Translations under genes and position numbers: made by a program
Notes under the pieces: generated by a model
The model's input: the letters and a program-made list of their open reading frames with translations, nothing else
Databases searched by the model: none
Told to the model about the DNA's origin: nothing
Origin: Dehalococcoidia bacterium
GTDB taxonomy: Bacteria; Chloroflexota; Dehalococcoidia; Lucifugimonadales; UBA3495
Direction of reading: 5' to 3'
NCBI GenBank assembly: GCA_965262595.1
Contig: OZ253548.1
Coordinates: forward strand, 951,645-1,015,644
DNA: 64,000 nt
Part shown: positions 1-64,000 of the stretch, in pieces
How the letters are laid out: each line of letters begins with the position of its first letter
Numbering within the stretch: the stretch's first letter is position 1

Positions 1-935
1 ATTGCCCCGGTCATTCCTTCAGCCTTGGAGGAGCCGTGGCCCACCAACACGGCGCCGTTAACCCCGAAGAGCGGCCCGCCCATGGTCCGCGGCAGATTAG
101 TGGCGTGCCACAGGTCGGAGAGTACCCGGGCGGTTTCTTCCTCGGACATCGAAGAAGCCAACTGGTCGTTCAAGTAGCCGCTAAGGGCGCTGCCCATGCC
201 CTCGGTAAACTTAATCAGGATATTGCCCACAAAGCCGTCGCAAACGATGACGTCCGCCTTGTCGGTAAAGAAATCCATCCCCTCCACATTGCCTACAAAG
301 TTCAGATGGCTTTTCTCCAGGAGATGGTAGCTTTCCTGCACTTGCTTGTTTCCCTTTGATTCTTCGGCGCCTACACTCAAAAGGGCAACTCGCGGGTTAT
401 CGATTCCCAGGAACTTGTGGGAAAATACCGAACCCATAGCGGCAAAGTTAAGCATCAAAGAGGGCCGGCAATCTACGTTGCTGCCCAAGTCCATTAAAAC
501 GGTGCGGGGAGCAAGTCCCAAAAAAGGGCCGCCAATGCAGGGCCGCTCCAACCCTTCCATCATGCCCAGGATAATCGCCGAGGTTGCCATTGAAGCGCCG
601 GTGGAACCCAGGGAAACCAGGACATCTGCCTGGCCGCCTTTGACCAACTTGGTACCGACAATTATTGAGGCATTGGGCTTTTGCCGGAAGGCGTGCATCG
701 GGTGCTCATCGTCGCCTATTTTTCCTACCGAAGGAATCACCGTAACCGGTTTTCCGGAAACGTCATAATTGACCAATTCCCGCTCAACGGCGACCGTGTC
801 TCCGACCAAAAGAAGCTCAATACCATGAACATTCAGCGCCGCAATTGCGCCCTTAACCGTTTCGTGGGGGGCATAGTCGCCGCCCATTACATCCACCGCC
901 ACGCGAATCGGCGATGACCTGTCACTATCTTGCAT
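1..935 (-). CDS. plsX: Phosphate acyltransferase PlsX (3' end cut by window edge)
   Basis: Absent from the ORF track because it is open at the window edge. My reverse-strand translation from the ATG at 933-935 reads MQDSDRSSPIRVAVDVMGGDYAPHETVKGAI...VCDGFVGNILIKFTEG...AVLVGHGSS, a typical PlsX. The + strand ORFs at 36-917 are antisense shadows. Confidence 0.85.
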   Translation of the reverse strand, partial: MQDSDRSSPIRVAVDVMGGDYAPHETVKGAIAALNVHGIELLLVGDTVAVERELVNYDVSGKPVTVIPSVGKIGDDEHPMHAFRQKPNASIIVGTKLVKGGQADVLVSLGSTGASMATSAIILGMMEGLERPCIGGPFLGLAPRTVLMDLGSNVDCRPSLMLNFAAMGSVFSHKFLGIDNPRVALLSVGAEESKGNKQVQESYHLLEKSHLNFVGNVEGMDFFTDKADVIVCDGFVGNILIKFTEGMGSALSGYLNDQLASSMSEEETARVLSDLWHATNLPRTMGGPLFGVNGAVLVGHGSSKAEGMTGA

Positions 936-960
936 GTTCAACTATCCTTAAAGGGCAACC

Positions 961-1422
961 CTAATCATGTGCCGGTCCCTCCTCGACTTCCTTTCTAATT
1001 TTCACCGTGGCGGTTCCGGCAACCAATTCTTGCTTGGTATGCCGGTTAACTACGCCTACGGAGCAAACCACCAACCGATGGTCGGGAAAATGTTCTTCTT
1101 TAGTCACCCGGCCCCAACTTTCCACCAGGTCACCCAGATAAGCCGCGCCCTTGAACCGTACCTTGAGACCGCCGCTTTCCAACCAGTGTCGCCCGTAGGC
1201 CACAGCCATCATACGGGAAACCAGAGCCAGGGTAAGCATACCATGAGCGATGATACTTCCAAATTGGGTGGTCGCCGCAAATTCCGCATCCAAATGCAGC
1301 GGATTGGAGTCGCCGGAAGCGGCAGCGTAAGCATTGAGCTGTTCCTGCGTAATGGTCATAGCCTTCACCGGCAGGGACATTCTTTCTTCAGTTAGGTCAG
1401 TCATAGTAAAAACAGTTGTCAA
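961..1422 (-). CDS. MaoC-like (R)-specific hydratase/dehydratase, hotdog fold
   Basis: 153-aa ORF with the motif SGDSNPLHLDAEFAATTQFGSIIAHGMLTLALVS, typical of the MaoC dehydratase domain. Confidence 0.7.
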   Translation of the reverse strand: MTTVFTMTDLTEERMSLPVKAMTITQEQLNAYAAASGDSNPLHLDAEFAATTQFGSIIAHGMLTLALVSRMMAVAYGRHWLESGGLKVRFKGAAYLGDLVESWGRVTKEEHFPDHRLVVCSVGVVNRHTKQELVAGTATVKIRKEVEEGPAHD

Positions 1423-1564
1423 AGTACCGGGATTGTCGGGAACTGCTGTCGGGAATAGCTAAGGTATTTTCACCGGAAATTATTGGGAAGTAATGTTTGC
1501 AGCCGGGCCAGCTTCGTAATTGGAAGCTATCCACGGCCCAACCACTATCGCGAATCGCGGCCGT

Positions 1565-1945
1565 TTACGGGGACGCACCCGCCGCAACCAGCACCGTAGT
1601 TTTGCCGGTCTGCACCGTGACGCCTTCGGCGTTTTCAAGCGTGTACGCCACCGTCGTGAACTGTAGCGACCCGCGCCGTCTTGGAAGTTCCACCAGGGCC
1701 CGGCCGGTTATCTGTTGCCCCAGGGAGACCGGCAGAAGGGAATCAATTTCCTGGAGGCTGTGGATTGCTCCCGCCGGCAATGCTAGTTTTTCCAGCAGCG
1801 CCCCCAATGCATAGGCGGAAAGGGCCAGGGGCGGAACCAGGCCAATTTGAAAATATAATTCCGGATCGTCTCCAACGGCCTCCAAATACTGCTTTACCCT
1901 TTCCGCAGTCAGTTCCCAGCTACCTAATTCGATCTCGGATTCCAC
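1565..1945 (-). CDS. MaoC N-terminal-type hotdog-fold subunit (HadA/HadB-style partner of the downstream gene)
   Basis: 126-aa ORF. VKQYLEAVGDDPELYF resembles the MaoC_dehydrat_N motif. It lies directly upstream of the MaoC gene on the same strand. Confidence 0.5.
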   Translation of the reverse strand: MESEIELGSWELTAERVKQYLEAVGDDPELYFQIGLVPPLALSAYALGALLEKLALPAGAIHSLQEIDSLLPVSLGQQITGRALVELPRRRGSLQFTTVAYTLENAEGVTVQTGKTTVLVAAGASP

Positions 1946-2238
1946 CGAAAAGCGCTACTCCCAGTGTCTAAACGTCCCGCCGCCGGCCAACCTACCGATT
2001 ATACTTATCCAAAGCCAGCCAAAGCAACATTGGGTCTGAACATTTGGCTGAAAAACCACCGCCCAAACGGCCGATAACTGTGTGCCCAATAGACGGACGC
2101 CTTATTTTCCCTGGATCGGTTGAACCGACTCCTGTATCTCTTTTTCACCGCAGACCCTTCGGTTGAAAAGTGGTCTGAGATCGCAGGTGGCCCGGCCCTT
2201 CGGCAAAACTGGACTGGGCTGATATTGATTCAGCGATT

Positions 2239-3459
2239 TCAGGATGCCAAACCAAAGGACTCTACTGCCAGATCTGCGATGTGTTTGCCGATTGCCAGAG
2301 ACGAAGTTGCCCCAGGCGACGGAGCGTTCAATACGTGAATTGCTTTTCGGCCGCGCAAGATACTGAAATCGTCCAGGAGGGCGCCGTTGCTGGAAACGGC
2401 TTGAGCGCGCACTCCCGCGCCTCCCGGGGCCAGGTCTTTTTCGTTAATTTCGGGTATCAGTTTCTGCAGGTCGCGAACAAATACCTGCTTACTGTAAGAG
2501 CGGCGCATTTCCGACATGCCGGTCCGCCAGTGCTTGGCCGACATCTTCCAGAAACCTGGATAAGTAAATGTGCCCAAAGATTCGCCCAGGTCAATATTGC
2601 TCTTGCGATAACCTTCCCGGGCAAAGGCCAAAACGGCGTTGGGCCCGGCTTCTACATGACCCTGAATATTGCGAGTGTAATGGACTCCAAGAAAGGGAAA
2701 CCGGGGGTCGGGCACCGGGTAAATCAAGCCTTTGACCAGGTCTTGGCTTTCCGGGCGCAAGGTGAAGTATTCACCGCGGAAAGGGATAATCCTAATATCC
2801 GTATTCTCACCCATCATCTTAGCCACCCGGTCGGCGTAAAGCCCGGCACAGTTTATAACGTGCTTGGCCTGGAGGGCGCCGCGGTCGGTTTCCAGGGTCA
2901 CCGAGCCGGATGACCCGTTAATCGACCGCACCGTCGCCTCGGTAAAAATCTCACCACCGTTTTCCTGTAGCCGGTGGGCGTAGGAGGCCGCAACTTTAAC
3001 ATAGTCAATGATGCCGGTTTCCGGAGACCACAACGCCCGCACTCCCGAGGTGTGCGGCTCAATTTCCTTCAGGCGTTCCGCGCCGATTATCTCCAGCCCC
3101 GGCACTCCATTAGCCATGCCCCGGTCGTAGAGCGCCTCCAACCGTTCCAGTTCAGTTTCATCGGTGGCAACAATGGTCTTGCCGCACTTCTCAAACTCGA
3201 TCTCGTTTTCTTCGCAATACCTCACGAGAGCTTTGGCGCCGCCGACGCAAAACTGAGCTTTCTGGGAGCCGGGCCGGTAATAAATCCCCGAGTGAATTAC
3301 GCCGCTATTGTGTCCGGTCTGGTGTGTCGCCAAATCCTTCTCTTTTTCCAGCACCGCGACTTTGCAGTTTGGGGGAAGCCCAAGGGTCAGCTGCATTGCC
3401 GTGGACAGGCCGATAATTCCACCGCCAACGATAATAACGTCATATTCCTTTGAGTTCAT
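2239..3459 (-). CDS. lhgO: L-2-hydroxyglutarate oxidase/dehydrogenase (FAD-dependent)
   Basis: 406 aa. YDVIIVGGGIIGLSTAMQL...LEKE..LA.HQTGHNSGVIHSGIYYRPGS.KAQFC closely follows E. coli LhgO/YgaF as I remember it. Confidence 0.8.
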   Translation of the reverse strand: MNSKEYDVIIVGGGIIGLSTAMQLTLGLPPNCKVAVLEKEKDLATHQTGHNSGVIHSGIYYRPGSQKAQFCVGGAKALVRYCEENEIEFEKCGKTIVATDETELERLEALYDRGMANGVPGLEIIGAERLKEIEPHTSGVRALWSPETGIIDYVKVAASYAHRLQENGGEIFTEATVRSINGSSGSVTLETDRGALQAKHVINCAGLYADRVAKMMGENTDIRIIPFRGEYFTLRPESQDLVKGLIYPVPDPRFPFLGVHYTRNIQGHVEAGPNAVLAFAREGYRKSNIDLGESLGTFTYPGFWKMSAKHWRTGMSEMRRSYSKQVFVRDLQKLIPEINEKDLAPGGAGVRAQAVSSNGALLDDFSILRGRKAIHVLNAPSPGATSSLAIGKHIADLAVESFGLAS

Positions 3460-3787
3460 TACATACCTCCGGTGGAACTATATGGTGGATACCAGCCCCC
3501 CTACCAAGAGGTACACTAAATTAGCTGGTACTGACAAAAAATCCTTCAATCAGCTGAGGACAATCGGTTGCGGGCCAAACCTACGGGCCAATAGTAGCAT
3601 CGGCCGGAAATGGTGTAAATGCAACGTGGGGATACAGAAGCCGCCAACCAAGGGCGGTTTCTATTGACCACTAATTATTACTGATACCAGGCAACAGCGC
3701 CGAACAACGCGGGATATTCGCCTTTCCTCGACTCGACTTGCACCAGGTCGGCAAAACGACAGCACCAACGCCAAAGCCATCAAATAG

Positions 3788-3817
3788 TTGACATCGGAAA
3801 AGTGGATAACCCATAAT
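3788..3817 (+). promoter_or_regulatory. Sigma70-like promoter candidate in the AT-rich tract upstream of SBP paralog 1
   Basis: TTGACA (3788-3793), 18-nt spacer, CATAAT (3812-3817). Found by sequence inspection only. Confidence 0.3.
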
Positions 3818-4233
3818 AAGTTATTCGTTAATCACTTGAACAAAATAAATCATCAATTCTGGAAATATTGTTGAAGAATTTAAACTATATACGAGTATAT
3901 TGATACGAAACTAGAATCTTTTGTGATATATTTACTGAAGTTAATTAAGATGATTTGTAGCTGATAGCTACGTTTTCATCACATGTTACGAATCAAAACA
4001 TCTGGGATCATTAAAATATAGTGCAGGAGGTGACAGTTAAGGAAGGGTATATTCTTGGCTCTGCTCAGATATAAGTTGGAATTCATGGGCGTGTAAGGGT
4101 CGCTGCCAGACTGTCGGCCCGGCACATCGGCGGTTGGACTTCAAGACCAATCACGAAAGGCGAAGAGCCAACGGACTAATTAACGACTCCCACCTGAAGC
4201 GCCTGGCGCCAAACCTGCCTTTTGGGAGAGATA

Positions 4234-6111
4234 ATGAAGACTAACCGAATTCAGAAGATGCCTAACCAATGGTTGATCAAACCCAGGGCACTCTTATATG
4301 GGCCGATTATTGCGGTGTTGGCCCTGGCCGCCGTGGCCTGTGGTTCGTCCGCTCCTGCCACGGCAATTCCTGCCGCCACGGTTGAACCGGCCGCTGCTGC
4401 GCCGGCACCTACGGCGGTGCCCGCCGAGGCGGCAATGCCCGCCGAAGAAATGATGGCCGAGGGCAAGAATGCGCCTTCCTTTGCCGATTACTGGCAGCCC
4501 GACACCGGGTTCTACGGACAGCCGGTTTACGGCGGCACCCTCCGCGTCAATTATGAAGACCCCCTGGAACATGCCAACGCCTGGGGATCAGGCTCCGGCG
4601 TGACCGACCGGTATCGAATGCCCACCGGCGCCACCCTGATAATGGAAAACCCCTATGACGCCGGCGCTCCGCTGCTCCCCGAGTTGGCCCAAAGCTGGAC
4701 GATCCATGATGACCTGGCCGGTGTAACCTTCGATTTCCGGGAGGGCACTACCTGGCATAACGGCGACATCTTCACCTGTGAAGACGCCCGGTTCACCTTG
4801 GAAACCATGATAACCGGCAACGGCCTTACCGCCAGCAACATGAAGAGCCGCCTCGCCAACGTTGTATTGAACGAGACGACTTGCTCTGACGACCTGACCC
4901 TGGAAATGCGGTTCTCCGGTCCCACTGGAATACCCTTGCTCCCGCTGTCAAACCGCCGGGGCCAAATATTCAACAAGGCCTGGTTTGTAGCCGGTGGCGA
5001 AGAAGTGATGTTCCAGGATGTCTCGGTAGGTCTTGGCCCCTTCATGTGGGCTCCGGGCCAGTCCGTAGGCATTGACGAGCAACACTATGATAAGAACCCC
5101 AATTACTACATACCTGAGCTACCTTACGTGGATGAGTTGGTCGTCTTCGGTATCCTGGACGAGTCGGCGCAGCAGGCCACCCAATTGGCCCACCAGACCG
5201 ACTGGCACTGGGTGCGTAACTTCGGCCAGTATCGGGCCTATGTGGACCACGACCAGATTATGACGGTTATCCGGGCCACCCGCGGCAACTTCCGCTTGTG
5301 GATCAACCCGCGAATCCCGCCCTTCGACAACGTTAGAGTGCGGCAGGCCATCGTCATGAGCATCGACCGGGAGGCTGCCATTACAGTACTCCAGGATGGT
5401 TACGGAGCCACGGGCTTCTTTGGTTATGCTCCGGGCAGCCCCTGGAACCTCTCGCCGGAAAAGGGCTGCGCCGTCCCCGGCTGGTGCCCGTCCGAAGATA
5501 TGGAAGCTACTCGGGCCGAGGCCAGGAAGATTCTGGAGGAAGAAGGCTTCGACTTCGACGAGTCCTATCTCTTTACCGTAGAGTCGGATGCACAGGTGCA
5601 GGCTCGCGCCACCTTCCTGCAGGAGCAGCTGCGGCTAGTGGGAATCAAAACCGACTTCGACTCGGTTGAAACCATTGCCTACCGCCAGCAGGATGTCAAC
5701 GGCACTTGGGGCGCGCTCAAGCCTGGAAACAGTACGGTTACCGCGGACGACCCCAATGCAGGCGTGGCATCCTACCTCCGCTGCGACTCCACAAGCAACT
5801 ACTGGACTCCCAACGGCCCCTGCGACTTAGAAATCGTCGCATTGTTGGACCAGGCGCAGACCGAGCTGGACTTCACTGCCCGTAAGGCCCTGTCCGACGA
5901 AATGCAACTCCAGGCGATGAGACTCTATGGTTCCTTCCCGGTTTACTGGGAGCAGGAAGCGGTGTCTTTCTGGCCGGAGGTCAGGGGTTACGCTCACTTC
6001 CCGGCCCCCAACGGTTCCTTCCTGAAGTTTATGCACCTGTGGATTGATCCGGCCCACAAGGATGACACGGGCAATAAGGGTCAAACCACCGGCGTACCCG
6101 GGGGAATCTAG
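4234..6111 (+). CDS. ABC transporter substrate-binding lipoprotein, family 5 (peptide/opine/nickel type), paralog 1
   Basis: ATG at 4234 sits behind GGGAG; the track's TTG at 4222 is less likely. Signal peptide with a lipobox-like LAAVAC|GSS, an Ala/Pro linker, then YGGTLRVNYEDPLEH...NPNYYIPELPYVD..V.FGILDE.AQQA, typical SBP_bac_5 features. Confidence 0.85.
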   Translation: MKTNRIQKMPNQWLIKPRALLYGPIIAVLALAAVACGSSAPATAIPAATVEPAAAAPAPTAVPAEAAMPAEEMMAEGKNAPSFADYWQPDTGFYGQPVYGGTLRVNYEDPLEHANAWGSGSGVTDRYRMPTGATLIMENPYDAGAPLLPELAQSWTIHDDLAGVTFDFREGTTWHNGDIFTCEDARFTLETMITGNGLTASNMKSRLANVVLNETTCSDDLTLEMRFSGPTGIPLLPLSNRRGQIFNKAWFVAGGEEVMFQDVSVGLGPFMWAPGQSVGIDEQHYDKNPNYYIPELPYVDELVVFGILDESAQQATQLAHQTDWHWVRNFGQYRAYVDHDQIMTVIRATRGNFRLWINPRIPPFDNVRVRQAIVMSIDREAAITVLQDGYGATGFFGYAPGSPWNLSPEKGCAVPGWCPSEDMEATRAEARKILEEEGFDFDESYLFTVESDAQVQARATFLQEQLRLVGIKTDFDSVETIAYRQQDVNGTWGALKPGNSTVTADDPNAGVASYLRCDSTSNYWTPNGPCDLEIVALLDQAQTELDFTARKALSDEMQLQAMRLYGSFPVYWEQEAVSFWPEVRGYAHFPAPNGSFLKFMHLWIDPAHKDDTGNKGQTTGVPGGI

Positions 6112-6151
6112 TTCTTCACGGGTAAGACAAGTCTCCTTTAGAACGCACTTG

Positions 6152-6190
6152 GTAGGCCACCCACGTTAAAAGTGAGTGGCCTACTTTAGT
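6152..6190 (+). terminator. Hairpin terminator after SBP paralog 1
   Basis: GTAGGCCAC (6152-6160) pairs with GTGGCCTAC (6176-6184), followed by TTT. Confidence 0.5.
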
Positions 6191-6656
6191 ACCGGTTACG
6201 GGGCTGATCCGTCATTCCGAGTCCAACGCGTATTGGTAGTATTAGCCTGGACACCCTGAACTGGACGAGTAGAATAGGGCATGGTCAAAAGGTAAATGCG
6301 CCAATAACTTCATTCGACAATGATTCGCTTAAAAGTGCACTGGTATCGTATGGGTTTCCTTGTATATCTCCAAGAACGTCTTGTTGGCCTGGCAAAACTA
6401 ACTTTCAAAATGGTTGATATTCCGGGTCAACAGCTTCTCGAATTTTGGAAACTAAACATAAAGGAGGTGACGGATCATAGGTGACGGATTATAAAGGTAT
6501 TTGCCCGGGCCTGCTTAGAAACACCAGGGGATTGGCGGGCTAGTCGGGGCAACTCCCAAGCTACGGGGACAAACAAACGGCGGTTGGATCCTATTCCAGC
6601 TAAGTGTGGACACCAACAAAACCGGAGTAACCCTAAACTGACTTTTGGGAGAAATT

Positions 6657-8540
6657 ATGAAGACTGACCGAATTCTGAAGATGCCTTACCAATGGTTGGT
6701 CAAACCCAAGGCGCTCTTATATGGGCCGATTATTGCGGTGTTGGCCCTGGCCGCCGTGGCCTGTGGTTCGTCCGCTCCTGCCACGGCAATTCCTGCCGCC
6801 ACGGTTGAACCGGCCGCTGCGGCTCCGGCACCTACGGCCGCGGCCGCGGAAGTGGCAATGCCCGCCGAAGAAATGATGGCGGAAGGTAAGCACGCCCCCG
6901 CTTTTGCGGAGTACTGGCAGCCCGACACGGAGTTCTATGGGCAGCCGGTTTACGGCGGCACCCTTCGCGTCAACTACGAAGACCCCCTGGAGCACTCCAA
7001 CGCCTGGGGCGCGGCTACTGGCGCAGCCGACAGTTATCGGGGCCCCACCAGCGCGATTATGGTTATGGAAAATCCTTATGATGCCAGCGCGCCGTTAGTC
7101 CCCGACTTGGCTCAAAGCTGGACCATCCATGATGACTTGGCCGGCGTAACTTTCGATTTCCGAGAGGGCACTACCTGGCATAACGGCGACATCTTCACCT
7201 GCGAAGACGCCCGGTTCTCTATTGAAACGATGATTACCGCGAAAGGAATTACTGCCAGTTACATGCAGAGCCGCCTCGCCAACGTCGTGCTGGAGGAATT
7301 ATCCTGCCTCGACGATCTGACCCTGGAGATGAACTTCTCCGGTCCCACCGGCACACCATTGCTCCCCCTGTCTAACCGCCGTGGGTATATCTTCAACAAG
7401 GCTTGGTTCGAGGCGGGCGGTGAAGACGCCATGTTCCAGGATGCCTCGGTAGGTCTGGGCCCCTTTATGTGGGCCGAGGGGCAGACCGTAGGCATTGACG
7501 AACAGCACTATGAGAAGAACCCCAACTATTTTATACCCGAACTGCCCTACGTGGATGACCTGGTTGTCTTCGGCATCCTGGACGAGTCCGCACAGCAGGC
7601 AACTCAGCTAGCCCACCAGACCGACTGGCACTGGGTTCGCAACTGGGGACAGTACCAAGCCTACGTGGACCACGACCAGATTGTGACGGTTATCCGGGCC
7701 ACTCGGGGCAACTTCCGCTTGTGGCTTAACCCCCGAATCCCGCCTTTTGACAATGTAAGGGTGCGTCAAGCAATCATAATGAGCATTGACCGTAACGCTG
7801 CAATTAAGATTCTCCAGGACGGGCACGGCGCCGTCGGTGGGTTCGGCTACGCCCCGGGCAGCCCCTGGGAACTGACCGAAGAGCAGCGCTGCTCCGTACC
7901 CGGCTGGTGCACCAGCGAAGATGTGGAAGCAACTCGGGCCGAGGCCAGGAAGATTCTGGAGGAAGAAGGCTTCGACTTCGACGAGTCCTATCTCTTTACG
8001 GTAGAGGCGGATGCCCAAGTTCAGGCCCGCGCAACCTTCCTGCAGGAGCAGTTGCGGCTGGTTGGAATCCAAACCGACTTCGACTCGGTTGAAACCATTG
8101 CCTACCGCCAGCAGGATGCCAACGGCACTTGGGGCGCTTTCAAACCTGGAAACAGCACTGTTCCCGCGGATGACCCCAATGCGGGGGTGTCTTCCTTCCT
8201 CCGATGCGACTCCACAAGCAACTTCTGGACTCCGCCCAACGACCAAAACTGTGACCCGGACATCGTGGCGTTACTGGACCAGGCCCAAACTGAGCTGGAC
8301 TTCAGCGCCCGTAAGGCAATATCTGACGAAATCGAACTTCGGGCAATGAAAGCCTATGGCTCTTTCCCGGTTTACTGGGAGCAGGAAGCGGTGTCCTTCT
8401 GGCCCGAGGTCAGGGGCTATGCCCACTTCCCGGCGCCTTTCGGCTCCTTCCGCAAGTATATGCAAATGTGGATTGACCCGGCCCACAAGGATGACACGGG
8501 CAATAAGGGTCAAACCACCGGCGTACCCGGGGGAATCTAG
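6657..8540 (+). CDS. ABC transporter substrate-binding lipoprotein, family 5, paralog 2
   Basis: The same architecture as paralog 1, and most residues are identical in the provided translations. ATG at 6657 sits behind GGGAG. Confidence 0.85.
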   Translation: MKTDRILKMPYQWLVKPKALLYGPIIAVLALAAVACGSSAPATAIPAATVEPAAAAPAPTAAAAEVAMPAEEMMAEGKHAPAFAEYWQPDTEFYGQPVYGGTLRVNYEDPLEHSNAWGAATGAADSYRGPTSAIMVMENPYDASAPLVPDLAQSWTIHDDLAGVTFDFREGTTWHNGDIFTCEDARFSIETMITAKGITASYMQSRLANVVLEELSCLDDLTLEMNFSGPTGTPLLPLSNRRGYIFNKAWFEAGGEDAMFQDASVGLGPFMWAEGQTVGIDEQHYEKNPNYFIPELPYVDDLVVFGILDESAQQATQLAHQTDWHWVRNWGQYQAYVDHDQIVTVIRATRGNFRLWLNPRIPPFDNVRVRQAIIMSIDRNAAIKILQDGHGAVGGFGYAPGSPWELTEEQRCSVPGWCTSEDVEATRAEARKILEEEGFDFDESYLFTVEADAQVQARATFLQEQLRLVGIQTDFDSVETIAYRQQDANGTWGAFKPGNSTVPADDPNAGVSSFLRCDSTSNFWTPPNDQNCDPDIVALLDQAQTELDFSARKAISDEIELRAMKAYGSFPVYWEQEAVSFWPEVRGYAHFPAPFGSFRKYMQMWIDPAHKDDTGNKGQTTGVPGGI

Positions 8541-8588
8541 TTCTTCACGGGTAACTGACCCTAATTCTGCTGACCATTCGAACACTCG

Positions 8589-8629
8589 GGCGAGCCACCT
8601 ATTCCACCCTTTCGAACGGGTGGTTCGCC
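8589..8629 (+). terminator. Hairpin after SBP paralog 2 (copy with a 9-nt insertion)
   Basis: GGCGAGCCACC-tatt-CCACCC TTTCGAAC GGGTGGTTCGCC. Confidence 0.45.
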
Positions 8630-8851
8630 TAATAAAACAAGGAGGCTTTGAATTAAGAACGGTCTCTACTGAATCAGCTCCGATACTAGCGGGGATTGGC
8701 GGGCGAGTCAGGGCAACTGCCAGACTGCCGGCTTGGCACATCGGAAATTGAACTTCAAGGCCTATAAGGATAGGCATGAGGGCCAACAACTCCGAAGGCA
8801 ACTCCGAACTGAAGCGCTCGGTACTAAACCCGTATTTTGGGAGGATTGATA

Positions 8852-10759
8852 ATGCCTTATTACAGTATCAGGAAACCTTGGACCATTGTATATCTTTCGG
8901 TGGTTTTGAGTCTCCTGTTCCTCGTTGCCTGCGGGTCGTCCAGTGCGCCGGTGGCGCCAGCGGCACCGGCGGCACCGCAGAACCAGCAACCGGCCGCCCC
9001 AGAATCGACCACCGCACCATCGACCGGCGCGGTTGAAATGTCGGCTCCCACGCCGACCACCGTGGCCCAAGCCGCTTTGGCCCCGGCAGGAGCAGCGGTA
9101 GCGGCCCCCCGGGAAGCGCCCAGTTTCGAGTCTTATTGGAAACCTAACACAGACTTCTACGGCCAGCCGAAATACGGCGGCACTCTCCGCATCAACTATG
9201 AAGACCCTCTGGAACACGCCAACGTTTGGGGCGCGCGCAGCGGCACCACCATGCGGTACCGAATGCCCACTCACGACGGCCTGATTCAGGACAACCCCTA
9301 TGACTGGAGAGCTCCTTTCATCCCGGATCTGGCCTACGGCTGGACCGTTGATTCAGACCTCAAGGGTGTGACCTTTTATCTCAAGGATGGGGTGCAATGG
9401 CACAACGGCACCGACTTCACCTGCGAAGATGCCCGGTTCACCTATGAAACCATGATTACAGAGGAAGGCATAACCGGTTCTTACATGAAGAACCGACTTA
9501 CGGATGTGGACTTGGACCTGCTGGAGTGCGTGGATGATTCAACGTTGAAATTCCGGTTCACCTCTCCCTCCGCCGTTCCTCTGCTCAGCTTTGGCAAAAG
9601 TGAGGCAATGATTTTCAACAAAGACTGGTTCCTGGCCGGTGGCGAAGATGCCATGTTCCAGGACGTATCTGTAGGAACCGGGCCTTTCATCTGGGGCGCC
9701 GGGCAGAGCGTTGGCATTGATGAACAAAGTTTTGAAAGGAATCCCAACTATCACGTAGAAGGCGTGCCCTATGTTGATAATCTCATCGTCTTCGGCATCC
9801 TTGACGAGACGGCGCAACAGGCAACCATGTTGGCCCACCAAACCGATTGGCACTGGGTGCGCAACTTCGGCCAATATGACGCTTACGTAAAACATGATCA
9901 AATCCAAACCGTGATACAGGCCACCCGAAGCAGCGAAAACCTGCACCTGAACACCCGTAAGCCGCCCCTCGACAATGTCCGGATTCGCCAGGCTATCGCC
10001 ATGGGAATGGACCGGAACACCGGCATCGCCGTCTCTCTATCCGGCTACGGCTCCGCCGGATTGGGCCTGATGCCTCCGGGCAGCCCTTGGGCCCTGGAGG
10101 AAGCCGAGGCCTGTGCTGTCCCTGGTTGGTGCCAGCCGGCAGACATGGAAGCCCAGCGGGCCGCGGCCATCCAAATCATGAAGGAAGAGAACTTCGATTT
10201 CGAAAAGACCTACGTCTTAACCGTAGAAGCAGATGCCCAACGGGTGGGCCGCGCCACCTTCATGCAGGAACAGCTACGACTGTTGGGAATCAAAACCGAC
10301 TTCGATACGGTTGAAACCATCGCCTACCGGAAATCGCGCCAAGCCGGCGACTGGGGCGACTTCATGGGATCCACCGGCGGTGTGGCTGGAGTGGATGACC
10401 CCTTCGTGGGATTGGGTCACTACCATCGCTGCGCCAGCCTGTATAATTTCCAGACTCCCGGCACGGAGTGCGATGCAACGGCGGAAGCGATGTTTGAGGA
10501 GTTAGGTAAGCTCACCGATCCGGCCGAGCGTAAGAAGCAGGGACAGGAAATCCAGGTTTACCTGATGGCGCAATACTGGAACTTCCCAGTCTTCTGGGAA
10601 GAGGAAGCGGTGTCCTTCTGGCCCGAGGTGCGGGGATACTCCCACTTCCCGACGCCCTCTGCGAGTCACCTGCGCTGGGCCCATATGTGGATTGACCCGG
10701 ACCACAAGGACGATACCGGGTTCGCCGGCCAAACCCTCGGTGTCCCCGGCGGCAAGTAG
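8852..10759 (+). CDS. ABC transporter substrate-binding lipoprotein, family 5, paralog 3
   Basis: ATG at 8852 sits behind GGGAGGA. Canonical lipobox LFLVAC|GSS, an Ala/Pro/Thr linker, and SBP_bac_5-like motifs (YGGTLRINYEDPLEH, NPNYHVEGVPYVDN). Confidence 0.85.
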   Translation: MPYYSIRKPWTIVYLSVVLSLLFLVACGSSSAPVAPAAPAAPQNQQPAAPESTTAPSTGAVEMSAPTPTTVAQAALAPAGAAVAAPREAPSFESYWKPNTDFYGQPKYGGTLRINYEDPLEHANVWGARSGTTMRYRMPTHDGLIQDNPYDWRAPFIPDLAYGWTVDSDLKGVTFYLKDGVQWHNGTDFTCEDARFTYETMITEEGITGSYMKNRLTDVDLDLLECVDDSTLKFRFTSPSAVPLLSFGKSEAMIFNKDWFLAGGEDAMFQDVSVGTGPFIWGAGQSVGIDEQSFERNPNYHVEGVPYVDNLIVFGILDETAQQATMLAHQTDWHWVRNFGQYDAYVKHDQIQTVIQATRSSENLHLNTRKPPLDNVRIRQAIAMGMDRNTGIAVSLSGYGSAGLGLMPPGSPWALEEAEACAVPGWCQPADMEAQRAAAIQIMKEENFDFEKTYVLTVEADAQRVGRATFMQEQLRLLGIKTDFDTVETIAYRKSRQAGDWGDFMGSTGGVAGVDDPFVGLGHYHRCASLYNFQTPGTECDATAEAMFEELGKLTDPAERKKQGQEIQVYLMAQYWNFPVFWEEEAVSFWPEVRGYSHFPTPSASHLRWAHMWIDPDHKDDTGFAGQTLGVPGGK

Positions 10760-10806
10760 CTTCCCAAGTAACCGAACCTATTACCGGATAACTTAACGGA
10801 CCCTTG

Positions 10807-10838
10807 GGCGAGCCACCCTTTCGAACGGGTGGTTCGCC
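10807..10838 (+). terminator. Hairpin after SBP paralog 3
   Basis: GGCGAGCCACCC (10807-10818), loop TTTCGAAC, GGGTGGTTCGCC (10827-10838). No clean T-tract follows. Confidence 0.45.
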
Positions 10839-11060
10839 TAATAAAACAAGGAGGTTTTGAATTAAGAACGGTCTCTACTGAGTCAGCTCCGATACTAGCG
10901 GGGATTGGCGGGCGAGTCAGGGCAACTGCCAGACTGCCGGCTTGGCACATCGGAAATTGAACTTCAAGGCCTATAAGGATAGGCATGAGGGCCAACAATT
11001 CCGAAGGCAACTTCGAACTGAAGCGCTCGGTACCAAACCCGTATTTTGGGAGGATTGATA

Positions 11061-12968
11061 ATGCCTAATTACAGTATCAGGAAACCTTGGACCATTGTAT
11101 ATCTTTCGGTGGTTTTGAGTCTCCTGTTCCTCGTTGCCTGCGGGTCGTCCAGTGCGCCGGTGGCGCCGGCGGCGCCGGTGGCACCGCAGAACCAGCAACC
11201 GGCCGCCCCAGAATCGACCACCGCACCATCGACCGGCGCGGTTGAAATGTCGGCTCCCACGCCGACCACCGTGGCCCAAGCCGCTTTGGCCCCGGCAGGA
11301 GCAGCGGTAGCGGCCCCCCGGGAAGCGCCCAGTTTCGAGTCTTATTGGAAACCTAACACAGACTTCTACGGCCAGCCGAAATACGGCGGCACTCTCCGCA
11401 TCAACTATGAAGACCCTCTGGAACACGCCAACGTTTGGGGCGCGCGCAGCGGCACCACCATGCGGTACCGAATGCCCACTCACGACGGCCTGATTCAGGA
11501 CAACCCCTATGACTGGAGAGCTCCTTTCATCCCGGATCTGGCCTACGGCTGGACCGTTGATTCAGACCTCAAGGGTGTGACCTTTTATCTCAAGGATGGG
11601 GTGCAATGGCACAACGGCACCGACTTCACCTGCGAAGATGCCCGGTTCACCTATGAAACCATGATTACAGAGGAAGGCATAACCGGTTCTTACATGAAGA
11701 ACCGACTTACGGATGTGGACTTGGACCTGCTGGAGTGCGTGGATGACTCGACGTTGAAATTCCGGTTCACCTCTCCCTCCGCCGTTCCTCTGCTCAGCTT
11801 TGGCAACCCGGCGGCAATGATTTTCAACAAGGACTGGTTCCTGGCCGGTGGCGAAGATGCCATGTTCCAGGACGTATCTGTAGGAACCGGGCCTTTCATC
11901 TGGGGCGCCGGGCAGAGCGTTGGCATTGATGAACAAAAATTTGAAAGGAATCCCAACTATCACGTAGAAGGCGTGCCCTATGTTGATAATCTCATCATCT
12001 TCGGCATCCTTGACGAGACGGCGCAACAGGCAACCATGTTGGCCCACCAAACCGATTGGCACTGGGTGCGCAACTTCGGCCAATATGACGCTTACGTAAA
12101 ACATGATCAAATCCAAACCGTGATACAGGCCACCCGAAGCAGCGAAAACCTGTGGCTGAACACCCGTAAGCCGCCCCTCGACAATGTCCGGATTCGCCAG
12201 GCTATCGCCATGGGAATGGACCGGACCACCGGCATCGCCGTCTCTCTATCCGGCTACGGCTCCGCCGGATTGGGCCTGATGCCTCCGGGCAGCCCTTGGG
12301 CCCTGGAGGAGGCCGAGGCCTGTGCTGTCCCTGGTTGGTGCCAGCCGGCAGACATGGAAGCCCAGCGGGCCGCGGCCATCCAAATCATGAAGGAAGAGAA
12401 CTTCGATTTCGAAAAGACCTACGTCTTAACCGTAGAAGCAGATGCCCAACGGGTGGGCCGCGCCACCTTCATGCAGGAACAGCTACGCCTGTTGGGAATC
12501 AAAACCGACTTCGATACGGTTGAAACCATCGCCTACCGGAAATCGCGCCAAGCCGGCGACTGGGGCGACTTCATGGGATCCACCGGCGGTGTGGCTGGAG
12601 TAGATGACCCCTTCGTGGGATTAGGTCACTACCATCGCTGCGCCAGCCTGTATAATTTCCAGACTCCCGGCACAGAGTGCGATGCAACGGCGGAAGCGAT
12701 GTTTGAGGAGTTAGGTAAGCTCACCGATCCGGCCGAGCGTAAGAAGCAGGGACAGGAAATCCAGGTTTACCTGATGGGGCAATACTGGAACTTCCCGGTC
12801 TTCTGGGAAGAGGAAGCGGTGTCCTTCTGGCCCGAGGTGCGGGGATACTCCCACTTCCCGTCGTCCACTACGAGTCACCTGCGCTGGGCCCATATGTGGA
12901 TTGACCCGGACCACAAGGACGATACCGGGTTCGCCGGCCAAACCCTCGGTGTCCCCGGCGGCAAGTAG
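11061..12968 (+). CDS. ABC transporter substrate-binding lipoprotein, family 5, paralog 4 (near-identical to paralog 3)
   Basis: The second unit of the tandem duplication. ATG at 11061. Confidence 0.85.
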   Translation: MPNYSIRKPWTIVYLSVVLSLLFLVACGSSSAPVAPAAPVAPQNQQPAAPESTTAPSTGAVEMSAPTPTTVAQAALAPAGAAVAAPREAPSFESYWKPNTDFYGQPKYGGTLRINYEDPLEHANVWGARSGTTMRYRMPTHDGLIQDNPYDWRAPFIPDLAYGWTVDSDLKGVTFYLKDGVQWHNGTDFTCEDARFTYETMITEEGITGSYMKNRLTDVDLDLLECVDDSTLKFRFTSPSAVPLLSFGNPAAMIFNKDWFLAGGEDAMFQDVSVGTGPFIWGAGQSVGIDEQKFERNPNYHVEGVPYVDNLIIFGILDETAQQATMLAHQTDWHWVRNFGQYDAYVKHDQIQTVIQATRSSENLWLNTRKPPLDNVRIRQAIAMGMDRTTGIAVSLSGYGSAGLGLMPPGSPWALEEAEACAVPGWCQPADMEAQRAAAIQIMKEENFDFEKTYVLTVEADAQRVGRATFMQEQLRLLGIKTDFDTVETIAYRKSRQAGDWGDFMGSTGGVAGVDDPFVGLGHYHRCASLYNFQTPGTECDATAEAMFEELGKLTDPAERKKQGQEIQVYLMGQYWNFPVFWEEEAVSFWPEVRGYSHFPSSTTSHLRWAHMWIDPDHKDDTGFAGQTLGVPGGK

Positions 12969-13015
12969 CTTCCCAAGTAACCGACCCTATTACCGGATAA
13001 CTTAACGGACCCTTG

Positions 13016-13055
13016 GGCGAGCCACCCATTCGAACGGGTGGCTCGCCTGCCTTTT
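13016..13055 (+). terminator. Intrinsic terminator closing the SBP array
   Basis: Perfect stem GGCGAGCCACCC / GGGTGGCTCGCC with loop ATTCGAAC, followed by TGCCTTTT. Confidence 0.65.
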
Positions 13056-13487
13056 ACTACGCCTCAAGGTCCGGTCTCCAGGCCCTAACCAGCCGGCTAC
13101 CAACACATCGTCGGCCTCCCCGTCGCCGACATCTATCAATCAGTGCCTTAAATGACGTTTCTTATACTGTCCTGCTACCCTCCACCGCCATCCCCAGAAT
13201 TAACCCGCGTCGGTCAAGCCGGTCGCCCCATCGTTTCAGCTTGACCCTATAGGTAGTATGTGGTTAACTGTTGCTGCAACGCCAGCTTCCCTACATTTGC
13301 CTACTCCGGCGCAGATTCTCCGAAGTCTCAACACACTTACCGGAAAACGCTCCCCTTGACGCGCCGGCTCGGCTGACTACGCAGCACACTTGGAGGCTAA
13401 AGTGTAGCCATCGCTTGTTGTGCGCCAGGGGCCAAGGGGACTGGAAACTCTTGGCAATACTCTGTCAAATAACCCGGAGGAGGAAGT

Positions 13488-14537
13488 ATGGACTTTGGCA
13501 TCTTCATGCAATTCGAGCGGCGCGAGGGCGCTACTCAAGCTATGGCGTTTAGAGAAGGCTTCAGCATGGTGGACGCCGCCGAGGAATGGGGGCTTGACGA
13601 AGCCTGGCTCGCCGAAATCCACTTTGCCCCAACCCGCTCCGTTCTTTCATCCCCCGCCGTCATCGCCAGTTCCATCGCCACCCGCACCAAGCGAATGCGG
13701 GTCGGTATGGCGGTACAGGTGCTGCCTTTGAATAATCCTCTGCGCATTGCGGAGGAGGTCGCAACGGTGGACCAGGTCGCCGAAGGCCGGTTTGACTTTG
13801 GCATTGGTCGCAGCGCCTTCCCTCGTTCCTACGACATTTACGGCATTCCCTATGAGGAAAGCCGGGGACGTTTTGAAGAGGCTCTGGATATTATCCTGGA
13901 AGCTTGGAAGGGCGAGGTTTTTTCCTATCACGGCGAGTATTTCCAGTTTGAGAACGCCAACGTATCACCCCAACCTTTCACCCTGCCGCATCCACCGCTG
14001 CGGGTAGCAGCCACTACCGAGGAGACCTTTCCTCGCATGGGACAGCGCGGTTTACCCATCTTCGTCGGACTGAGAGGCATGGATATCCCGGACTTGCAGA
14101 TCAATCTTAAAGAGTATCGCCGGGCCTGGAGCCAAGCCGGACACCCCGGCGACGGCGATGTCTCCCTGCGCATTCCGGTGTATGCCGGAGAATCCGAGAC
14201 TGCCGCCATGGATGACCCCCAGGAAAGCATTCGGGCCTACTACAATCGAATGAGTTCCCTTTACCTGGAATCGGCGGGGAGCGCCGGTACCGAAGCCACG
14301 GAATTACGACAGGGCCGGGGCGAGCGGCTGACCGAACTGACCTTCGAGGAAATGCTGGCAACCAAGGTCGCATTCGGCTCCGCCGAGGGACTGATTGAGC
14401 GAATAACGCAGCTTCAAGAAGAATTGGGCCTCAAGAATGTCATTGCGGAACTCAATCCCGGCGGCCTTATTCCTCAGGAAAAGGTTATGCGCAGCATGGA
14501 AATCCTGGCCAAAGACGTTGCACCGGCCTTCAAGTAA
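13488..14537 (+). CDS. LLM-class (luciferase-like) flavin-dependent monooxygenase/oxidoreductase
   Basis: 349 aa behind GGAGGAGGAAGT-ATG. MDFGIF...WGLDEAWLAEIHF...RMRVGMAVQVLPLNNPLRIAEEVATVDQVAEGRFDFGIGR is the typical bacterial-luciferase-family N-terminus. Confidence 0.8.
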   Translation: MDFGIFMQFERREGATQAMAFREGFSMVDAAEEWGLDEAWLAEIHFAPTRSVLSSPAVIASSIATRTKRMRVGMAVQVLPLNNPLRIAEEVATVDQVAEGRFDFGIGRSAFPRSYDIYGIPYEESRGRFEEALDIILEAWKGEVFSYHGEYFQFENANVSPQPFTLPHPPLRVAATTEETFPRMGQRGLPIFVGLRGMDIPDLQINLKEYRRAWSQAGHPGDGDVSLRIPVYAGESETAAMDDPQESIRAYYNRMSSLYLESAGSAGTEATELRQGRGERLTELTFEEMLATKVAFGSAEGLIERITQLQEELGLKNVIAELNPGGLIPQEKVMRSMEILAKDVAPAFK

Positions 14538-14563
14538 TAACCGATTTGCAGGAGCTGTATCCA

Positions 14564-15550
14564 ATGAAAATCGCAGTCTTGGACGATTATCAAGATGTGG
14601 CGCGGCAAATGGCCGATTGGTCAGCCTTGCCTCAAGGCGCAGAAATCGAGGTCTTCCACGACCATCTGGCTGACGGGGACCAACTCGTCGAAAGGCTAAA
14701 GGATTTTCAAGCGGTTATCGGTATGCGGGAACGTACGGCCTTCCCCCGCTCGGTGTTGTCCCGGCTGCCGGAGCTGCGCTTGCTGATTACTACCGGAGGA
14801 AGAAACGCCTCCTATGACATAGAAGCCGCCACCGAGTTGGGCATCGTGGCCTGCGGCACCGGCGGCGCCGGGGAAGGCCCCACCGAGTTAACCTGGGGAA
14901 TAATTATCGGCCTCCTGCGCAAGATACCTCAGGAAGACCGGCTGACCCGGGCCGGCCACTGGCAGACCTCAATCGGCGTCGGCTTAAAGGGGAAAACTCT
15001 TGGCCTGATCGGATTGGGACACATTGGTGGCCTGATGGCCCGGGTGGGCAACGCCTTCGATATGAATGTTATCGCCTGGAGCCAGAACCTGACCGCCGAG
15101 CGCGCCGCCGAATGCCACGCCACCCTGGTGGACAAGGATACTCTGCTTCGGAATTCCGACATTGTTTCAATTCACCTTCGCCTTAGCGACCGCACCCTGG
15201 GGCTGATTGGTGAGCGGGAATTGGGTCTGATGAAACCCACTGCTTACCTGGTCAACATCTCCCGCGGCCCGATCGTCGATGAGGCGGCATTGATCGACTC
15301 TCTGCAAAAAGGGGCTATTGCCGGGGCCGCCCTGGACACTTTTGACGTGGAGCCATTGCCCAAAGACCATCCCTTCCTGCAACTCGACAACACCGTAATT
15401 GCCCCGCACCTGGGTTATGTTACCGAAGAAGGCTACCGTGCTTTCTATTCAGGAGCCATCGAGGACGTTCGAGCCTACTCCGCCGGCGAACCGGTACGGG
15501 TGATTAACCCGGAGGTATTGACCTCGCCCCAGTTGCGCAAGAACGGGTAA
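14564..15550 (+). CDS. D-isomer-specific 2-hydroxyacid dehydrogenase (NAD-binding)
   Basis: AGGAG precedes the ATG at 14564; the track's TTG at 14546 is less likely. GKTLGLIGLGHIGG (Rossmann fold), ...ISRGPIVDEAAL...LDTFDVEPLP...APHLGY are family motifs. Confidence 0.8.
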   Translation: MKIAVLDDYQDVARQMADWSALPQGAEIEVFHDHLADGDQLVERLKDFQAVIGMRERTAFPRSVLSRLPELRLLITTGGRNASYDIEAATELGIVACGTGGAGEGPTELTWGIIIGLLRKIPQEDRLTRAGHWQTSIGVGLKGKTLGLIGLGHIGGLMARVGNAFDMNVIAWSQNLTAERAAECHATLVDKDTLLRNSDIVSIHLRLSDRTLGLIGERELGLMKPTAYLVNISRGPIVDEAALIDSLQKGAIAGAALDTFDVEPLPKDHPFLQLDNTVIAPHLGYVTEEGYRAFYSGAIEDVRAYSAGEPVRVINPEVLTSPQLRKNG

Positions 15551-15639
15551 GCGATCAAACGGGAAAGACTTTACTGCCAACCCTTTACCTTTCCCAATCG
15601 TATCGCCGTTTCCCATCAGCCAAAATCCGGAGACGATTT

Positions 15640-16605
15640 ATGAAAGCAGTTAGAATTAACGAGTTTGGCGGCCTGGAAGTCTTGCAATGGGAGGACGTTC
15701 CGGAGCCGACCCCGCGGGCCGGGCAGGTATTGATAAAAGTGGATTCAGCCGGGGTCAACTACGCCGACATTATGCGGCGACAAGGAAATTATCCCGGTCC
15801 GGATCTGCCGGCAACTTTGGGTCTGGAAGCCGCCGGCACGATAACTGACTTGGGCGAAGGAGTTTCCGGGCTTTCGGTAGGACAACGCGTAATGGCAATG
15901 GGACCCCAGGGCAATGCCGAATTCGTGGCGGTAAATGCCAACTACGTCTTCCCCTACCCGGAAACGGTTGACCCGGTACAGGCCGGAGGTATGCCCATCG
16001 TGTTTCTGACCGCATACCACCTGCTAAAGACTCGGGGGCAGATACAGCCGGGGGAAACGGTACTGATTCAGGCCGGAGCCTCCGGGGTTGGCACTGTCGC
16101 GATACAGCTAGCCAAAGCTTGGGGAGCCCGGGTGATAACAACTGCTTCCTCTCCCGAAAAGCTGGACTTGACACGTTCTTTGGGCGCCGACGAAACCATC
16201 AATTATGTTGCCCAGGATTTTGAAGAGGAAGTGCGTCAACTCACCAACGGTAACGGCGTTGAGCTAGTCCTTGAGTGCGTTGGCGGCCCGGTACTGGAAA
16301 AGAGTGTCCGCTGCGTAGCCTCCTACGGCAAGCTGATCTCCTTCGGCAACGCTTCGGGAACCCCGGCGTCCCTCCCCGGGGCCGACATTTTTGGTGCCAA
16401 CCGCACGGTCATCGGCTTTAGTATGGGACGGTCACCCATGGGCCGGCTGAACCACCAGGACGCGATGGACGAGCTGTTCCCCATGTTGGCCCAAGGCCAG
16501 GTCAGGCTGGTAGTAGATCGGGTGTTGCCCATGGCTGAGGCTGCAAAAGCCCATCAACATCTGTCAAATCGGGGCAGCCAGGGCAAGGTAATTCTGACTC
16601 CGTAA
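15640..16605 (+). CDS. NADPH:quinone oxidoreductase / zinc-type MDR family
   Basis: 321 aa. VLIKVDSAGVNYADIMRRQGNYP...GETVLIQAGASGVGTVAIQLAK, a zeta-crystallin-like MDR. Confidence 0.8.
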   Translation: MKAVRINEFGGLEVLQWEDVPEPTPRAGQVLIKVDSAGVNYADIMRRQGNYPGPDLPATLGLEAAGTITDLGEGVSGLSVGQRVMAMGPQGNAEFVAVNANYVFPYPETVDPVQAGGMPIVFLTAYHLLKTRGQIQPGETVLIQAGASGVGTVAIQLAKAWGARVITTASSPEKLDLTRSLGADETINYVAQDFEEEVRQLTNGNGVELVLECVGGPVLEKSVRCVASYGKLISFGNASGTPASLPGADIFGANRTVIGFSMGRSPMGRLNHQDAMDELFPMLAQGQVRLVVDRVLPMAEAAKAHQHLSNRGSQGKVILTP

Positions 16606-16729
16606 CTGCTAGACTGGTTGGAGCAGAGTCGAGAATAGCTCGACTTTGTCCAGCCTTTAGCCAGTAGTCGCGGAGGAGGGAAATGCCATCTCCCAGGGCA
16701 TTCAGGCGCCTCGAGGAAACATCCTCCTG

Positions 16730-17785
16730 ATGGTAGGCACCCGCAAGGGCGCATTTGTTCTCCACAGCAACCCCGACCGCCAGGATTGGCGCCTCTCCGG
16801 CCCCCACTGCCCGGGCAGCGATATTTTCCACTTGATCTACGATGACCGTGAGGGAAACGGGAATGGTGGTACGCTCTTCGCCGCTGCCAACCACATGATT
16901 TGGGGGCCACAGGTTGAAATCAGCCGCGACTTGGGCCATACCTGGGAACAACCACCGGAGCAGCCCCGCTTCTCCGGTCATGCCGGAGCGGACGGAGTAC
17001 CAGGCAGCGGGCAAACGGTTAACCGGCTCTGGCACATTGAGCCAGGGCGCGATGCCGAGCCGGGCGTCCTCTATGCCGGAGTGGAGCCGGCAGCCCTGTT
17101 TAAATCGAAGGACGGCGGGATGAGCTGGGTCGAGCTTTCCGGGCTTTCGGCCCACCCCACCCGAGAACATTGGCAACCGGGTCTCGGCGGCCAGAGTTTT
17201 CCGAAGTGATGACGCCGGGGCAAACTGGCATCCGACTAACAAGGGAGTTCGCGACGATTTCTCTCCGGATCCGCTGCCGGAATGGGGCCAATGCCCCCAC
17301 AAAGTCCTGGCCCATCCGGCCCAACCCGGATTGCTTTACCAGCATAATCATTGCGGGGTGTTCCGGAGCGACAATGGTGGGGCCGAATGGCAGGATATAA
17401 CCGAAGGGCTGCCCTCCCGATTCGGCTTCGCCCTGGGGTTGCATCCGCATGACCCGGAAACCCTTTTCGTACTGCCCGAGGATGAAGTTCTGGGGACTGA
17501 CGTAGGGGGGGCAAGCGATACGTCACCGGCGCAAAGTTTCGGATTTTCCGCAGCCGAAACGGCGGCCAAGACTGGGAGCCGCTAACCCAGGGCCTGCCGC
17601 AGAAGAACGCCTACCTGCACGTTTTACGGGAAGGCATGGCGACCGACTCCCTGGACCCGGCCGGCGTTTACGTTGGTACCACCAATGGACAGATTTTTTA
17701 CAGCCGGGATTGCGGCGAAAGTTGGGAACTGTTGATCGAGCACCTGCCGCCAGTCAACTCGGTGGAAGTCGCCCTGGTTGCCTGA
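16730..17785 (+). pseudogene. BNR/Asp-box repeat (sialidase-fold) protein gene, disrupted by two frame changes
   Basis: Six SxDxGxxW Asp-boxes lie in order across three reading segments: SRDLGHTW and SKDGGMSW (frame of 16730), SDDAGANW and SDNGGAEW (frame of 17331), SRNGGQDW and SRDCGESW (back in the first frame, stop at 17783-17785). The breaks are near 17190-17210 and at a G7 run (17505-17511). Confidence 0.65.
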
Positions 17786-17861
17786 AATGGGCCAACCTGT
17801 AGGGTAGGCTAAGGACAGTTGTCGGGGGACTGCAATATTCCCAACTTGTTCCCTTAGCGCC

Positions 17862-17904
17862 GAATAACAAACAGGCAAACACAAGAGGGGTCTAAATACC
17901 CCTC
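17862..17904 (-). terminator. Intrinsic terminator ending the thi operon
   Basis: GAGGGGT (17885-17891) pairs with ACCCCTC (17898-17904). On the minus strand it is followed by TTGTGTTTGCCTGTTTGTT. Confidence 0.6.
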
Positions 17905-17942
17905 ACATATAACTTCCGAATCCGGTGTCCGTTCCGTTTGGG

Positions 17943-18239
17943 TTATTCCACGGGTCGCGACCTGACCTGCAACAATATCTGCCACATTCGGTGCCAAACT
18001 AGCCGCCGTTCCGGATCGGACAAGGGGCGTCCTGAGTGCTCGCGACAGGCCATAACCGCTTTACCAGCCAAAAACCCCCAGCTACCAGGCTCGTCCCGCA
18101 GCCACCCAACTACCCTTTCCCGGTTGTCCCGCATTACCCCTACCAACAATGCGTCCAGACTCTCAAAGTCTAAACTCTCAGATTGCGGACCATTCGAATC
18201 CGCCGGTTCAAAATTCGACCACCCGGCAGGAAAACTCAA
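17943..18239 (-). CDS. Small hypothetical protein, GatB/YqeY-domain-like, translationally coupled to thiS
   Basis: 98-aa ORF whose ATG overlaps the thiS stop (ATGA, 18236-18239). ...RERVVGWLRDEPGSWGFLAGKAVMACRE resembles the GatB_Yqey pattern (..V..Y..GK...GFLVGQVMK); the similarity is weak. Confidence 0.4.
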   Translation of the reverse strand: MSFPAGWSNFEPADSNGPQSESLDFESLDALLVGVMRDNRERVVGWLRDEPGSWGFLAGKAVMACREHSGRPLSDPERRLVWHRMWQILLQVRSRPVE

Positions 18240-18448
18240 CCGCCACCGACCGGACGGACTATTTCCAGGGTATCGCCCTCTTTCAGCAGAACCTGGGAAA
18301 ATATTTCCTTCTTGAGGACTTCACCGTTATACCCGACGGCTACGAATTGCAAGTTAAGGCCAAAGGAAGTCAGGTAAGATTCCAGGTTCACTGAGCCTTC
18401 GACTTGACGGTACTTGCCGTTTACCATCAGGTTAATCATATCGGACAT
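18236..18448 (-). CDS. thiS: Sulfur carrier protein ThiS
   Basis: 70 aa, ubiquitin-like, ending ...EIVRPVGGG (C-terminal Gly-Gly), in a thi operon. Confidence 0.85.
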   Translation of the reverse strand: MSDMINLMVNGKYRQVEGSVNLESYLTSFGLNLQFVAVGYNGEVLKKEIFSQVLLKEGDTLEIVRPVGGG

Positions 18449-18479
18449 ATACCTTGACCTCCTCAGCCAGCGGTCATCC

Positions 18480-19154
18480 TTAGCCGTTGGCCGTGTAGCG
18501 CCCCGCGGCGAGCAACGCGTCCTTAAGTTGTCGGGCTGCTGCGCCGGGATCGGGAGCCGCCAAAATACCCGTAATGACCGCTACACCGGAGGCGCCCGCT
18601 GCTATCACTTCTTTCGAGTTATCCGAGTTGATGCCGCCAATTCCAATCAAGGGTGATATCGATAAAGGCGCTATCCGGCGAATCAGGTCCGGCCCGGCGG
18701 GTTCTTCACCGGGGTGAGAACGGGTAGCGTACATTGTACCCACAACCAGGAAATCCGCCCCGGCTTCAATTGCCTGTTGCGCCCCGGCGACGGAATGGAC
18801 CGAGCGGCCAATCAGCGCTTCCGGCCCCAGGATTCTACGAGCCGCAGCCACCGGCATCGCATCTTCCCCAAGCTGCACCCCGTCGGCGGTCAGGGCGGCC
18901 GCCACGTCCACGCGTTCATTTATGAGCAACAGCGCCGAATGCCCGATAGCTTCCCTAATAGCGCCGGCCAGCTTGAGCAAATGCCCGGCGGGCAAGTCTT
19001 TCTCCCTTAGCTGGATCAGGTCAACTCCTCCGGCCACCGCCGCCGCTATCCGGGCAACCAGCGTAGCCTCGGCATTGGCTTCCCCTCCATAGGCGACCCT
19101 TCGGTCCGTAACCAGACAGAGGCAAGAGTCTGGAAGCCTGAGGCCTGACGCCAT
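18480..19154 (-). CDS. thiE: Thiamine-phosphate synthase ThiE
   Basis: I prefer the ATG at 19152-19154 (MASGLRLPDSCLCLVTDR...), 4 nt after the thiG stop. Motifs: GVDLIQLREKDL, GADFLVVGTMYATRSHP, IGIGGI. Confidence 0.85.
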   Translation of the reverse strand: MASGLRLPDSCLCLVTDRRVAYGGEANAEATLVARIAAAVAGGVDLIQLREKDLPAGHLLKLAGAIREAIGHSALLLINERVDVAAALTADGVQLGEDAMPVAAARRILGPEALIGRSVHSVAGAQQAIEAGADFLVVGTMYATRSHPGEEPAGPDLIRRIAPLSISPLIGIGGINSDNSKEVIAAGASGVAVITGILAAPDPGAAARQLKDALLAAGRYTANG

Positions 19155-19158
19155 AAAG

Positions 19159-19950
19159 TTAGCTGCCGGCCGGGGCCGGCTGGGGTACCTCAGCCGTGGG
19201 ACTGCTGGCGGCCGCATAGGTTCGCGCCGGAATCCTGCCGGACAGGTAGGCCTTGCGCCCCGCCTCTACTCCCAGCTTAAAGGCTTCCGCCATTAGCGCC
19301 GGGTTCTCCGCCTGGGCAATCGCCGTATTAACCAATACCGCCGAGGCTCCCATTTCCAGGGCTTTGGAGGCGTCGGAGGGAACCGCCAGACCGGCATCCA
19401 CCACCACTGGCACATTGGCCTGCTCGATGATGATGCGTACCTCTTCTACCGTGTGGATTCCCTGCCCGGAACCGATGGCCGAACCAAGGGGCATTACGGT
19501 AGCGCACCCTGCTTCCTCCAGCCTACGGGCCAATACCGGGTCAGCATGAATGTAGGGAAGGACAATAAACCCCTCTGCAACCAATAGTTTGGCCGCTTCC
19601 AGAGTGGCAGCCGGGTCCGGGAAAAGATACTTGGGATCGGGAATCACTTCCAGCTTAACAAAGTCGGTCTTGGCAACTTCCCTGCCAAGACGAGCGACAA
19701 ACATTGCCTCTTCAACCGTGGCGCACCCGGCGGTGTTGGGCAGAATGTTGTAGCGCGTCCAGTCAATATAGTCAAGGATTGTCTTTTCCGTCGGGTCTTC
19801 CAGATTCAGGCGGCGAATGGCCACGGTAACCATCGCGGTGCCCGAGGCTTCAATTGCCTGGACCATTTCCTCGTTGGTGCGGTACCGCCCGGTGCCGACA
19901 ATAAGACGGGATTCAAAGTGCTTCCCTGCAATTACCAAGTCATCCGACAT
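19159..19950 (-). CDS. thiG: Thiazole synthase ThiG
   Basis: 263 aa. L.I.GK.F.SRLIVGTGRY...NTAGC....EA...A.L.RE...VKLEVI.D...L.PD, highly conserved ThiG. Confidence 0.95.
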   Translation of the reverse strand: MSDDLVIAGKHFESRLIVGTGRYRTNEEMVQAIEASGTAMVTVAIRRLNLEDPTEKTILDYIDWTRYNILPNTAGCATVEEAMFVARLGREVAKTDFVKLEVIPDPKYLFPDPAATLEAAKLLVAEGFIVLPYIHADPVLARRLEEAGCATVMPLGSAIGSGQGIHTVEEVRIIIEQANVPVVVDAGLAVPSDASKALEMGASAVLVNTAIAQAENPALMAEAFKLGVEAGRKAYLSGRIPARTYAAASSPTAEVPQPAPAGS

Positions 19951-19978
19951 TGCAGCTACTCCTTTTCCGACCCAAATT

Positions 19979-20013
19979 AAAAAGCAACCACCATTAGCTT
20001 GCCTGGCGGTTGC
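19979..20013 (-). terminator. Attenuator hairpin (expression platform) of the TPP riboswitch
   Basis: Minus-strand RNA reads GCAACCGCC-AGGCAAGCUAAU-GGUGGUUGC followed by UUUUU, between the aptamer and the thiG RBS. Confidence 0.6.
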
Positions 20014-20023
20014 GGTACAATCC

Positions 20024-20122
20024 AGCGTCTTATCCCTGCGCCGGCATTACCCGGATCAGGTACAGACGGTCGGTAGCGACATTCGGCTACCCTCTCAGCC
20101 CGGCTTGCCCAAGCTCCCGCTA
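20024..20122 (-). ncRNA. TPP (THI-box) riboswitch aptamer
   Basis: The reverse complement reads CUAGCGGGAGCUUGGGCAAGCCGGGCUGAGAGGGUAGCC...GACCGUCUGUACCUGAUCCGGGUAAUGCCGGCGCAGGGAUAAGACGCUGG. It carries the invariant CUGAGA, ACCUGAUC.GG.UAAU.CC.GCG.AGGGA and a closing P1 stem, directly upstream of thiG. Confidence 0.9.
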
Positions 20123-20219
20123 GAAGATATCGTATTCAACTGAGATTAGACTCTAGCACGAGGCAGACCGTAAGTCAAACCGGACAATGCAACGCAACAC
20201 CGCAGCGCAAGATATCGGC

Positions 20220-20897
20220 CTATAGCTCATACTCTTTCAAGTCCGGGGAGAGTATGAGCCGGGCATCTGTAAGTTCCTGCACTTCTTCGACCGACCAGCC
20301 AGGGGCGGTCTCCTTCAACACCAGACCTTCCGGAGTGGGCTCCATGACCGCCAGGTCGGTGACTATCAGGGATACGCAGCCTTTTCCGGTAATCGGATAG
20401 GTGCAATCCTCCACAATCTTGGGCTGGTTTTGCCGGTCGGTATGCTCCATCGCCACGATGACCTGTTTGGCCCCGGCGGCCAAATCCATCGCGCCGCCGA
20501 TATTTCCGACGCCTCGTTCCGGCAGCATCCAGTTTGCCAGATCGCCCTTAGCCGAAACCTGGTGCGCGCCCAATACCGTAACGTCCACGTGGCCACCCCG
20601 GATCATCGCGAAACCGTCCACCGTACTAAAAAAGGCCATGCCGGGCACTGGCTGCAGGAATTGGCCTCCGGCATTAATCAGGTCAATATCCTGCTCATCA
20701 TCCTCGGCCAGGGGGCCGCAATTCAGGACGCCGCTCTCGCTGTGGTAAAAGACCACGCTTCCATCGGGGACAAACATAGAAACCAGGGTCGGAATCCCAA
20801 TGCCCAAGTTTACGTAGCCGCCATCGGGCAACTCCTTTGCTACCCGCATCGCCACAACTTCCCGTCCCAGCCGTTCCTTTTCTTCCGCCATTAGCAA
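20220..20897 (-). CDS. 3-oxoacid CoA-transferase, subunit B
   Basis: 225 aa. VNLGIGIPT...YHSESGVL (catalytic Glu motif S-E-x-G)...GGAMDL..GAK.VIV.MEH. Confidence 0.85.
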   Translation of the reverse strand: MLMAEEKERLGREVVAMRVAKELPDGGYVNLGIGIPTLVSMFVPDGSVVFYHSESGVLNCGPLAEDDEQDIDLINAGGQFLQPVPGMAFFSTVDGFAMIRGGHVDVTVLGAHQVSAKGDLANWMLPERGVGNIGGAMDLAAGAKQVIVAMEHTDRQNQPKIVEDCTYPITGKGCVSLIVTDLAVMEPTPEGLVLKETAPGWSVEEVQELTDARLILSPDLKEYEL

Positions 20898-20927
20898 CGA
20901 TTCTCCTCAAAGTTTGCCCGACGCCGC

Positions 20928-22349
20928 CTACTCGTAAGCGGAAAATCCCTCGGGGCGTTTGACCAGCCGGTCAACGTAGATGCCGGGAGTGACAATCAAC
21001 TCCGGGTCCAGCTCGCCGGGCTCGACAATTTCGTCAACTTCCACCACGGTAACCCGGGCCGCCGGGGCCATTACCGCATTGAAGTTTCGCGACGTGCCTT
21101 TATAAACCACATTGCCCAGAGTATCGGCCTTGTAACCCCGTATCAGGCAGAAATCCGCCCCCAGTCCCGCTTCCAGGATGTATTCTTTGCCGTCAATGAT
21201 ACGACTTTCCTTACCCTCGGCGATCAAGGTGCCCACCCCGGTGGGGGTGTAGAATGCGGCAATTCCGGCGCCGCCTGCCCTCAAACGCTCCGCCAACGTA
21301 CCCTGGGGCACTAATTCCAACTCCACCTCACCGCGGCGGTAAGCCAGCTCAAAAGAACTGGGGCGAGAAGCGGAGGGGGAAACCGGATAGGTGGCTATAG
21401 CCTTTTTGACTTGCCGGTTGTCAACCAGGATGGAATGGTCGATCGCCAGACGGCCGGCCGGGGTGCCAAAGTTGACCGAGCGGGCAATTCCGGCGGTATT
21501 GCTGATAATGGTCAGATTGCCGGTGCCAAGGTCGCGCAGTGACACCAGCAGGTAATGGGCCATGCCGCCAGGCCCGCCAAAGCCGTCAATCATCACCGTC
21601 GCCCCGTCGGGTAAGTCCTGAATCGCCGAGGGGCCATCGGCGTAAACCTTGCCGGCCCGCAGCGCAGGAGTTTCGTCGAAAACGGCGGCCATTTGCTTTA
21701 CATTGGCAGCCAGCGACAGGGGCGCGCCGGTAATAGCCACAACGTCGTCGGTACGCCATCCCGGAGCGACTTCAGACAAGACCAGCCCTTGTTCCGTAAC
21801 CTGAATCACCGCCACGTCGGTTACGATAAGATTGACACAGTTCCGGCCGTCGGCCAGGGGGGATGAATTGGAAACCAGATGGGGTGTGCCGTCGGAGCCG
21901 GTGTGGGGCAGCATAGCAATTACCCGGACCGCGCCCGCAGCAAGGTCCATTGAGGCCCCGGGGGCAAATATCCCCGGAGTGGCGGCCGTAGTCCAGCTTA
22001 CAAAATCTCCTTGCCCGTTAACCTGGAACGGCTGAATCGCTGAGACATCCACGTGACCGCCTCGGAGCATTCCTGCCAGGTCACCGATACTGACTACAGT
22101 CGCGCCGGGGTTTAAGGCGACCTCCCTGCCGCCGGAATCGACCAGTATGCCGGCGCCGGAAACGATCTCCTCGGGCGGGCGGTAATACCCCAGCGCCCCG
22201 CTCTCCGAAAGGAACTGCACTGAACCACCGGCCGGTACAACCTGAGCTACTCGTTCAGGGAGACCCAGCCCCAGGGCGACTAACGCGCCCGGCGGCAATT
22301 CCGCGGCCACTCGGCGAGCCATCGTCAGTTCATCTAATCTTTCCGGCAT
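20928..22349 (-). CDS. Fused CoA-transferase: subunit-B-like N-terminal half + subunit-A-like C-terminal half
   Basis: 473 aa. The N-terminal half aligns with the stand-alone B subunit (LSESGALGY, GASMDLAAGAVRVIAM). The C-terminal half aligns with the stand-alone A subunit (KVYADGPSAIQDLPDGATVMIDGFGG...LVPQGTLAERLRAGGAGI..FYTPTGVGT). Confidence 0.8.
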   Translation of the reverse strand: MPERLDELTMARRVAAELPPGALVALGLGLPERVAQVVPAGGSVQFLSESGALGYYRPPEEIVSGAGILVDSGGREVALNPGATVVSIGDLAGMLRGGHVDVSAIQPFQVNGQGDFVSWTTAATPGIFAPGASMDLAAGAVRVIAMLPHTGSDGTPHLVSNSSPLADGRNCVNLIVTDVAVIQVTEQGLVLSEVAPGWRTDDVVAITGAPLSLAANVKQMAAVFDETPALRAGKVYADGPSAIQDLPDGATVMIDGFGGPGGMAHYLLVSLRDLGTGNLTIISNTAGIARSVNFGTPAGRLAIDHSILVDNRQVKKAIATYPVSPSASRPSSFELAYRRGEVELELVPQGTLAERLRAGGAGIAAFYTPTGVGTLIAEGKESRIIDGKEYILEAGLGADFCLIRGYKADTLGNVVYKGTSRNFNAVMAPAARVTVVEVDEIVEPGELDPELIVTPGIYVDRLVKRPEGFSAYE

Positions 22350-22471
22350 GATTCCTCAGTTCCTAATACTTTTACGGTTTACCACCAATGAAAGGCCGAC
22401 AATATGCCCAACGCGCTCCACGGGCTGACGGTGCGTTGACCTTGCGGCAAAGATACGCCCACCGGTGTCGG

Positions 22472-23194
22472 TTAAGCCGACGCCACCAGGCGATTGACAA
22501 ATATCCCCGGCGTAATTACTGCTTCCGGGTCCAGCCCGCCCGGCTCAACAATGGCGTCAGCCTCGGCAATGGACACCCTGGCAGCCATAGCCATTACCGG
22601 CCCCCAATTGCGGCCGGTTCCCCGGTACACCACGCTGCCCAGGGTGTCGGCAGTCTCCACTTTAATCAAGGCAAAGTCGGCTTTCAGCGGCAATTCCAGC
22701 AGGGCTTCCCCCCTTGGAAAGGCGCGCTTTTCCTTGCCGGTTTCAAACCTGGTGCCCACACCGGTTGGCAGGAAAACGCCGCCGATTCCGGCGCCACCGG
22801 CCCGCAGTCGCTCGGCCAATATCCCCAGAGGAGTTACCTCAATTTCCAGGTCGCCGGAGCGCCAACGTTCCTCGATGGCTCCGCCGCCGCCGGGAAGGAA
22901 GGGAAGCGGAGAAATAATTTTGACCACTTGACCATTGGCAACCAACTGCTCCATTCCGGGGTCGGAGGCAAAATCACCTGCCTGCGGGTTAGCCTGGGAA
23001 GCGTGGGAATAGATACAAGTGAGACCACCTACACCTTTATTTGCCAACCCCTTTAGCAGCCGGCCGGGGAGTCCGCAACCGGCAACCCCGGATACCAGAA
23101 TTATGGCCCCCTGGAACACGTCGGCCAATGCGGTCTCCGGTGATGCGTACACCTTTTCCAGGGCCAATTTGGTTCCCCCAATTTTTAGGGTCAT
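22472..23194 (-). CDS. 3-oxoacid CoA-transferase, subunit A
   Basis: 240 aa. KVYASPETALADV..GAIILVSG...VTPLGILAERLRAGGAGIGGVFLPTGVGT... Confidence 0.85.
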   Translation of the reverse strand: MTLKIGGTKLALEKVYASPETALADVFQGAIILVSGVAGCGLPGRLLKGLANKGVGGLTCIYSHASQANPQAGDFASDPGMEQLVANGQVVKIISPLPFLPGGGGAIEERWRSGDLEIEVTPLGILAERLRAGGAGIGGVFLPTGVGTRFETGKEKRAFPRGEALLELPLKADFALIKVETADTLGSVVYRGTGRNWGPVMAMAARVSIAEADAIVEPGGLDPEAVITPGIFVNRLVASA

Positions 23195-23271
23195 TCTACC
23201 AGTTACCAGGTATCCGGGAAAGGGTGGAGACGTCCGAAGAATGGAGCAGACCCAGCCTACGCCCCATTGCG

Positions 23272-23302
23272 CAACAAGAAAACCGCCCCGATTGCTCGGG
23301 GC
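23272..23302 (-). terminator. Intrinsic terminator after groEL
   Basis: On the minus strand: GCCCCG-AGCAAU-CGGGGC followed by GGUUUUCUUGUU. Confidence 0.6.
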
Positions 23303-23345
23303 AGTTAAGAAGGTCTGGGTTACCGAAGAGATCCCTGGGTGAGTC

Positions 23346-24986
<1,641 letters not shown>

Positions 24987-25110
24987 CTAGCTGTTATAAG
25001 TCAAGGGATGTTTCAGTTTTGGTCCCGCCGTCCTATTGGTCCACTTTTTCCCAGTGACCCATGCGACGGCAGATGCACTTTGATCAAAATAAGTCGTTGG
25101 GGTAAGCGAG

Positions 25111-25410
25111 TTAAGAAATCTTGGCCAGAACGTCGCTCTCTCGCATAATCAGGTATTCGTCATCCCCGTCTTTATACTCGGTTCCGGCAAATTTGGAGTA
25201 AATGACCCGGTCTCCCACGCCCAGTTCCATGGGAATCCGACCACCTTCATCAGTTGCCCGGCCCGGTCCCACGGCGACTACTTCGCCTTCCTGGGGCTTT
25301 TCCTTAGCGGTGTCCGGCAGGTAAATGCCGCCGCGAGTGGTCTGCTCTTGTTCAATGGGTTTTAAAATTATTCGCTCCCCTAACGGAGCAAACTTAGCCT
25401 TGGTTACCAC
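25111..25410 (-). CDS. groES: Co-chaperonin GroES (Cpn10)
   Basis: A GTG start at 25410 behind GGAAGGAG fits better than the upstream ATG at 25452. ...[44 protein letters not shown]. Confidence 0.9.
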
Positions 25411-25453
25411 TGCTTTCTCCTTCCGTATCTCGTGTATGTAATTTTTCGCCAAA

Positions 25454-25480
25454 TTAGCACTCTCGCGGGGAGAGTGCTAA
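25454..25480. promoter_or_regulatory. CIRCE element (HrcA operator) upstream of groES-groEL
   Basis: Perfect TTAGCACTC-N9-GAGTGCTAA inverted repeat. Confidence 0.9.
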
Positions 25481-25557
25481 TTCATCCTAAACAAGGTATC
25501 GGCACTTGTCAAGTGATTGCCGGACACTTACTATTTAGCCAACTCAACCTACGACCG

Positions 25558-26409
25558 TTGCCGTTAGGAATCGTCATTTTTTATCGATTCATCAAATACG
25601 TAACCGCTTCGGCCGCCGCGTCCTGGACCGCGACCATTACCCTGGCGAGCCCGGCTAGCCGCAACCTGATTGATGCGGAGCTGGCCGAGGAGTTTCGCGA
25701 CGCTTGCCAGAAAATTGACGCCGACGAGTCTGCGCGGCTGCTGGTGGTAACCGGCTCCGGTGATTGCTTTTCCGTCGGCAGGCGAGCCCCAGGCAGCGAT
25801 GCAAGCGAAGATGGCACGGCTGATTCGACCGGCGAAAGTTTGTCGGAACAACGCACGGCGCAACTTATCCTACAACTGAACCGGCTTCGGGTAGCCGACT
25901 GCCTGGCCGATTTGAGCATTCCGGTGATTGTGGCGTTGAATGGCGACGCCATTGGGCACGGCCTGGAATTGGCCTTGGCCGGCGACTTGCGAATCGCCGC
26001 CGCCCATGCCCGATTCGGGTTGTCCGAGCCCAACCGGCTATCCTTTCCCTGGGACGGAGGCACCCAACGCCTGCCGCGGTTGGTCGGCCCGGCTTGGGCG
26101 CTGGATTTGGCGCTGACTTCCCGCCTGGTTGATGCCGAGGAAGCCCTACGGCTGGGACTGGTAAATCGGGTAGTGGCTCCGGAACAGCTTCCCGGAGAGG
26201 TTAAGCGGCTGGCGGCCAGCATTTTGGCCGGCGGGCCGGTTGCCGCCAGGTATGCCAAAGAAGCCGTTGGCAAGGGAATGGATTTGTCATTGGCCCAGGG
26301 ACTGGGGTTGGAGGCCGACCTGAGTGTCATCTTGCAAAGTACCGCCGACCGGGCCGAGGGTATCGCATCTTTTAAAGAACGCCGGAGCGCCAAGTTTTCC
26401 GGTAGTTAG
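25558..26409 (+). CDS. Enoyl-CoA hydratase/isomerase (crotonase) family protein; start uncertain
   Basis: Crotonase motifs: ATITLASPASRN, VVTGSGDCFSVG, VIVALNGDAIGHGLELALAGDLRIAA, EEALRLGLVNRVV. The track's ATG at 25432 would read through the CIRCE operator, so I place the start at the in-frame TTG at 25558. This is tentative. Confidence 0.7.
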   Translation: MPLGIVIFYRFIKYVTASAAASWTATITLASPASRNLIDAELAEEFRDACQKIDADESARLLVVTGSGDCFSVGRRAPGSDASEDGTADSTGESLSEQRTAQLILQLNRLRVADCLADLSIPVIVALNGDAIGHGLELALAGDLRIAAAHARFGLSEPNRLSFPWDGGTQRLPRLVGPAWALDLALTSRLVDAEEALRLGLVNRVVAPEQLPGEVKRLAASILAGGPVAARYAKEAVGKGMDLSLAQGLGLEADLSVILQSTADRAEGIASFKERRSAKFSGS

Positions 26410-26526
26410 GCTGGAGAAGGCCTTTAATGGCGCGAATTTCCGGGAACCACCGGGAAAGCAATTCAAACTATCGGATAAGCGATTCCAATTTTGACGTCGG
26501 ATTAAGCGAGAAAGGAATACTCACCA

Positions 26527-27096
26527 TTGAAAGTTAAGCTAGACCTGCATACTCACATTTGGGAAGCCTTCAATTTCCAGCCGCCATCCGTCTCAATAGC
26601 CGAGAAAGTCATTGAGCAGATTAAGTCAACCGGCATTGACGGGATTGCCATAACCGACCACCACAACCGGGAATGGGGAGCGAAGCTTCGGGAGTTGGTG
26701 GAAGAGCGCTTCCCCGGCGAGGTTATCATCATTCCCGGCTGGGAGATTGAAATTCGCCCGCCCCAAAGCCCTTTTGACGAATATCAGGTTAGCGAGTTGT
26801 TTCTCCCCGGCGGGGGAGTTTTCAGAATCTATTGCCACCCCGGTTATTATTCGCCCAAGATCATCATCGAAGAAAACGTGCATGCCATCGAGATTGACAA
26901 CTATATCCACAATTGGCACATCCGAAAAGACCAAGTCCAGGAAGTAGCCGACTCCAATTCCTTGCTGATGGTGGAAGTAAGCGATGCCCACGTTTTAGAG
27001 AATGTGGGAGTGCGCTATACCGCAGTGGAAATGGAAGACCTGTACCGGCGCGCCATGCCTCTGGCAATGTGGGAAGAAGAATACAAAGGGAACTAA
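26527..27096 (+). CDS. PHP-domain metal-dependent phosphoesterase family protein
   Basis: 189 aa. KLDLHTHIWEAF...GIDGIAITDHHN...YCHPG..., PHP-type His/Asp motifs. TTG start. Confidence 0.55.
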   Translation: MKVKLDLHTHIWEAFNFQPPSVSIAEKVIEQIKSTGIDGIAITDHHNREWGAKLRELVEERFPGEVIIIPGWEIEIRPPQSPFDEYQVSELFLPGGGVFRIYCHPGYYSPKIIIEENVHAIEIDNYIHNWHIRKDQVQEVADSNSLLMVEVSDAHVLENVGVRYTAVEMEDLYRRAMPLAMWEEEYKGN

Positions 27097-27132
27097 AGAA
27101 ACTAAGGGAAAGGGGAAACGGTTAATCAAGCT

Positions 27133-27858
27133 ATGTCTGCCTACGCGACGCTGCTTTTTGAGAAAAACGACGGGGTGGCCCACATTGGACTGAACCGCCC
27201 CGAGGCATTGAATGCCTTCAATGTAAAGATGCGGGACGAATTTTCCGAACTTCTGGAGGCAGCGCATACCGATACCGAAGTCGGCGCACTGCTTATCACC
27301 GGCGAAGGCCGGGCTTTCTGTGCCGGGGCGGATCTTAGCGAATTCGGCACCGCTCCCTCTCAGATCGTTGCCCGCCGGGTTCGGTGGCAGCGTGACGTGT
27401 GGGGCCAATTGGGCAACCTGGACTTACCGGTTGTCACGGCGGTACACGGCTACTGCATCGGTTCCGGTTTAGAAATCGCCCTGTTGAGTGACTTGAGAAT
27501 TGCCGCCGCCAATACGGTTTTCGCCATGCCTGAAGTGCATTTGGGAATGATTCCCGCCGCCGGTGGCAGCCAAACCCTGCCCCGAAATTGCGGCGTTTCC
27601 GCTGCCCTGGATTTGCTGCTGACCGGACGCTCGATAGATGCGGAAGAGGCGCTGGACCTGGGCCTGGTGACCCGAATAGCTCCTCCATCCGAGTTAACCC
27701 GGGTCGCCTGGGATCTGGCCCTTTACCTGGCAAGCATGGGGCGTCCCACGGTCGCCGCCCTCAAATCAGCCCTGCGCGTCGGCATGGACCTGGGTTTTAA
27801 GGAAGGGCTGGAACTGGAACGCCGGCAAGCCGTACTGGCCTTGAGCGCCAGCGGATAG
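27133..27858 (+). CDS. Enoyl-CoA hydratase/isomerase family protein
   Basis: 241 aa. GVAHIGLNRPEALNAF...LLITGEGRAFCAGADL...VVTAVHGYCIGSGLEIALLSDLRIAA. Confidence 0.85.
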   Translation: MSAYATLLFEKNDGVAHIGLNRPEALNAFNVKMRDEFSELLEAAHTDTEVGALLITGEGRAFCAGADLSEFGTAPSQIVARRVRWQRDVWGQLGNLDLPVVTAVHGYCIGSGLEIALLSDLRIAAANTVFAMPEVHLGMIPAAGGSQTLPRNCGVSAALDLLLTGRSIDAEEALDLGLVTRIAPPSELTRVAWDLALYLASMGRPTVAALKSALRVGMDLGFKEGLELERRQAVLALSASG

Positions 27859-27946
27859 ACATGGACAACTGCCGGCCGACATATTTCAGATTTCCGGTTT
27901 CGTGGAGACCCGGCTACCGAACCCTGGCAGCAAAGTTGGAGACCAG

Positions 27947-29503
27947 ATGAACACCACCGAGTTTCTAGTTATCGCCGGGGCCATCGTGCCCGACCGAACG
28001 GCGTTGATTTTTGAAGGCCGGCAATTCACTTTTGCCCAATTGCAGGAACGGGTGAACCGCCTGGCCAACGCCCTGGCCGACCTGGGAGTAAGCCCCGGCG
28101 ACCGGGTAGCCACCATGCAAGTCAACTGCAACCAGAGTATTGAGCTGTATTTTGCGGCAGCGCTCCTGGATGCCATTTACGTCCCCCTTAATTTTCGGGC
28201 CAAGTCCGAGGAACTGGAGCAAATGTTGGCTATTGCCCAGCCCAAGCTGCTATTCATTGGAGAAAGGTACCTGCCCCTAATTGAAGATGCCGCTAACCTT
28301 GCCCCAGGTCAGGTAGTTACCCTGGACTGCGCTGCCGAAACCGGTCAGCAGGACTACGAGGCGCTGCTTCAGTCGCCGCCGGATGAACTGCACTTTCCCC
28401 AGGGCGAAGACGAAGACACCACGGTGATTATGTTTACTGCGGGAACTACCGGCGTTCCGAAGGGCGTACAGCTAAGCCACAACAGCTTTGCTTCTTACCT
28501 CCTCTCCACGGTTACGCCGGCAGACCCGGAAGTTGAGGAAACCAACCTGCTGGCGGTGCCTCTTTATCACATTGCCGGGCTGCAGGCGGCGCTGGCTGCT
28601 ATTTATGGCGGGCGCACCTTGGCAATTATGCGGCAATTTGAACCGGAGGAGTGGCTGACCCTGGCTCAGGAATGTCGTGCCAACCGGGCAATGCTGGTGC
28701 CCACGATGCTGAAACGGCTGATGGACTATCCCGATTTTCGGCGGTTTGACCTGTCTTCCCTAAACGTCATTACTTACGGGGCCGCGCCCATGCCCTTGCC
28801 GGTAATCCGGCAGGCAATAGCAGAGTTCCCGGGAGTGCGGTTCATAAACGCCTTCGGCCAGACTGAAACCGCATCTACCATTACCATGCTGCCTCCGGAA
28901 GACCACGAGTTGGACGGAACTCCCCAGGAAGTAGAAACCAGGCTGCGCCGCCTCACTTCCATCGGCAAACCACTGGAAGACGTAGAAGTGATGATTGTGG
29001 ACGAGGAAGGCAATCCGGTAACCACCGGGGAAGTGGGGGAAATTGTTGCCCGCGGTTCACGGATGATGAAAGGGTACTGGCAGCAGGAAGCAGCCACCGA
29101 CGAGACCCTCCGCTCCGGCTGGGTTTACACCGGAGACCTGGCCTATCAGGACGAGGACAACTATATTTATCTGGCCGGAAGAGCCAAGGATTTCATCAAA
29201 CGCGGCGGCGAAATGATCTCCCCGGAAGAGGTGGAGCAGGTGTTGGCGTCCCATCCCCAGGTGGAGGAGGCCGCCATAATTGGAGTCCCCGACCTGGAGT
29301 GGGGCGAAGAGGTGCGCGCCCTGGTGGTTCGCCGCTCGGAGCAGCTTAACGCAACGGAATTAATTGAGCATTGTTCGCAGCGTCTGGCCGGCTTCAAGCG
29401 CCCTCGCTCGGTAATTTTCATTGACCGGCTTCCCCGCAATGTAATGGGAAAAGTGCTGAAGCGGGATTTACGCGAAGAATATGGGTATCCAATCGACCAA
29501 TAA
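27947..29503 (+). CDS. AMP-dependent acyl-CoA synthetase/ligase
   Basis: ATG at 27947 behind GGAGA. Motifs: MFTAGTTGVPKGVQLSH (AMP-binding motif), YGAAP, GWVYTGDLAY, GRAKDFIKRGGE, PRNVMGKVLKR. Confidence 0.85.
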   Translation: MNTTEFLVIAGAIVPDRTALIFEGRQFTFAQLQERVNRLANALADLGVSPGDRVATMQVNCNQSIELYFAAALLDAIYVPLNFRAKSEELEQMLAIAQPKLLFIGERYLPLIEDAANLAPGQVVTLDCAAETGQQDYEALLQSPPDELHFPQGEDEDTTVIMFTAGTTGVPKGVQLSHNSFASYLLSTVTPADPEVEETNLLAVPLYHIAGLQAALAAIYGGRTLAIMRQFEPEEWLTLAQECRANRAMLVPTMLKRLMDYPDFRRFDLSSLNVITYGAAPMPLPVIRQAIAEFPGVRFINAFGQTETASTITMLPPEDHELDGTPQEVETRLRRLTSIGKPLEDVEVMIVDEEGNPVTTGEVGEIVARGSRMMKGYWQQEAATDETLRSGWVYTGDLAYQDEDNYIYLAGRAKDFIKRGGEMISPEEVEQVLASHPQVEEAAIIGVPDLEWGEEVRALVVRRSEQLNATELIEHCSQRLAGFKRPRSVIFIDRLPRNVMGKVLKRDLREEYGYPIDQ

Positions 29504-29607
29504 ACCGACAGCCAGGGAAAGCAAATATCAACCACAAGCAAATATCAACCAATTGAGACCGGGTCAAACCAAATACCGGGCGGCCGGTATCAGCAGAGAG
29601 GTTAATT

Positions 29608-30549
29608 ATGAAAATTGCGGTAATGGGCGCCGGCGGCGTCGGCGGGTACTTTGGAGGGCTGCTGGCTCGGGCTGGCAACGACGTAACATTCGTTGCCCGA
29701 GGCGCCCACCTGCAAGCGATTCGCGAGCGGGGACTGCGCGTCGAGAGCGCCCTGGACGGCGCCTTCACGGTTACCGGCCAGGCCGTTGAAGACACATCCA
29801 AGGCGGGGGAGCAGGAGTTGGTGCTCTTCACCGTCAAGATGTACCACAACGACGCGGCGATCGAAGCCGTCAGGCCGCTGCTGGGACCGGACACCCCTAT
29901 ACTTACGCTGCAGAATGGCATCGACAACGGCCAGCAATTGGTGGATGCCTTTGGCCGGGACCGGGTGCTTATCGGCTCAGCATACATGGAAGGGAGGATA
30001 AGCGAGCCGGGCGTAATTACCCAGGGCGGCCCCGGCATGGCGTCTTTCGGTGAACTGGAACCCGGGATAACCGAGCGGTGCCAGCGGCTGCTGGCCGTCT
30101 TTTTGGAGGCGGGCTGGCGAGTGGAATTCCAGGAGAATATGCCGGGAATGCTCTGGAAGAAGTTCTCTTACCTGGCGGGATCGGCGGCGGTGGGGGCCGC
30201 CAGCAGGTCGGTCTTTAGCGAGATGCGTTCCGTTCCGGAGACCCGGGCAATCATCCAGGGCGCCATTGAGGAGATCCTGGCGATCGGTCGGGCTTGGGGC
30301 GCTCCCATTATGGATGATTCATTGGAATGGGCCATGACTTCCCTGGACAATTTCCCGGCCGCCGGTATGTCGTCGCTGGGCAAGGACTTCCTAGAAGGCC
30401 GTCCGGTGGAGTTGGAAGGGCTTACCGGCACGGCGATCCGAATGGCGCGGGAGGTTGGCGTACCTACCCCCATTAACGACACCCTTTACGGAGTACTCAA
30501 ACCCTGGGCCAACCGGATCGAGCAAGCCCTCAGTGGGGACGCTTCGTAG
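29608..30549 (+). CDS. panE: 2-dehydropantoate 2-reductase (ApbA/PanE family)
   Basis: 313 aa. MKIAVMGAGGVGGYFGGLLARAGNDVTFVARG...LTLQNG...KFSYLAG. This is a family-level call; the substrate is not proven. Confidence 0.65.
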   Translation: MKIAVMGAGGVGGYFGGLLARAGNDVTFVARGAHLQAIRERGLRVESALDGAFTVTGQAVEDTSKAGEQELVLFTVKMYHNDAAIEAVRPLLGPDTPILTLQNGIDNGQQLVDAFGRDRVLIGSAYMEGRISEPGVITQGGPGMASFGELEPGITERCQRLLAVFLEAGWRVEFQENMPGMLWKKFSYLAGSAAVGAASRSVFSEMRSVPETRAIIQGAIEEILAIGRAWGAPIMDDSLEWAMTSLDNFPAAGMSSLGKDFLEGRPVELEGLTGTAIRMAREVGVPTPINDTLYGVLKPWANRIEQALSGDAS

Positions 30550-30645
30550 CGCCTCTTTATTGATGGTTCCGATTCGGGTAGCCAAGGGTATTGGCCCTGT
30601 GGTATAAGTTGGAATGTCCCGAATTAACCTGGAGGACTCCGATAA

Positions 30646-31617
30646 ATGAAAGCCGCCAGACTCGTCGGCCCCAGGCAGTTTGAAATCGTTGACGTTGAAG
30701 TTCCGGCCCCGGGGGAAGGGCAATGTCTGATAAGACTGGAAAAGCTCTCCGTATGCGGCAGCGACATTCGCCACGAATACAGCCTCCTCTTCCCTGAAGA
30801 TCACTATCCGGGTGCGCTGGGCGCTCCCTGTCACGAGTGCGCCGGCGTGGTAGTCGAAAGCCGCTGCCAGGAGTTTCAGGAGGGTCAACGGGTGATAATC
30901 TACCCAGGTCGGGGTAGCAAGACCGGCGGGTTGGTGGAATATATCACCTCCGGCCCAAACCTGATGTGCGCCCTTCCCGATGAAGGCGACCTGAGCGAAT
31001 GGGTGTTGTGCCAACCTTCCGGGACCGTTCTCTATTCCGTTCAGCAAATGGGCAGCCTGCTGGGTAAGGACGTGGTCATCATCGGTCAAGGCGTTATCGG
31101 GCTGTCCTTCACCATGCTTACCGCCAAGTTGGGCGCGCGGCGAGTCATTGGCATTGACCCGCTGGATTACCGCCTGGACTGGTCAAAGCGTATGGGCGCG
31201 ACCCACACGCTGAACCCGGACCGGGACAATGTGGTTGAGGCGGTAATGGAACTAACCGGAGGCCCAGGCAGCGACGTAGTAGTCGAAGCCGCAGGCTATC
31301 CGGACAGCTTTAATACCGCCCTACGCCTGGTGCGTCAGTTTGGCAAGGTGATGGTATTCGGCATTCAGTCCGACCAATTCATTCCGGTACAGCACGAGTT
31401 GTTGATGGACCGGCAGCCGATCCTCATCCCCACTACCGGAGGCCGGATTACCGACCCGATGGCGCCAATCAAGACGATGGTGGAACTGAAACAGCGGGGC
31501 TGGTGCGACCCCGGTCAAATGGTGACCCATCGTATGCCTTTTGAAGAGGTGCAAAAGGCCTTTGAGCTTTACGAAAACCAGTCGGACGGCATTATCAAGG
31601 TAGTAATGAGCGTTTAA
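30646..31617 (+). CDS. Zinc-dependent alcohol/threonine/sorbitol dehydrogenase family (MDR)
   Basis: 323 aa. LSVCGSDIRH...HECAGVV...VVIIGQGVIGL... Confidence 0.8.
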   Translation: MKAARLVGPRQFEIVDVEVPAPGEGQCLIRLEKLSVCGSDIRHEYSLLFPEDHYPGALGAPCHECAGVVVESRCQEFQEGQRVIIYPGRGSKTGGLVEYITSGPNLMCALPDEGDLSEWVLCQPSGTVLYSVQQMGSLLGKDVVIIGQGVIGLSFTMLTAKLGARRVIGIDPLDYRLDWSKRMGATHTLNPDRDNVVEAVMELTGGPGSDVVVEAAGYPDSFNTALRLVRQFGKVMVFGIQSDQFIPVQHELLMDRQPILIPTTGGRITDPMAPIKTMVELKQRGWCDPGQMVTHRMPFEEVQKAFELYENQSDGIIKVVMSV

Positions 31618-31662
31618 TACCAGCGCAAATATCTGCGAGAAAAAAGAAAAGGGAGGACAAAC

Positions 31663-31998
31663 ATGGGCACTTATCGAATGTACACCGGAGACGATGGACA
31701 AACCCACGTGGAAACTATTGACCTGGACCAGACCCCGGATTGGACGTCAGCACAAGCTGCCACCACCATAGCCTTCAGGGAGGCCCCCGTAGGGCGGTTT
31801 CAGGACTGGCATCCGGCGCCTCGCGCCCAATATGTCATCATCCTGTCGGGACAGTTGGAAATCGGCTTTGGGGACGGCTCCAAGCAGGTATTCGGCCCCG
31901 GCGACGCCCGCCTGGTAGCCGACACCACCGGAAAGGGCCATACCACGGCCACCTATGGCGATGTGCCTTGTGTCACCGCCACCGTGCCTTTGGCCTAG
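31663..31998 (+). CDS. Small cupin-like protein
   Basis: 111 aa. ...WHPAPRAQYVIILSGQLEIGFGDGSKQVFGPGDARLVADTTGKGH suggests a cupin barrel. Family assigned from pattern only. Confidence 0.45.
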   Translation: MGTYRMYTGDDGQTHVETIDLDQTPDWTSAQAATTIAFREAPVGRFQDWHPAPRAQYVIILSGQLEIGFGDGSKQVFGPGDARLVADTTGKGHTTATYGDVPCVTATVPLA

Positions 31999-32022
31999 CA
32001 GGTCTGTATCAGACTCTACGAA

Positions 32023-32071
32023 CCTCTGCGCCTCTTTGTGCAATACACCTGTTCACAAAGAGACGCAGAGG
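32023..32071 (+). terminator. Long hairpin after the cupin gene
   Basis: CCTCTGCGCCTCTTTGTG (32023-32040), 13-nt loop, CACAAAGAGACGCAGAGG (32054-32071), with one mismatch. Confidence 0.5.
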
Positions 32072-32083
32072 TGGGAGAAAGGA

Positions 32084-32875
32084 TTGGAAGAATACAACCG
32101 AAAGCGAGTGCTAGTTATTACAGCGATTGTTTTGACCGCAAGTGTGGTTGCTTCTTTTCTCTTGTGGCGGTTAATTGTCAAAAGCTATGAGGATACAACT
32201 CCCTTTGAATACCGCGGGGCTGTTGTCCAGCCTGACCCTAACCTCGTCGAGAGAGCAACTGCCTATATCGTAGCTGTAACTACTAATGACGGTTATGGCG
32301 GTGCTGGATTCTTCACTTATAACCCTGAAAACAAGACTGAATGGTATGTAGTCACCAATGAGCATATCGTCGGTGACGATGAGAGTGTCTCTGTGTACTG
32401 GCCAGAAGCCAACCAACAAATTGATAACGTGCCAGTCCTATACATCGACAATATATCGGACATAGCAATCCTCAATTTGCAACCCCGAATGTTCAGAATA
32501 AGCGGCCAAGTTGATGGACTGGAGTACATTAAGAATGTTGGGGCAGGGATTTATACTTCTTCGGAAAGACCCTCTCCTGGAACGCCCATCTTCACTTTCG
32601 GATTCCCAAACAGTGCCCAAGGTGAATTAACAAAGACTATTGGAACCGTAAAGAGCAGGAGAGCTTCCGAGTATTGCGGAAACCAGCCGATAGTAAATTG
32701 GCTCGCCATTGGAAACGAAACCAGCCGTCCCGGGTTCAGCGGAGGCCCCGTGCTCACTTATGAAGGCGCCATCGTCGGAATGAATAGCTGTGGCCCAGAG
32801 GACGAATTTAGCGGCTTAGCGACTCCCATGGAAGAAATACGAAGCAGAATAAAAGCGATGAATAACCGCCGATAG
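32084..32875 (+). CDS. Membrane-anchored trypsin-like (S1/S1C) serine protease, low-GC gene; start uncertain
   Basis: N-terminal TM helix (VLVITAIVLTASVVASFLLW). Motifs: GAGFFTY...VVTNEHIV (His), DIAIL (Asp), SRPGFSGGPV (Ser). The start is placed at TTG 32084, after the hairpin and GGGAG. Confidence 0.6.
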   Translation: MEEYNRKRVLVITAIVLTASVVASFLLWRLIVKSYEDTTPFEYRGAVVQPDPNLVERATAYIVAVTTNDGYGGAGFFTYNPENKTEWYVVTNEHIVGDDESVSVYWPEANQQIDNVPVLYIDNISDIAILNLQPRMFRISGQVDGLEYIKNVGAGIYTSSERPSPGTPIFTFGFPNSAQGELTKTIGTVKSRRASEYCGNQPIVNWLAIGNETSRPGFSGGPVLTYEGAIVGMNSCGPEDEFSGLATPMEEIRSRIKAMNNRR

Positions 32876-32893
32876 CCTCTGAGTTTGCACTCC

Positions 32894-33253
32894 CTATTCC
32901 GGGTAAGTTAGCTTGAGCAGGGTATGCCGCCGGTTGCGGGTGTAGGGGCGCACCTGTTCCGGCCAGCTCCCGGCGTCCACCGCTTCGCTCCAAGCCTGGC
33001 CGGTCAACACTTCCGGGCTTTCCAGTTCGTAAAGGGCATGATGTTTCGGCTCATTCTCTATGACGATAGTGCGGGTCTCGCCGCCCATACTTATGACTAG
33101 CTCCTGAGTCTCGAAACGGGCCACGGAAATTACTCCGGGCACTTGAGACAACCGGGGGCAATGCTCCGAATTGTAAACCTCGTTGAACCGGGCTTCTCGC
33201 TCCGGCTCCACATCCATGCTGGCAATGAATAAATAACGGGAACGCTGGACCAT
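32894..33253 (-). CDS. Small alpha+beta barrel protein (EthD/DUF-type), function unknown
   Basis: ATG at 33251-33253 behind GGAGAAGAAAAA. ...EARFNEVYNSEHCPRLSQVPGVISVARFE resembles the FN.WY..EH.P....PG...ARR pattern of EthD-like proteins. Confidence 0.35.
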   Translation of the reverse strand: MVQRSRYLFIASMDVEPEREARFNEVYNSEHCPRLSQVPGVISVARFETQELVISMGGETRTIVIENEPKHHALYELESPEVLTGQAWSEAVDAGSWPEQVRPYTRNRRHTLLKLTYPE

Positions 33254-33424
33254 TTTTTCTTCTCCGGTTATCCGATTATCGACTGATAAGAAGTTCAGCC
33301 CGACCCACGGATTATAGGAGATAGGGAAGAGGGAAACAAATATACCGGCAATAGAAACCGGCCCGGCGAGGGTCTCTCTCACCGGGCCGGTGTGCCGATT
33401 CCTTGAATCAGGAAATGAGCCGGG

Positions 33425-35077
33425 TTAAAAGGCTCGCTTGTGGGAGGTATCAGTCTCGGCGCTGGTGATGAACTCCAGCAGCACGGCCCGCCCCTCTTCG
33501 GTTTGCTGGCGCGCCCTGCGGAAGGCCGGAGCAATTTCCGACGGGGACTCGATACGTTCGGCATAGCCTCCCATTGCCCGTCCCATATCAGCGTAATTCC
33601 CGCCCAGGTCACGGGTGCCATACAGGGCATGGGATGTAGCCATCGCGCCGGTTTCCACTGCCATCGTTGAGTTGTTCAGCACTACGGTAATGATTGGTAT
33701 CCCGCATCGGGATGCCGTCTCAAAGTCCAAGCCGGTCATTCCGAAGGCCGCGTCGCCCATAAAGTTAATGCAAACCTTTTCCGGCTTGGCCAACTTGGCG
33801 CCCATTACCAGACCCAGGCCGGTGCCCAAGCCGTGGGATTTTCCCCACCCCAGGTAGCTGCGGGGGCCCTCCGTCCGGTAGAAGGGCATTATCTGGTCCC
33901 GGGGACTGCCGGAGTCGTGAGTTACAATGGCCTCGCTGGGCGGAACGGTCTGCATAAACTCCCAGATAACCCGATAGGGATTTATCGGCATACCCTGGTT
34001 ATTGAGCTTGTGGGACCACTGGCTAAGCCAGGCGTCCCGTTCGGTTAGTATTTCCTGGGCAGTTTCCCGGTCCATGGAGCGGTGATCGCCGACGATCTCG
34101 CGGCAGGCCTCGATCATCTGGCGCAGCACCAGTTTGGCGTCGCCGATGATGGGATAGTCCACGTCGTAGTCCTTGTTCAAGTCCCGCGGGTCATTGGTCG
34201 AGTGAATTATTGTCTTGCCCGGCGGGATGTTCATTGACATGCCATGCTTGGTGAAGCTGCAACCGATTCCAAACAGGACATCGCACCGGCTGACAAAGTG
34301 GTAAACCGGCCCGGACATCACTCCGGTGCCGCTGCCCAAAGCCAGGGGATGAGTTTCGGGAAAGGCGCTTTTGCCCAATAGGGTGGTCATGACCGGCGCC
34401 TGTAGTAGTTCGGCCAATTCAATCAATTCATCATAAGCGCGGGCATACAACGTACCCTGCCCAGCGTGAATTACCGGGTAGCGAGCGTCGCACAGCGCGC
34501 GGGCCGCCGCTTCAACGTCCGAAGGGTTGCCCTGGGACGCCACCTGCCGAACCTTTTGGCTCCAGTAGAAATCCGATTCGTTGACCTCTTCCAAGGCCAC
34601 GTCGGAGGGAATTTCAACCATCACCGGGCCAGGCCGACCCTGGTGCAATCCGGAAAATGCACGGCGCATCACCTGGGCGGTGCGTGACGGGGTGTTAATC
34701 TGCTCAATATACTTGGTCACCCCACCGTAATTTGCTACCGAGCTGAAGTGGGGCAATATTCCCTGGCGTTCCCGCGGCTCGCCCAGGGGCAGCAGCAGAA
34801 TGGGAGTTGAATCGGAATAAGCGGTGGCAACGCCAGGGTAGGCGTTCTCGGCGCCGGGGCCGTACTGCATGGCAAACACGCCGGGCCGTTCACCATCGGT
34901 TACCCGACTATAGCCATCGGCGATGCCCACCCCCACCCGCTCCTGACGGCAAACTATGGGGCGAATTCCGGCCGCCGCCGCCGCTTCAATAACCGGAGTG
35001 GTAGGAAAGCAACTGAGAAACTCCACCCCTTCCCGTTTCAGGATTTCGGCAATTGCCTCAATCGTATTCAATTCCAT
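33425..35077 (-). CDS. Thiamine-diphosphate-dependent enzyme (acetolactate synthase/sulfoacetaldehyde acetyltransferase-like)
   Basis: 550 aa. N-terminal TPP-pyrimidine domain (...CRQERVGVGIADGYSRV), C-terminal GDAAFGM...NN TPP-binding motif. Confidence 0.8.
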   Translation of the reverse strand: MELNTIEAIAEILKREGVEFLSCFPTTPVIEAAAAAGIRPIVCRQERVGVGIADGYSRVTDGERPGVFAMQYGPGAENAYPGVATAYSDSTPILLLPLGEPRERQGILPHFSSVANYGGVTKYIEQINTPSRTAQVMRRAFSGLHQGRPGPVMVEIPSDVALEEVNESDFYWSQKVRQVASQGNPSDVEAAARALCDARYPVIHAGQGTLYARAYDELIELAELLQAPVMTTLLGKSAFPETHPLALGSGTGVMSGPVYHFVSRCDVLFGIGCSFTKHGMSMNIPPGKTIIHSTNDPRDLNKDYDVDYPIIGDAKLVLRQMIEACREIVGDHRSMDRETAQEILTERDAWLSQWSHKLNNQGMPINPYRVIWEFMQTVPPSEAIVTHDSGSPRDQIMPFYRTEGPRSYLGWGKSHGLGTGLGLVMGAKLAKPEKVCINFMGDAAFGMTGLDFETASRCGIPIITVVLNNSTMAVETGAMATSHALYGTRDLGGNYADMGRAMGGYAERIESPSEIAPAFRRARQQTEEGRAVLLEFITSAETDTSHKRAF

Positions 35078-35171
35078 ACCCCCACAAAATATCTGATTTG
35101 GATCAAGCGTACCGGCTGCGCCGGTTCCCGGTTAAACTGATGTCCAGATTCTTGGTTACTAGAGACCTCTC

Positions 35172-35765
35172 CTATATACCTCGAGCGGCCTCATAGGCTG
35201 CTATTTCATCCTCTTTCTGTAGCGTCAGGCCAATGTCGTCCAGGCCGTTGAGCAGGCAGTATCGCCGGAACGACTCGACCTCAAACTCCAGGACAATCTC
35301 CTCGTTTTCGTCCCAAATGCGTTGGGCATCCAGGTCAACATTCAACTGTATCCCCGGGTTATCTGAGGCCAGGTCGATAATCCGCCGCACCTGATCTTCG
35401 GGTAGGACGATGGGCAGCAAGCCGTTCTGGAAGCAGTTGTTGAAGAATATGTCAGCAAAGCTGGGGGCTATAACGCAGCGGATGCCGAAGTCGTTCAAGG
35501 CCCAGGGAGCATGCTCCCGGGAAGAGCCGCAACCGAAGTTGCGACCGGCAACGATGATACTGGCGTTCTGGTAGTCGGGCTGATTCAGCACAAACTCCGG
35601 TTTAGGACTGCCATCTTCGTTAAAACGCCAACTGGAAAAGAGAAACTCGCCGTATCCGGTACGTTCGATACGCTTCAGATGCACCGCCGGAATAATGGCG
35701 TCCGTGTCTATGTTTACCCGGTCTATCGGGGCTACCACCCCGGTCAATTTCACAAAGGGTTCCAT
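35172..35765 (-). CDS. leuD: 3-isopropylmalate dehydratase small subunit
   Basis: 197 aa. ...[10 protein letters not shown]...[15 protein letters not shown]. Confidence 0.9.
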
Positions 35766-35793
35766 TTCGGCTTTCTCCTACGATTCTGTGCTC

Positions 35794-37227
35794 TTACCAT
35801 TCCCTGATGTCAACGAAATGGCCGGCGATGGCAGCGGCAGCGGCCATGGGGGGGCTGACCAGATGAGTTCGCCCGCCCTTGCCCTGGCGACCTTCAAAGT
35901 TTCGGTTGGAAGTAGAGGCGCAGCGCTGACCCGGCTCCAGGACGTCCGGATTCATACCAAGGCACATGGAACAACCGGCTACGCGCCAGTCCAAACCGGC
36001 GTCGATAAATATGCGGTCCAGTCCCTCCTCCTCGGCCTGTTTCTTGACCAAGGCCGAGCCGGGGACAACCATAGCGTAAACGTCGGGGTGGGCTTTGCGG
36101 CCCTTTACGACCTCCGCCGCCGCTCGCAGGTCTTCCAGCCGAGCGTTGGTGCAGGCGCCGATAAATACCCGGTCGATTTTTACGTCCTGGATCGGCGTAT
36201 TCGGCTCCAGACCCATGTAAATCAAGGCGCGCTCGGCGGCCTCCCGTTGCGCTGCTTCGGCAAAAGAGGCCGGGTCGGGAACTCGGTCCGTAACTTTGGC
36301 AACCATGCCGGGATTGGTGCCCCAGGTAACAAAGGGTTCCAGGGAAGCGCCGTCTATCTCCACCAGCCGGTCAAAGGCAGCCCCCTGGTCGGTAGGCAGC
36401 TTGCGCCATTCTTCGATAGCCGCCTCCAATTCTGCGCCCTTGGGAGCGAACTGGCGGCCTTTTACATACTCAAAAGTGGTTTCATCCGGCGCAATCATCC
36501 CGGCCCGGGCGCCGCCTTCAATGCTCATGTTGCAGACCGTCATCCGACCGTCCATTGACATGGAGCGGATGGCTTCCCCGGTATATTCAATAACGTGACC
36601 GACACCGCCGTTGACGCCAATCTGACCGATGATGCCGAGAATGACATCTTTGGCAACCACGCCCATGGGCAGTTGTCCATTGACCCGCACTTCCATTGTC
36701 CTGGGTTTGAATTGGCGCAGGGTCTGGGTCGCCAGCACATGCTCCACTTCGGAAGTACCAATGCCCAGGGCAAAACAGCCCAGGGCGCCGTGGGTCGAGG
36801 TATGGCTATCGCCGCACACAACGGTCTTTCCGGGCTGGGTGTAACCCAAGTCCGGGCCGATGATGTGGACTATGCCTTGATAAGGACTGAAACGGTCGTA
36901 CAGGGTAATTCCGAATTCCCGCGTATTGTCGGTCAGGGCGTCCAACTGCCGCTTGGAAACCTCATCGGTAATGGGCAGGGACAGGTCCCAGGTAGGCGTA
37001 TTGTGGTCCGCGGTGGCGATGGTCAAATCGGGACGGCGTACCCCGCGCCCGGCCAACCGGAGACCGTCAAAGGCCTGGGGGGTTGTTACTTCGTGAATCA
37101 GGTGCAAATCTACATACAGCACCGTTGGCTGCCCCGGTTCCTCGTGAACCACGTGGGCATCCCAAATCTTTTCAAACATTGTTTTTGGCGGCATAACCAA
37201 TTGCTCTCCCTGGATAGTTTGCGTCAT
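35794..37227 (-). CDS. leuC: 3-isopropylmalate dehydratase large subunit
   Basis: ATG at 37225-37227 behind [20 protein letters not shown]...[14 protein letters not shown]...VCGDSHT...aconitase-family Cys motifs ([13 protein letters not shown]). Confidence 0.95.
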
Positions 37228-37409
37228 TATAACACCCTCCTTCACCCGTTCCACCACAATTCCCCCGAACGGACAAATCCAACAACCCGAGAGGCCTGGG
37301 CGAAATTGCCCTGAGACTTGCAATTCCTCCCCCACCCCCGCTAAAATCCAGAAGAGTCATCAATGGCGCAGGGTGTCTCCGCTCAACCCTGGTCGCAGGA
37401 GGAAAGGCA

Positions 37410-39437
37410 ATGGTTGCAGCAACCCGCATAATGGCTGCCGGAAAAGCCGGGCTGGAATGCCTGCCTTACTTTGTGGACGAACTGCTGGCACAGGGAATTC
37501 CCCAGTTGGCGCCCTGGGCAGCTGACCATATGCAAGAACAGATTAACACCCTGAACGTGATGGTTCAGGAACGACGCTCGGGACCATGGCAAAAGATTTA
37601 CCAGATTGGCAGCCCCAACACAAGAATAGGGATTGTGTTGACCCCGGACGAGGTCCAGAGTAAGCGGTTGCTGGGTCGGGTTAACCCCCTCAGCGCCGAG
37701 ACCACCGCATTAGCCGACCACCCGGCTTTGCTAGCCGCCTGGTGCCGAATAAATATCGGGCAGTACTGTCGTGAAACGTTGGCGCTGTGGGAAAGCTACA
37801 AGTGGGAAAACGGCCTTGGCAACGACCAGCAACTCGCGGTAGTGATACCCTTCTGCCCGGAGGGGCCTACTTCCGGGACTGTTGGTATGTACCTGGGTGC
37901 GGCCTTGCGAAAATACTTCGCGGACCGGAGAAGGGGCAACGAATTAGTGGTATGGGGCATTGAGCTTTGCCCGCCGGTGAACGAGGACGCTACCGGCAAT
38001 CTAGACCAATTTGCGGCGCGAAACATTTTCCGTGGTTTTGTAGCCCGGGAAGAATTGTTGCGAAACCAGGGGTTGCCTTTGACTGACAACCCTCAAGATA
38101 CGGGCAGCCATCAACCATTCGACATCACCATTGCATTCGATGGTGGCGCTACCAAAGCGCCCTTCGACGACATAAACGATATTCATCAAGCCATGGACCG
38201 GGCCGCGGCCCAGACCACTGCATGCTTGTTGAATGGTGCTGCCGGCGGCGACCCGGAAGAGTCAGCCAACTGGCTGAGAGAGGGCGGACGCTGGAACGCC
38301 CTCTTGACGCACGTAGTATCCGAAGGCTCTTATAACCGCGCTTGCCGTTATCTGAATTATCATGTAAGACTGCCCTGGTACCGGGAACCGGAAAAGTGGA
38401 AGGCGGCAAGTACTACCAGTCGGAAGCAGACTTTTAACACATGCGTCAAAGAGGAAATCCGCCCCTTGCTGGAAAACGAGAAGGATTCTACTGTCTTAGA
38501 GAAAGTCAAATTGCTGGCAAAATTTTCGGATGATGCGCAATCCGTGAAGTGGGATCAGGGCATTGCCAAACCTTTCACCGGGAATCACAAGAAAGTCGAA
38601 GCCATCCTCGGTGAAGCGTTAACAAAAAGCGAAGAAGCGTATCAGGAGTTCAACCTATCGTCCCCCAACGCGTTGGTAGCCCGGAAAGACCCTTTCTGCA
38701 TCAACATGATGTTGCCCGAGGGGCTGCGACGGTCATTGTCGGAGCAAATGCGAGACTCCAATGATCCAATCCCCCTTGGCAACTTTCTGGGCGACAACGC
38801 CATTTCAGCGGTCCGGAACCAGATAACAGGGCTTATCACGCAAGTTTTGCAGCGAAGCGACTGCCTGGCGCCGGAGTCCAACTCCCAAGCCCTTTTTGAG
38901 CAAATTATTGCCATTCCCATCGGGGATCTTAGCAACGACCCCAGCAACCGGAATTTCCGACCGTATCTGGGAAGCCTACTCGACTTTGTTCGAATTGAAA
39001 AGCGGGGACACGACGGCGATTTAAACTTCCTGCCATATAGTTTGCGCGAACGGGCACACGTGGCTGAACCGGAAAACAACGACCCGTGGGAGCGCATTTG
39101 GAGCCTGAAATGGAATCTGAAGGACGTTAGTTTTGACATTCCGGTTGAGTTCAGTTTCCTGACATTGGCCCGTTGCCGGCCCGAGGATGGTTTCAGAGAC
39201 GTAAGCACTTACGACCGATTAGAGCAAGCGCATAGAGAACGCACCGGTGATCTGCGTAGTTGGCAAGAGTATGCCCGTTATTACGGCGTAAGGCCGCCGA
39301 CGGCCCTGCTGACCACCGACTCCTCAGACAATGAAGAGCCGGGGCAGATCGATGCCGACAAGGATGGCCACAACACGGTCAGCCCTATTCCGGAGGCCGA
39401 CATACTAGAGAGCAAGTTTAATGCCGACCCTTCCTAA
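37410..39437 (+). CDS. Large hypothetical protein with degenerate tubulin/FtsZ-like N-terminal signatures
   Basis: 675-aa ORF behind AGGAGGAAAGGCA. Motifs: TRIMAAGKAGLECL (T1-like), LAVVIPFCPEGPTSGTVGMYLGAALRKYF (T4-like), ARNIFRGFVAREELL. The confidence value refers to the fold assignment; the ORF itself looks real. Confidence 0.35.
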   Translation: MVAATRIMAAGKAGLECLPYFVDELLAQGIPQLAPWAADHMQEQINTLNVMVQERRSGPWQKIYQIGSPNTRIGIVLTPDEVQSKRLLGRVNPLSAETTALADHPALLAAWCRINIGQYCRETLALWESYKWENGLGNDQQLAVVIPFCPEGPTSGTVGMYLGAALRKYFADRRRGNELVVWGIELCPPVNEDATGNLDQFAARNIFRGFVAREELLRNQGLPLTDNPQDTGSHQPFDITIAFDGGATKAPFDDINDIHQAMDRAAAQTTACLLNGAAGGDPEESANWLREGGRWNALLTHVVSEGSYNRACRYLNYHVRLPWYREPEKWKAASTTSRKQTFNTCVKEEIRPLLENEKDSTVLEKVKLLAKFSDDAQSVKWDQGIAKPFTGNHKKVEAILGEALTKSEEAYQEFNLSSPNALVARKDPFCINMMLPEGLRRSLSEQMRDSNDPIPLGNFLGDNAISAVRNQITGLITQVLQRSDCLAPESNSQALFEQIIAIPIGDLSNDPSNRNFRPYLGSLLDFVRIEKRGHDGDLNFLPYSLRERAHVAEPENNDPWERIWSLKWNLKDVSFDIPVEFSFLTLARCRPEDGFRDVSTYDRLEQAHRERTGDLRSWQEYARYYGVRPPTALLTTDSSDNEEPGQIDADKDGHNTVSPIPEADILESKFNADPS

Positions 39438-40251
39438 GCGCTTGTTGAATGCCGCATTGCTGGCTATCTTAGCAGTTGCCTTATTTTGGCCCGGCAGCAC
39501 CTCTGCTCAGCCTCCATTGCAGCGTGGATTGGAAACACCCGAAATCGCCGAGCCGGAATGTTCCTTTTATCTAGACCGCGATGGTGATGGCGAGGGCAAC
39601 GAACGATTTGACGCCGAACCTGAAGAATACGTCCCTCAGGAAACCCCCATAGTTGGCGGATGTACCTTCAAGTTGAACACTCCCGCCGAGGCAACCATGG
39701 TGGTCGAATCAGAGTTGAAAGACTGGAATGGGGACTTTAAGCTAAAGAAAGAACCCGGAATACCTACCGAACACAAGGTGTACCCTGGAGACAAGGAAAT
39801 ACCCAATGTCCAGGGGAGCATGGTGGTTACTCTCAATTTCCGGGGAAATACACCGCGCAGTATCAGATCCCGTACCCTGCCGGATGGGTATTGGCACGAG
39901 GTGCAAATCCCGGAGGAGTTTCAGCTGCTGGAGGTAACGGTTGTTACTGCTGACGGCAGAAGAGACCGCCTGGAGAAAAGCGTCAAGACCGCCAGCGTAG
40001 CCCATATCCAGGCTTACCGTCAACTTTCTGAGCAGGAAACTGAATTGCCGAATTGGGCCGTAGCTCTAGCCCAAGAACGACTCGCTGAAGGCTACCCCCA
40101 ATTTGCGGACCACGTCATCACGATGGCGATGAATTCCGGCAATGCAGGCAGTGGCGGCATCAATCGGTGGATGTGGTCGGCAATAATCACGTGGGCAGTA
40201 ATTTTTATCTTGGGCGCAGTTGGTGGTCTATTGTACATCAAAAACCACTAA
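39421..40251 (+). CDS. Hypothetical secreted protein with a C-terminal membrane anchor
   Basis: 276 aa. The start overlaps the upstream gene by 17 nt. Signal peptide ...LAILAVALFWPGSTSAQ, C-terminal TM helix WSAIITWAVIFILGAVGGLLYI. No family recognised. Confidence 0.6.
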   Translation: MPTLPKRLLNAALLAILAVALFWPGSTSAQPPLQRGLETPEIAEPECSFYLDRDGDGEGNERFDAEPEEYVPQETPIVGGCTFKLNTPAEATMVVESELKDWNGDFKLKKEPGIPTEHKVYPGDKEIPNVQGSMVVTLNFRGNTPRSIRSRTLPDGYWHEVQIPEEFQLLEVTVVTADGRRDRLEKSVKTASVAHIQAYRQLSEQETELPNWAVALAQERLAEGYPQFADHVITMAMNSGNAGSGGINRWMWSAIITWAVIFILGAVGGLLYIKNH

Positions 40252-40328
40252 CAGGGTTTGAGTTCATAGCCCCTAATCCAATTGGTATCTCCCTTTTTCA
40301 GCCCAGCTTTATTTGCTGCCTAGAGTTT

Positions 40329-40363
40329 TCCGCCGGCCATTGCCGCCGGCGGACTCTTGTTTT
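40329..40363 (+). terminator. Intrinsic terminator of the two-gene operon
   Basis: TCCGCCGGC (40329-40337) pairs with GCCGGCGGA (40345-40353), followed by CTCTTGTTTT. Confidence 0.75.
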
Positions 40364-40443
40364 GCCAAAACCATCCCGGCTTTATGGTAAACTACCAACA
40401 AATATCGCCTTATTATCAGCTAGACACACGGAGGAACCCTCCT

Positions 40444-43032
40444 ATGCCCACCACCGACGCCGTCGTCCTGCCCAGCAACGTCCGCCCCCGCCACTATCGG
40501 ATTACCCTACAGCCCGACCTGGACAAGTTCACCTTCGACGGGCTGGAACTCATTGACGTTGAGATTGCCGAAACCACCTCGGAGATTGTCCTCAACGCCG
40601 ATGAAATGCAAGTCCACACCGCCACCCTGGTCAAGGACGGCAGCAGCCAACGGGCCACTGCCATTACCCCGGACGGGAAACGGGAAACGGTCACTCTGTC
40701 CTTTGCCAACCCCATTGCTCCGGGGGCGGCTCAACTGGACCTGCGCTTTACCGGCGCGCTCAACGACAAGCTGCGCGGCTTTTACCGCAGCCAGTACGTC
40801 AACCCGGAGGGCGAGGTCAGCTACCTGGCTACCACCCAGTTTGAGGCCACCGACGCCCGCCGCGCCTTCCCCTGCTGGGATGAGCCGTCCTGCAAGGCCA
40901 CCTTCCAGTTGACCCTCAATATACCGACGCAAATGGTTGCCGTATCCAACACCCCTATCATTGACCAGGCCGGGTTGGACGCGGGTTACAAGTCCATTAT
41001 GTTCGCCCGGACTCCGGTTATGTCCACCTACCTGATGGCCTTTGTCATCGGCGACCTCACCTACATTGAGCAGGAGGCCGCCAACAACACCCGGGTCGGG
41101 GTTTGGACCACTCGGGGCAAGGAGGAACAAGGCCGTTTCGCCCTGGAAACCTCAGCGCGAATGCTGTCCTTCTTCAACGATTACTTCGGCATACCCTACC
41201 CCCTGGAGAAGCTGGACCATATTGCCATCCCCGACTTTGCCGCTGGAGCGATGGAAAACTGGGGCTGCATCACCTATCGGGAAACCGCTTTGCTGGTGGA
41301 CCCGGATAACTCCTCGGCGGGCACCCGGCAACGAGTAGCCGAGGTGGTGGCCCACGAAATGGCCCATATGTGGTTCGGCGACCTGGTCACTATGGAGTGG
41401 TGGGACGACCTGTGGCTCAACGAAAGTTTTGCCTCCTGGATGGGCACCAAGGCAGTGGATTGGGCCTTCCCGGAATGGCAGATGTGGACCCAGTTCGTCA
41501 ATATGGACACCAACCGGGCTTTGAGCCTGGACGGACTCAAGAACTCCCACCCCATTGAGCAGGAAGTTAAAGACCCGTCTGAAATAAGCCAGCTTTTTGA
41601 CGCCATCAGCTACAGTAAAGGCGCATCGGTTATCCGAATGCTGGAACAATTCTTGACCCCGGAGGTTTTTCAGCAGGGATTGCACCAATACCTCAACGCC
41701 AATCAATACGCCAACGCCCGTACCGAGCATCTTTGGGCGGCCCTGGAAGAAGCATCCCAACAGCCGGTAACTGCCATAATGGGCACCTGGACCGGGCAGA
41801 TGGGTTATCCGGTACTGCGGGTAGAAGCCCACGAATCCGGAGACCACCTGGAACTGGCGCTGTCGCAGGAGCGGTTTGTCTATGACAACCTGATGGGTGA
41901 GTCCGAGCCGGAGCAAATGGTGTGGCAGGTGCCGGTGGGCGTCGTCCAGAGTGGCAACGGTGAGGGCCAAATCCTGGTAATGGATAGTCCGCAAGCCCGG
42001 CTGCGCCTGGACCGACCGGCCGGCGCCGATGGGTGGTTTAAGGTAAACCCGCTGCAGACCGGTTTCTTCCGGGTGAACTACTCCGAGGCCGACTGGCAGC
42101 GCCTGATTCCGGCAATCAGCGCCCTGACCTTGCCCGCTACCGACCGGCTGGGCATCCAGAATGACGCCTACGCCCTTTCCAAGGCGGGCTTGCTGCCCGT
42201 AACCCAGTTCCTTGCCCTGGCCGAGGCCTACAAAAACGAGGACGACGCCTCAGTATGGAGCGACCTGGCCAGCAACCTGAGGGATATTGAACTGCTGGTG
42301 GCTGATGAACCGTATCACGAAAACTACCGCTCCTTTGCTCGTAACCTGTTCGGCCCGGCGGCCCGGCGCATCGGCTGGGAAGCCAGGGACGGAGAAGGAC
42401 ACCTGGACGCCTTGCTCCGCAGCACGGTGTTGAGCCAGGCCGGCAGCTACGGCGACCCGGAGTTTTTGAGCCAAGCCCGAGAACGGTTCGACGCCTACGT
42501 TAAGGACGCCTCCTCGCTCCATCCCGACCTGCGGGGGCTGGTATTCAGCCTGGCGGCCCAGGGCGGGGACGAGGAGACCTACAGCCGGCTGTGGGAGTTG
42601 GAAAGGAAGGCCGACCTGCAGGAGGAAAAGATTCGGCTGCTGCTGGCCCTGGGCCGGTTTACCCAGCCGGAACTCTTGCAGGAAACGCTGCGGCGCGCCC
42701 TCACCGACGACGTGCGCTCTCAGGACACCATCATGGTCATTACCGCGGTGGCCGCCAACCTGCGGGGACGGCAACCGGCCTGGCAGTTCGTCAAGGACAA
42801 TTGGGCCGAGTTTGACCGGCGCTACGGAGACGGCGGGTTTGGGTTGATGCGCCTGGTATCCATCTGCAGCAATTTCGTGGACGCTGATAAGCTGGCCGAG
42901 GTGGAAACCTTCTTCCAGGAACACCCGGCCCCGGCCGCAGAGCGCACCATCCGACAAGCCCTGGAACGCGTTCGGCTGAATGTCCGTTGGCTGGAGCTTA
43001 ACCGGGCGGAGCTGGCGGGGAGGTTTGGGTAA
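40444..43032 (+). CDS. pepN: Aminopeptidase N (M1 family)
   Basis: ATG at 40444 behind GGAGGA. GAMENWG exopeptidase motif, HEMAHMWFGDLVTMEWWDDLWLNESFA (HExxH-18-E zinc site). Confidence 0.92.
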   Translation: MPTTDAVVLPSNVRPRHYRITLQPDLDKFTFDGLELIDVEIAETTSEIVLNADEMQVHTATLVKDGSSQRATAITPDGKRETVTLSFANPIAPGAAQLDLRFTGALNDKLRGFYRSQYVNPEGEVSYLATTQFEATDARRAFPCWDEPSCKATFQLTLNIPTQMVAVSNTPIIDQAGLDAGYKSIMFARTPVMSTYLMAFVIGDLTYIEQEAANNTRVGVWTTRGKEEQGRFALETSARMLSFFNDYFGIPYPLEKLDHIAIPDFAAGAMENWGCITYRETALLVDPDNSSAGTRQRVAEVVAHEMAHMWFGDLVTMEWWDDLWLNESFASWMGTKAVDWAFPEWQMWTQFVNMDTNRALSLDGLKNSHPIEQEVKDPSEISQLFDAISYSKGASVIRMLEQFLTPEVFQQGLHQYLNANQYANARTEHLWAALEEASQQPVTAIMGTWTGQMGYPVLRVEAHESGDHLELALSQERFVYDNLMGESEPEQMVWQVPVGVVQSGNGEGQILVMDSPQARLRLDRPAGADGWFKVNPLQTGFFRVNYSEADWQRLIPAISALTLPATDRLGIQNDAYALSKAGLLPVTQFLALAEAYKNEDDASVWSDLASNLRDIELLVADEPYHENYRSFARNLFGPAARRIGWEARDGEGHLDALLRSTVLSQAGSYGDPEFLSQARERFDAYVKDASSLHPDLRGLVFSLAAQGGDEETYSRLWELERKADLQEEKIRLLLALGRFTQPELLQETLRRALTDDVRSQDTIMVITAVAANLRGRQPAWQFVKDNWAEFDRRYGDGGFGLMRLVSICSNFVDADKLAEVETFFQEHPAPAAERTIRQALERVRLNVRWLELNRAELAGRFG

Positions 43033-43088
43033 GGGCGGGTAGAGTCCGGGTTTAATCCACTAATGGACACGAATCAGCACGAAAGGAA

Positions 43089-43117
43089 AGGCCGCCGTCT
43101 TTAAGCGGCGGCGGCCT
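43089..43117. terminator. GC-rich hairpin between convergent pepN and the DUF262/HNH gene
   Basis: GCCGCCG-tctttaag-CGGCGGC. On the minus strand it is followed by TTTCCTTTC. Confidence 0.5.
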
Positions 43118-43143
43118 GTAGGTCGGCGGATACGGAAAGGTAA

Positions 43144-44514
43144 TCACGTTTCGTCCTTAGTACCTTTCCAAGAGTCGGCAAATTCTTGGGCTGCACTGCC
43201 TTTAGGATGGTGTTCCCGGCATACAACCACACCATTAGCCAAGTCAGTTTGTCCTCCTTGATAATGTTCTTTCACGTGATGGATTTCTAGGTCATTCCAA
43301 GCTACTTCCTCACCACCTACGGCACATTTCTTATCGTCCCTGAAGTAGATAATTTCCCGCTCCAGCGACCCAAATACACGCTTGGAGTCTTTAGCCTGGA
43401 GCGGCTGAAGGAAATCGCACATACGGTCAGCATAGAAGCCATGGCGCCGACGTATGCTATCGCCTTGATTTGCCATATTATATGTCCATTGACCATAGCG
43501 CGCCCAAAACTCATCCGGCTGAATCGAGGTTTTGGTTTTCGCACCGCTCGCTAGCGCGTAGGAAAACTTATCCACTGACTTGGAAAGTGTAGACTCCCAC
43601 GAGCGGGTGTAGTCATCCCATAGCGAATCTAGGAGAAGTACAAGATGGATGGCAATGTGTGCTCCCAATCGCGGGCGTTTACCGTCCCCCAGAAGGGCAT
43701 CCAGCTTGTCCAGAATCGCGATGAGACGTTTGCTGTCTCCAGAATCGGCATCGAAGTCGATATGGGTATAATAGAAAACATCTATCGACTGAGCGTCGAT
43801 ATTGGTGAAATGGTCTGGCCCAGCCTCGTGCCGGGTTAAATACAGCATCGCGATTTGTGCAGCCAGCGTACGAGTCTTCCCTCGGCCTTGCCCCGGGTTC
43901 ATTCTCATAACCCGTTGGAAAAAGGGATGGCCGGGGTATCTAGTTAGGGCAGGCTTACCACCAAGTTTTAGGATGAAATCGGTAAACCCTCCAGGATAAG
44001 CGTCTCGTTTTTCTTGGGGATTAAGCGGAAGTCCAGCTTGAAGTCGGACGAAAAGGTCTCTTACCTCATTTGCGTCATCGCTGGTAATCTTGGCAATGGG
44101 CAACTCGGTATTCATAAACTTGGATACGAGGTCATCCGTTAGCGACTGGAACGCCTTCCCGGCCCAGGGGCACGACTGTTCCTTCAGGAACTTGGGAAAA
44201 CGCGCCTGAGCGTCATCTTTGATGGGATCGAACAAAGAATATGTGCCTTCTGAAAACTCGTACAGAGCGTTAATCCGCTGCTGACCGTCAATAATCTCCA
44301 AGTCATCCCGTTGCATTCCGGCAACCGACTTCTGAATATGATGAAGGTATATGAGCGGTAGCGGATATCCCCGCATCACCGAGTCAATAAGTTTCTTCTT
44401 CTGGCTAGGAGTCCAAACAGCTCCTCTCTGGTACTCGGGGTTTGCTTTTAGCATTCCATTCCGGAATAGATCCAGAATGGCACTTACTGAAAGGTATTCC
44501 TGATTTATATCCAT
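43144..44514 (-). CDS. DUF262 (ParB-like nuclease/NTPase) + C-terminal HNH endonuclease, GmrSD-like type IV restriction-type defence protein
   Basis: I prefer the ATG at 44512-44514. PEYQRGAVW....KKKLIDSVMRGYPLP.IYL...LEIIDGQQR (DUF262 DGQQR motif). C-terminus: CAVGGEEV...LEIHHVKEHYQGGQTDLANGVVVCREHH (HNH). The gene is visibly lower in GC than its flanks. Confidence 0.75.
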   Translation of the reverse strand: MDINQEYLSVSAILDLFRNGMLKANPEYQRGAVWTPSQKKKLIDSVMRGYPLPLIYLHHIQKSVAGMQRDDLEIIDGQQRINALYEFSEGTYSLFDPIKDDAQARFPKFLKEQSCPWAGKAFQSLTDDLVSKFMNTELPIAKITSDDANEVRDLFVRLQAGLPLNPQEKRDAYPGGFTDFILKLGGKPALTRYPGHPFFQRVMRMNPGQGRGKTRTLAAQIAMLYLTRHEAGPDHFTNIDAQSIDVFYYTHIDFDADSGDSKRLIAILDKLDALLGDGKRPRLGAHIAIHLVLLLDSLWDDYTRSWESTLSKSVDKFSYALASGAKTKTSIQPDEFWARYGQWTYNMANQGDSIRRRHGFYADRMCDFLQPLQAKDSKRVFGSLEREIIYFRDDKKCAVGGEEVAWNDLEIHHVKEHYQGGQTDLANGVVVCREHHPKGSAAQEFADSWKGTKDET

Positions 44515-44682
44515 AATCCCATCCTGCTCACTGATACTGCAACGATAATAAGACCACGAACAATCAAACGTCAAACAATTTCCCACCCCTACCGCCCCAA
44601 CTTAATTTGACAGCCACCGCCCCAGCGGGTAGGCTTGAGTTTGAACCCCGTAGGCGGAATCCATTAGACTCTTATGTGATAT

Positions 44683-48216
<3,534 letters not shown>

Positions 48217-48382
48217 TCTGGCTAATCATGACCTGGCCGGCACGGCGGGTGAGTGCCGGTCGGCTTGAAAACCCCTGACAGATTACGCCAATAGATCACA
48301 CCGATAGAATACGCCGCCAGCAAACCGTGGGCCTTTTACCGTTCCCGGATTAAGCTCACGGGTGAAGGTAAGAGGAAAGACG

Positions 48383-50014
48383 ATGCAGCCAATCAGCAAA
48401 ATCGCAGAAGACCTGGGTATATCTGCCGACCATCTGACTCCCTACGGCCATTACAAAGCCAAGATTTCCCTGGACGCTTTACAGGGCGGACGGGAGCATC
48501 CGGGGAAGCTGATTGTAGTTACCGGCATGACCCCCACTCCCGCCGGCGAAGGCAAAACCACCACCGCGGTCGGTTTAACCCAGGGGCTGGGCCGGCTGGG
48601 ACACAAGGCGGTGGTCACCTTGCGAGAACCGACTCTTGGACCGATCTTCGGTATCAAGGGTGGCGGAACCGGCGGCGGAAAAGCCCGGGTGCTGCCCGAG
48701 GACGAGATAAACATCCACTTTACGGGCGACGCCCACGCGGTGGCTTCGGCTCACAACCTGTTGGCCGCCCTGGTGGATAATGCGGTTTACCGAGGGCAGA
48801 TTCCCGACTTCGACCCCACCGGAATCCAGTGGTCACGCGTGACCGACGCCTCGGACCGGGCCTTAAGAAGCCTTATCGCCGGAGTGGGGGGCAGCAACAA
48901 CAGCCCGCTTCGCGAGTCTCGGTTCGACATAGTGTCCGCCTCCGAAATTATGGCTATCCTGGCCCTGTCCGACGACCTGGAGGACTTGCGCCGCCGCTTG
49001 TCCCGAATGGTGGTGGGAACCACCCGCGGCGGGGAACCGGTGACTGTGGAAAAGCTGGGAGTAGTCGGCGCGTTGTTGACCCTATTGCGCCACACGATTA
49101 TGCCAAACATCGTGCAGACCGGCGAGGGCCAACCGGCGCTAATCCACGCCGGGCCTTTCGGGAACATCGCCCACGGCTGCAACTCAATCATCGCAGACCG
49201 AATAGCCTTGGCCTACGCCGACTACGTGGTGACCGAAGCCGGTTTTGGGTCTGACCTGGGCTTTGAAAAGTTTATGCATATTAAAGCGCGGCAGAGCGGG
49301 CTTTTGCCCCATGCCGTAGTTCTGGTAGCCTCGGTTCGCGCCTTGAAATGGCACGGCGGTATTCCTCGCCGCGAATTGGAGCAACCTAACCCCGGCGCCG
49401 TAAAGATCGGAGGCCCTAACCTGGCCCACCACGTGAAAATTGTCCGCAGCTTTGGGGTCCCGGTGGTTGTGGCAATCAACCGCTTTGACACCGATAGCCC
49501 CGAAGAGTTGGCGGCGGTGCGCGAGATTGCTGCGGAAGCCGGAGCCAATGACGCGGTAGCAGCCGACGGTTTTGCCCAGGGTGGAGCCGGTATGACCGAC
49601 TTGGCCGAAGCGCTGACCAAAGTGGCCGCCGCCCCCACTGACGTAACCTACGCCTATCCGGAGGATGCGTCCGCCGAGGATAAGGTGCTGGCCCTGGCCC
49701 AAAAGATTTACGGCGCCGACGCAGTAAGTTGGACGGTTGAAGCCAGGCGTCAACTGCGGCGATTTGAAAGCCAGGGATGGGGACACCTTCCTATATGCAT
49801 GGCCAAGACCCACTTATCCACTTCCCACGACCCGACTCGGCGGGGAAGCCCTTCCGGTTATGTTTTCCCCATCACCGACATACGAGCTTCGGTGGGAGCC
49901 GGGTTTCTTTATGCGCTGGCCGGGCGTATCGAGACATTGCCTGGGCTACCGTCTCGTCCCCTGGCCCAAGACATGGACGTTACATCCACCGGGGAGATTG
50001 TCGGCCTGGGGTAA
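48383..50014 (+). CDS. fhs: Formate--tetrahydrofolate ligase
   Basis: ATG at 48383 behind AGAGGAAAG. ...VTGMTPTPAGEGKTTT..GL...LREPSLGP.FGIKGGA-type motifs. Confidence 0.95.
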   Translation: MQPISKIAEDLGISADHLTPYGHYKAKISLDALQGGREHPGKLIVVTGMTPTPAGEGKTTTAVGLTQGLGRLGHKAVVTLREPTLGPIFGIKGGGTGGGKARVLPEDEINIHFTGDAHAVASAHNLLAALVDNAVYRGQIPDFDPTGIQWSRVTDASDRALRSLIAGVGGSNNSPLRESRFDIVSASEIMAILALSDDLEDLRRRLSRMVVGTTRGGEPVTVEKLGVVGALLTLLRHTIMPNIVQTGEGQPALIHAGPFGNIAHGCNSIIADRIALAYADYVVTEAGFGSDLGFEKFMHIKARQSGLLPHAVVLVASVRALKWHGGIPRRELEQPNPGAVKIGGPNLAHHVKIVRSFGVPVVVAINRFDTDSPEELAAVREIAAEAGANDAVAADGFAQGGAGMTDLAEALTKVAAAPTDVTYAYPEDASAEDKVLALAQKIYGADAVSWTVEARRQLRRFESQGWGHLPICMAKTHLSTSHDPTRRGSPSGYVFPITDIRASVGAGFLYALAGRIETLPGLPSRPLAQDMDVTSTGEIVGLG

Positions 50015-50150
50015 GGCCTCTTGGACCGGCCCTTTTGTCAGCCGCCCACCCCTGGTCATTTCCCGGGTCCATCTCGTCGAGCTGTTCCTGAACTGGAACC
50101 GGTGAATTCCCGCGGTCTATTGAAACCGGCGATATCCGGAAGGATTCAAC

Positions 50151-50206
50151 TTGACACCTTGCTGTCTTTCTTGTACCATTACGTGTAATCGGTAATTACA
50201 TTACAC
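50151..50206 (+). promoter_or_regulatory. Promoter plus ATTAC/GTAAT operator array upstream of the RHH gene
   Basis: TTGACA (50151-50156), 17 nt, TACCAT (50174-50179), then ATTAC-GT-GTAAT-CG-GTAATTAC-ATTAC (50178-50204). Confidence 0.5.
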
Positions 50207-50212
50207 AAAAGG

Positions 50213-50599
50213 ATGGTAGCGATGGAAGACAATGAAGTAGGAAGGCGGGAAAAGGTAATCAGGGATGTAGGTCGCACCGTAACCGATGCCGTAATTCGTG
50301 GCGCCGACGCTGCGGAGTCCGTTGCCGAAAACTTGAAGGAAACTATCAAGAGTAAAACGTCGGGAGACCGCCAAAACCGAGACAACGTGGTAATGGTCCG
50401 AGTGGACAAGGAAAGTCTGACCCGCATGGATGAACTGGTAGAAGCGGAACTGGCCGGCAGCCGATCTGAAGCGGCGGCCCGCCTCATTACCGAGGGCATC
50501 AAAGCACGACAAGGTCTTTTTGACGCCATATCCACCAAGGTGGAGGAAATTCGAAGGGCGAAGGAAGACCTCAAGAAGCTGCTGGAAGAAGAAAAGTAA
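50213..50599 (+). CDS. Ribbon-helix-helix (CopG/Arc-like) DNA-binding protein with charged N- and C-terminal extensions
   Basis: 128 aa (or a start at ATG 50222). VVMVRVDKESLTRMDELVEAELAGSRSEAAARLITEGI has the strand-helix-turn-helix pattern of an RHH. Confidence 0.65.
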   Translation: MVAMEDNEVGRREKVIRDVGRTVTDAVIRGADAAESVAENLKETIKSKTSGDRQNRDNVVMVRVDKESLTRMDELVEAELAGSRSEAAARLITEGIKARQGLFDAISTKVEEIRRAKEDLKKLLEEEK

Positions 50600-50692
50600 A
50601 GGAGAGAGTGAGACCTCTCATTCAACTGCCAATGTTTTGACAAGCATAACGGAAACAAGCAATACTAAATCTGGGACACAGCACAGAGGAGT

Positions 50693-51175
50693 ATGGATAT
50701 GTCCAGAGGTTTTGGTTCAGGCGGTTTCAAGGGCGGAGGCGCATCACGCGGAGGTTCCGGTTCCCGAAGCGCAGGAGGATCACGAGGAGGTTCGGGAAGC
50801 AGCGGATCGAGTTGGTCTCGCGGCAGTCCGAGTAGAGGAAGTGCAGAAAAACACGGTTCTGGCGGAAAGAGCACCGCCAACCCAAAAGGCCAGGTCCGGG
50901 ATGGTAAGGCCGTCCAGTATTCGATTAAGGATCAAAAGGGGAGTACGAAGTACATTGGCACTACCAACAATCCAACCCGACGGGCCTCCGAACATCGGGA
51001 AAGTGGCAAGCTTGGTCGTGGGGACAAACTCGTGGTCGAAACCAGGCCCGTAACCCGTACCTCTGCCGAAAAAGTGGAGAAAGCGAAGCTCTCCTCCCAT
51101 CGGCAACAACACGGGAAGAACCCAAAGGATAACACCACGAACGATGGAAAGTTCCACCAACCAAAGCTATTCTAG
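50693..51175 (+). CDS. GIY-YIG-type nuclease-domain protein with an N-terminal Gly/Ser/Arg-rich (RGG-like) low-complexity region
   Basis: 160 aa (or a start at ATG 50699). About 65 aa of GSGGFKGGGASRGGSGSRSAGGSRGGSGSS..., then VQYSIKDQKGSTKYIGTTNNPTRRASEHRESGKL...VEKAKL with GIY-YIG-like spacing. Confidence 0.55.
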   Translation: MDMSRGFGSGGFKGGGASRGGSGSRSAGGSRGGSGSSGSSWSRGSPSRGSAEKHGSGGKSTANPKGQVRDGKAVQYSIKDQKGSTKYIGTTNNPTRRASEHRESGKLGRGDKLVVETRPVTRTSAEKVEKAKLSSHRQQHGKNPKDNTTNDGKFHQPKLF

Positions 51176-51539
51176 TTGATCTCTTTTCGGTTTTACTCCA
51201 ACCGGAAATGGCTCATCATCGAATGATTCCCCTGCCGGTAAGGGTAATGGATTGGCACCTATGCCGGGTGGCGGAACAGGGTAAGAAGGGCTACAGTGAA
51301 TCTAACCAAGAACTGAGGGAGACTCGGTACAGGAACGGCAGCGTTAACGTCCAAGTTTACATTAGCGCCAATGAAGAACTCTTCCCCTGCCGGCGCGGCG
51401 TGACCCGATGACGCCTAAAGAAAACCAACTTAACAATAACCGCAATATCGCCCCAAACCGCTACTAAAGAGAGTTAATCGGTGCTGAAATTAAGATTGCC
51501 TTTCGGTACTCTTCGTGGCCCCGCCAGCGACGGGGCTGG

Positions 51540-52199
51540 GTGCTTAATGCGCATTGTCATGATTCATGCCCTTGCCGAGTCGGCCCCCCGGTCTGGGTTG
51601 CTTTCAAGGAAGTGTTCCCCGAAGCAGAGGTAATCAACCTGCTTGATGAGGGCTTGTTTATTGATTTTGCCGGGCAGATTACGCCCACATTGCGCCGCCG
51701 GATGAGCCAACTTATCTGTTATTGCGAGGAGTATGGCGCAGATGCCATCGGGCTGGCCTGCTCGGTTTTCGCCCCGGTGGTAGAAACGGCGCGCGACCTG
51801 GTGGATATCCCGGTCGTGTCCTCTTTCAGCCCAGTGATGGAAGAAGCAGTCCGGCAAGGCAGCCGCATCGGCATCATCGCCTCCGTCCCGGCGACGCTCA
51901 GGGACTCCGACTTCTATCTGCACCGAACCGCAGCCGAGTATGGTCGGTCTATTGAAACCGAACTCTGCCTGGCCGGGGAACTGATTCCCTTGTTGCGAAC
52001 TCAGGGAGAAGCGGCGTTCCGAACGCGGTTGGAGGAGCTGGTCAATGAGCTGACGCCCAAGGTGGATGCGGTGCTGTTGGGCCAGTTCTCGATGTCCACA
52101 GCCCTGACCCGACTGCAAGCAATCTGCCCGGTGCCGGTGCTTTCCGGGCCGCACAGCAGCGCCAGGAAACTCAAGGAACTAATGTCAGTGTCCGTCTGA
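51540..52199 (+). CDS. Asp/Glu/hydantoin racemase family protein (N-terminus probably frame-shifted)
   Basis: AEVINLLDEGL...DAIGLACSVF...RIGIIASVP...VDAVLLGQFSM are family motifs. The family-typical N-terminus MRIVMIHALAESAP is encoded from ATG 51547 in another frame, joining at a C6 run (51584-51589). Confidence 0.65.
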   Translation: MLNAHCHDSCPCRVGPPVWVAFKEVFPEAEVINLLDEGLFIDFAGQITPTLRRRMSQLICYCEEYGADAIGLACSVFAPVVETARDLVDIPVVSSFSPVMEEAVRQGSRIGIIASVPATLRDSDFYLHRTAAEYGRSIETELCLAGELIPLLRTQGEAAFRTRLEELVNELTPKVDAVLLGQFSMSTALTRLQAICPVPVLSGPHSSARKLKELMSVSV

Positions 52200-52339
52200 C
52201 CGGGTCTGAACAACTCCGCAGCCGCTCAACGGAGACAACAATGCTCTGCCATTGTAAAACTAACCCAACCGCGACCCAATCAGGGCCGGAACGGTTGGGC
52301 AATTTGGCGGTCGGCGCTCTGTACCAACGATTTGACGGC

Positions 52340-53443
52340 CTAGTTATGACACCCGCGAGCCTGGATGTCCCAAACCGCCTCCACCACGCCGTTCCTCACT
52401 CCGACGAAGCGGTCCCAGCGGCTGACCATGGCGTCCTGCTGGCCCGGAATCAGTTGAACCTGATCCCCAATCTCCAACTCCACCCCGGCATCCAGACGGA
52501 ATACTATGCGGTCGGCATCCATTTCCGCCGCGGTGACGCCGGGTCGATTCTCCACTCGCGGCAGACCCTTGAGTCCGCCGACGGCCCGGGCGCCCGCATC
52601 CCCGACCGCCGAATCCTGTCGGGGCCTACTAATAATCGTGGTTAACACCTTGCCGGCGAATTGAAAATCGGACATATAGTCGTAACCGGTCTCCATTACC
52701 AGGTAGGTTCCGCCCTGAATTTCGGTTACACCGGGTATCTCACCGGCCACGTCATAGCTCCAGGTTTCGCCGGTTGAGACTATTTCCACCGGCACACCGG
52801 CGGCAATAATGGCGTCCTTAAGGTCCAGCACCGGCTGAATCAAGCGGTGGGCCTCGGTAACCCGGTCTTCCCGGTCGGAAGAGGGTTCGGCCATCATCTG
52901 GTGACTCATAACTCCCTTAAAAGTGAGGCCGGGGAGCGAGTCAATCAACCGGGCCAGGGCGACTCCGGGCTCCAATTCTTGAACGCCGCAGCGGACCAAT
53001 CCGGTTTCCTGCTCAATCACAACCCCCAGATTAACGCCCAGAGCCGACGCCGAACGGGAGAGGTCGCGGGCGTTTTCCGCATCGTCGCAGGCCACCAGCA
53101 TTTCCGCCTGACGGGCCAGGGTACACAGGCGCTCGATTTTCAGCGGCGAAACTATTTCGCTGGTGATGAAAACGCTGGGGATCCCGCCGTGAACCATTAC
53201 CTCCGCCTCAGCTACTTTGGCGGCGCAGACTCCGCCGACGGTGCCACCCCTTCGGATTTGCCGCAGCGCCAACGCCGGGGTTTTATGGTTCTTGCTGTGA
53301 CCCCGCAACTTGCTGCTTTGGCCCTCATAATAGTCCGCGATTACGCCCATGTTACGGTCCAGAGCATCCAAATCGAGAATCAGGCAGGGCGTATCCAGGT
53401 CTTCCAGCGGAGTTCCAGGTTGCGGACGATAGATTTGGTGCAT
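52340..53443 (-). CDS. DSD1/D-TA family PLP enzyme (alanine-racemase-fold D-serine dehydratase / D-threonine aldolase type)
   Basis: 367 aa. DTPCLILDLDALDRNM...LRGHSKNHKTPALA..Q...G..GV..AKV.EAE (PLP-Lys context), plus the C-terminal D-serine-dehydratase-like domain. Confidence 0.75.
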   Translation of the reverse strand: MHQIYRPQPGTPLEDLDTPCLILDLDALDRNMGVIADYYEGQSSKLRGHSKNHKTPALALRQIRRGGTVGGVCAAKVAEAEVMVHGGIPSVFITSEIVSPLKIERLCTLARQAEMLVACDDAENARDLSRSASALGVNLGVVIEQETGLVRCGVQELEPGVALARLIDSLPGLTFKGVMSHQMMAEPSSDREDRVTEAHRLIQPVLDLKDAIIAAGVPVEIVSTGETWSYDVAGEIPGVTEIQGGTYLVMETGYDYMSDFQFAGKVLTTIISRPRQDSAVGDAGARAVGGLKGLPRVENRPGVTAAEMDADRIVFRLDAGVELEIGDQVQLIPGQQDAMVSRWDRFVGVRNGVVEAVWDIQARGCHN

Positions 53444-53527
53444 TTCAAATCCTCCCCAAAAGGCAATGTTTACTTATCGCTAAGGACGCCCGGACACCGG
53501 AATGCAAGCTGCCCTGACCGCCCGGAT

Positions 53528-54637
53528 TTAATCCAGCCGGCCGCGAGCGGCGATGGGCCAATAGCCAACCAGCTTGCCATTGTTCACCGCCCGAACGTAA
53601 TCAAACTGGTTGACACAGAGGGCCAGGTTATAAGGAACCAGCCAGGCCTTGTCCTTGGGCATCAGCCGCCCCGAGGCCGACTCTTCCAATTCCAGAACGC
53701 CGTGTTCGGCGCTGAACCGGGTTGCGGCGGCCCCGTCCATTCCGTCCAGCGTGGGCAGGCCAAAATCCGGCCCGGTTGTCTTGTGGCCGGCGTCCACCAC
53801 CGCGCGGCCGGAGACCGGATGGCTGATAACCATGCAAAGCACCCGGGCCGCCGGCGCGAACTCCGGGCGGATTCGGCAATTTTCGGCATCCATTAACGGG
53901 TAAACCCCGGCTTGAACCTCGGTTACTCCGCTAATACCTGCCGCCACGTCATAGTTGTGGGTGCTGCCAACACTGACCACGGCCACCGGCAAGCCCGACC
54001 GCTCCAGCCGTTCCCTGGTATCCACCACCGGCTGCAGTCGACGGAGAGTTTCGGCCTTTAGAGCGGCTTGGTCGGTGAACGGCAAGGGCCCTTCATAGGC
54101 CATAATTCCCTGAAAATCCAGGCCGGGAGCGCGGGAAACGGCGGCGGCCAACTCGACGGCTTCCTGCCCTGGAGCTACACCCCCATAACCGTACCCGGCA
54201 TCGATGTCCACCAAAACCCCCAGAGACACCCCGGCATCGGTCGCCGCCTCCGACAAGTCGGCTATATTGCGCGGGCTGTCCACCGCCAGAGCAATCGCAG
54301 CGGTTCGAGCCAGTGCGCACAGACGTCTGATTTTGGGACGGGTGACCACCCGATTGGCAATAAGGATGTTGTCGAAACCGGCGCCGGCGAAGACTTCCGC
54401 CTCTCCAAGGGAATTAACGGCAATACCTCCGGCATGGCCACTGCCGCCCAGTTGCAAACGGGCAATATCAGGACACTGATGACAACTAACATGAGGACGA
54501 ATCTTGGCGTCGGCGTCGCGGAAAACGCGGTGCAGCGTCTCGATATTGCGGGCCATTAACTCCAGATCCACGACCAGAGCCGGGGAATCCAATTCTTCCT
54601 GGGGAGTGCCAACCGGTTGGAAAATCGGTCGCTCCAT
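53528..54637 (-). CDS. DSD1/D-TA family PLP enzyme, paralog
   Basis: 369 aa, colinear with the neighbouring paralog (DSPALVVDLELMARNI...IRPHVSCHQCPDIA...). Confidence 0.75.
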   Translation of the reverse strand: MERPIFQPVGTPQEELDSPALVVDLELMARNIETLHRVFRDADAKIRPHVSCHQCPDIARLQLGGSGHAGGIAVNSLGEAEVFAGAGFDNILIANRVVTRPKIRRLCALARTAAIALAVDSPRNIADLSEAATDAGVSLGVLVDIDAGYGYGGVAPGQEAVELAAAVSRAPGLDFQGIMAYEGPLPFTDQAALKAETLRRLQPVVDTRERLERSGLPVAVVSVGSTHNYDVAAGISGVTEVQAGVYPLMDAENCRIRPEFAPAARVLCMVISHPVSGRAVVDAGHKTTGPDFGLPTLDGMDGAAATRFSAEHGVLELEESASGRLMPKDKAWLVPYNLALCVNQFDYVRAVNNGKLVGYWPIAARGRLD

Positions 54638-54920
54638 TGGCTAATTCCTCTTTTAAGGGCTGGCTAAGGATGTGTATTGTGGGCAGAATATCACAAAACC
54701 GATGTCGCGGCAGCAACAACTTATGGCTCCATGCCGGCCAAAGGCGGCCTTCCCCGGATTGGGTATGGGCCGGACTACTCCGCTTGCATTTCCAAATATC
54801 CAATGCAACAATACATCTAAAATCGCCCTGTTGGCTACCCGAAATCCGCCAACCCTGGAAACCCGATAACTAAGGTTTAGTTTCGGACCGTTGAACCAAG
54901 GTTGTTCCAGGAGACACCCT

Positions 54921-56123
54921 ATGCCCGGACTGCTCGAAGGAGTCAAGGTCATTGACTTGACTCATTACTTTTCCGGCCCCTATTGCACCAAACTGCTGGC
55001 CACCCTGGGGGCTGAAGTCGTCAAAGTAGAGCGGCCCGGCTCCGGCGACCCCATACGGCAGCTCCCGCCCTTTGCCAGCAAACGGCTGGAAGGGGAGAGC
55101 GGCGCCTGGTTCCTCTACCTCAATACTTCCAAGAAGAGCATAACCCTGGACCTGAAATCCGAGCGGGGGCGGGAGATAATCCTTGAGCTGGCCCGTTCCG
55201 CAGATATACTGGTTGAAAATTTCTCTCCCGGAGTAATGGAACGGTTGGGACTGGGTTACGAAGCCTTGAACCGGCAAAATCCAGCCCTGGTTATGACCTC
55301 CATTTCCAACTTTGGGCAGACCGGACCCTACCGGGACTGGAGAGCGGCAGAAATTAACCTGTACGCCACCGGCGGCCTGATGAACATTACCGGCGAACCG
55401 GACCAGCCACCGTTGAAAGAGGGCGCCCCGTTGGCCCAACTTGGCGCCGGTCAAAATGCTTTTGTTGCCACTATGACCGCCCTGCTCCATGCCGAAGACA
55501 CCGGAGAGGGGCAGCACATTGATCTGGCCATCGCCGAGTACGCCACTAACATATTGGAAAACGCCCTGATGCAATACAGCTACTCCGGCAGGGAGTTTAC
55601 CCGCGTGGGCAACCGGGGCTACGGTAGAGCCGCCTGGGGCATCTACCCCTGCCAGGACGGGTTTGTGGGAATTATCGCCGGGCCGGACCAGAACTGGCCC
55701 GAGGTGGCTAACGTTATGGAACGGGAAGAGTTGGCCGACCCTCGGTTCGCCTCCCGGCAAGGCCGCCTGCTTAACGCCGACGAGGTGGACGCCCTGATGC
55801 TTCCCTGGCTTTTGGAAAACGACAAGGTTGATATCTTCAAGGCCGGGCAAGACCACGGTCTGGGCTTTTCCTTCGTCGCCAGTATGCAGGACATTCTGGA
55901 GATGGAGCAGTTGGTGGAACGGGGCTATTTTGTTGAGTTGGAGCATCCGGTGGCCGGAGCTTTGAAGTACCCCGGCCCGCCGATCAGCCCGGCCATTGAT
56001 GGAGTGGAAGCCTGGGTTTACCGTCGCGCCCCGCTGCTGGCCGAACACTGTTTGGAAGTCCTGGGGCGGCTGGGCTATTCCAGTCAGGACGTTGAGCGTC
56101 TCCACGCCGAAGGAGTCATTTAG
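54921..56123 (+). CDS. Family III CoA-transferase (CaiB/BaiF/Frc type)
   Basis: ATG at 54921 behind AGGAGA. LEGVKVIDLTHYFSGPYCTKLLATLGAEVVKVERP..GD, the family III N-terminus. Confidence 0.85.
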   Translation: MPGLLEGVKVIDLTHYFSGPYCTKLLATLGAEVVKVERPGSGDPIRQLPPFASKRLEGESGAWFLYLNTSKKSITLDLKSERGREIILELARSADILVENFSPGVMERLGLGYEALNRQNPALVMTSISNFGQTGPYRDWRAAEINLYATGGLMNITGEPDQPPLKEGAPLAQLGAGQNAFVATMTALLHAEDTGEGQHIDLAIAEYATNILENALMQYSYSGREFTRVGNRGYGRAAWGIYPCQDGFVGIIAGPDQNWPEVANVMEREELADPRFASRQGRLLNADEVDALMLPWLLENDKVDIFKAGQDHGLGFSFVASMQDILEMEQLVERGYFVELEHPVAGALKYPGPPISPAIDGVEAWVYRRAPLLAEHCLEVLGRLGYSSQDVERLHAEGVI

Positions 56124-57398
56124 TTGAGCAAAGGACAACCCCTGGAGAATTTTCGCATTCTTGACCTTTCCCGTATTTGGGCCGGGCCTTACTGTACCAA
56201 GCTGTTAGCGGATATGGGAGCGGAAGTAATCAAGATGGAATCCATGCGGGTTTACGATTCCCATCGCGGGCCGGTAAGCCCGGCTCCCGGCATCGCCGCT
56301 TACCCGGACTCCGACCCGGGGGAAGAGCCCTGGAACCGCAATGGGTGGTTTAACTGCCTCCACATGAGCAAATACGGCATTACCCTGGAGTTGACCGAAG
56401 AAAGGGGCCGCCGCGTCTTTGAGCGGCTGGTTTCAATCAGTGACGTAGTGGTGGAAAACTTCCGGCAGGGCAGCCTGGCCCGTCTGGGTTACACTTACGA
56501 AACCCTCAAACAAGTCCGGCCCGATCTGATTTATGCCTCAATGCCCGCCTTCGGCAACAGCGGGCCGTGGCAAAATTACGTGGCCTACGGGATAGGACAG
56601 GAGCAACTGTCCGGCATGGCTCACATGACCGGCTACGCTTACGACGGGCCGATGAAGTCCGGCATTAATCACGGCGACCCCATCACCGGCTCCCACGCCG
56701 CCGGAGTACTGCTCGCCGCCCTGCGCTACCGGCGCCGCACCGGACGGGGTATGTTCGTTGACGTTTCTCAGCAAGAGTCGGCAGTATCCCTTATCGGCGG
56801 CGAGGCGTTGGCCTACCAGATTAGCGGTCAGGAACCGGAGCGAATAGGCAATCACTCTCCCTACGTTGCGCCGCATAACGCCTATCCCTGCGCCGGTGAC
56901 GACCGTTGGGTCACCATTGCCGCCACCAACGACGGCGAGTGGCAACAATTGGCCGAGGTTATTGGCCGACCGGAGTTGGCGGCAGATGCGCTCTACGCTA
57001 CCAATGCCGACCGCCGGAATAACCAGCGGGAATTGGACCGGATTATCGGGGAATGGACCGCAAACCGGGATATGTGGGACATCACCCGCCAGCTCCAGGA
57101 ACGAGGAATACCTACCGGCCCAGTGCTGCGGGGGCCGGATCTGCTGGAAGATCCCCATTACACCGACCGCAGCACCTTTAACTACGTTGATCACCCCCAA
57201 GCCGGGCCGAAATGGTACCAGGGGTTTGCCTGGAAGATGTCGGCCACGCCGGGCCGGATTCATTGGCCGTCACCAACCCTCGGTCAGCACAACCGGCAAA
57301 TATATCGGGAACTATTGGGGCTGAGCGAAGAGGAAATTGATGGCCTGGAGGAAAACGGGGTTATTGGCACCAAGCCCACCGGCTCGCGGATAATCTAG
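56124..57398 (+). CDS. Family III CoA-transferase, second paralog
   Basis: TTG start immediately after the upstream stop. LENFRILDLSRIWAGPYCTKLLADMGAEVIKMES. Confidence 0.85.
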   Translation: MSKGQPLENFRILDLSRIWAGPYCTKLLADMGAEVIKMESMRVYDSHRGPVSPAPGIAAYPDSDPGEEPWNRNGWFNCLHMSKYGITLELTEERGRRVFERLVSISDVVVENFRQGSLARLGYTYETLKQVRPDLIYASMPAFGNSGPWQNYVAYGIGQEQLSGMAHMTGYAYDGPMKSGINHGDPITGSHAAGVLLAALRYRRRTGRGMFVDVSQQESAVSLIGGEALAYQISGQEPERIGNHSPYVAPHNAYPCAGDDRWVTIAATNDGEWQQLAEVIGRPELAADALYATNADRRNNQRELDRIIGEWTANRDMWDITRQLQERGIPTGPVLRGPDLLEDPHYTDRSTFNYVDHPQAGPKWYQGFAWKMSATPGRIHWPSPTLGQHNRQIYRELLGLSEEEIDGLEENGVIGTKPTGSRII

Positions 57399-57412
57399 TA
57401 ACGGGGGACCGC

Positions 57413-57754
57413 ATGGACTCAGGCACAGAAGCCATTTATCAAGAATTACTCATGGTCGCCAAGAGTAGCAATCTTACTTACTACTCAGACATCGCCCCTC
57501 TGGCCGACCTGGACATGGGTCTCCCTCCAGACCGAAACCGGATAGCCTCTATATTGGACGAAATCAGCAGAAGTGAACACAGAAATGGTCGGCCGCTTTT
57601 GTCGGCTGTTGTAGTCTTAAAGGTGGAGAACATCCCTGGCGAAGGATTCTTTGGTCTAGCCAAGGACCTAAAATTGCACGACGGAAGCGAAGATGTAGTG
57701 TACTGGGTGAGAGAGGTCCAACGCGTTCACAACTATTGGTCTAGTCACGAGTAA
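57413..57754 (+). CDS. Small hypothetical protein, possibly winged-helix (MGMT/Atl-like DNA-binding pattern), low GC
   Basis: 113 aa. ...NLTYYSDIAPLADLDMG......IASILDEIS..EH.NGRPLLSAVVVLK..NIPGEGFF resembles the ITY.ELA...LG.I......G.P.L.ALVV......PG.GF pattern; the match is weak. Confidence 0.35.
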   Translation: MDSGTEAIYQELLMVAKSSNLTYYSDIAPLADLDMGLPPDRNRIASILDEISRSEHRNGRPLLSAVVVLKVENIPGEGFFGLAKDLKLHDGSEDVVYWVREVQRVHNYWSSHE

Positions 57755-57808
57755 ACAGACGCCACTCTTTTCAACAGATTCGCTACGAGGAAAAAAGGAG
57801 GAATAACC

Positions 57809-58582
57809 TTGACCACCCAAACCGAACCTGAAGCGTTATACGAAATTAAAGACGGAATCGCCTATATCACGATGAACCGCCCGGAGAAGCTCAACGCTAT
57901 AGACCCGGCGATGCGCCAGCTTCTGTGGGACGCATTTCAGGACGTGAAGCACAACCCGGAAGTTCGCTGCGCCATCGTTACCGGTCGGGGACGGGCCTTT
58001 TCCACCGGCCATGACTTGGTGGCAATGGCCAATGCGCGGGCCAATGAAGGACCCAGCACCGGCGACCTGTACGTGGTCCAATCCAACATCTGGAAGCCCA
58101 TCATCGCTGCGATCAACGGCATCTGCCTGGCTCAAGGCTGCGGCATCGCCCTGGGCAGCGACATCCGCATTGCTTCTAATGAGGCCCAGTTCGGCTGGCC
58201 CCAGGTCAAGCGGGGTATTTCATCGGTCAGTGGGCCGGCCCTGCTGGCTCAAGTGGTGCCCCGGAACATCGCTTTTGAGATCCTCTTTACGGGCGACTTC
58301 ATTGACGCCCAACGCGCCCTCGAGTTGATGCTGGTTAATCACATAGTACCGGTAGAAGAGGTGATGTCCAAGGCCGAGGAAATTGCCCGAAAGATAGTGG
58401 CTAACGCTCCCCTTTCTTTGGCGGCAATCAAGGAAGCCTCAGTAAACGGAGCGGCCATGGACCTGGAAAGGCGGGTGGCTTACGCCCAGAACAAGCGGGA
58501 CGTGGTGCTCCATACCGAGGACGCCACGGAAGGGGTGCTGGCCTTTACCGAGCGGCGCGCCCCAGTCTGGAAAGGCCGCTGA
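57809..58582 (+). CDS. Enoyl-CoA hydratase/isomerase family protein
   Basis: TTG start behind AAAGGAGGA. GIAYITMNRPEKLNAI...VTGRGRAFSTGHDL...IAAINGICLAQGCGIALGSDIRIAS. Confidence 0.85.
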   Translation: MTTQTEPEALYEIKDGIAYITMNRPEKLNAIDPAMRQLLWDAFQDVKHNPEVRCAIVTGRGRAFSTGHDLVAMANARANEGPSTGDLYVVQSNIWKPIIAAINGICLAQGCGIALGSDIRIASNEAQFGWPQVKRGISSVSGPALLAQVVPRNIAFEILFTGDFIDAQRALELMLVNHIVPVEEVMSKAEEIARKIVANAPLSLAAIKEASVNGAAMDLERRVAYAQNKRDVVLHTEDATEGVLAFTERRAPVWKGR

Positions 58583-58656
58583 CCTCACCTCGAAAGTCAC
58601 GGTTGGCGGGGTGAACCGGAAAAAGCAGGACGCAACCGAGAAATCGATATCGCAAC

Positions 58657-58694
58657 ACAGGCTTGGCCGCAACACGGTCAAGCCTGTTTGTTTT
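58657..58694 (+). terminator. Intrinsic terminator after the hydratase gene
   Basis: ACAGGCTTG (58657-58665) pairs with CAAGCCTGT (58678-58686), followed by TTGTTTT. Confidence 0.7.
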
Positions 58695-58894
58695 AGGTGT
58701 GTTAGTCCTCGAAATGGTCATGTGGCGCTGAGACAATCCCCAAGGTATCGCAGAGAAGGGCAATTTGATTTTCCCTGGCAACGATTGCCGGGTCACCTGG
58801 CTGGGCAGTCCTACAACTACACAGCGGCGCGATGCCCGCCAGGGCAACGTCGGGAATTGTCCCCGGTACCCTGGAGATTGACCTGCCGGACAGC

Positions 58895-58921
58895 AAAAAG
58901 CCGGGACATTCACTGTCCCGG
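58895..58921 (-). terminator. Intrinsic terminator after the D-aminoacylase gene
   Basis: On the minus strand: CCGGGACAGTGAATGTCCCGG followed by CTTTTT. Confidence 0.7.
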
Positions 58922-58934
58922 AAATATGCTGCCG

Positions 58935-60494
58935 CTATTGGGAACGCAACGCTCGGCCCGGCAATGCACCGGTGTGAATACCCTGGTCGATAACCGGTTG
59001 TCCATTGACAATAACGTAGTCAATACCTACCGGGTATTGCTTCGGCTGCTCAAAAGTGGCTTTGGCTTCGACTCGCTCCGGGGCGAAGATGACCAAATCC
59101 GCCTTCATCCCGTCACGAATGATTCCGCGGTCCGTTAGCCCCAACCGCTGGGCCGGAATGGAGGTCATCTTCCGCACCGCCTCCTCTAACCGAAACAAGC
59201 CCTCTTCCCTGACAAATTGCCCCAAGACGTAAGGGAAAGTGCCGTAAGTCCTGGGATTAGGCTGGCTGCCGGTCAGCAGCCCGTCCGAGCCAACCATCTG
59301 CGCCGGGTGCCTGGCGATGGTGCGAATATTATCCGGGTTTCCGGTTCGGGCTACAAAGGCAACGTTCAGGTTTTCCTCGATTAGCAAATCGCAGATCGCG
59401 TCAACCATCGATTTACCCTGATGTTGGGCCAGGTCAACCAGCGAACGACCCTCCCACTCCTTGTTTTTGTCCGAACCGACGTGACTGAAGATATAGTGAT
59501 CCAGGGTTAACCCCCATTGGGGTTCCACCGAGTCTCCCATTTCGTCCCGAATGCTCCGCTGCTGAATTCGTTCCAGCAGTACCGCGGGTCCCCCGGCGTG
59601 TACCCAATAGGGCAGCAAGGAGTGCAGCACCGTACTGGCGGCGGCATAAGGATACTGGTCGAAGGTTAGGTCAATTCCCGCATTGCGGCCCTCATCCACC
59701 AGGGCCACCATCCGCTCACCCATCCCGTCCACCGGATTGTGGTAATGGGAAATATGGACCGGCACCCCACTACGTTGGCCGATATTTATCGCCTCCCGGA
59801 AGGGGTCGAGCAGGCGGTCGCCCAGGCTGTAACGGGCGTGAGTCATATAGAAGCCGCCGAAGTCCTTGACTGCCTCACTGACCGCCACCAACTCGTCAGT
59901 ATCACTATAGGCCCCCGGCGGATAGGTCAGGCCGGTGGCGAAACCGAAGGCGCCGTCCCGCATACCCTGGCGGGCTAATTCTTGCATCCGGGCCAGCTCA
60001 GACGCGTTGGGCAGCCGGTCATCCCAACCCATCGCTTCAACCCGTATGGCGGCGTGGGGCACGAAGTAAACGACGTTACAGGCCACGTTCCCATCGAACA
60101 GGTCCAGAAAGTCCTTCACGCTGCTCCAGCGCATATCCGGCGGAGGATTCCCATTGACCGCCGCCAGGTAAGTAAGCAACTGCTCCAACTTGGCCGGAGA
60201 GGTAGGAGCATAGGACAAGCCGTCCATTCCCAGAGCGTCCGTAGTCACACCCTGGCGCAATTTAGCCTCGTGCCTGGGGTCGGTCAAAAGCAGCAAGTCG
60301 GAATGGGAATGCATATCAATGAAGCCCGGGCAGACCACGGATTCGTTGGCCTCAATAATGCGCGCCGACTCAACTGCGGAAGTGTCGCCGCGCAACACGG
60401 AAACGGTATCCCCGCTTACGGCCACACTACCCCGGAACCAGGTTTGGCCGGTGCCATCAATGATGCGACCACCATTAATCAATAAATCAAACAT
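58935..60494 (-). CDS. N-acyl-D-amino-acid deacylase (D-aminoacylase), amidohydrolase superfamily
   Basis: 519 aa. MFDLLINGGRIIDGTG...VCPGFIDMHSHSD...and a C-terminus typical of the D-aminoacylase family. Confidence 0.8.
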   Translation of the reverse strand: MFDLLINGGRIIDGTGQTWFRGSVAVSGDTVSVLRGDTSAVESARIIEANESVVCPGFIDMHSHSDLLLLTDPRHEAKLRQGVTTDALGMDGLSYAPTSPAKLEQLLTYLAAVNGNPPPDMRWSSVKDFLDLFDGNVACNVVYFVPHAAIRVEAMGWDDRLPNASELARMQELARQGMRDGAFGFATGLTYPPGAYSDTDELVAVSEAVKDFGGFYMTHARYSLGDRLLDPFREAINIGQRSGVPVHISHYHNPVDGMGERMVALVDEGRNAGIDLTFDQYPYAAASTVLHSLLPYWVHAGGPAVLLERIQQRSIRDEMGDSVEPQWGLTLDHYIFSHVGSDKNKEWEGRSLVDLAQHQGKSMVDAICDLLIEENLNVAFVARTGNPDNIRTIARHPAQMVGSDGLLTGSQPNPRTYGTFPYVLGQFVREEGLFRLEEAVRKMTSIPAQRLGLTDRGIIRDGMKADLVIFAPERVEAKATFEQPKQYPVGIDYVIVNGQPVIDQGIHTGALPGRALRSQ

Positions 60495-60654
60495 AGCTCC
60501 AACCTCGTTTTCTTTCTGGCATATGTTAGCGGTATTATGCTAAATAACCCGTGTATTTACTCAGTTCTTTCGATAATCCTTATATTATGGATCTATTTTA
60601 GACCATAACCAACAAATAAACCTATTATATGACCGTATTGCTTCATTGTACGGT

Positions 60655-60683
60655 TTGACAACCTCTACCAATACAGATAATAT
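60655..60683 (+). promoter_or_regulatory. Near-consensus sigma70-type promoter
   Basis: TTGACA (60655-60660), 17 nt, TAATAT (60678-60683), in an AT-rich intergenic tract. Confidence 0.45.
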
Positions 60684-60723
60684 CACTTTGAACGCACCCA
60701 AAACAAAGGGTGGAGGATTAAGG

Positions 60724-60894
60724 ATGCGTGTAAGTTTATCACGTAAATCCCAGGTTGAACCTGACTCTAGTCCGCCGGAGTGCCCTGAGTACTCCAGTTG
60801 TATGTTCTGGCGCAGATATTATCGCGATGAGGCGGCTTCTCACACCGGGCACACCTCTTCTCAGCGCAACCGCCAGCTTCCCTGCGAGCCTTAG
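60724..60894 (+). CDS. Candidate small ORF (56 aa, Cys/Ser/Arg-rich), unknown function
   Basis: GGTGGAGGA-ttaagg-ATG lies about 35 nt downstream of the promoter above. The product is MRVSLSRKSQVEPDSSPPECPEYSSCMFWRRYYRDEAASHTGHTSSQRNRQLPCEP. I recognise no homology. Confidence 0.25.
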   Translation: MRVSLSRKSQVEPDSSPPECPEYSSCMFWRRYYRDEAASHTGHTSSQRNRQLPCEP

Positions 60895-61111
60895 CTACTT
60901 CCAAGTCCACATTTAGAGTTTCTTTCGAGCCGGTCAGTCCAGGCTTCTTACGGCTATGCCGGTAAAATCGGGCTTTCCAGCGCTTGAACAGGTTCTCGCT
61001 ACCAAGAGACAAAGCTTTTTACAGCTATTGGCGTGATATCCGTGCACCTCTGCGTTTCGCTTAATCGCCCTGTTCGAAATCGGTAAAACAACTAACAAAG
61101 GAGACATTTAT

Positions 61112-61480
61112 ATGCGAATACTTATGCGGTCGAAAATTCACCGAGCCACAGTCACCAACTGCGACGAAGACTACATCGGCAGCATCGTCATTGACCAGGA
61201 CTTGATGGACCGGTCGGATATTTGGGAGCATGAAAAAGTGCTGATCTGCGACATAGACAACGGTAACCGCTTCGAGACGTACGCGATTTCCGGCGCCCGC
61301 GGGAGTGGCATAATATCCGTGCAGGGTGCGGCCGCCAAGCTGACCAACCCCGGAAACAAGGTCATCATTATGGCCTTCGAAGTTACCGATGTGCCGGTGG
61401 AGCCCCGAGCAATTCTGGTCAACCAGACTAACGAGTTTGTGGAGTACTTGTCGGGAGTGGAGAATGCCATCAAGGTATAG
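61112..61480 (+). CDS. panD: Aspartate 1-decarboxylase (pyruvoyl-dependent)
   Basis: 122 aa. MRILMRSKIHRATVT..DEDYIGSIVIDQDLMD (Gly-Ser self-cleavage site)...ISGARGSG.I..NGAAA. Confidence 0.95.
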   Translation: MRILMRSKIHRATVTNCDEDYIGSIVIDQDLMDRSDIWEHEKVLICDIDNGNRFETYAISGARGSGIISVQGAAAKLTNPGNKVIIMAFEVTDVPVEPRAILVNQTNEFVEYLSGVENAIKV

Positions 61481-62282
61481 TGAATCCGAAACCGAAGAAT
61501 ATTACGACCACGAGGATGCGGTTTACCGGGCCCTATGGGACAAGGATGGCAGTGTCCATTGGGGTTTGTTCGAAGACGGCGCCAATATGTCCTTCCTGGA
61601 GGCCGGGGCCAACCTGAACACGGTGATGCAACGGCGGGGGCGCCTGGACTCCGATTCCAGGGTGATTGACGTAGGATGCGGCAGCGGCACCACCGCGATT
61701 GCTGTATGCCGGGCTTTGGGTTGCCACGTCACCGGGGTTGACCTGAGCGGCGTGCGAATTGCCAACGCCATTGAATCCCTGAAAGAGCAGACGCCACAAA
61801 TACAGGGGAAGATTGCTTTCGAAAAGGCATCGGCCACCGACTTGCCTTTTGAGGCGGCAACCTTTTCCCGTGCCTGGAGCCAGGCAACCATTTATCACGT
61901 GCCGGACAAAATAACGGTGCTCCGGGAAGTTTACCGGGTATTGCAACCGGGCGGGATTTTCGTTTTTGACGACCTGATTAAGCCTCAGCCAAACATTGGC
62001 GAGGCTGCCCGCAAGTTCGTTTACGAGCGGCTGCTTTACGACACGGACTTCAGCTTCCAGTCTTACCAGGACACCTTGAAGTCGGTCGGGTTCAACGTTC
62101 TGGAAGCCGAGGACATTTCCCGCCATCTGAAGACCAGCTACCAAATGCTTAGCGATGCCGCCGCCCAGGGTAACCAAGAACATCCCGAACGGTTTGACTT
62201 CCTCGCCGAAGCCTACAACGAAACCGCTCTGGCCGTTGACCGTAAAGAGGTGGGCTGGGCAATGTTCGTCTGCCAGAAGTAG
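61464..62282 (+). CDS. Class I SAM-dependent N-methyltransferase, sarcosine/dimethylglycine N-methyltransferase (SDMT)-like
   Basis: ATG at 61464 behind GGAG, overlapping the panD end by 17 nt. YYDHEDAVYRALWDKDGSVHWGLF...VIDVGCGSGTTA...LPFE...WSQATIYHV...VLQPGGIFVFDD...GWAMFVCQK is colinear with cyanobacterial/halophile SDMT as I remember it. Confidence 0.7.
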   Translation: MPSRYSESETEEYYDHEDAVYRALWDKDGSVHWGLFEDGANMSFLEAGANLNTVMQRRGRLDSDSRVIDVGCGSGTTAIAVCRALGCHVTGVDLSGVRIANAIESLKEQTPQIQGKIAFEKASATDLPFEAATFSRAWSQATIYHVPDKITVLREVYRVLQPGGIFVFDDLIKPQPNIGEAARKFVYERLLYDTDFSFQSYQDTLKSVGFNVLEAEDISRHLKTSYQMLSDAAAQGNQEHPERFDFLAEAYNETALAVDRKEVGWAMFVCQK

Positions 62283-62324
62283 CCAAATCGAACGCATCAA
62301 TTTGTCGCATTCAAGGACAAGAGC

Positions 62325-62951
62325 ATGACCGAACAAAACCGCGTTGAGTGGGTTTATTCATCGCAAAACGAAAAGGAACTGGAAGAACGGTACGACCAGT
62401 GGGCGCAAGAATACGATACTGACCTGGAAACCGACTTCGGTTGGATTTCGCCGCAACGCACTTCCGATGCCTTTGCCAGGTACGTGCCCCAGGAAGCGTC
62501 CATCCTGGACGCCGGCGCCGGCACCGGTTTGGTAGGACAGTGCCTCTATGATCAGGGCTACCGAAAAATGACGGCGATGGATTTGTCCTTGGGAATGTTG
62601 GATGTGGCCCGCAGCAAGAACATCTACCAGGCCTTCCACCAGATGGTTATGGGCGAGCGGCTGGACTACGCCACCGATGAATTCGACGCGGCGATTATAG
62701 TCGGTGTGTTTACCCAGGGCCATGCTCCCGCCAGTTCCCTGGACGAGTTGGTTCGAGTTACCAAGCCGGGAGGCCATATAGTCTTCAGCCTGCGGACCGA
62801 CACTCGCCTGGGAAGCGGGTTCAAAGAAAAGCAGGAAGACCTGGAGTCATCGGGCCGGTGGAAGCTGGTCGAAGTAAGCGATACCTTCCAGCCCCTGCCC
62901 AAGGGGGAACCGGAAGTCCTGCATCAGGTTTGGGTTTACCAGGTTAGCTAG
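62325..62951 (+). CDS. Class I SAM-dependent methyltransferase (Methyltransf_11/25 type)
   Basis: 208 aa. ILDAGAGTGLVGQCL...MDLSLGML...FDAAIIVGVF..GH...VTKPGGHIVFSL. Confidence 0.7.
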   Translation: MTEQNRVEWVYSSQNEKELEERYDQWAQEYDTDLETDFGWISPQRTSDAFARYVPQEASILDAGAGTGLVGQCLYDQGYRKMTAMDLSLGMLDVARSKNIYQAFHQMVMGERLDYATDEFDAAIIVGVFTQGHAPASSLDELVRVTKPGGHIVFSLRTDTRLGSGFKEKQEDLESSGRWKLVEVSDTFQPLPKGEPEVLHQVWVYQVS

Positions 62952-62993
62952 CCACCGGGTCGCCCGGAACTAACAGCCGAATTCCGATCCCCC

Positions 62994-63045
62994 AAAAAAC
63001 ATCAACCGATGCAGCCTTTACGGCGCCAACGGTTGATATTTTTTG
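62994..63045. terminator. Bidirectional intrinsic terminator between convergent genes
   Basis: An A-tract, ATCAACCG (63001-63008) pairing with CGGTTGAT (63030-63037), then ATTTTTTG. Confidence 0.6.
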
Positions 63046-63128
63046 TCAGCCCGATTGTTCCAGCTTGGGGAGGTTCCACCCCTTGGTTCCCCAAGTATGG
63101 TTTTTCCGTAGCGGCAAATTTGGGGCTA

Positions 63129-63533
63129 TTATTCGCGCGTCTCCAGGGCAAAGCCTCGATACTTGACTTCCTGGAGGCAAATGGGACAGCGTTGCTCTTC
63201 GGCATGGCCCACTGCCGGCCAAATGTCCGGGGCGGTTATACCGCAGAGAAAGACCGGCGAAACCTCCTCTATTCCCAGACTGTCCACGTAATGCACCTCG
63301 CCGGACTGTCTGGGATTAGGCCACCACCAGGGGGTCAACTGCTGGGCAAGACTATTAATATGTTGCTTGGCCTCGTCGAGCCAACCGTCCTCCGGCAATT
63401 CTACCACCCAAGCCCGGCCTTCCGACTCCGTTTGCCGCCGCGCCTGCAACTTTCCCTCCCGTATGTAGCGACGGACGACACCCTGGGAGACGTTGAGCCG
63501 CCGTGAAGCTTCCAGGATAGTTACTTCTTCCAA
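63129..63533 (-). CDS. Excisionase/MerR-type HTH DNA-binding protein with an uncharacterised C-terminal domain
   Basis: 134 aa, TTG start. VTILEASRRLNVSQGVVRRYIREGKLQA matches the HTH_17-like pattern. The C-terminus carries C...H...CPIC residues. Confidence 0.5.
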   Translation of the reverse strand: MEEVTILEASRRLNVSQGVVRRYIREGKLQARRQTESEGRAWVVELPEDGWLDEAKQHINSLAQQLTPWWWPNPRQSGEVHYVDSLGIEEVSPVFLCGITAPDIWPAVGHAEEQRCPICLQEVKYRGFALETRE

Positions 63534-63626
63534 AACTTCCTCCTCACCGTCATTCCGGCCATCCGGTTACTCAGTCGGCCCGGATTACCGACGGTTAAGC
63601 ATTTTCCTTCAACCCGGTCAACCGAC

Positions 63627-64000
63627 TCAGGACTGAGTGGCAGCGGTTAGCGGGTCCTCCATTGTATCGCCCAGCGAACCGCCGGGCGGCACCATTGGAT
63701 ACAAGTTCACCGACGGGTCCACCACAAACTCGATCAAGTAGGGGCCGTCATGAGCCTGGGCCTTGCGCAGGGCGGGCATCACATCTTCCTGGTGGGTAAC
63801 CTTCATAGCCGGTATGCCGTAGGCATGAGCCAGTTTAACAAACTCCGGCCCCGGAATCGGCACTTCCTTCAGGTGGTTCTGGAAGAACATTTCCTGCCAC
63901 TGGCGCACCATGCCCAGGTAACCATTATTGATCAAGGCTATTTTCACCGGAAGGTTCTCGTGGAATACCGTTGCCAATTCCTGGGAGGTCATTTGTATCC
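63627..64000 (-). CDS. ilvB: Acetolactate synthase large (catalytic) subunit, C-terminal part; 5' end beyond the window
   Basis: ...LPVKIALINNGYLGMVRQWQEMFF...YGIPAMKV...GPYLIEF.VD, the typical ALS/AHAS C-terminus. The frame stays open to the window edge. Confidence 0.85.
   Translation of the reverse strand, partial: IQMTSQELATVFHENLPVKIALINNGYLGMVRQWQEMFFQNHLKEVPIPGPEFVKLAHAYGIPAMKVTHQEDVMPALRKAQAHDGPYLIEFVVDPSVNLYPMVPPGGSLGDTMEDPLTAATQS

Follow-up and report, generated by a model that had tools for sequence, protein, structure and literature searches.

The ribbon-helix-helix (RHH) gene and the GIY-YIG nuclease gene that stand between fhs and a racemase gene in the window (the whole 64,000-nucleotide stretch of Dehalococcoidia DNA analysed) are best read, with a probability of about 60%, as separately evolving genes. 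The first gene (g1) would be an autorepressed RHH regulator that heads a variable slot for accessory or defence genes, and the second (g2) a nuclease that is the present cargo of this slot and is probably co-transcribed with g1.

Organization of the locus

The locus comprises the following features:

50151–50179, + strand: sigma-70-type promoter of g1 (TTGACA at 50151–50156, 17-nt spacer, TACCAT at 50174–50179; 10 of 12 matches in the promoter scan)
50178–50204, no strand: putative operator array of five ATTAC/GTAAT half-sites, lying across the −10 box and the probable transcription start
50222–50599, + strand: g1 ORF, 125 aa (an alternative ATG at 50213 gives 128 aa)
50600–50698, + strand: spacer of 99 nt between g1 and g2, with a promoter-like site and no terminator-like site on the + strand
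50699–51175, + strand: g2 ORF, 158 aa (an alternative start at 50693 gives 160 aa)
50699–50887, + strand: N-terminal tail of g2, residues 1–63, predicted to be disordered from composition and pLDDT
50888–51175, + strand: predicted GIY-YIG core and C-terminal motif of g2, NPKHNTTNDGKFH, from Pfam, AF2, fold matches and invariant columns
50572–51543, no strand: segment not shared with the closest relatives, as shown by blastn between the window and L144–L149
51290–51344, + strand: remnant of a ~235-aa lipoprotein-like gene, inside a spurious ORF at 51208–51411

For both genes, the second ATG is the start chosen by the gene callers behind public data (P0068, 125 aa; P0001, 158 aa), and it has the better Shine-Dalgarno spacing (AAGGA, 8 nt, ATG at 50222; GAGGAG, 7 nt, ATG at 50699). 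GC content is 0.50 to 0.56 over about 50050–51700 and 0.58 to 0.64 in the flanks. The first-pass annotation had spoken of a low-GC insert here, between fhs and the racemase gene. The drop is real but modest, and the term insert applies at most to g2, g1 being an old resident.

A predicted RHH protein

The RHH assignment of g1 made in the first-pass annotation is weaker than the GIY-YIG assignment of g2, yet the evidence is consistent with it. g1 matches phrog_4738, “transcriptional repressor” (E = 4.2e-6). For the g1 of the window, no RHH model of Pfam scores at E ≤ 1; among its relatives, the weak Pfam match seen most often is RHH_1 (17 of 27, best E 0.006; 19 of 82, best E 1.5e-4), with all of these matches below the gathering score and no model in the Pfam copy used passing its threshold. 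The AF2 model places a ribbon strand, NVVMVRVD, at about residues 55–62, followed by a helix (63–74), a GSRSE loop, and a second helix (81–95), with pLDDT above 90 for residues 60–125. A G-x-S/T-x loop between two helices after a beta-strand corresponds to RHH topology; the model is of a monomer, in which the two-stranded ribbon cannot form. A long C-terminal helix (97–124) and amphipathic N-terminal helices (about 3–45, low confidence) flank this core.

Sequence searches of the PDB with full-length g1, the RHH core, and wide family profiles returned nothing useful, the sole matches being designed helical or coiled-coil proteins aligned to the N- and C-terminal helices. Foldseek with the g1 model found no informative PDB fold match, and hhalign gave no alignment of the RHH core with CopG and Arc sequences, although such a comparison of a low-diversity profile with single sequences carries no weight as a negative. 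The family is large: 1167 of 1200 candidates are homologous at E ≤ 0.001, and at 50% identity the family divides into 739 clusters. Among relatives, the ribbon shows no variation in its residues, and the N- and C-terminal regions stay conserved irrespective of cargo. Taken together, the sub-threshold Pfam matches, the single PHROG match, and the secondary structure of the model are consistent with g1 being a divergent RHH protein.

The promoter and putative operator of g1

The promoter and the five half-sites over its −10 box are present as first described. The half-sites are ATTAC at 50178–50182, GTAAT at 50185–50189, GTAAT at 50192–50196, ATTAC at 50195–50199, and ATTAC at 50200–50204. The first two form a core palindrome, ATTAC-GT-GTAAT (50178–50189), and further half-sites follow at steps of about 7 bp. 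ATTAC and GTAAT pentamers occur 110 times in the 64-kb window, where every other 27-nt stretch holds at most two, making the array the only such cluster. The sequence TTACNNGTAA is found once in the 64 kb.

This arrangement is conserved well beyond the window. TTGACA and the layout of the −10 box are kept upstream of g1 in L001–L009, L081–L085, and many metagenomic loci, and the promoter together with the palindrome is retained in 14 close loci, whatever gene stands downstream. When counted as [AC]TTAC-N2-GTAA[TG] within −130 to +10 of the g1 start, the palindrome lies upstream of g1 in 42 of the 63 non-redundant loci, including some whose protein identity has fallen to 43%. Elsewhere in the same loci it occurs only seven times in 449 kb: five times just inside the estimated g1 start, once at −149, and once at −1211. 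With such strong comparative evidence, it is very probable that the array serves g1 as its own operator, in the layout for RHH autorepression that the first reading had proposed.

The co-conservation of this cis-element with the ribbon suggests that g1 dimers probably bind both the ATTAC-N2-GTAAT palindrome and the GTAAT/ATTAC half-sites beside it. Since these sites coincide with the −10 box and the transcription start of the g1 promoter, such binding would make g1 its own repressor.

g2 would be transcribed at least partly from the g1 promoter, which would place the nuclease under RHH control; co-transcription is probable because the genes share one orientation with no terminator-like site separating them. 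Most relatives have a gap of 96 to 122 nt, and in L002 it measures 305 nt. In the window, the promoter scan found a promoter-like site in the spacer (TTGACA-18-AATACT, 50637–50666), and, given this site and a gap of about 100 nt, the expression of g2 may also be separate from that of g1. Relatives do not keep this site in their spacers. No conserved RNA structure was found in the spacer across relatives, and no Rfam family was found in 49800–51800. Regulation of g2 by the RHH protein in trans at other loci was considered and dropped because g2 relatives in other contexts have no GTAAT/ATTAC cluster upstream.

A GIY-YIG nuclease core with a basic tail

The GIY-YIG spacing first noticed in the core of g2 is borne out by profile, fold, and residues. 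g2 passes Pfam PF01541 with 25.8 bits (gathering score 22.6, E = 1.4e-5) over residues 76–110, a match confined to the first half of the Pfam model (positions 5–39 of 78), and PF01541 is precomputed for about half of 67 g2 relatives. No NCBIfam model matches g2, and a PDB sequence search with the g2 profile found no match. The AF2 model shows a beta-beta-alpha-beta-alpha core at pLDDT 84 to 90 (strands 70–77, 83–89, and 110–113; helices 92–102 and 120–138). The 12 best Foldseek matches in the PDB are all GIY-YIG domains, among them the N-terminal domain of AtGRXS16 (2lwf), UvrC (1yd6/1ycz), I-TevI (1ln0), and Slx1, at a target-normalised TM of about 0.5 and weak E values of 0.03 to 0.5.

Across 25 sequences of the g2 family, Y74, Y85, G87, R94, R95, E98, H99, E127, and N145 (158-aa numbering) are invariant. 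Catalytic roles can be provisionally assigned to these residues from their spacing: Y85 to R95 (+10) and R95 to H99 (+4) equal the spacings of I-TevI and UvrC. The family also has its own invariant C-terminal motif, NPxHNxTxDGxxH. g2 is thus a predicted GIY-YIG nuclease with intact catalytic residues.

Residues 1–63 of g2 consist of 71% Gly, Ser, and Arg, with a pI of about 12, and pLDDT is below 50 for residues 11–59, which predicts disorder. The tail is kept across the whole g2 family with a variable length and a conserved MARGFGS-type start. It had been called an RGG-type low-complexity tail; low complexity and basic Gly/Ser/Arg composition hold, but with two literal RGG triplets it is RG/SRGG-rich and not a canonical RGG box. 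The tail coding region includes an imperfect 36-nt tandem duplication (50722–50757/50758–50793); TRF calls no tandem repeat. Most likely, the tail would supply the non-specific nucleic acid affinity that a bare catalytic domain of about 85 residues is missing. The literature on GIY-YIG proteins with TA or RHH partners, or with RG-rich disordered tails, was not found to describe this architecture, and to our knowledge a minimal GIY-YIG domain that carries an RG-rich disordered tail has not been described before in a prokaryote.

A variable chromosomal slot behind g1

g1 is anchored after metH/fhs in SAR202/Dehalococcoidia chromosomes, as an old resident of the position just downstream of these genes. 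Content between g1 and the racemase gene varies: a GIY-YIG gene, a prokaryotic viperin (pVip), a lipoprotein-like pair of 78 aa and about 235 aa, a nuclease together with the pair (both in L005), or nothing (L140, L141, and L144–L149). The antiviral pVip stands behind g1 in L082, L084, L085, and L143 (NF038283, 288 to 298 bits), and a convergent gene lies behind g1 in L090–L096. Spacing of cargo can be operon-like, with pVip 16 to 50 nt and the 78-aa gene 3 nt after g1. Neither g1 nor g2 matched a PADLOC-DB 2.0 model at E ≤ 1; as a positive control, the gene in the slots of L082 and L085 was recognised as pVip (E 1e-83 to 1e-112).

g1 stands without g2 in L081–L085, L090–L096, L139–L149, and others, amounting to hundreds of lineages, and the metatranscriptome contigs that cover g1 come only from relatives without g2. 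Many lineages have g1 without any cargo on the same strand, and cargo regulation therefore cannot be its sole role.

The closest relatives (L144–L149, 96% DNA identity in the flanks by blastn) lack g2 and carry an unrelated 268-nt spacer instead, which has no match in the other loci. The segment that differs from them begins about 9 codons before the end of g1 and continues through g2 and a 368-nt stretch after g2; no direct repeats flank the g2 segment. In this stretch, the lipoprotein-like remnant shows 82% nucleotide identity to positions 7353–7407 of L005, within the homologue of the ~235-aa gene. The 67-aa ORF around it matches L005 at 58% over 45 aa and, weakly, the C-termini of L083_235 and L081_239. 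No terminator was called by the scanner after g1 in the relatives without g2. By eye, a GC-rich hairpin followed by TTTGCACATTTT was seen after g1 in L149; this was not relied on.

Relatives of g2 and their neighbourhoods

g1 adjoins g2 in 8 of 80 loci with a g2 relative, all in one clade, and is missing from the other 72. A close clade of g2 sits between YchF and HemW/SelB without a small partner gene. Core identity in the close clade is 60 to 86%, and fhs and the racemase are 76 to 83% identical; g2 is patchy even within its clade.

A GIY-YIG domain of the same ITNNPxRRAxEH subtype ends two actinomycete Rhs proteins (L076 and L079), where it follows the Rhs-core motif PxxxxDPxG and is 37 to 38% identical to g2 over about 60 residues. 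Distant relatives adjoin genes for HigB, IrrE/M78 with HTH (IrrE/XRE), and ThsB-TIR, and four are found in IMG/VR contigs. g2 is an accessory gene, and its product resembles a conflict or defence effector, or a DNA-processing enzyme, more than a toxin neutralised by g1.

Alternative explanations

It is possible, though rather unlikely, that g1 and g2 are chance neighbours and g2 is a lineage-specific housekeeping nuclease for DNA repair, recombination, or RNA processing with its own promoter. The strong conservation of its core, on a par with fhs and the racemase, and its stable position between YchF, HemW, and SelB in a sister clade speak for such an enzyme and fit a defence gene equally well. 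A promoter-like site in the spacer would give g2 independence, but it is not conserved in relatives; the missing GTAAT cluster upstream of g2 in other contexts and the missing PADLOC match agree with independence from g1 and with an ordinary function. Against this stand the patchiness of g2 within its clade, its absence between nearly identical flanks, the bona fide antiviral gene in the same slot of other lineages, and the toxin and defence contexts of its distant relatives.

We consider it unlikely that the g1 family is a dedicated, autoregulated RHH regulator of a swap-in Chloroflexota defence slot, in which a single conserved unit of promoter, operator, and repressor would drive any effector that arrives downstream (viperin, a membrane HNH-like protein, or the GIY-YIG nuclease), and that g2 is a new single-gene anti-phage or anti-plasmid nuclease whose disordered tail would direct it to invading nucleic acid.

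A type II toxin-antitoxin (TA) module, in which the RHH protein would act as antitoxin as well as autorepressor and would neutralise a GIY-YIG toxin by protein-protein contact, is very unlikely. The pair does resemble TA systems with RHH antitoxins (CcdA, ParD, RelB, and FitA types) in gene order and autoregulation layout, with the RHH gene first and a small nuclease second on one strand and an operator in the promoter. Domains related to g2 act as Rhs toxin tips, and g2 is polymorphic in presence and absence among close relatives. The first-pass annotation had suggested an addiction or defence module with g1 as antitoxin, and the addiction half of this claim did not survive comparison with other loci. 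Unlike in those systems, co-occurrence is not obligate: synteny is confined to one clade, most g2 loci have no g1, nearly identical relatives have no g2, and no small partner gene accompanies those found between YchF and HemW in a sister clade of g2. g1 is far wider than g2, with other cargo or none, and has no cargo-specific neutralising region, its termini being conserved regardless. The gap of about 100 nt is large and does not suggest a tight operon. According to a survey of polymorphic toxins (PMC3482391), classical TA systems apparently contain no URI/GIY-YIG nucleases, and the class of g2 is not known as a TA toxin. The defence half of the claim fares better: a defence-type role for slot cargo is plausible because viperin occupies the same slot and nuclease relatives are found in Rhs toxins and beside HigB, IrrE, and TIR genes.

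It is very unlikely that g2 is a non-catalytic nucleic acid binder in which a degenerate GIY-YIG fold is only a scaffold and the basic tail does the binding, since the half-length PF01541 match and the weak fold E values that could suggest this are set against the invariance of all canonical catalytic positions (Tyr, Tyr-x-Gly, Arg, His, Glu, and Asn), the pattern expected from selection for catalysis.

Comparison with known systems

g2 shares its predicted fold and catalytic set (Y, Y-x-G, R, H/Y, E, N) with small stand-alone GIY-YIG/URI nucleases, UvrC, I-TevI, and Slx1. In contrast to UvrC, I-TevI, and Slx1, it has no folded DNA-binding or partner domain but a disordered Arg/Gly/Ser N-terminal tail of 15 to 65 residues, and the C-terminal motif is the family's own. 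The residue signature of g2 also agrees with that described for Tox-URI1 (Y, YxG, R, E, N; Zhang et al. 2012, PMC3482391), and the Rhs tips of L076 and L079 share the GIY-YIG subtype of g2. Whereas Tox-URI1 domains end secreted Rhs or filamentous proteins that have an immunity gene downstream, g2 is a stand-alone, predicted cytoplasmic protein of 158 aa with no Rhs or secretion module, and no immunity gene was found adjacent to it.

The small RHH autorepressors CopG, Arc, MetJ, and omega of pSM19035 (7-bp heptads) read short repeated half-sites. g1 is likewise a small RHH protein, and its promoter has inverted and direct 5-bp cores at steps of about 7 bp over the −10 box; the invariant ribbon strand and an invariant half-site are conserved together, DNA binding by g1 being predicted. 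Unlike these repressors, g1 is chromosomal and fixed after metH/fhs, with extra N-terminal amphipathic helices and a coiled-coil-like C-terminal helix.

Regulators of the CapW/BrxR type stand upstream of diverse defence systems. g1 is similar in that one conserved regulator family lies directly upstream of differing cargo, including the antiviral pVip. Its fold differs (RHH, not WYL/wHTH), as does its setting at one chromosomal position that is often free of cargo.

Biological significance

A general caution follows from this locus: an RHH gene with a small nuclease gene behind it should not be annotated automatically as a TA pair. With repressor family and operator co-conserved down to 43% protein identity, the DNA-recognition code of this RHH family becomes directly testable, and g2 could serve as a compact model for disordered basic tails standing in for folded DNA-binding domains. 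The setting is that of uncultured, ecologically important SAR202/Dehalococcoidia, which include sponge symbionts. In these bacteria, the position behind g1 appears to be a small chromosomal hotspot that exchanges accessory and defence genes such as viperin and nucleases, and it may help to find defence genes where standard tools find little.

Locus anatomy

The interval between fhs, the formate-tetrahydrofolate ligase gene, and a racemase gene has a GC fraction of 0.50-0.56 across about 50050-51700 versus 0.58-0.64 in the flanks. It contains a first ORF (g1), encoding a ribbon-helix-helix (RHH)-type putative repressor, and a second (g2), encoding a GIY-YIG nuclease with a Gly/Ser/Arg tail:

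48362-50014: fhs, upstream neighbour of g1
50151-50179: predicted g1 promoter, TTGACA at 50151, 17-nt spacer, TACCAT to 50179 (promoter scan, 10/12)
50178-50204: putative operator array of five ATTAC/GTAAT half-sites
50213 or 50222 to 50599, + strand: g1
50693 or 50699 to 51175, + strand: g2
from about 51547: Asp/Glu-racemase-family gene, downstream neighbour of g2

For both ORFs, the public gene calls choose the second ATG (P0068, 125 aa, for g1; P0001, 158 aa, for g2), where Shine-Dalgarno spacing is also better. The observation made in the first-pass annotation was confirmed as a whole, and the five half-sites lie exactly where it had placed them. ATTAC/GTAAT pentamers occur 110 times in the 64-kb window, with at most two in any 27-nt stretch outside the array, and TTACNNGTAA occurs a single time in 64 kb.

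The racemase-family gene appears frameshifted in the window. At 51547-51600, MRIVMIHALAESAP (ATG 51547) is in another frame than the long ORF from 51540, which relatives match only from residue 16 onward, and metatranscriptome contigs of close relatives have one additional base after 51583.

A predicted RHH protein and its probable conserved operator

g1 is predicted to be a divergent RHH protein. Its family is large: 1167 of 1200 candidates are homologues at E <= 0.001, clustering at 50% identity gives 739 clusters, and no member was found in IMG/VR contigs. Its model (pLDDT >90) consists of an extended NVVMVRVD segment, a helix at 63-74, an AGSRSE loop, a helix at 81-95 and a long helix at 97-124, and the ribbon-strand residues R53, V56-R60 and D62, expected to contact the DNA bases, are invariant. 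No profile or structure match reached threshold level for the RHH call, PDB sequence and fold searches included, and the window's own g1 had no Pfam RHH match. RHH_1 is the commonest weak Pfam match among g1 relatives (17/27 and 19/82 in two sets), and g1 matches PHROG 4738 ("transcriptional repressor") at E 4e-6.

The strongest evidence for g1 as a putative operator-bearing repressor gene is the conserved cis-element. Every one of the eight close genome loci examined that carry g2 (L001-L006, L008 and L009) has the layout TTGACA / -10 / ATTAC-N2-GTAAT / GTAAT ahead of g1. The layout is also found 5' of g1 in L081-L085, independently of the following gene, and extends to metagenomic g1 loci down to 43% protein identity. 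Within -130 to +10 of the g1 start, [AC]TTAC-N2-GTAA[TG] is present in 42 of 63 non-redundant loci. The other 449 kb of these loci contain it seven times: five copies lie just inside the estimated g1 start, and the two others at -149 and -1211. This conservation and rarity support the earlier proposal that the array is g1's own operator. Because the palindrome is conserved upstream and the ribbon strand is invariant, autorepression through a site over the -10 box and +1 is the most economical reading, with g1 predicted to bind there. The omega RHH repressor reads heptad operators, which the roughly 7-bp phasing of the g1 half-sites resembles.

A variable slot behind g1

Among relatives, the position of g1 after metH/fhs is constant and the next gene differs. 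The slot between g1 and the racemase gene is small, variable and partly defence-related. Prokaryotic viperin (pVip) genes, which score 288-298 bits against NF038283 (cut-off 180) and have PADLOC pVip E-values between 1e-83 and 1e-112, lie directly downstream of a g1 homologue in several Dehalococcoidia genomes, with a 16-50 nt gap and in the frame metH-g1-[slot]-racemase:

L082, 4435-5307: pVip
L085, 4415-5317: pVip
L143, 4449-5318: pVip
L084, 2747-3619: pVip

In L081, L083 and L139 the slot holds a 78-aa and ~235-aa lipoprotein-like pair, which in L139 begins 3 nt past g1; in L005 the pair occurs together with g2. The slot is empty in L140, L141 and L144-L149, and a convergent gene follows g1 in the marine lineages L090-L096. 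A 67-codon ORF of the window (51208-51411), 3' of g2, is not a gene; its core at 51290-51344 is a C-terminal remnant of a decayed copy of the ~235-aa lipoprotein-like gene present in this slot in L005, L081, L083 and L139. The slot gene in L081 (4536-5705) encodes a 389-aa protein that combines Cys pairs with an HNH-like stretch and a hydrophobic segment of Gly/Ala-zipper type, and that had no match in Pfam, PADLOC or NCBIfam.

The closest relatives, L144-L149, are the most telling: they share 96% nucleotide identity with the window as far as 50571 and from 51544 onward, and between these points an unrelated 268-nt spacer replaces the last nine g1 codons, g2 and the following 368 nt. In the more distant L150 (about 80% identity), the slot carries g2 intact. 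Taken together, these comparisons make g2 an accessory gene of a variable slot, one that has been lost or replaced in the past. The surroundings of the slot also show structural instability: L147, a 96% identity relative, has two IS copies (DDE_3 transposase and HTH genes; 5343-7746) between the racemase and D-Ser-dehydratase-like genes, and L145 and L146 lack the racemase gene.

A predicted GIY-YIG nuclease with a basic tail

By family membership and model, g2 is predicted to be a genuine GIY-YIG nuclease, as first proposed. It scores 25.8 bits against Pfam PF01541 (gathering score 22.6), with no match in NCBIfam, PADLOC or PDB sequences. The AlphaFold2 model, built from 25 relatives, has a beta-beta-alpha-beta-alpha core (residues 66-140, pLDDT 84-90), and each of its best 12 PDB fold matches is a GIY-YIG domain, from the AtGRXS16 N-terminal domain, UvrC (two species) or I-TevI, with Slx1 further down; the weak statistics (E 0.03-0.5, TM about 0.5) are expected for an 80-residue domain. 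Y74, Y85, G87, R94/R95, E98, H99, E127 and N145 are invariant in the family, as is a C-terminal NPxHNxTxDGxxH motif outside the canonical domain. The Y85-R95-H99 spacing equals the catalytic Tyr-Arg-His/Tyr spacing of I-TevI and UvrC.

The low-complexity basic tail was likewise borne out. The N-terminal 63 residues are 71% Gly, Ser and Arg (pI about 12), residues 11-59 are unstructured in the model, and the coding region contains a 36-nt imperfect tandem duplication. Tail length in relatives ranges between about 15 and 65 residues, with composition and MARGFGS-type start kept. In L008, a long-read MAG, the tail is out of frame with the core (about 5770-6000), which points to a frameshift or else to misassembly of the low-complexity stretch.

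Relation of g1 to g2 and possible role

A scan for g2 relatives, with one genome per species, gave 80 loci, mostly in Dehalococcoidia, and g1 lies upstream of g2 in only eight (L001-L006, L008 and L009), always in the order metH-fhs-g1-g2-racemase. In a sister clade of close relatives (core identity about 70%), the g2 homologue lies between YchF and HemW/SelB and is not accompanied by any small partner gene. With g1 also preceding other cargo or none, the toxin-antitoxin or addiction module first suggested is not supported, and the differing distributions of both genes rule out an obligate pair. Metal-dependent URI/GIY-YIG nucleases are apparently absent from classical toxin-antitoxin systems (PMC3482391).

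The nuclease family does occur in conflict settings:

L076 (Actinosynnema sp.) and L079 (Saccharothrix xinjiangensis), 1-6264: Rhs-repeat proteins >2080 aa with a GIY-YIG end
L042, 6853-7431; L041, 4962-5522 (- strand); L052, 4362-4655; L063, 4502-5728: distant short g2 relatives (93-100 aa) in conserved mini-islands

In the two actinomycete proteins, the same ITNNPxRRAxEH domain as in g2 forms the C-terminal tip past the Rhs core motif and fits the Tox-URI1 class, which carries the signature Y, YxG, R, [RK]xxE, N (PMC3482391); both proteins are probable polymorphic toxins of the Tox-URI1 type. Short Arg-rich N-termini are also found in distant stand-alone relatives (45-50% identity), and their neighbours include HigB-toxin, IrrE/M78 peptidase plus XRE-HTH, and ThsB-type TIR genes; IMG/VR contigs include four distant relatives. 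One kind of mini-island combines the IrrE/M78-XRE-HTH pair with a ThsB-type TIR protein, the other HigB with a ~400-aa protein that has an HExxH (HELSH) motif by eye and no Pfam match at E <= 0.001. g2 may act in defence, competition or DNA processing. We put the probability of a defence or conflict role for g2 at roughly one in three; an unrelated housekeeping role seems somewhat less likely.

In the mechanism we propose, g1 dimers would sit on the operator and restrict their own promoter, and the g1 transcript would run on into the cargo, because the scan found no terminator-like site on the + strand between g1 and g2 and cargo lies 3-50 nt past g1 in relatives. The RNA data span only g1 of g2-less relatives. 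A promoter-like site in the g1-g2 spacer (50637-50666), absent as a conserved feature in relatives, could make g2 independent of g1. g2 would cut as a metal-dependent nuclease, its disordered basic tail giving non-specific nucleic-acid binding. The locus would extend both families by a new member: the one by a predicted RHH autoregulator, the other by a GIY-YIG nuclease whose disordered tail is RG-rich.

Follow-up and report, generated by a model that had tools for sequence, protein, structure and literature searches.

Related systems and comparison with the SAR202 locus

Stepwise N-methylation of an amino acid to a betaine is established in halophiles. In Aphanothece halophytica, Halorhodospira and Methanohalophilus, glycine betaine is made by the glycine/sarcosine N-methyltransferase (GSMT) and the sarcosine/dimethylglycine N-methyltransferase (SDMT, or DMT) – two adjacent class I SAM methyltransferases, fused in Actinopolyspora, that carry out three methyl transfers. 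Phosphoethanolamine N-methyltransferases (PMT/PEAMT) trimethylate a small primary amine bearing an anionic group, while MitM acts on the mitomycin aziridine; neither is accompanied by a linked decarboxylase.

For beta-alanine betaine, the sole synthesis enzyme cited in the papers we found comes from a plant, Limonium latifolium (Plumbaginaceae): its beta-alanine N-methyltransferase, BANMT (PMC9699165; PMC9321204). BANMT is a single trifunctional protein that uses SAM to N-methylate beta-alanine as far as the betaine, and the plant lacks PanD. In communities of the North Pacific, beta-alanine betaine acquires label through methyl groups that derive from SAM (PMC9321204). We found no publication describing a bacterial beta-alanine betaine pathway or its genes, or an operon of panD with methyltransferases, though subscription journals were mostly not covered and such a report may have been missed.

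Here we describe a locus from a marine, sponge-associated SAR202 bacterium at which panD is joined to two methyltransferase genes, MT1 and MT2. In the absence of any enzyme assay or metabolite measurement, and from genomic association alone, we consider it probable that this locus leads from aspartate to beta-alanine and on to an N-methylated form of it, with beta-alanine betaine as the most likely end product. BANMT carries out the chemistry proposed here and yields the same compound, but as a single enzyme in place of two. As in the GSMT and SDMT route, two adjacent class I SAM methyltransferases are proposed to add three methyl groups to an amino acid and so form its betaine. MT1 aligns colinearly with SDMT, fused two-methyltransferase forms exist, and a SAM synthetase gene is linked in one lineage. 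The SAR202 locus departs from that route in its predicted substrate, beta-alanine, for which the operon encodes a decarboxylase of its own; in addition, MT1 falls below the SDMT cut-off, and MT2 is METTL27-like rather than GSMT-like.

Organization of the proposed operon

We identified three genes in tandem on the forward strand of the window, the whole 64,000-nucleotide stretch of DNA that was analyzed; the strain from which it derives occurs in sponge samples. The first gene, panD (61112..61480), encodes a predicted pyruvoyl-dependent aspartate 1-decarboxylase of 122 amino acids (PF02261, TIGR00223) and ends with a TAG stop at 61478-61480. The second, MT1 (61464..62282), encodes a 272 amino acid class I SAM methyltransferase that profiles, an AF2 model and Foldseek place in the SDMT/MitM/RebM/PMT clade. 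Its ATG at 61464, which has GGGAG 6 nt to its 5' side, opens a 272-codon frame ending at 62282. The third, MT2 (62325..62951), encodes a 208 amino acid METTL27/WBSCR27-like class I SAM methyltransferase, identified by its match to 7qcb and an AF2 model.

The preliminary description of this DNA had reported a 17-nt overlap between panD and MT1, a second class I SAM methyltransferase gene 42 nt further on and a bidirectional terminator after it. The coordinates bear out the overlap (panD stop at 61478-61480, MT1 ATG at 61464) and the spacing (MT1 stop at 62282, MT2 ATG at 62325). The terminator was likewise recovered as an intrinsic hairpin at 62993..63044, in which an A-run and a T-run flank a stem-loop with a folding energy of -22.7 kcal/mol (z = -4.99); it sits between MT2 and a convergent HTH gene (63129-63533). 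An overlap of 17-38 nt between the end of panD and the predicted start of MT1 recurs at 61 of 70 related loci, so the arrangement is not due to chance.

Upstream of panD, a sigma-70-like promoter on the forward strand (60655..60683; TTGACA, 17 nt, TAATAT) matches the consensus at 10 of 12 positions, and this assignment rests on the consensus only. Promoter, leader ORF (described below), panD, MT1, MT2 and terminator (60655-63044) most likely constitute one operon. In two studies, metatranscriptome libraries of sponges yielded assembled contigs that cover the locus. They start at ~60712-60880 and extend into panD, and a single contig of 3.6 kb includes panD, MT1 and MT2. The RNA evidence consists of assembled contigs in all four runs, and it proves neither transcription nor depth, transcript ends or a single transcript.

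A conserved leader ORF upstream of panD

We observed a 56-codon ORF between the promoter and panD (60724..60894, forward strand) that has a ribosome-binding site (GGTGGAGGA) on its 5' side and ends in Leu-Pro-Cys-Glu-Pro-TAG. An ORF ending in [LIVM]-P-C-[ED]-[PT]-stop is present in 65 of 71 related loci, 146-328 nt 5' of panD (median 221). Because this ending is retained while the codons that specify it vary synonymously, the leader ORF shows peptide-level selection at its C-terminus. The stop codon is TAG in 60 of 62 cases. The motif is absent at the two cyanobacterial loci, L116 (described below) and L119.

TnaC and SpeFL are leader peptides that regulate by arresting the ribosome. The LPCEP leader has no sequence similarity to either, but like them it is a short upstream ORF in which conservation is confined to the C-terminal residues and the stop codon; its last codon before the stop specifies Pro, and a spacer of ~220 nt separates it from the first structural gene. 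In the window this spacer spans 217 nt (60895..61111, forward strand) and may be an attenuation region, a function that is only inferred. Across 65 loci, the first 90 nt past the leader stop contain 35.7% C and 23.5% G against a background of ~30% each, and this C-rich, G-poor tract is only suggestive as a sign of regulation. We found no intrinsic terminator in the spacer between leader and panD, and a search of 60400-63200 against Rfam at a permissive threshold returned no riboswitch or other known RNA. The leader ORF would probably regulate the operon via translation-coupled attenuation, with both the stalling and the control of expression being inferred.

panD is linked to methyltransferase genes and not to pantothenate genes

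The panD product scores above curated cut-offs for its family (PF02261, 131 bits against 25; TIGR00223, 117.7 bits against 106) and matches Mycobacterium tuberculosis PanD (PDB 2c45) at E = 5e-30. Residues K8, H10, Y21, G23-S24, R53, T56 and Y57 are invariant among 17 members of its clade. The G23-S24 self-cleavage site, from which the pyruvoyl group arises, and the catalytic residues align with those of the M. tuberculosis and Escherichia coli enzymes, which belong to the pantothenate/CoA pathway. The SAR202 clade differs from both in carrying an invariant Gln (Q71) in place of an Asn. Family membership thus makes it most likely that this PanD decarboxylates aspartate, in the absence of an enzyme assay.

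What sets the SAR202 panD apart from these homologues is its context. The preliminary description had noted that neither panB nor panC lies in the window, and indeed panB (G000:C1:892550) and panC (864824) fall outside it (window start, 951645), dispersed in the genome and not beside panD. It had also raised the possibility of a second panD elsewhere; there is none, and the copy in the window is the only one. Because no other panD exists, this gene probably also supplies beta-alanine to CoA/pantothenate synthesis, and a housekeeping role cannot be excluded.

Within the order as a whole, panC is near-universal and panD is patchy. We examined 41 genomes of the order and found panC in 38, panD in 21 and an MT1 orthologue in 21. 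All but one of the 21 panD genes adjoin an MT1 orthologue, the sole unlinked panD being a fragment (in G013), and no genome carries a second panD. The distribution of panD therefore tracks MT1 and not panC.

Among the best 80 MT1 loci, all from Dehalococcoidia/SAR202 MAGs, panD is present in 74 and MT2 in 77, while the commonest flanking gene recurs in only 35. Just the three genes are conserved in these 80 loci; no transporter, osmosensor or modifying enzyme is linked to them. Gene order is shuffled to panD-MT2-MT1 at three loci (L058, L059 and L072), and MT1 is duplicated to give panD-MT1'-MT1-MT2 at five (L075, L085, L087, L089 and L105). The module is also found in open-ocean MAGs, for example from ALOHA, Tara and Io17. 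A search of 400 sampled Chloroflexota genomes, all outside the close relatives, found no MT1 orthologue at E <= 1e-60, though absence from a sample does not establish absence. Failure of the panD-methyltransferase linkage to be conserved had been named in the preliminary description as a result that would refute a common pathway; the linkage is in fact conserved across SAR202 families, survives shuffling and has become fixed as gene fusions.

MT1 is a distant paralogue of SDMT

MT1 is a class I SAM methyltransferase (Pfam Methyltransf_11/25, E = 1e-20) with an invariant DxGCGxG SAM-binding motif, and its database names are generic (UbiE-type). It had been described as colinear with sarcosine/dimethylglycine N-methyltransferases. 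Colinearity holds, as residues 11-228 align to positions 13-228 of 278 in the best NCBIfam match (NF041675), but membership of the SDMT equivalog does not, as the score is 99.6 bits where 550 are required. By these comparisons, MT1 is placed as a distant SDMT paralogue outside the equivalog. It is 28% identical to, and colinear with, an SDMT-like protein of another SAR202 genome (L108), which itself scores 162 bits on NF041675 and is encoded as part of a separate pair with a GSMT-like gene; the two proteins have an R..vY.R motif in common (Y187 and R189).

Structural comparison gave a similar picture. The AF2 model of MT1 (pLDDT 85) aligned by Foldseek at TM ~0.8 to AtmM, MitM, RebM, SDMT (2o57; TM 0.82) and PMTs, and a structure search with the C-terminal half alone returned nothing beyond the full-length result. 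Both by sequence (18-29% identity) and by fold, PMT/PEAMT and MitM rank among the closest solved proteins, and iterative N-methyltransferases are represented among the solved relatives, which include SDMT, MitM and the phosphoethanolamine N-methyltransferases. Enzymes of other types, namely O-methyltransferases, C-methyltransferases and a cyclase, likewise stand among the closest solved relatives (AtmM, RebM, TleD and SpnF). Because the clade mixes N-, O- and C-methyltransferases, the fold fixes neither N-methylation nor the substrate. Neither MT1 nor MT2 has a significant Pfam match to the plant-type O-methyltransferase family PF00891. BANMT belongs to that family (COMT-type), so the SAR202 enzymes would have an independent origin.

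MT2 is METTL27-like and also occurs alone

MT2 is likewise a class I SAM methyltransferase (Pfam E = 2.5e-14), with an invariant LDAGAGTG motif. Its best sequence match is METTL27/WBSCR27 (7qcb, E = 2e-22), and 7qcb is also the top Foldseek match (TM 0.70) of its AF2 model (pLDDT 87). This vertebrate protein allows no transfer of function, as the METTL27 entries found state only 'methyltransferase' (in complex with SAH) and no substrate. MT2 has no significant match to the GSMT family NF051855, sharing with a GSMT-like protein only the SAM-binding core, and it is weakly similar to bacterial phospholipid N-methyltransferases (8ys9, E = 6e-6; NF045882).

Six genomes (G008, G011, G017, G019, G032 and G035) have an MT2 orthologue but neither panD nor MT1. 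In G019 the lone MT2 occupies the same syntenic slot, between the amidohydrolase and HTH/TPP genes. Since MT2 persists in the absence of the other two genes, it may have a separate role.

Fusions and gene contexts in other lineages

A search of the ESM Atlas for a wider distribution returned only generic methyltransferase clusters. We identified several protein fusions among MT1 homologues. PanD-MT1 fusions form four clusters, 62-84% identical to P0089 (one of them), with members on contigs of up to 2.8 Mb. Among the matches listed, about eleven representatives of 458-495 amino acids match the MT1 profile in two stretches. We confirmed two methyltransferase domains in three such proteins (P0202, P0203 and P0229); the C-terminal half of P0203, the only one of the three so compared, is 36% identical to MT2. 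Three MAGs of the cyanobacterium Symploca, in one case on a 717-kb contig, encode a 674 amino acid protein in which PanD, a GSMT-like methyltransferase and an MT1-like domain are fused.

In a further cyanobacterial contig (L116, 47% GC), a canonical panD is divergent from MT1-MT2. The panD product there is only 40% identical to that of SAR202, whereas MT1 and MT2 are 57-60% identical; these comparisons indicate that the pairing arose independently, with a panD that is not orthologous. In other contexts, panD and then a SAM synthetase gene come after one MT1-MT2 fusion, a class III aminotransferase gene comes after another, and a third adjoins genes for an MscS-type mechanosensitive channel and TauD. 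In P0211 an MT1-MT2 fusion is joined to a dioxygenase domain whose best NCBIfam matches are gamma-butyrobetaine, trimethylaminoethylphosphonate and trimethyllysine dioxygenases. All of these use trimethylammonium substrates, and the fusion thus points to a quaternary ammonium product.

Proposed pathway and alternatives

In the proposed pathway, PanD would convert L-aspartate to beta-alanine, and MT1 and MT2 would together transfer three methyl groups from SAM to its amino group. We leave the assignment of steps between the two enzymes free. MT1 may perform the later methylations or all three; its clade includes enzymes, SDMT and the phosphoethanolamine N-methyltransferases, that N-methylate small primary amines iteratively. 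The predicted product, beta-alanine betaine (3-trimethylammoniopropanoate), is a quaternary osmolyte and would serve as a compatible solute in this marine, sponge-associated bacterium. Searches of the genome for other osmolyte functions gave no match for a GSMT-like gene (NF051855) or a BCCT; EctC (ectoine synthase) also gave no match, but its control matched no reference genome either, and this negative therefore carries no information. Mutual exclusion of the panD-MT module and an SDMT-like paralogue was considered and ruled out, as both occur in G005, G014, G023 and G037.

PanD and MT1 could suffice for the pathway, with MT1 performing all three N-methylations in the manner of BANMT or the phosphoethanolamine N-methyltransferases and MT2 being co-transcribed but acting on another substrate, such as a lipid head group or another small molecule. 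The iterative enzymes among MT1's solved relatives would allow this, and the genomes that keep MT2 alone (in G019 in the very same slot) and its weak resemblance to phospholipid N-methyltransferases favor it. We nonetheless judge it unlikely, given that MT2 accompanies MT1 at nearly all of the best 80 loci and remains linked when the order is shuffled. An MT2-like domain is moreover fused to MT1 in distant lineages (at least in P0203 and P0211, with about ten further two-stretch proteins of comparable length), which an unrelated function would hardly explain. At the other extreme, panD might be a plain housekeeping pantothenate gene, the methyltransferases might act on unrelated substrates and the linkage might be inherited synteny without a common pathway. 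That panD is the only copy, that panB and panC are dispersed, that MT1 bears generic UbiE-type names and that its fold does not set the substrate are all compatible with this reading. We regard it as very improbable, however, because about half of the relatives have panC without panD and none was found to have an intact panD away from MT1, and because the PanD-MT1 and PanD-MT-MT1 fusions, the shuffled orders and the non-orthologous cyanobacterial pairing speak against chance synteny.

A different question is whether the product is an osmolyte betaine at all. The present evidence does not fix the number of methyl transfers. Methylation could stop at N-methyl- or N,N-dimethyl-beta-alanine, or the product could be a hydroxylated betaine or serve as a building block or signal, perhaps in connection with symbiosis. 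The recovery of the strain from sponge samples fits such a role, and the TauD/BBOX-like dioxygenases fused or adjacent to MT1-MT2 elsewhere indicate that further modification exists in the wider family. Yet SAR202 loci keep only the three genes and no modifying enzyme, and the module is not confined to sponges but occurs in open-ocean MAGs. The dioxygenase of trimethylammonium type, the SAM synthetase and the MscS channel found in other lineages also fit an abundant, fully methylated solute, and a product other than the osmolyte betaine seems to us quite unlikely. Conversion of aspartate to beta-alanine betaine thus remains our preferred interpretation.

Implications

A broader reading is possible, though we offer it only tentatively and regard it as less likely than not. 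MT1 and MT2 may represent an uncharacterized and widely spread module that trimethylates omega-amino acids. With PanD, it would supply the microbial route to beta-alanine betaine that is still missing, in abundant bacteria of the ocean and of sponges as well as in Symploca; with other decarboxylases, aminotransferases or gamma-butyrobetaine-dioxygenase-like domains, it might yield other betaines or hydroxy-betaines, including by a carnitine-like route. The SAR202 operon would then be switched by a new arrest peptide, LPCEP-TAG, that senses a metabolite or stress.

If the proposed pathway is correct, many proteins now annotated as UbiE-like or generic methyltransferases would acquire a function, and the METTL27-like family would gain its first biochemical lead. 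PanD would be a high-flux supplier of a precursor outside CoA synthesis, which bears on the reading of panD presence as pantothenate prototrophy. The conserved LPCEP-TAG leader may prove to be a new regulatory peptide. In ocean communities, beta-alanine betaine has been measured and is actively methylated (PMC9321204); among the papers we found, a synthesis enzyme is cited only from a salt-marsh plant. The pathway would give marine cyanobacteria and SAR202, which is one of the most abundant lineages in the deep ocean and among sponge symbionts, a gene set for the synthesis of this solute, and would make the question of who produces beta-alanine betaine, and when, directly testable in omics data.

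Organization of the panD-methyltransferase gene cluster

The aspartate 1-decarboxylase gene panD (61112-61480, + strand; 122 aa) is followed on the same strand by genes for two methyltransferases: the SDMT/MitM-like MT1 (61464-62282; 272 codons) and the METTL27-like MT2 (62325-62951; 208 codons). As read from the sequence, the MT1 ATG at 61464 falls inside panD, 17 nt from its end, with GGGAG 6 nt upstream, while 42 nt separate the MT1 stop from the MT2 start. A terminator hairpin (62993-63044; A-run before, T-run after; -22.7 kcal/mol, z = -5.0) divides MT2 from a convergent HTH gene. The preliminary description had reported the 17-nt overlap, a second class I methyltransferase 42 nt after the first and then a bidirectional terminator, colinearity of MT1 with sarcosine/dimethylglycine N-methyltransferase (SDMT), and no panB or panC within the window – and all of these elements are correct. 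We located panC ~148 kb and panB ~120 kb upstream of panD, beyond the window, and identified no second panD in this single-contig, 3.44-Mb SAR202-type Dehalococcoidia genome.

PanD passes the cut-offs of both curated families (TIGR00223, 117.7 bits against a cut-off of 106; PF02261, 131 bits) and retains the Gly-Ser cleavage site and catalytic residues in alignment. Residue 71 is glutamine in 17/17 aligned SAR202 PanD sequences, and the same position is asparagine in Escherichia coli and Mycobacterium tuberculosis.

A conserved leader precedes panD

Downstream of a promoter-like site (60655-60683) and a strong ribosome-binding site, a 56-codon leader ORF (60724-60894) precedes panD. In 65/71 related loci, including PanD-MT1 fusion loci, panD is preceded at a distance of 146-328 nt by an ORF with the C-terminus [LIVM]-P-C-[ED]-[PT]-stop. 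The stop codon of this ORF is TAG in 60/62, and the motif was absent from the two cyanobacterial loci examined. The peptide diverges outside its C-terminus (LPCEP in the window), and the leucine, glutamate and final proline codons vary synonymously. This pattern – a conserved end and TAG, a drifting remainder and synonymous codons – shows selection on the translated C-terminal peptide and the stop codon. The spacer between the leader stop and panD (60895-61111) begins with a 90-nt C-rich, G-poor tract. Arrest-peptide leaders such as TnaC are known, and the SAR202 leader is a candidate of this type, though the likeness is one of resemblance only and an arrest function is inferred. RNA-library contigs from two studies begin at ~60712-60880 and run on into panD. 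One contig covers panD, MT1 and MT2, though contigs cannot prove a single transcript.

panD is linked to methyltransferases rather than to panC

The preliminary description had left open whether the panD-methyltransferase linkage is conserved. We surveyed 41 genomes of the same order and found panC in 38, panD in 21 and a clear MT1 orthologue in 21, with panD adjoining MT1 in 20. One fragmented genome (G013) contains only a panD fragment, and an 85% complete genome (G018) encodes MT1-MT2 without panD. The distribution of panD thus tracks MT1, not panC. Since about half of the order keeps pantoate-beta-alanine ligase without PanD, beta-alanine must come another way in those genomes. PanD in this order behaves as an accessory gene, gained and lost together with the methyltransferases.

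The linkage was also kept in a wider survey. Of the best 80 MT1 loci from 185,579 species genomes, 77 contain MT2 and 74 contain panD, while the commonest flanking gene occurs in only 35. The 3' end of panD overlaps the predicted MT1 start in 61/70 loci, and variant loci keep the gene set (panD-MT2-MT1, n=3; panD-MT1'-MT1-MT2, n=5). Every related record is a Dehalococcoidia, SAR202 or Chloroflexota MAG, and near-identical sequence is present in sponge metagenome and metatranscriptome runs.

At one locus (L015; G005:C1:2947236-2947499), panD and an intact MT1 are separated by a short MT1-like fragment interrupted by an in-frame TAA. This fragment resembles a degraded form of the tandem MT1 duplication that is intact in L075, L085, L087, L089 and L105. 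Downstream of the window's cluster, the minus strand encodes an HTH_17/excisionase-like protein whose C-terminal part is uncharacterised (63129-63533) and a TPP-enzyme (63627-64000). These genes flank the module in 35/80 loci, all in the window's sublineage and not beyond, and are synteny neighbours rather than members of the unit.

Gene fusions and independent assembly

PanD-MT1 fusions form four clusters (389-394 aa, 62-84% identical to one of the four, P0089), with members on contigs up to 2.8 Mb. When an MT1 profile was searched against 1.84 billion representatives, the matches listed included about eleven 458-495-aa proteins to which the profile aligns in two stretches. Two methyltransferase domains are present in P0202, P0203 and P0229; P0203 is an MT1-MT2 fusion whose second half shares 36% identity with MT2 and has retained the N-terminal motif of MT2. 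Three Symploca MAGs (SIO1A3, SIO1B1 and SIO1C2, the last on a 717-kb contig) encode a 674-aa protein that joins PanD, a weakly GSMT-like (glycine/sarcosine N-methyltransferase-like) domain and an MT1-like domain. On a 47% GC contig labelled cyanobacterial (L116), MT1-MT2 share 57-60% identity with the genes of the window, and the adjoining, divergently transcribed panD is only 40% identical to SAR202 panD and retains the canonical asparagine at the position equivalent to residue 71. Here, therefore, a panD of another lineage was brought together with the same partner genes.

Several fusion loci have further neighbours. In GCA_024449895.1, an MT1-MT2 fusion is followed 6 nt later by panD and then by S-adenosylmethionine synthetase – a further ordering of these genes, extended by one for SAM supply. 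A class III aminotransferase lies next downstream of one MT1-MT2 fusion. At L121:3518-8192 (record label Minicystis), the MT1-MT2 fusion P0229 adjoins an MscS-type mechanosensitive channel gene that is transcribed divergently, and after P0229 comes a 560-aa gene that combines CmcI-type methyltransferase and TauD domains.

Roles of MT1 and MT2

Database names for MT1 are generic. Its best NCBIfam match is SDMT (99.6 bits, cut-off 550), and it groups in a clade with SDMT, MitM and phosphoethanolamine N-methyltransferases. Both proteins were modelled with SAM-methyltransferase folds (pLDDT 85 for MT1, 87 for MT2), and the closest solved relative of MT2, a class I enzyme, is METTL27. The fold leaves the chemistry of MT1 undecided, because its structural clade also includes O-methyltransferases, C-methyltransferases and a cyclase. 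We rejected the possibility that MT1 is no more than the local SDMT: in G019, a further SAR202 genome, a better-matching SDMT-like gene (162 bits) adjoins a GSMT-like gene (306 bits, cut-off 350) at a different locus (L108:3968-5663). Y187 and R189, invariant in MT1, are shared with this SDMT-like protein (R..vY.R motif), and we infer that they are candidate carboxylate-binding residues.

Orthologues of MT2 occur in several genomes without panD and MT1. In G019, of the same family, MT2 stands alone (L114, G019:C7:23516-32136; MT2 at 3995-4621) between amidohydrolase and HTH/TPP-enzyme genes, a slot that matches the window's syntenic position and lacks panD, MT1 and the leader. Such lone survival speaks for MT2 being able to act on its own as well; the MT1-MT2 fusions speak for joint action of the pair as the usual case.

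A putative route to N-methylated beta-alanine

The preliminary description proposed that the product of PanD is N-methylated. Comparative genomics supports this predicted role: beta-alanine made by PanD would be methylated three times to yield beta-alanine betaine. Lacking biochemistry, we regard N-methylated beta-alanine or its betaine as a reasonably probable product of the operon; the main residual doubts are this lack, the survival of MT2 on its own and the presence of just one panD in the genome.

Indirect but independent support for a quaternary ammonium product comes from P0211 (790 aa, L120:4641-7013, from an unidentified organism), which combines MT1, an MT2-like domain and a dioxygenase domain. 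The latter best matches gamma-butyrobetaine, trimethylaminoethylphosphonate and trimethyllysine dioxygenases; all three hydroxylate trimethylammonium compounds. A gene for a PLP-dependent decarboxylase resembling histidine decarboxylase (L120:8219-9322; 275 bits, cut-off 305) is found 1.2 kb downstream of P0211, and the locus hints at a route of decarboxylation, trimethylation and hydroxylation to a hydroxy-betaine.

Among known systems, the GSMT plus SDMT route to glycine betaine comes nearest. The sole beta-alanine betaine enzyme cited in the literature we found is plant beta-alanine N-methyltransferase (PMC9321204, PMC9699165). We found no bacterial beta-alanine betaine pathway, SAR202 report or panD-methyltransferase operon in literature that excluded most subscription journals. 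With the enzyme chemistry inferred, amino-acid betaine synthesis by stepwise SAM methylation is of a known kind, and what is new here is the substrate, the dedicated precursor enzyme and the enzyme pair.
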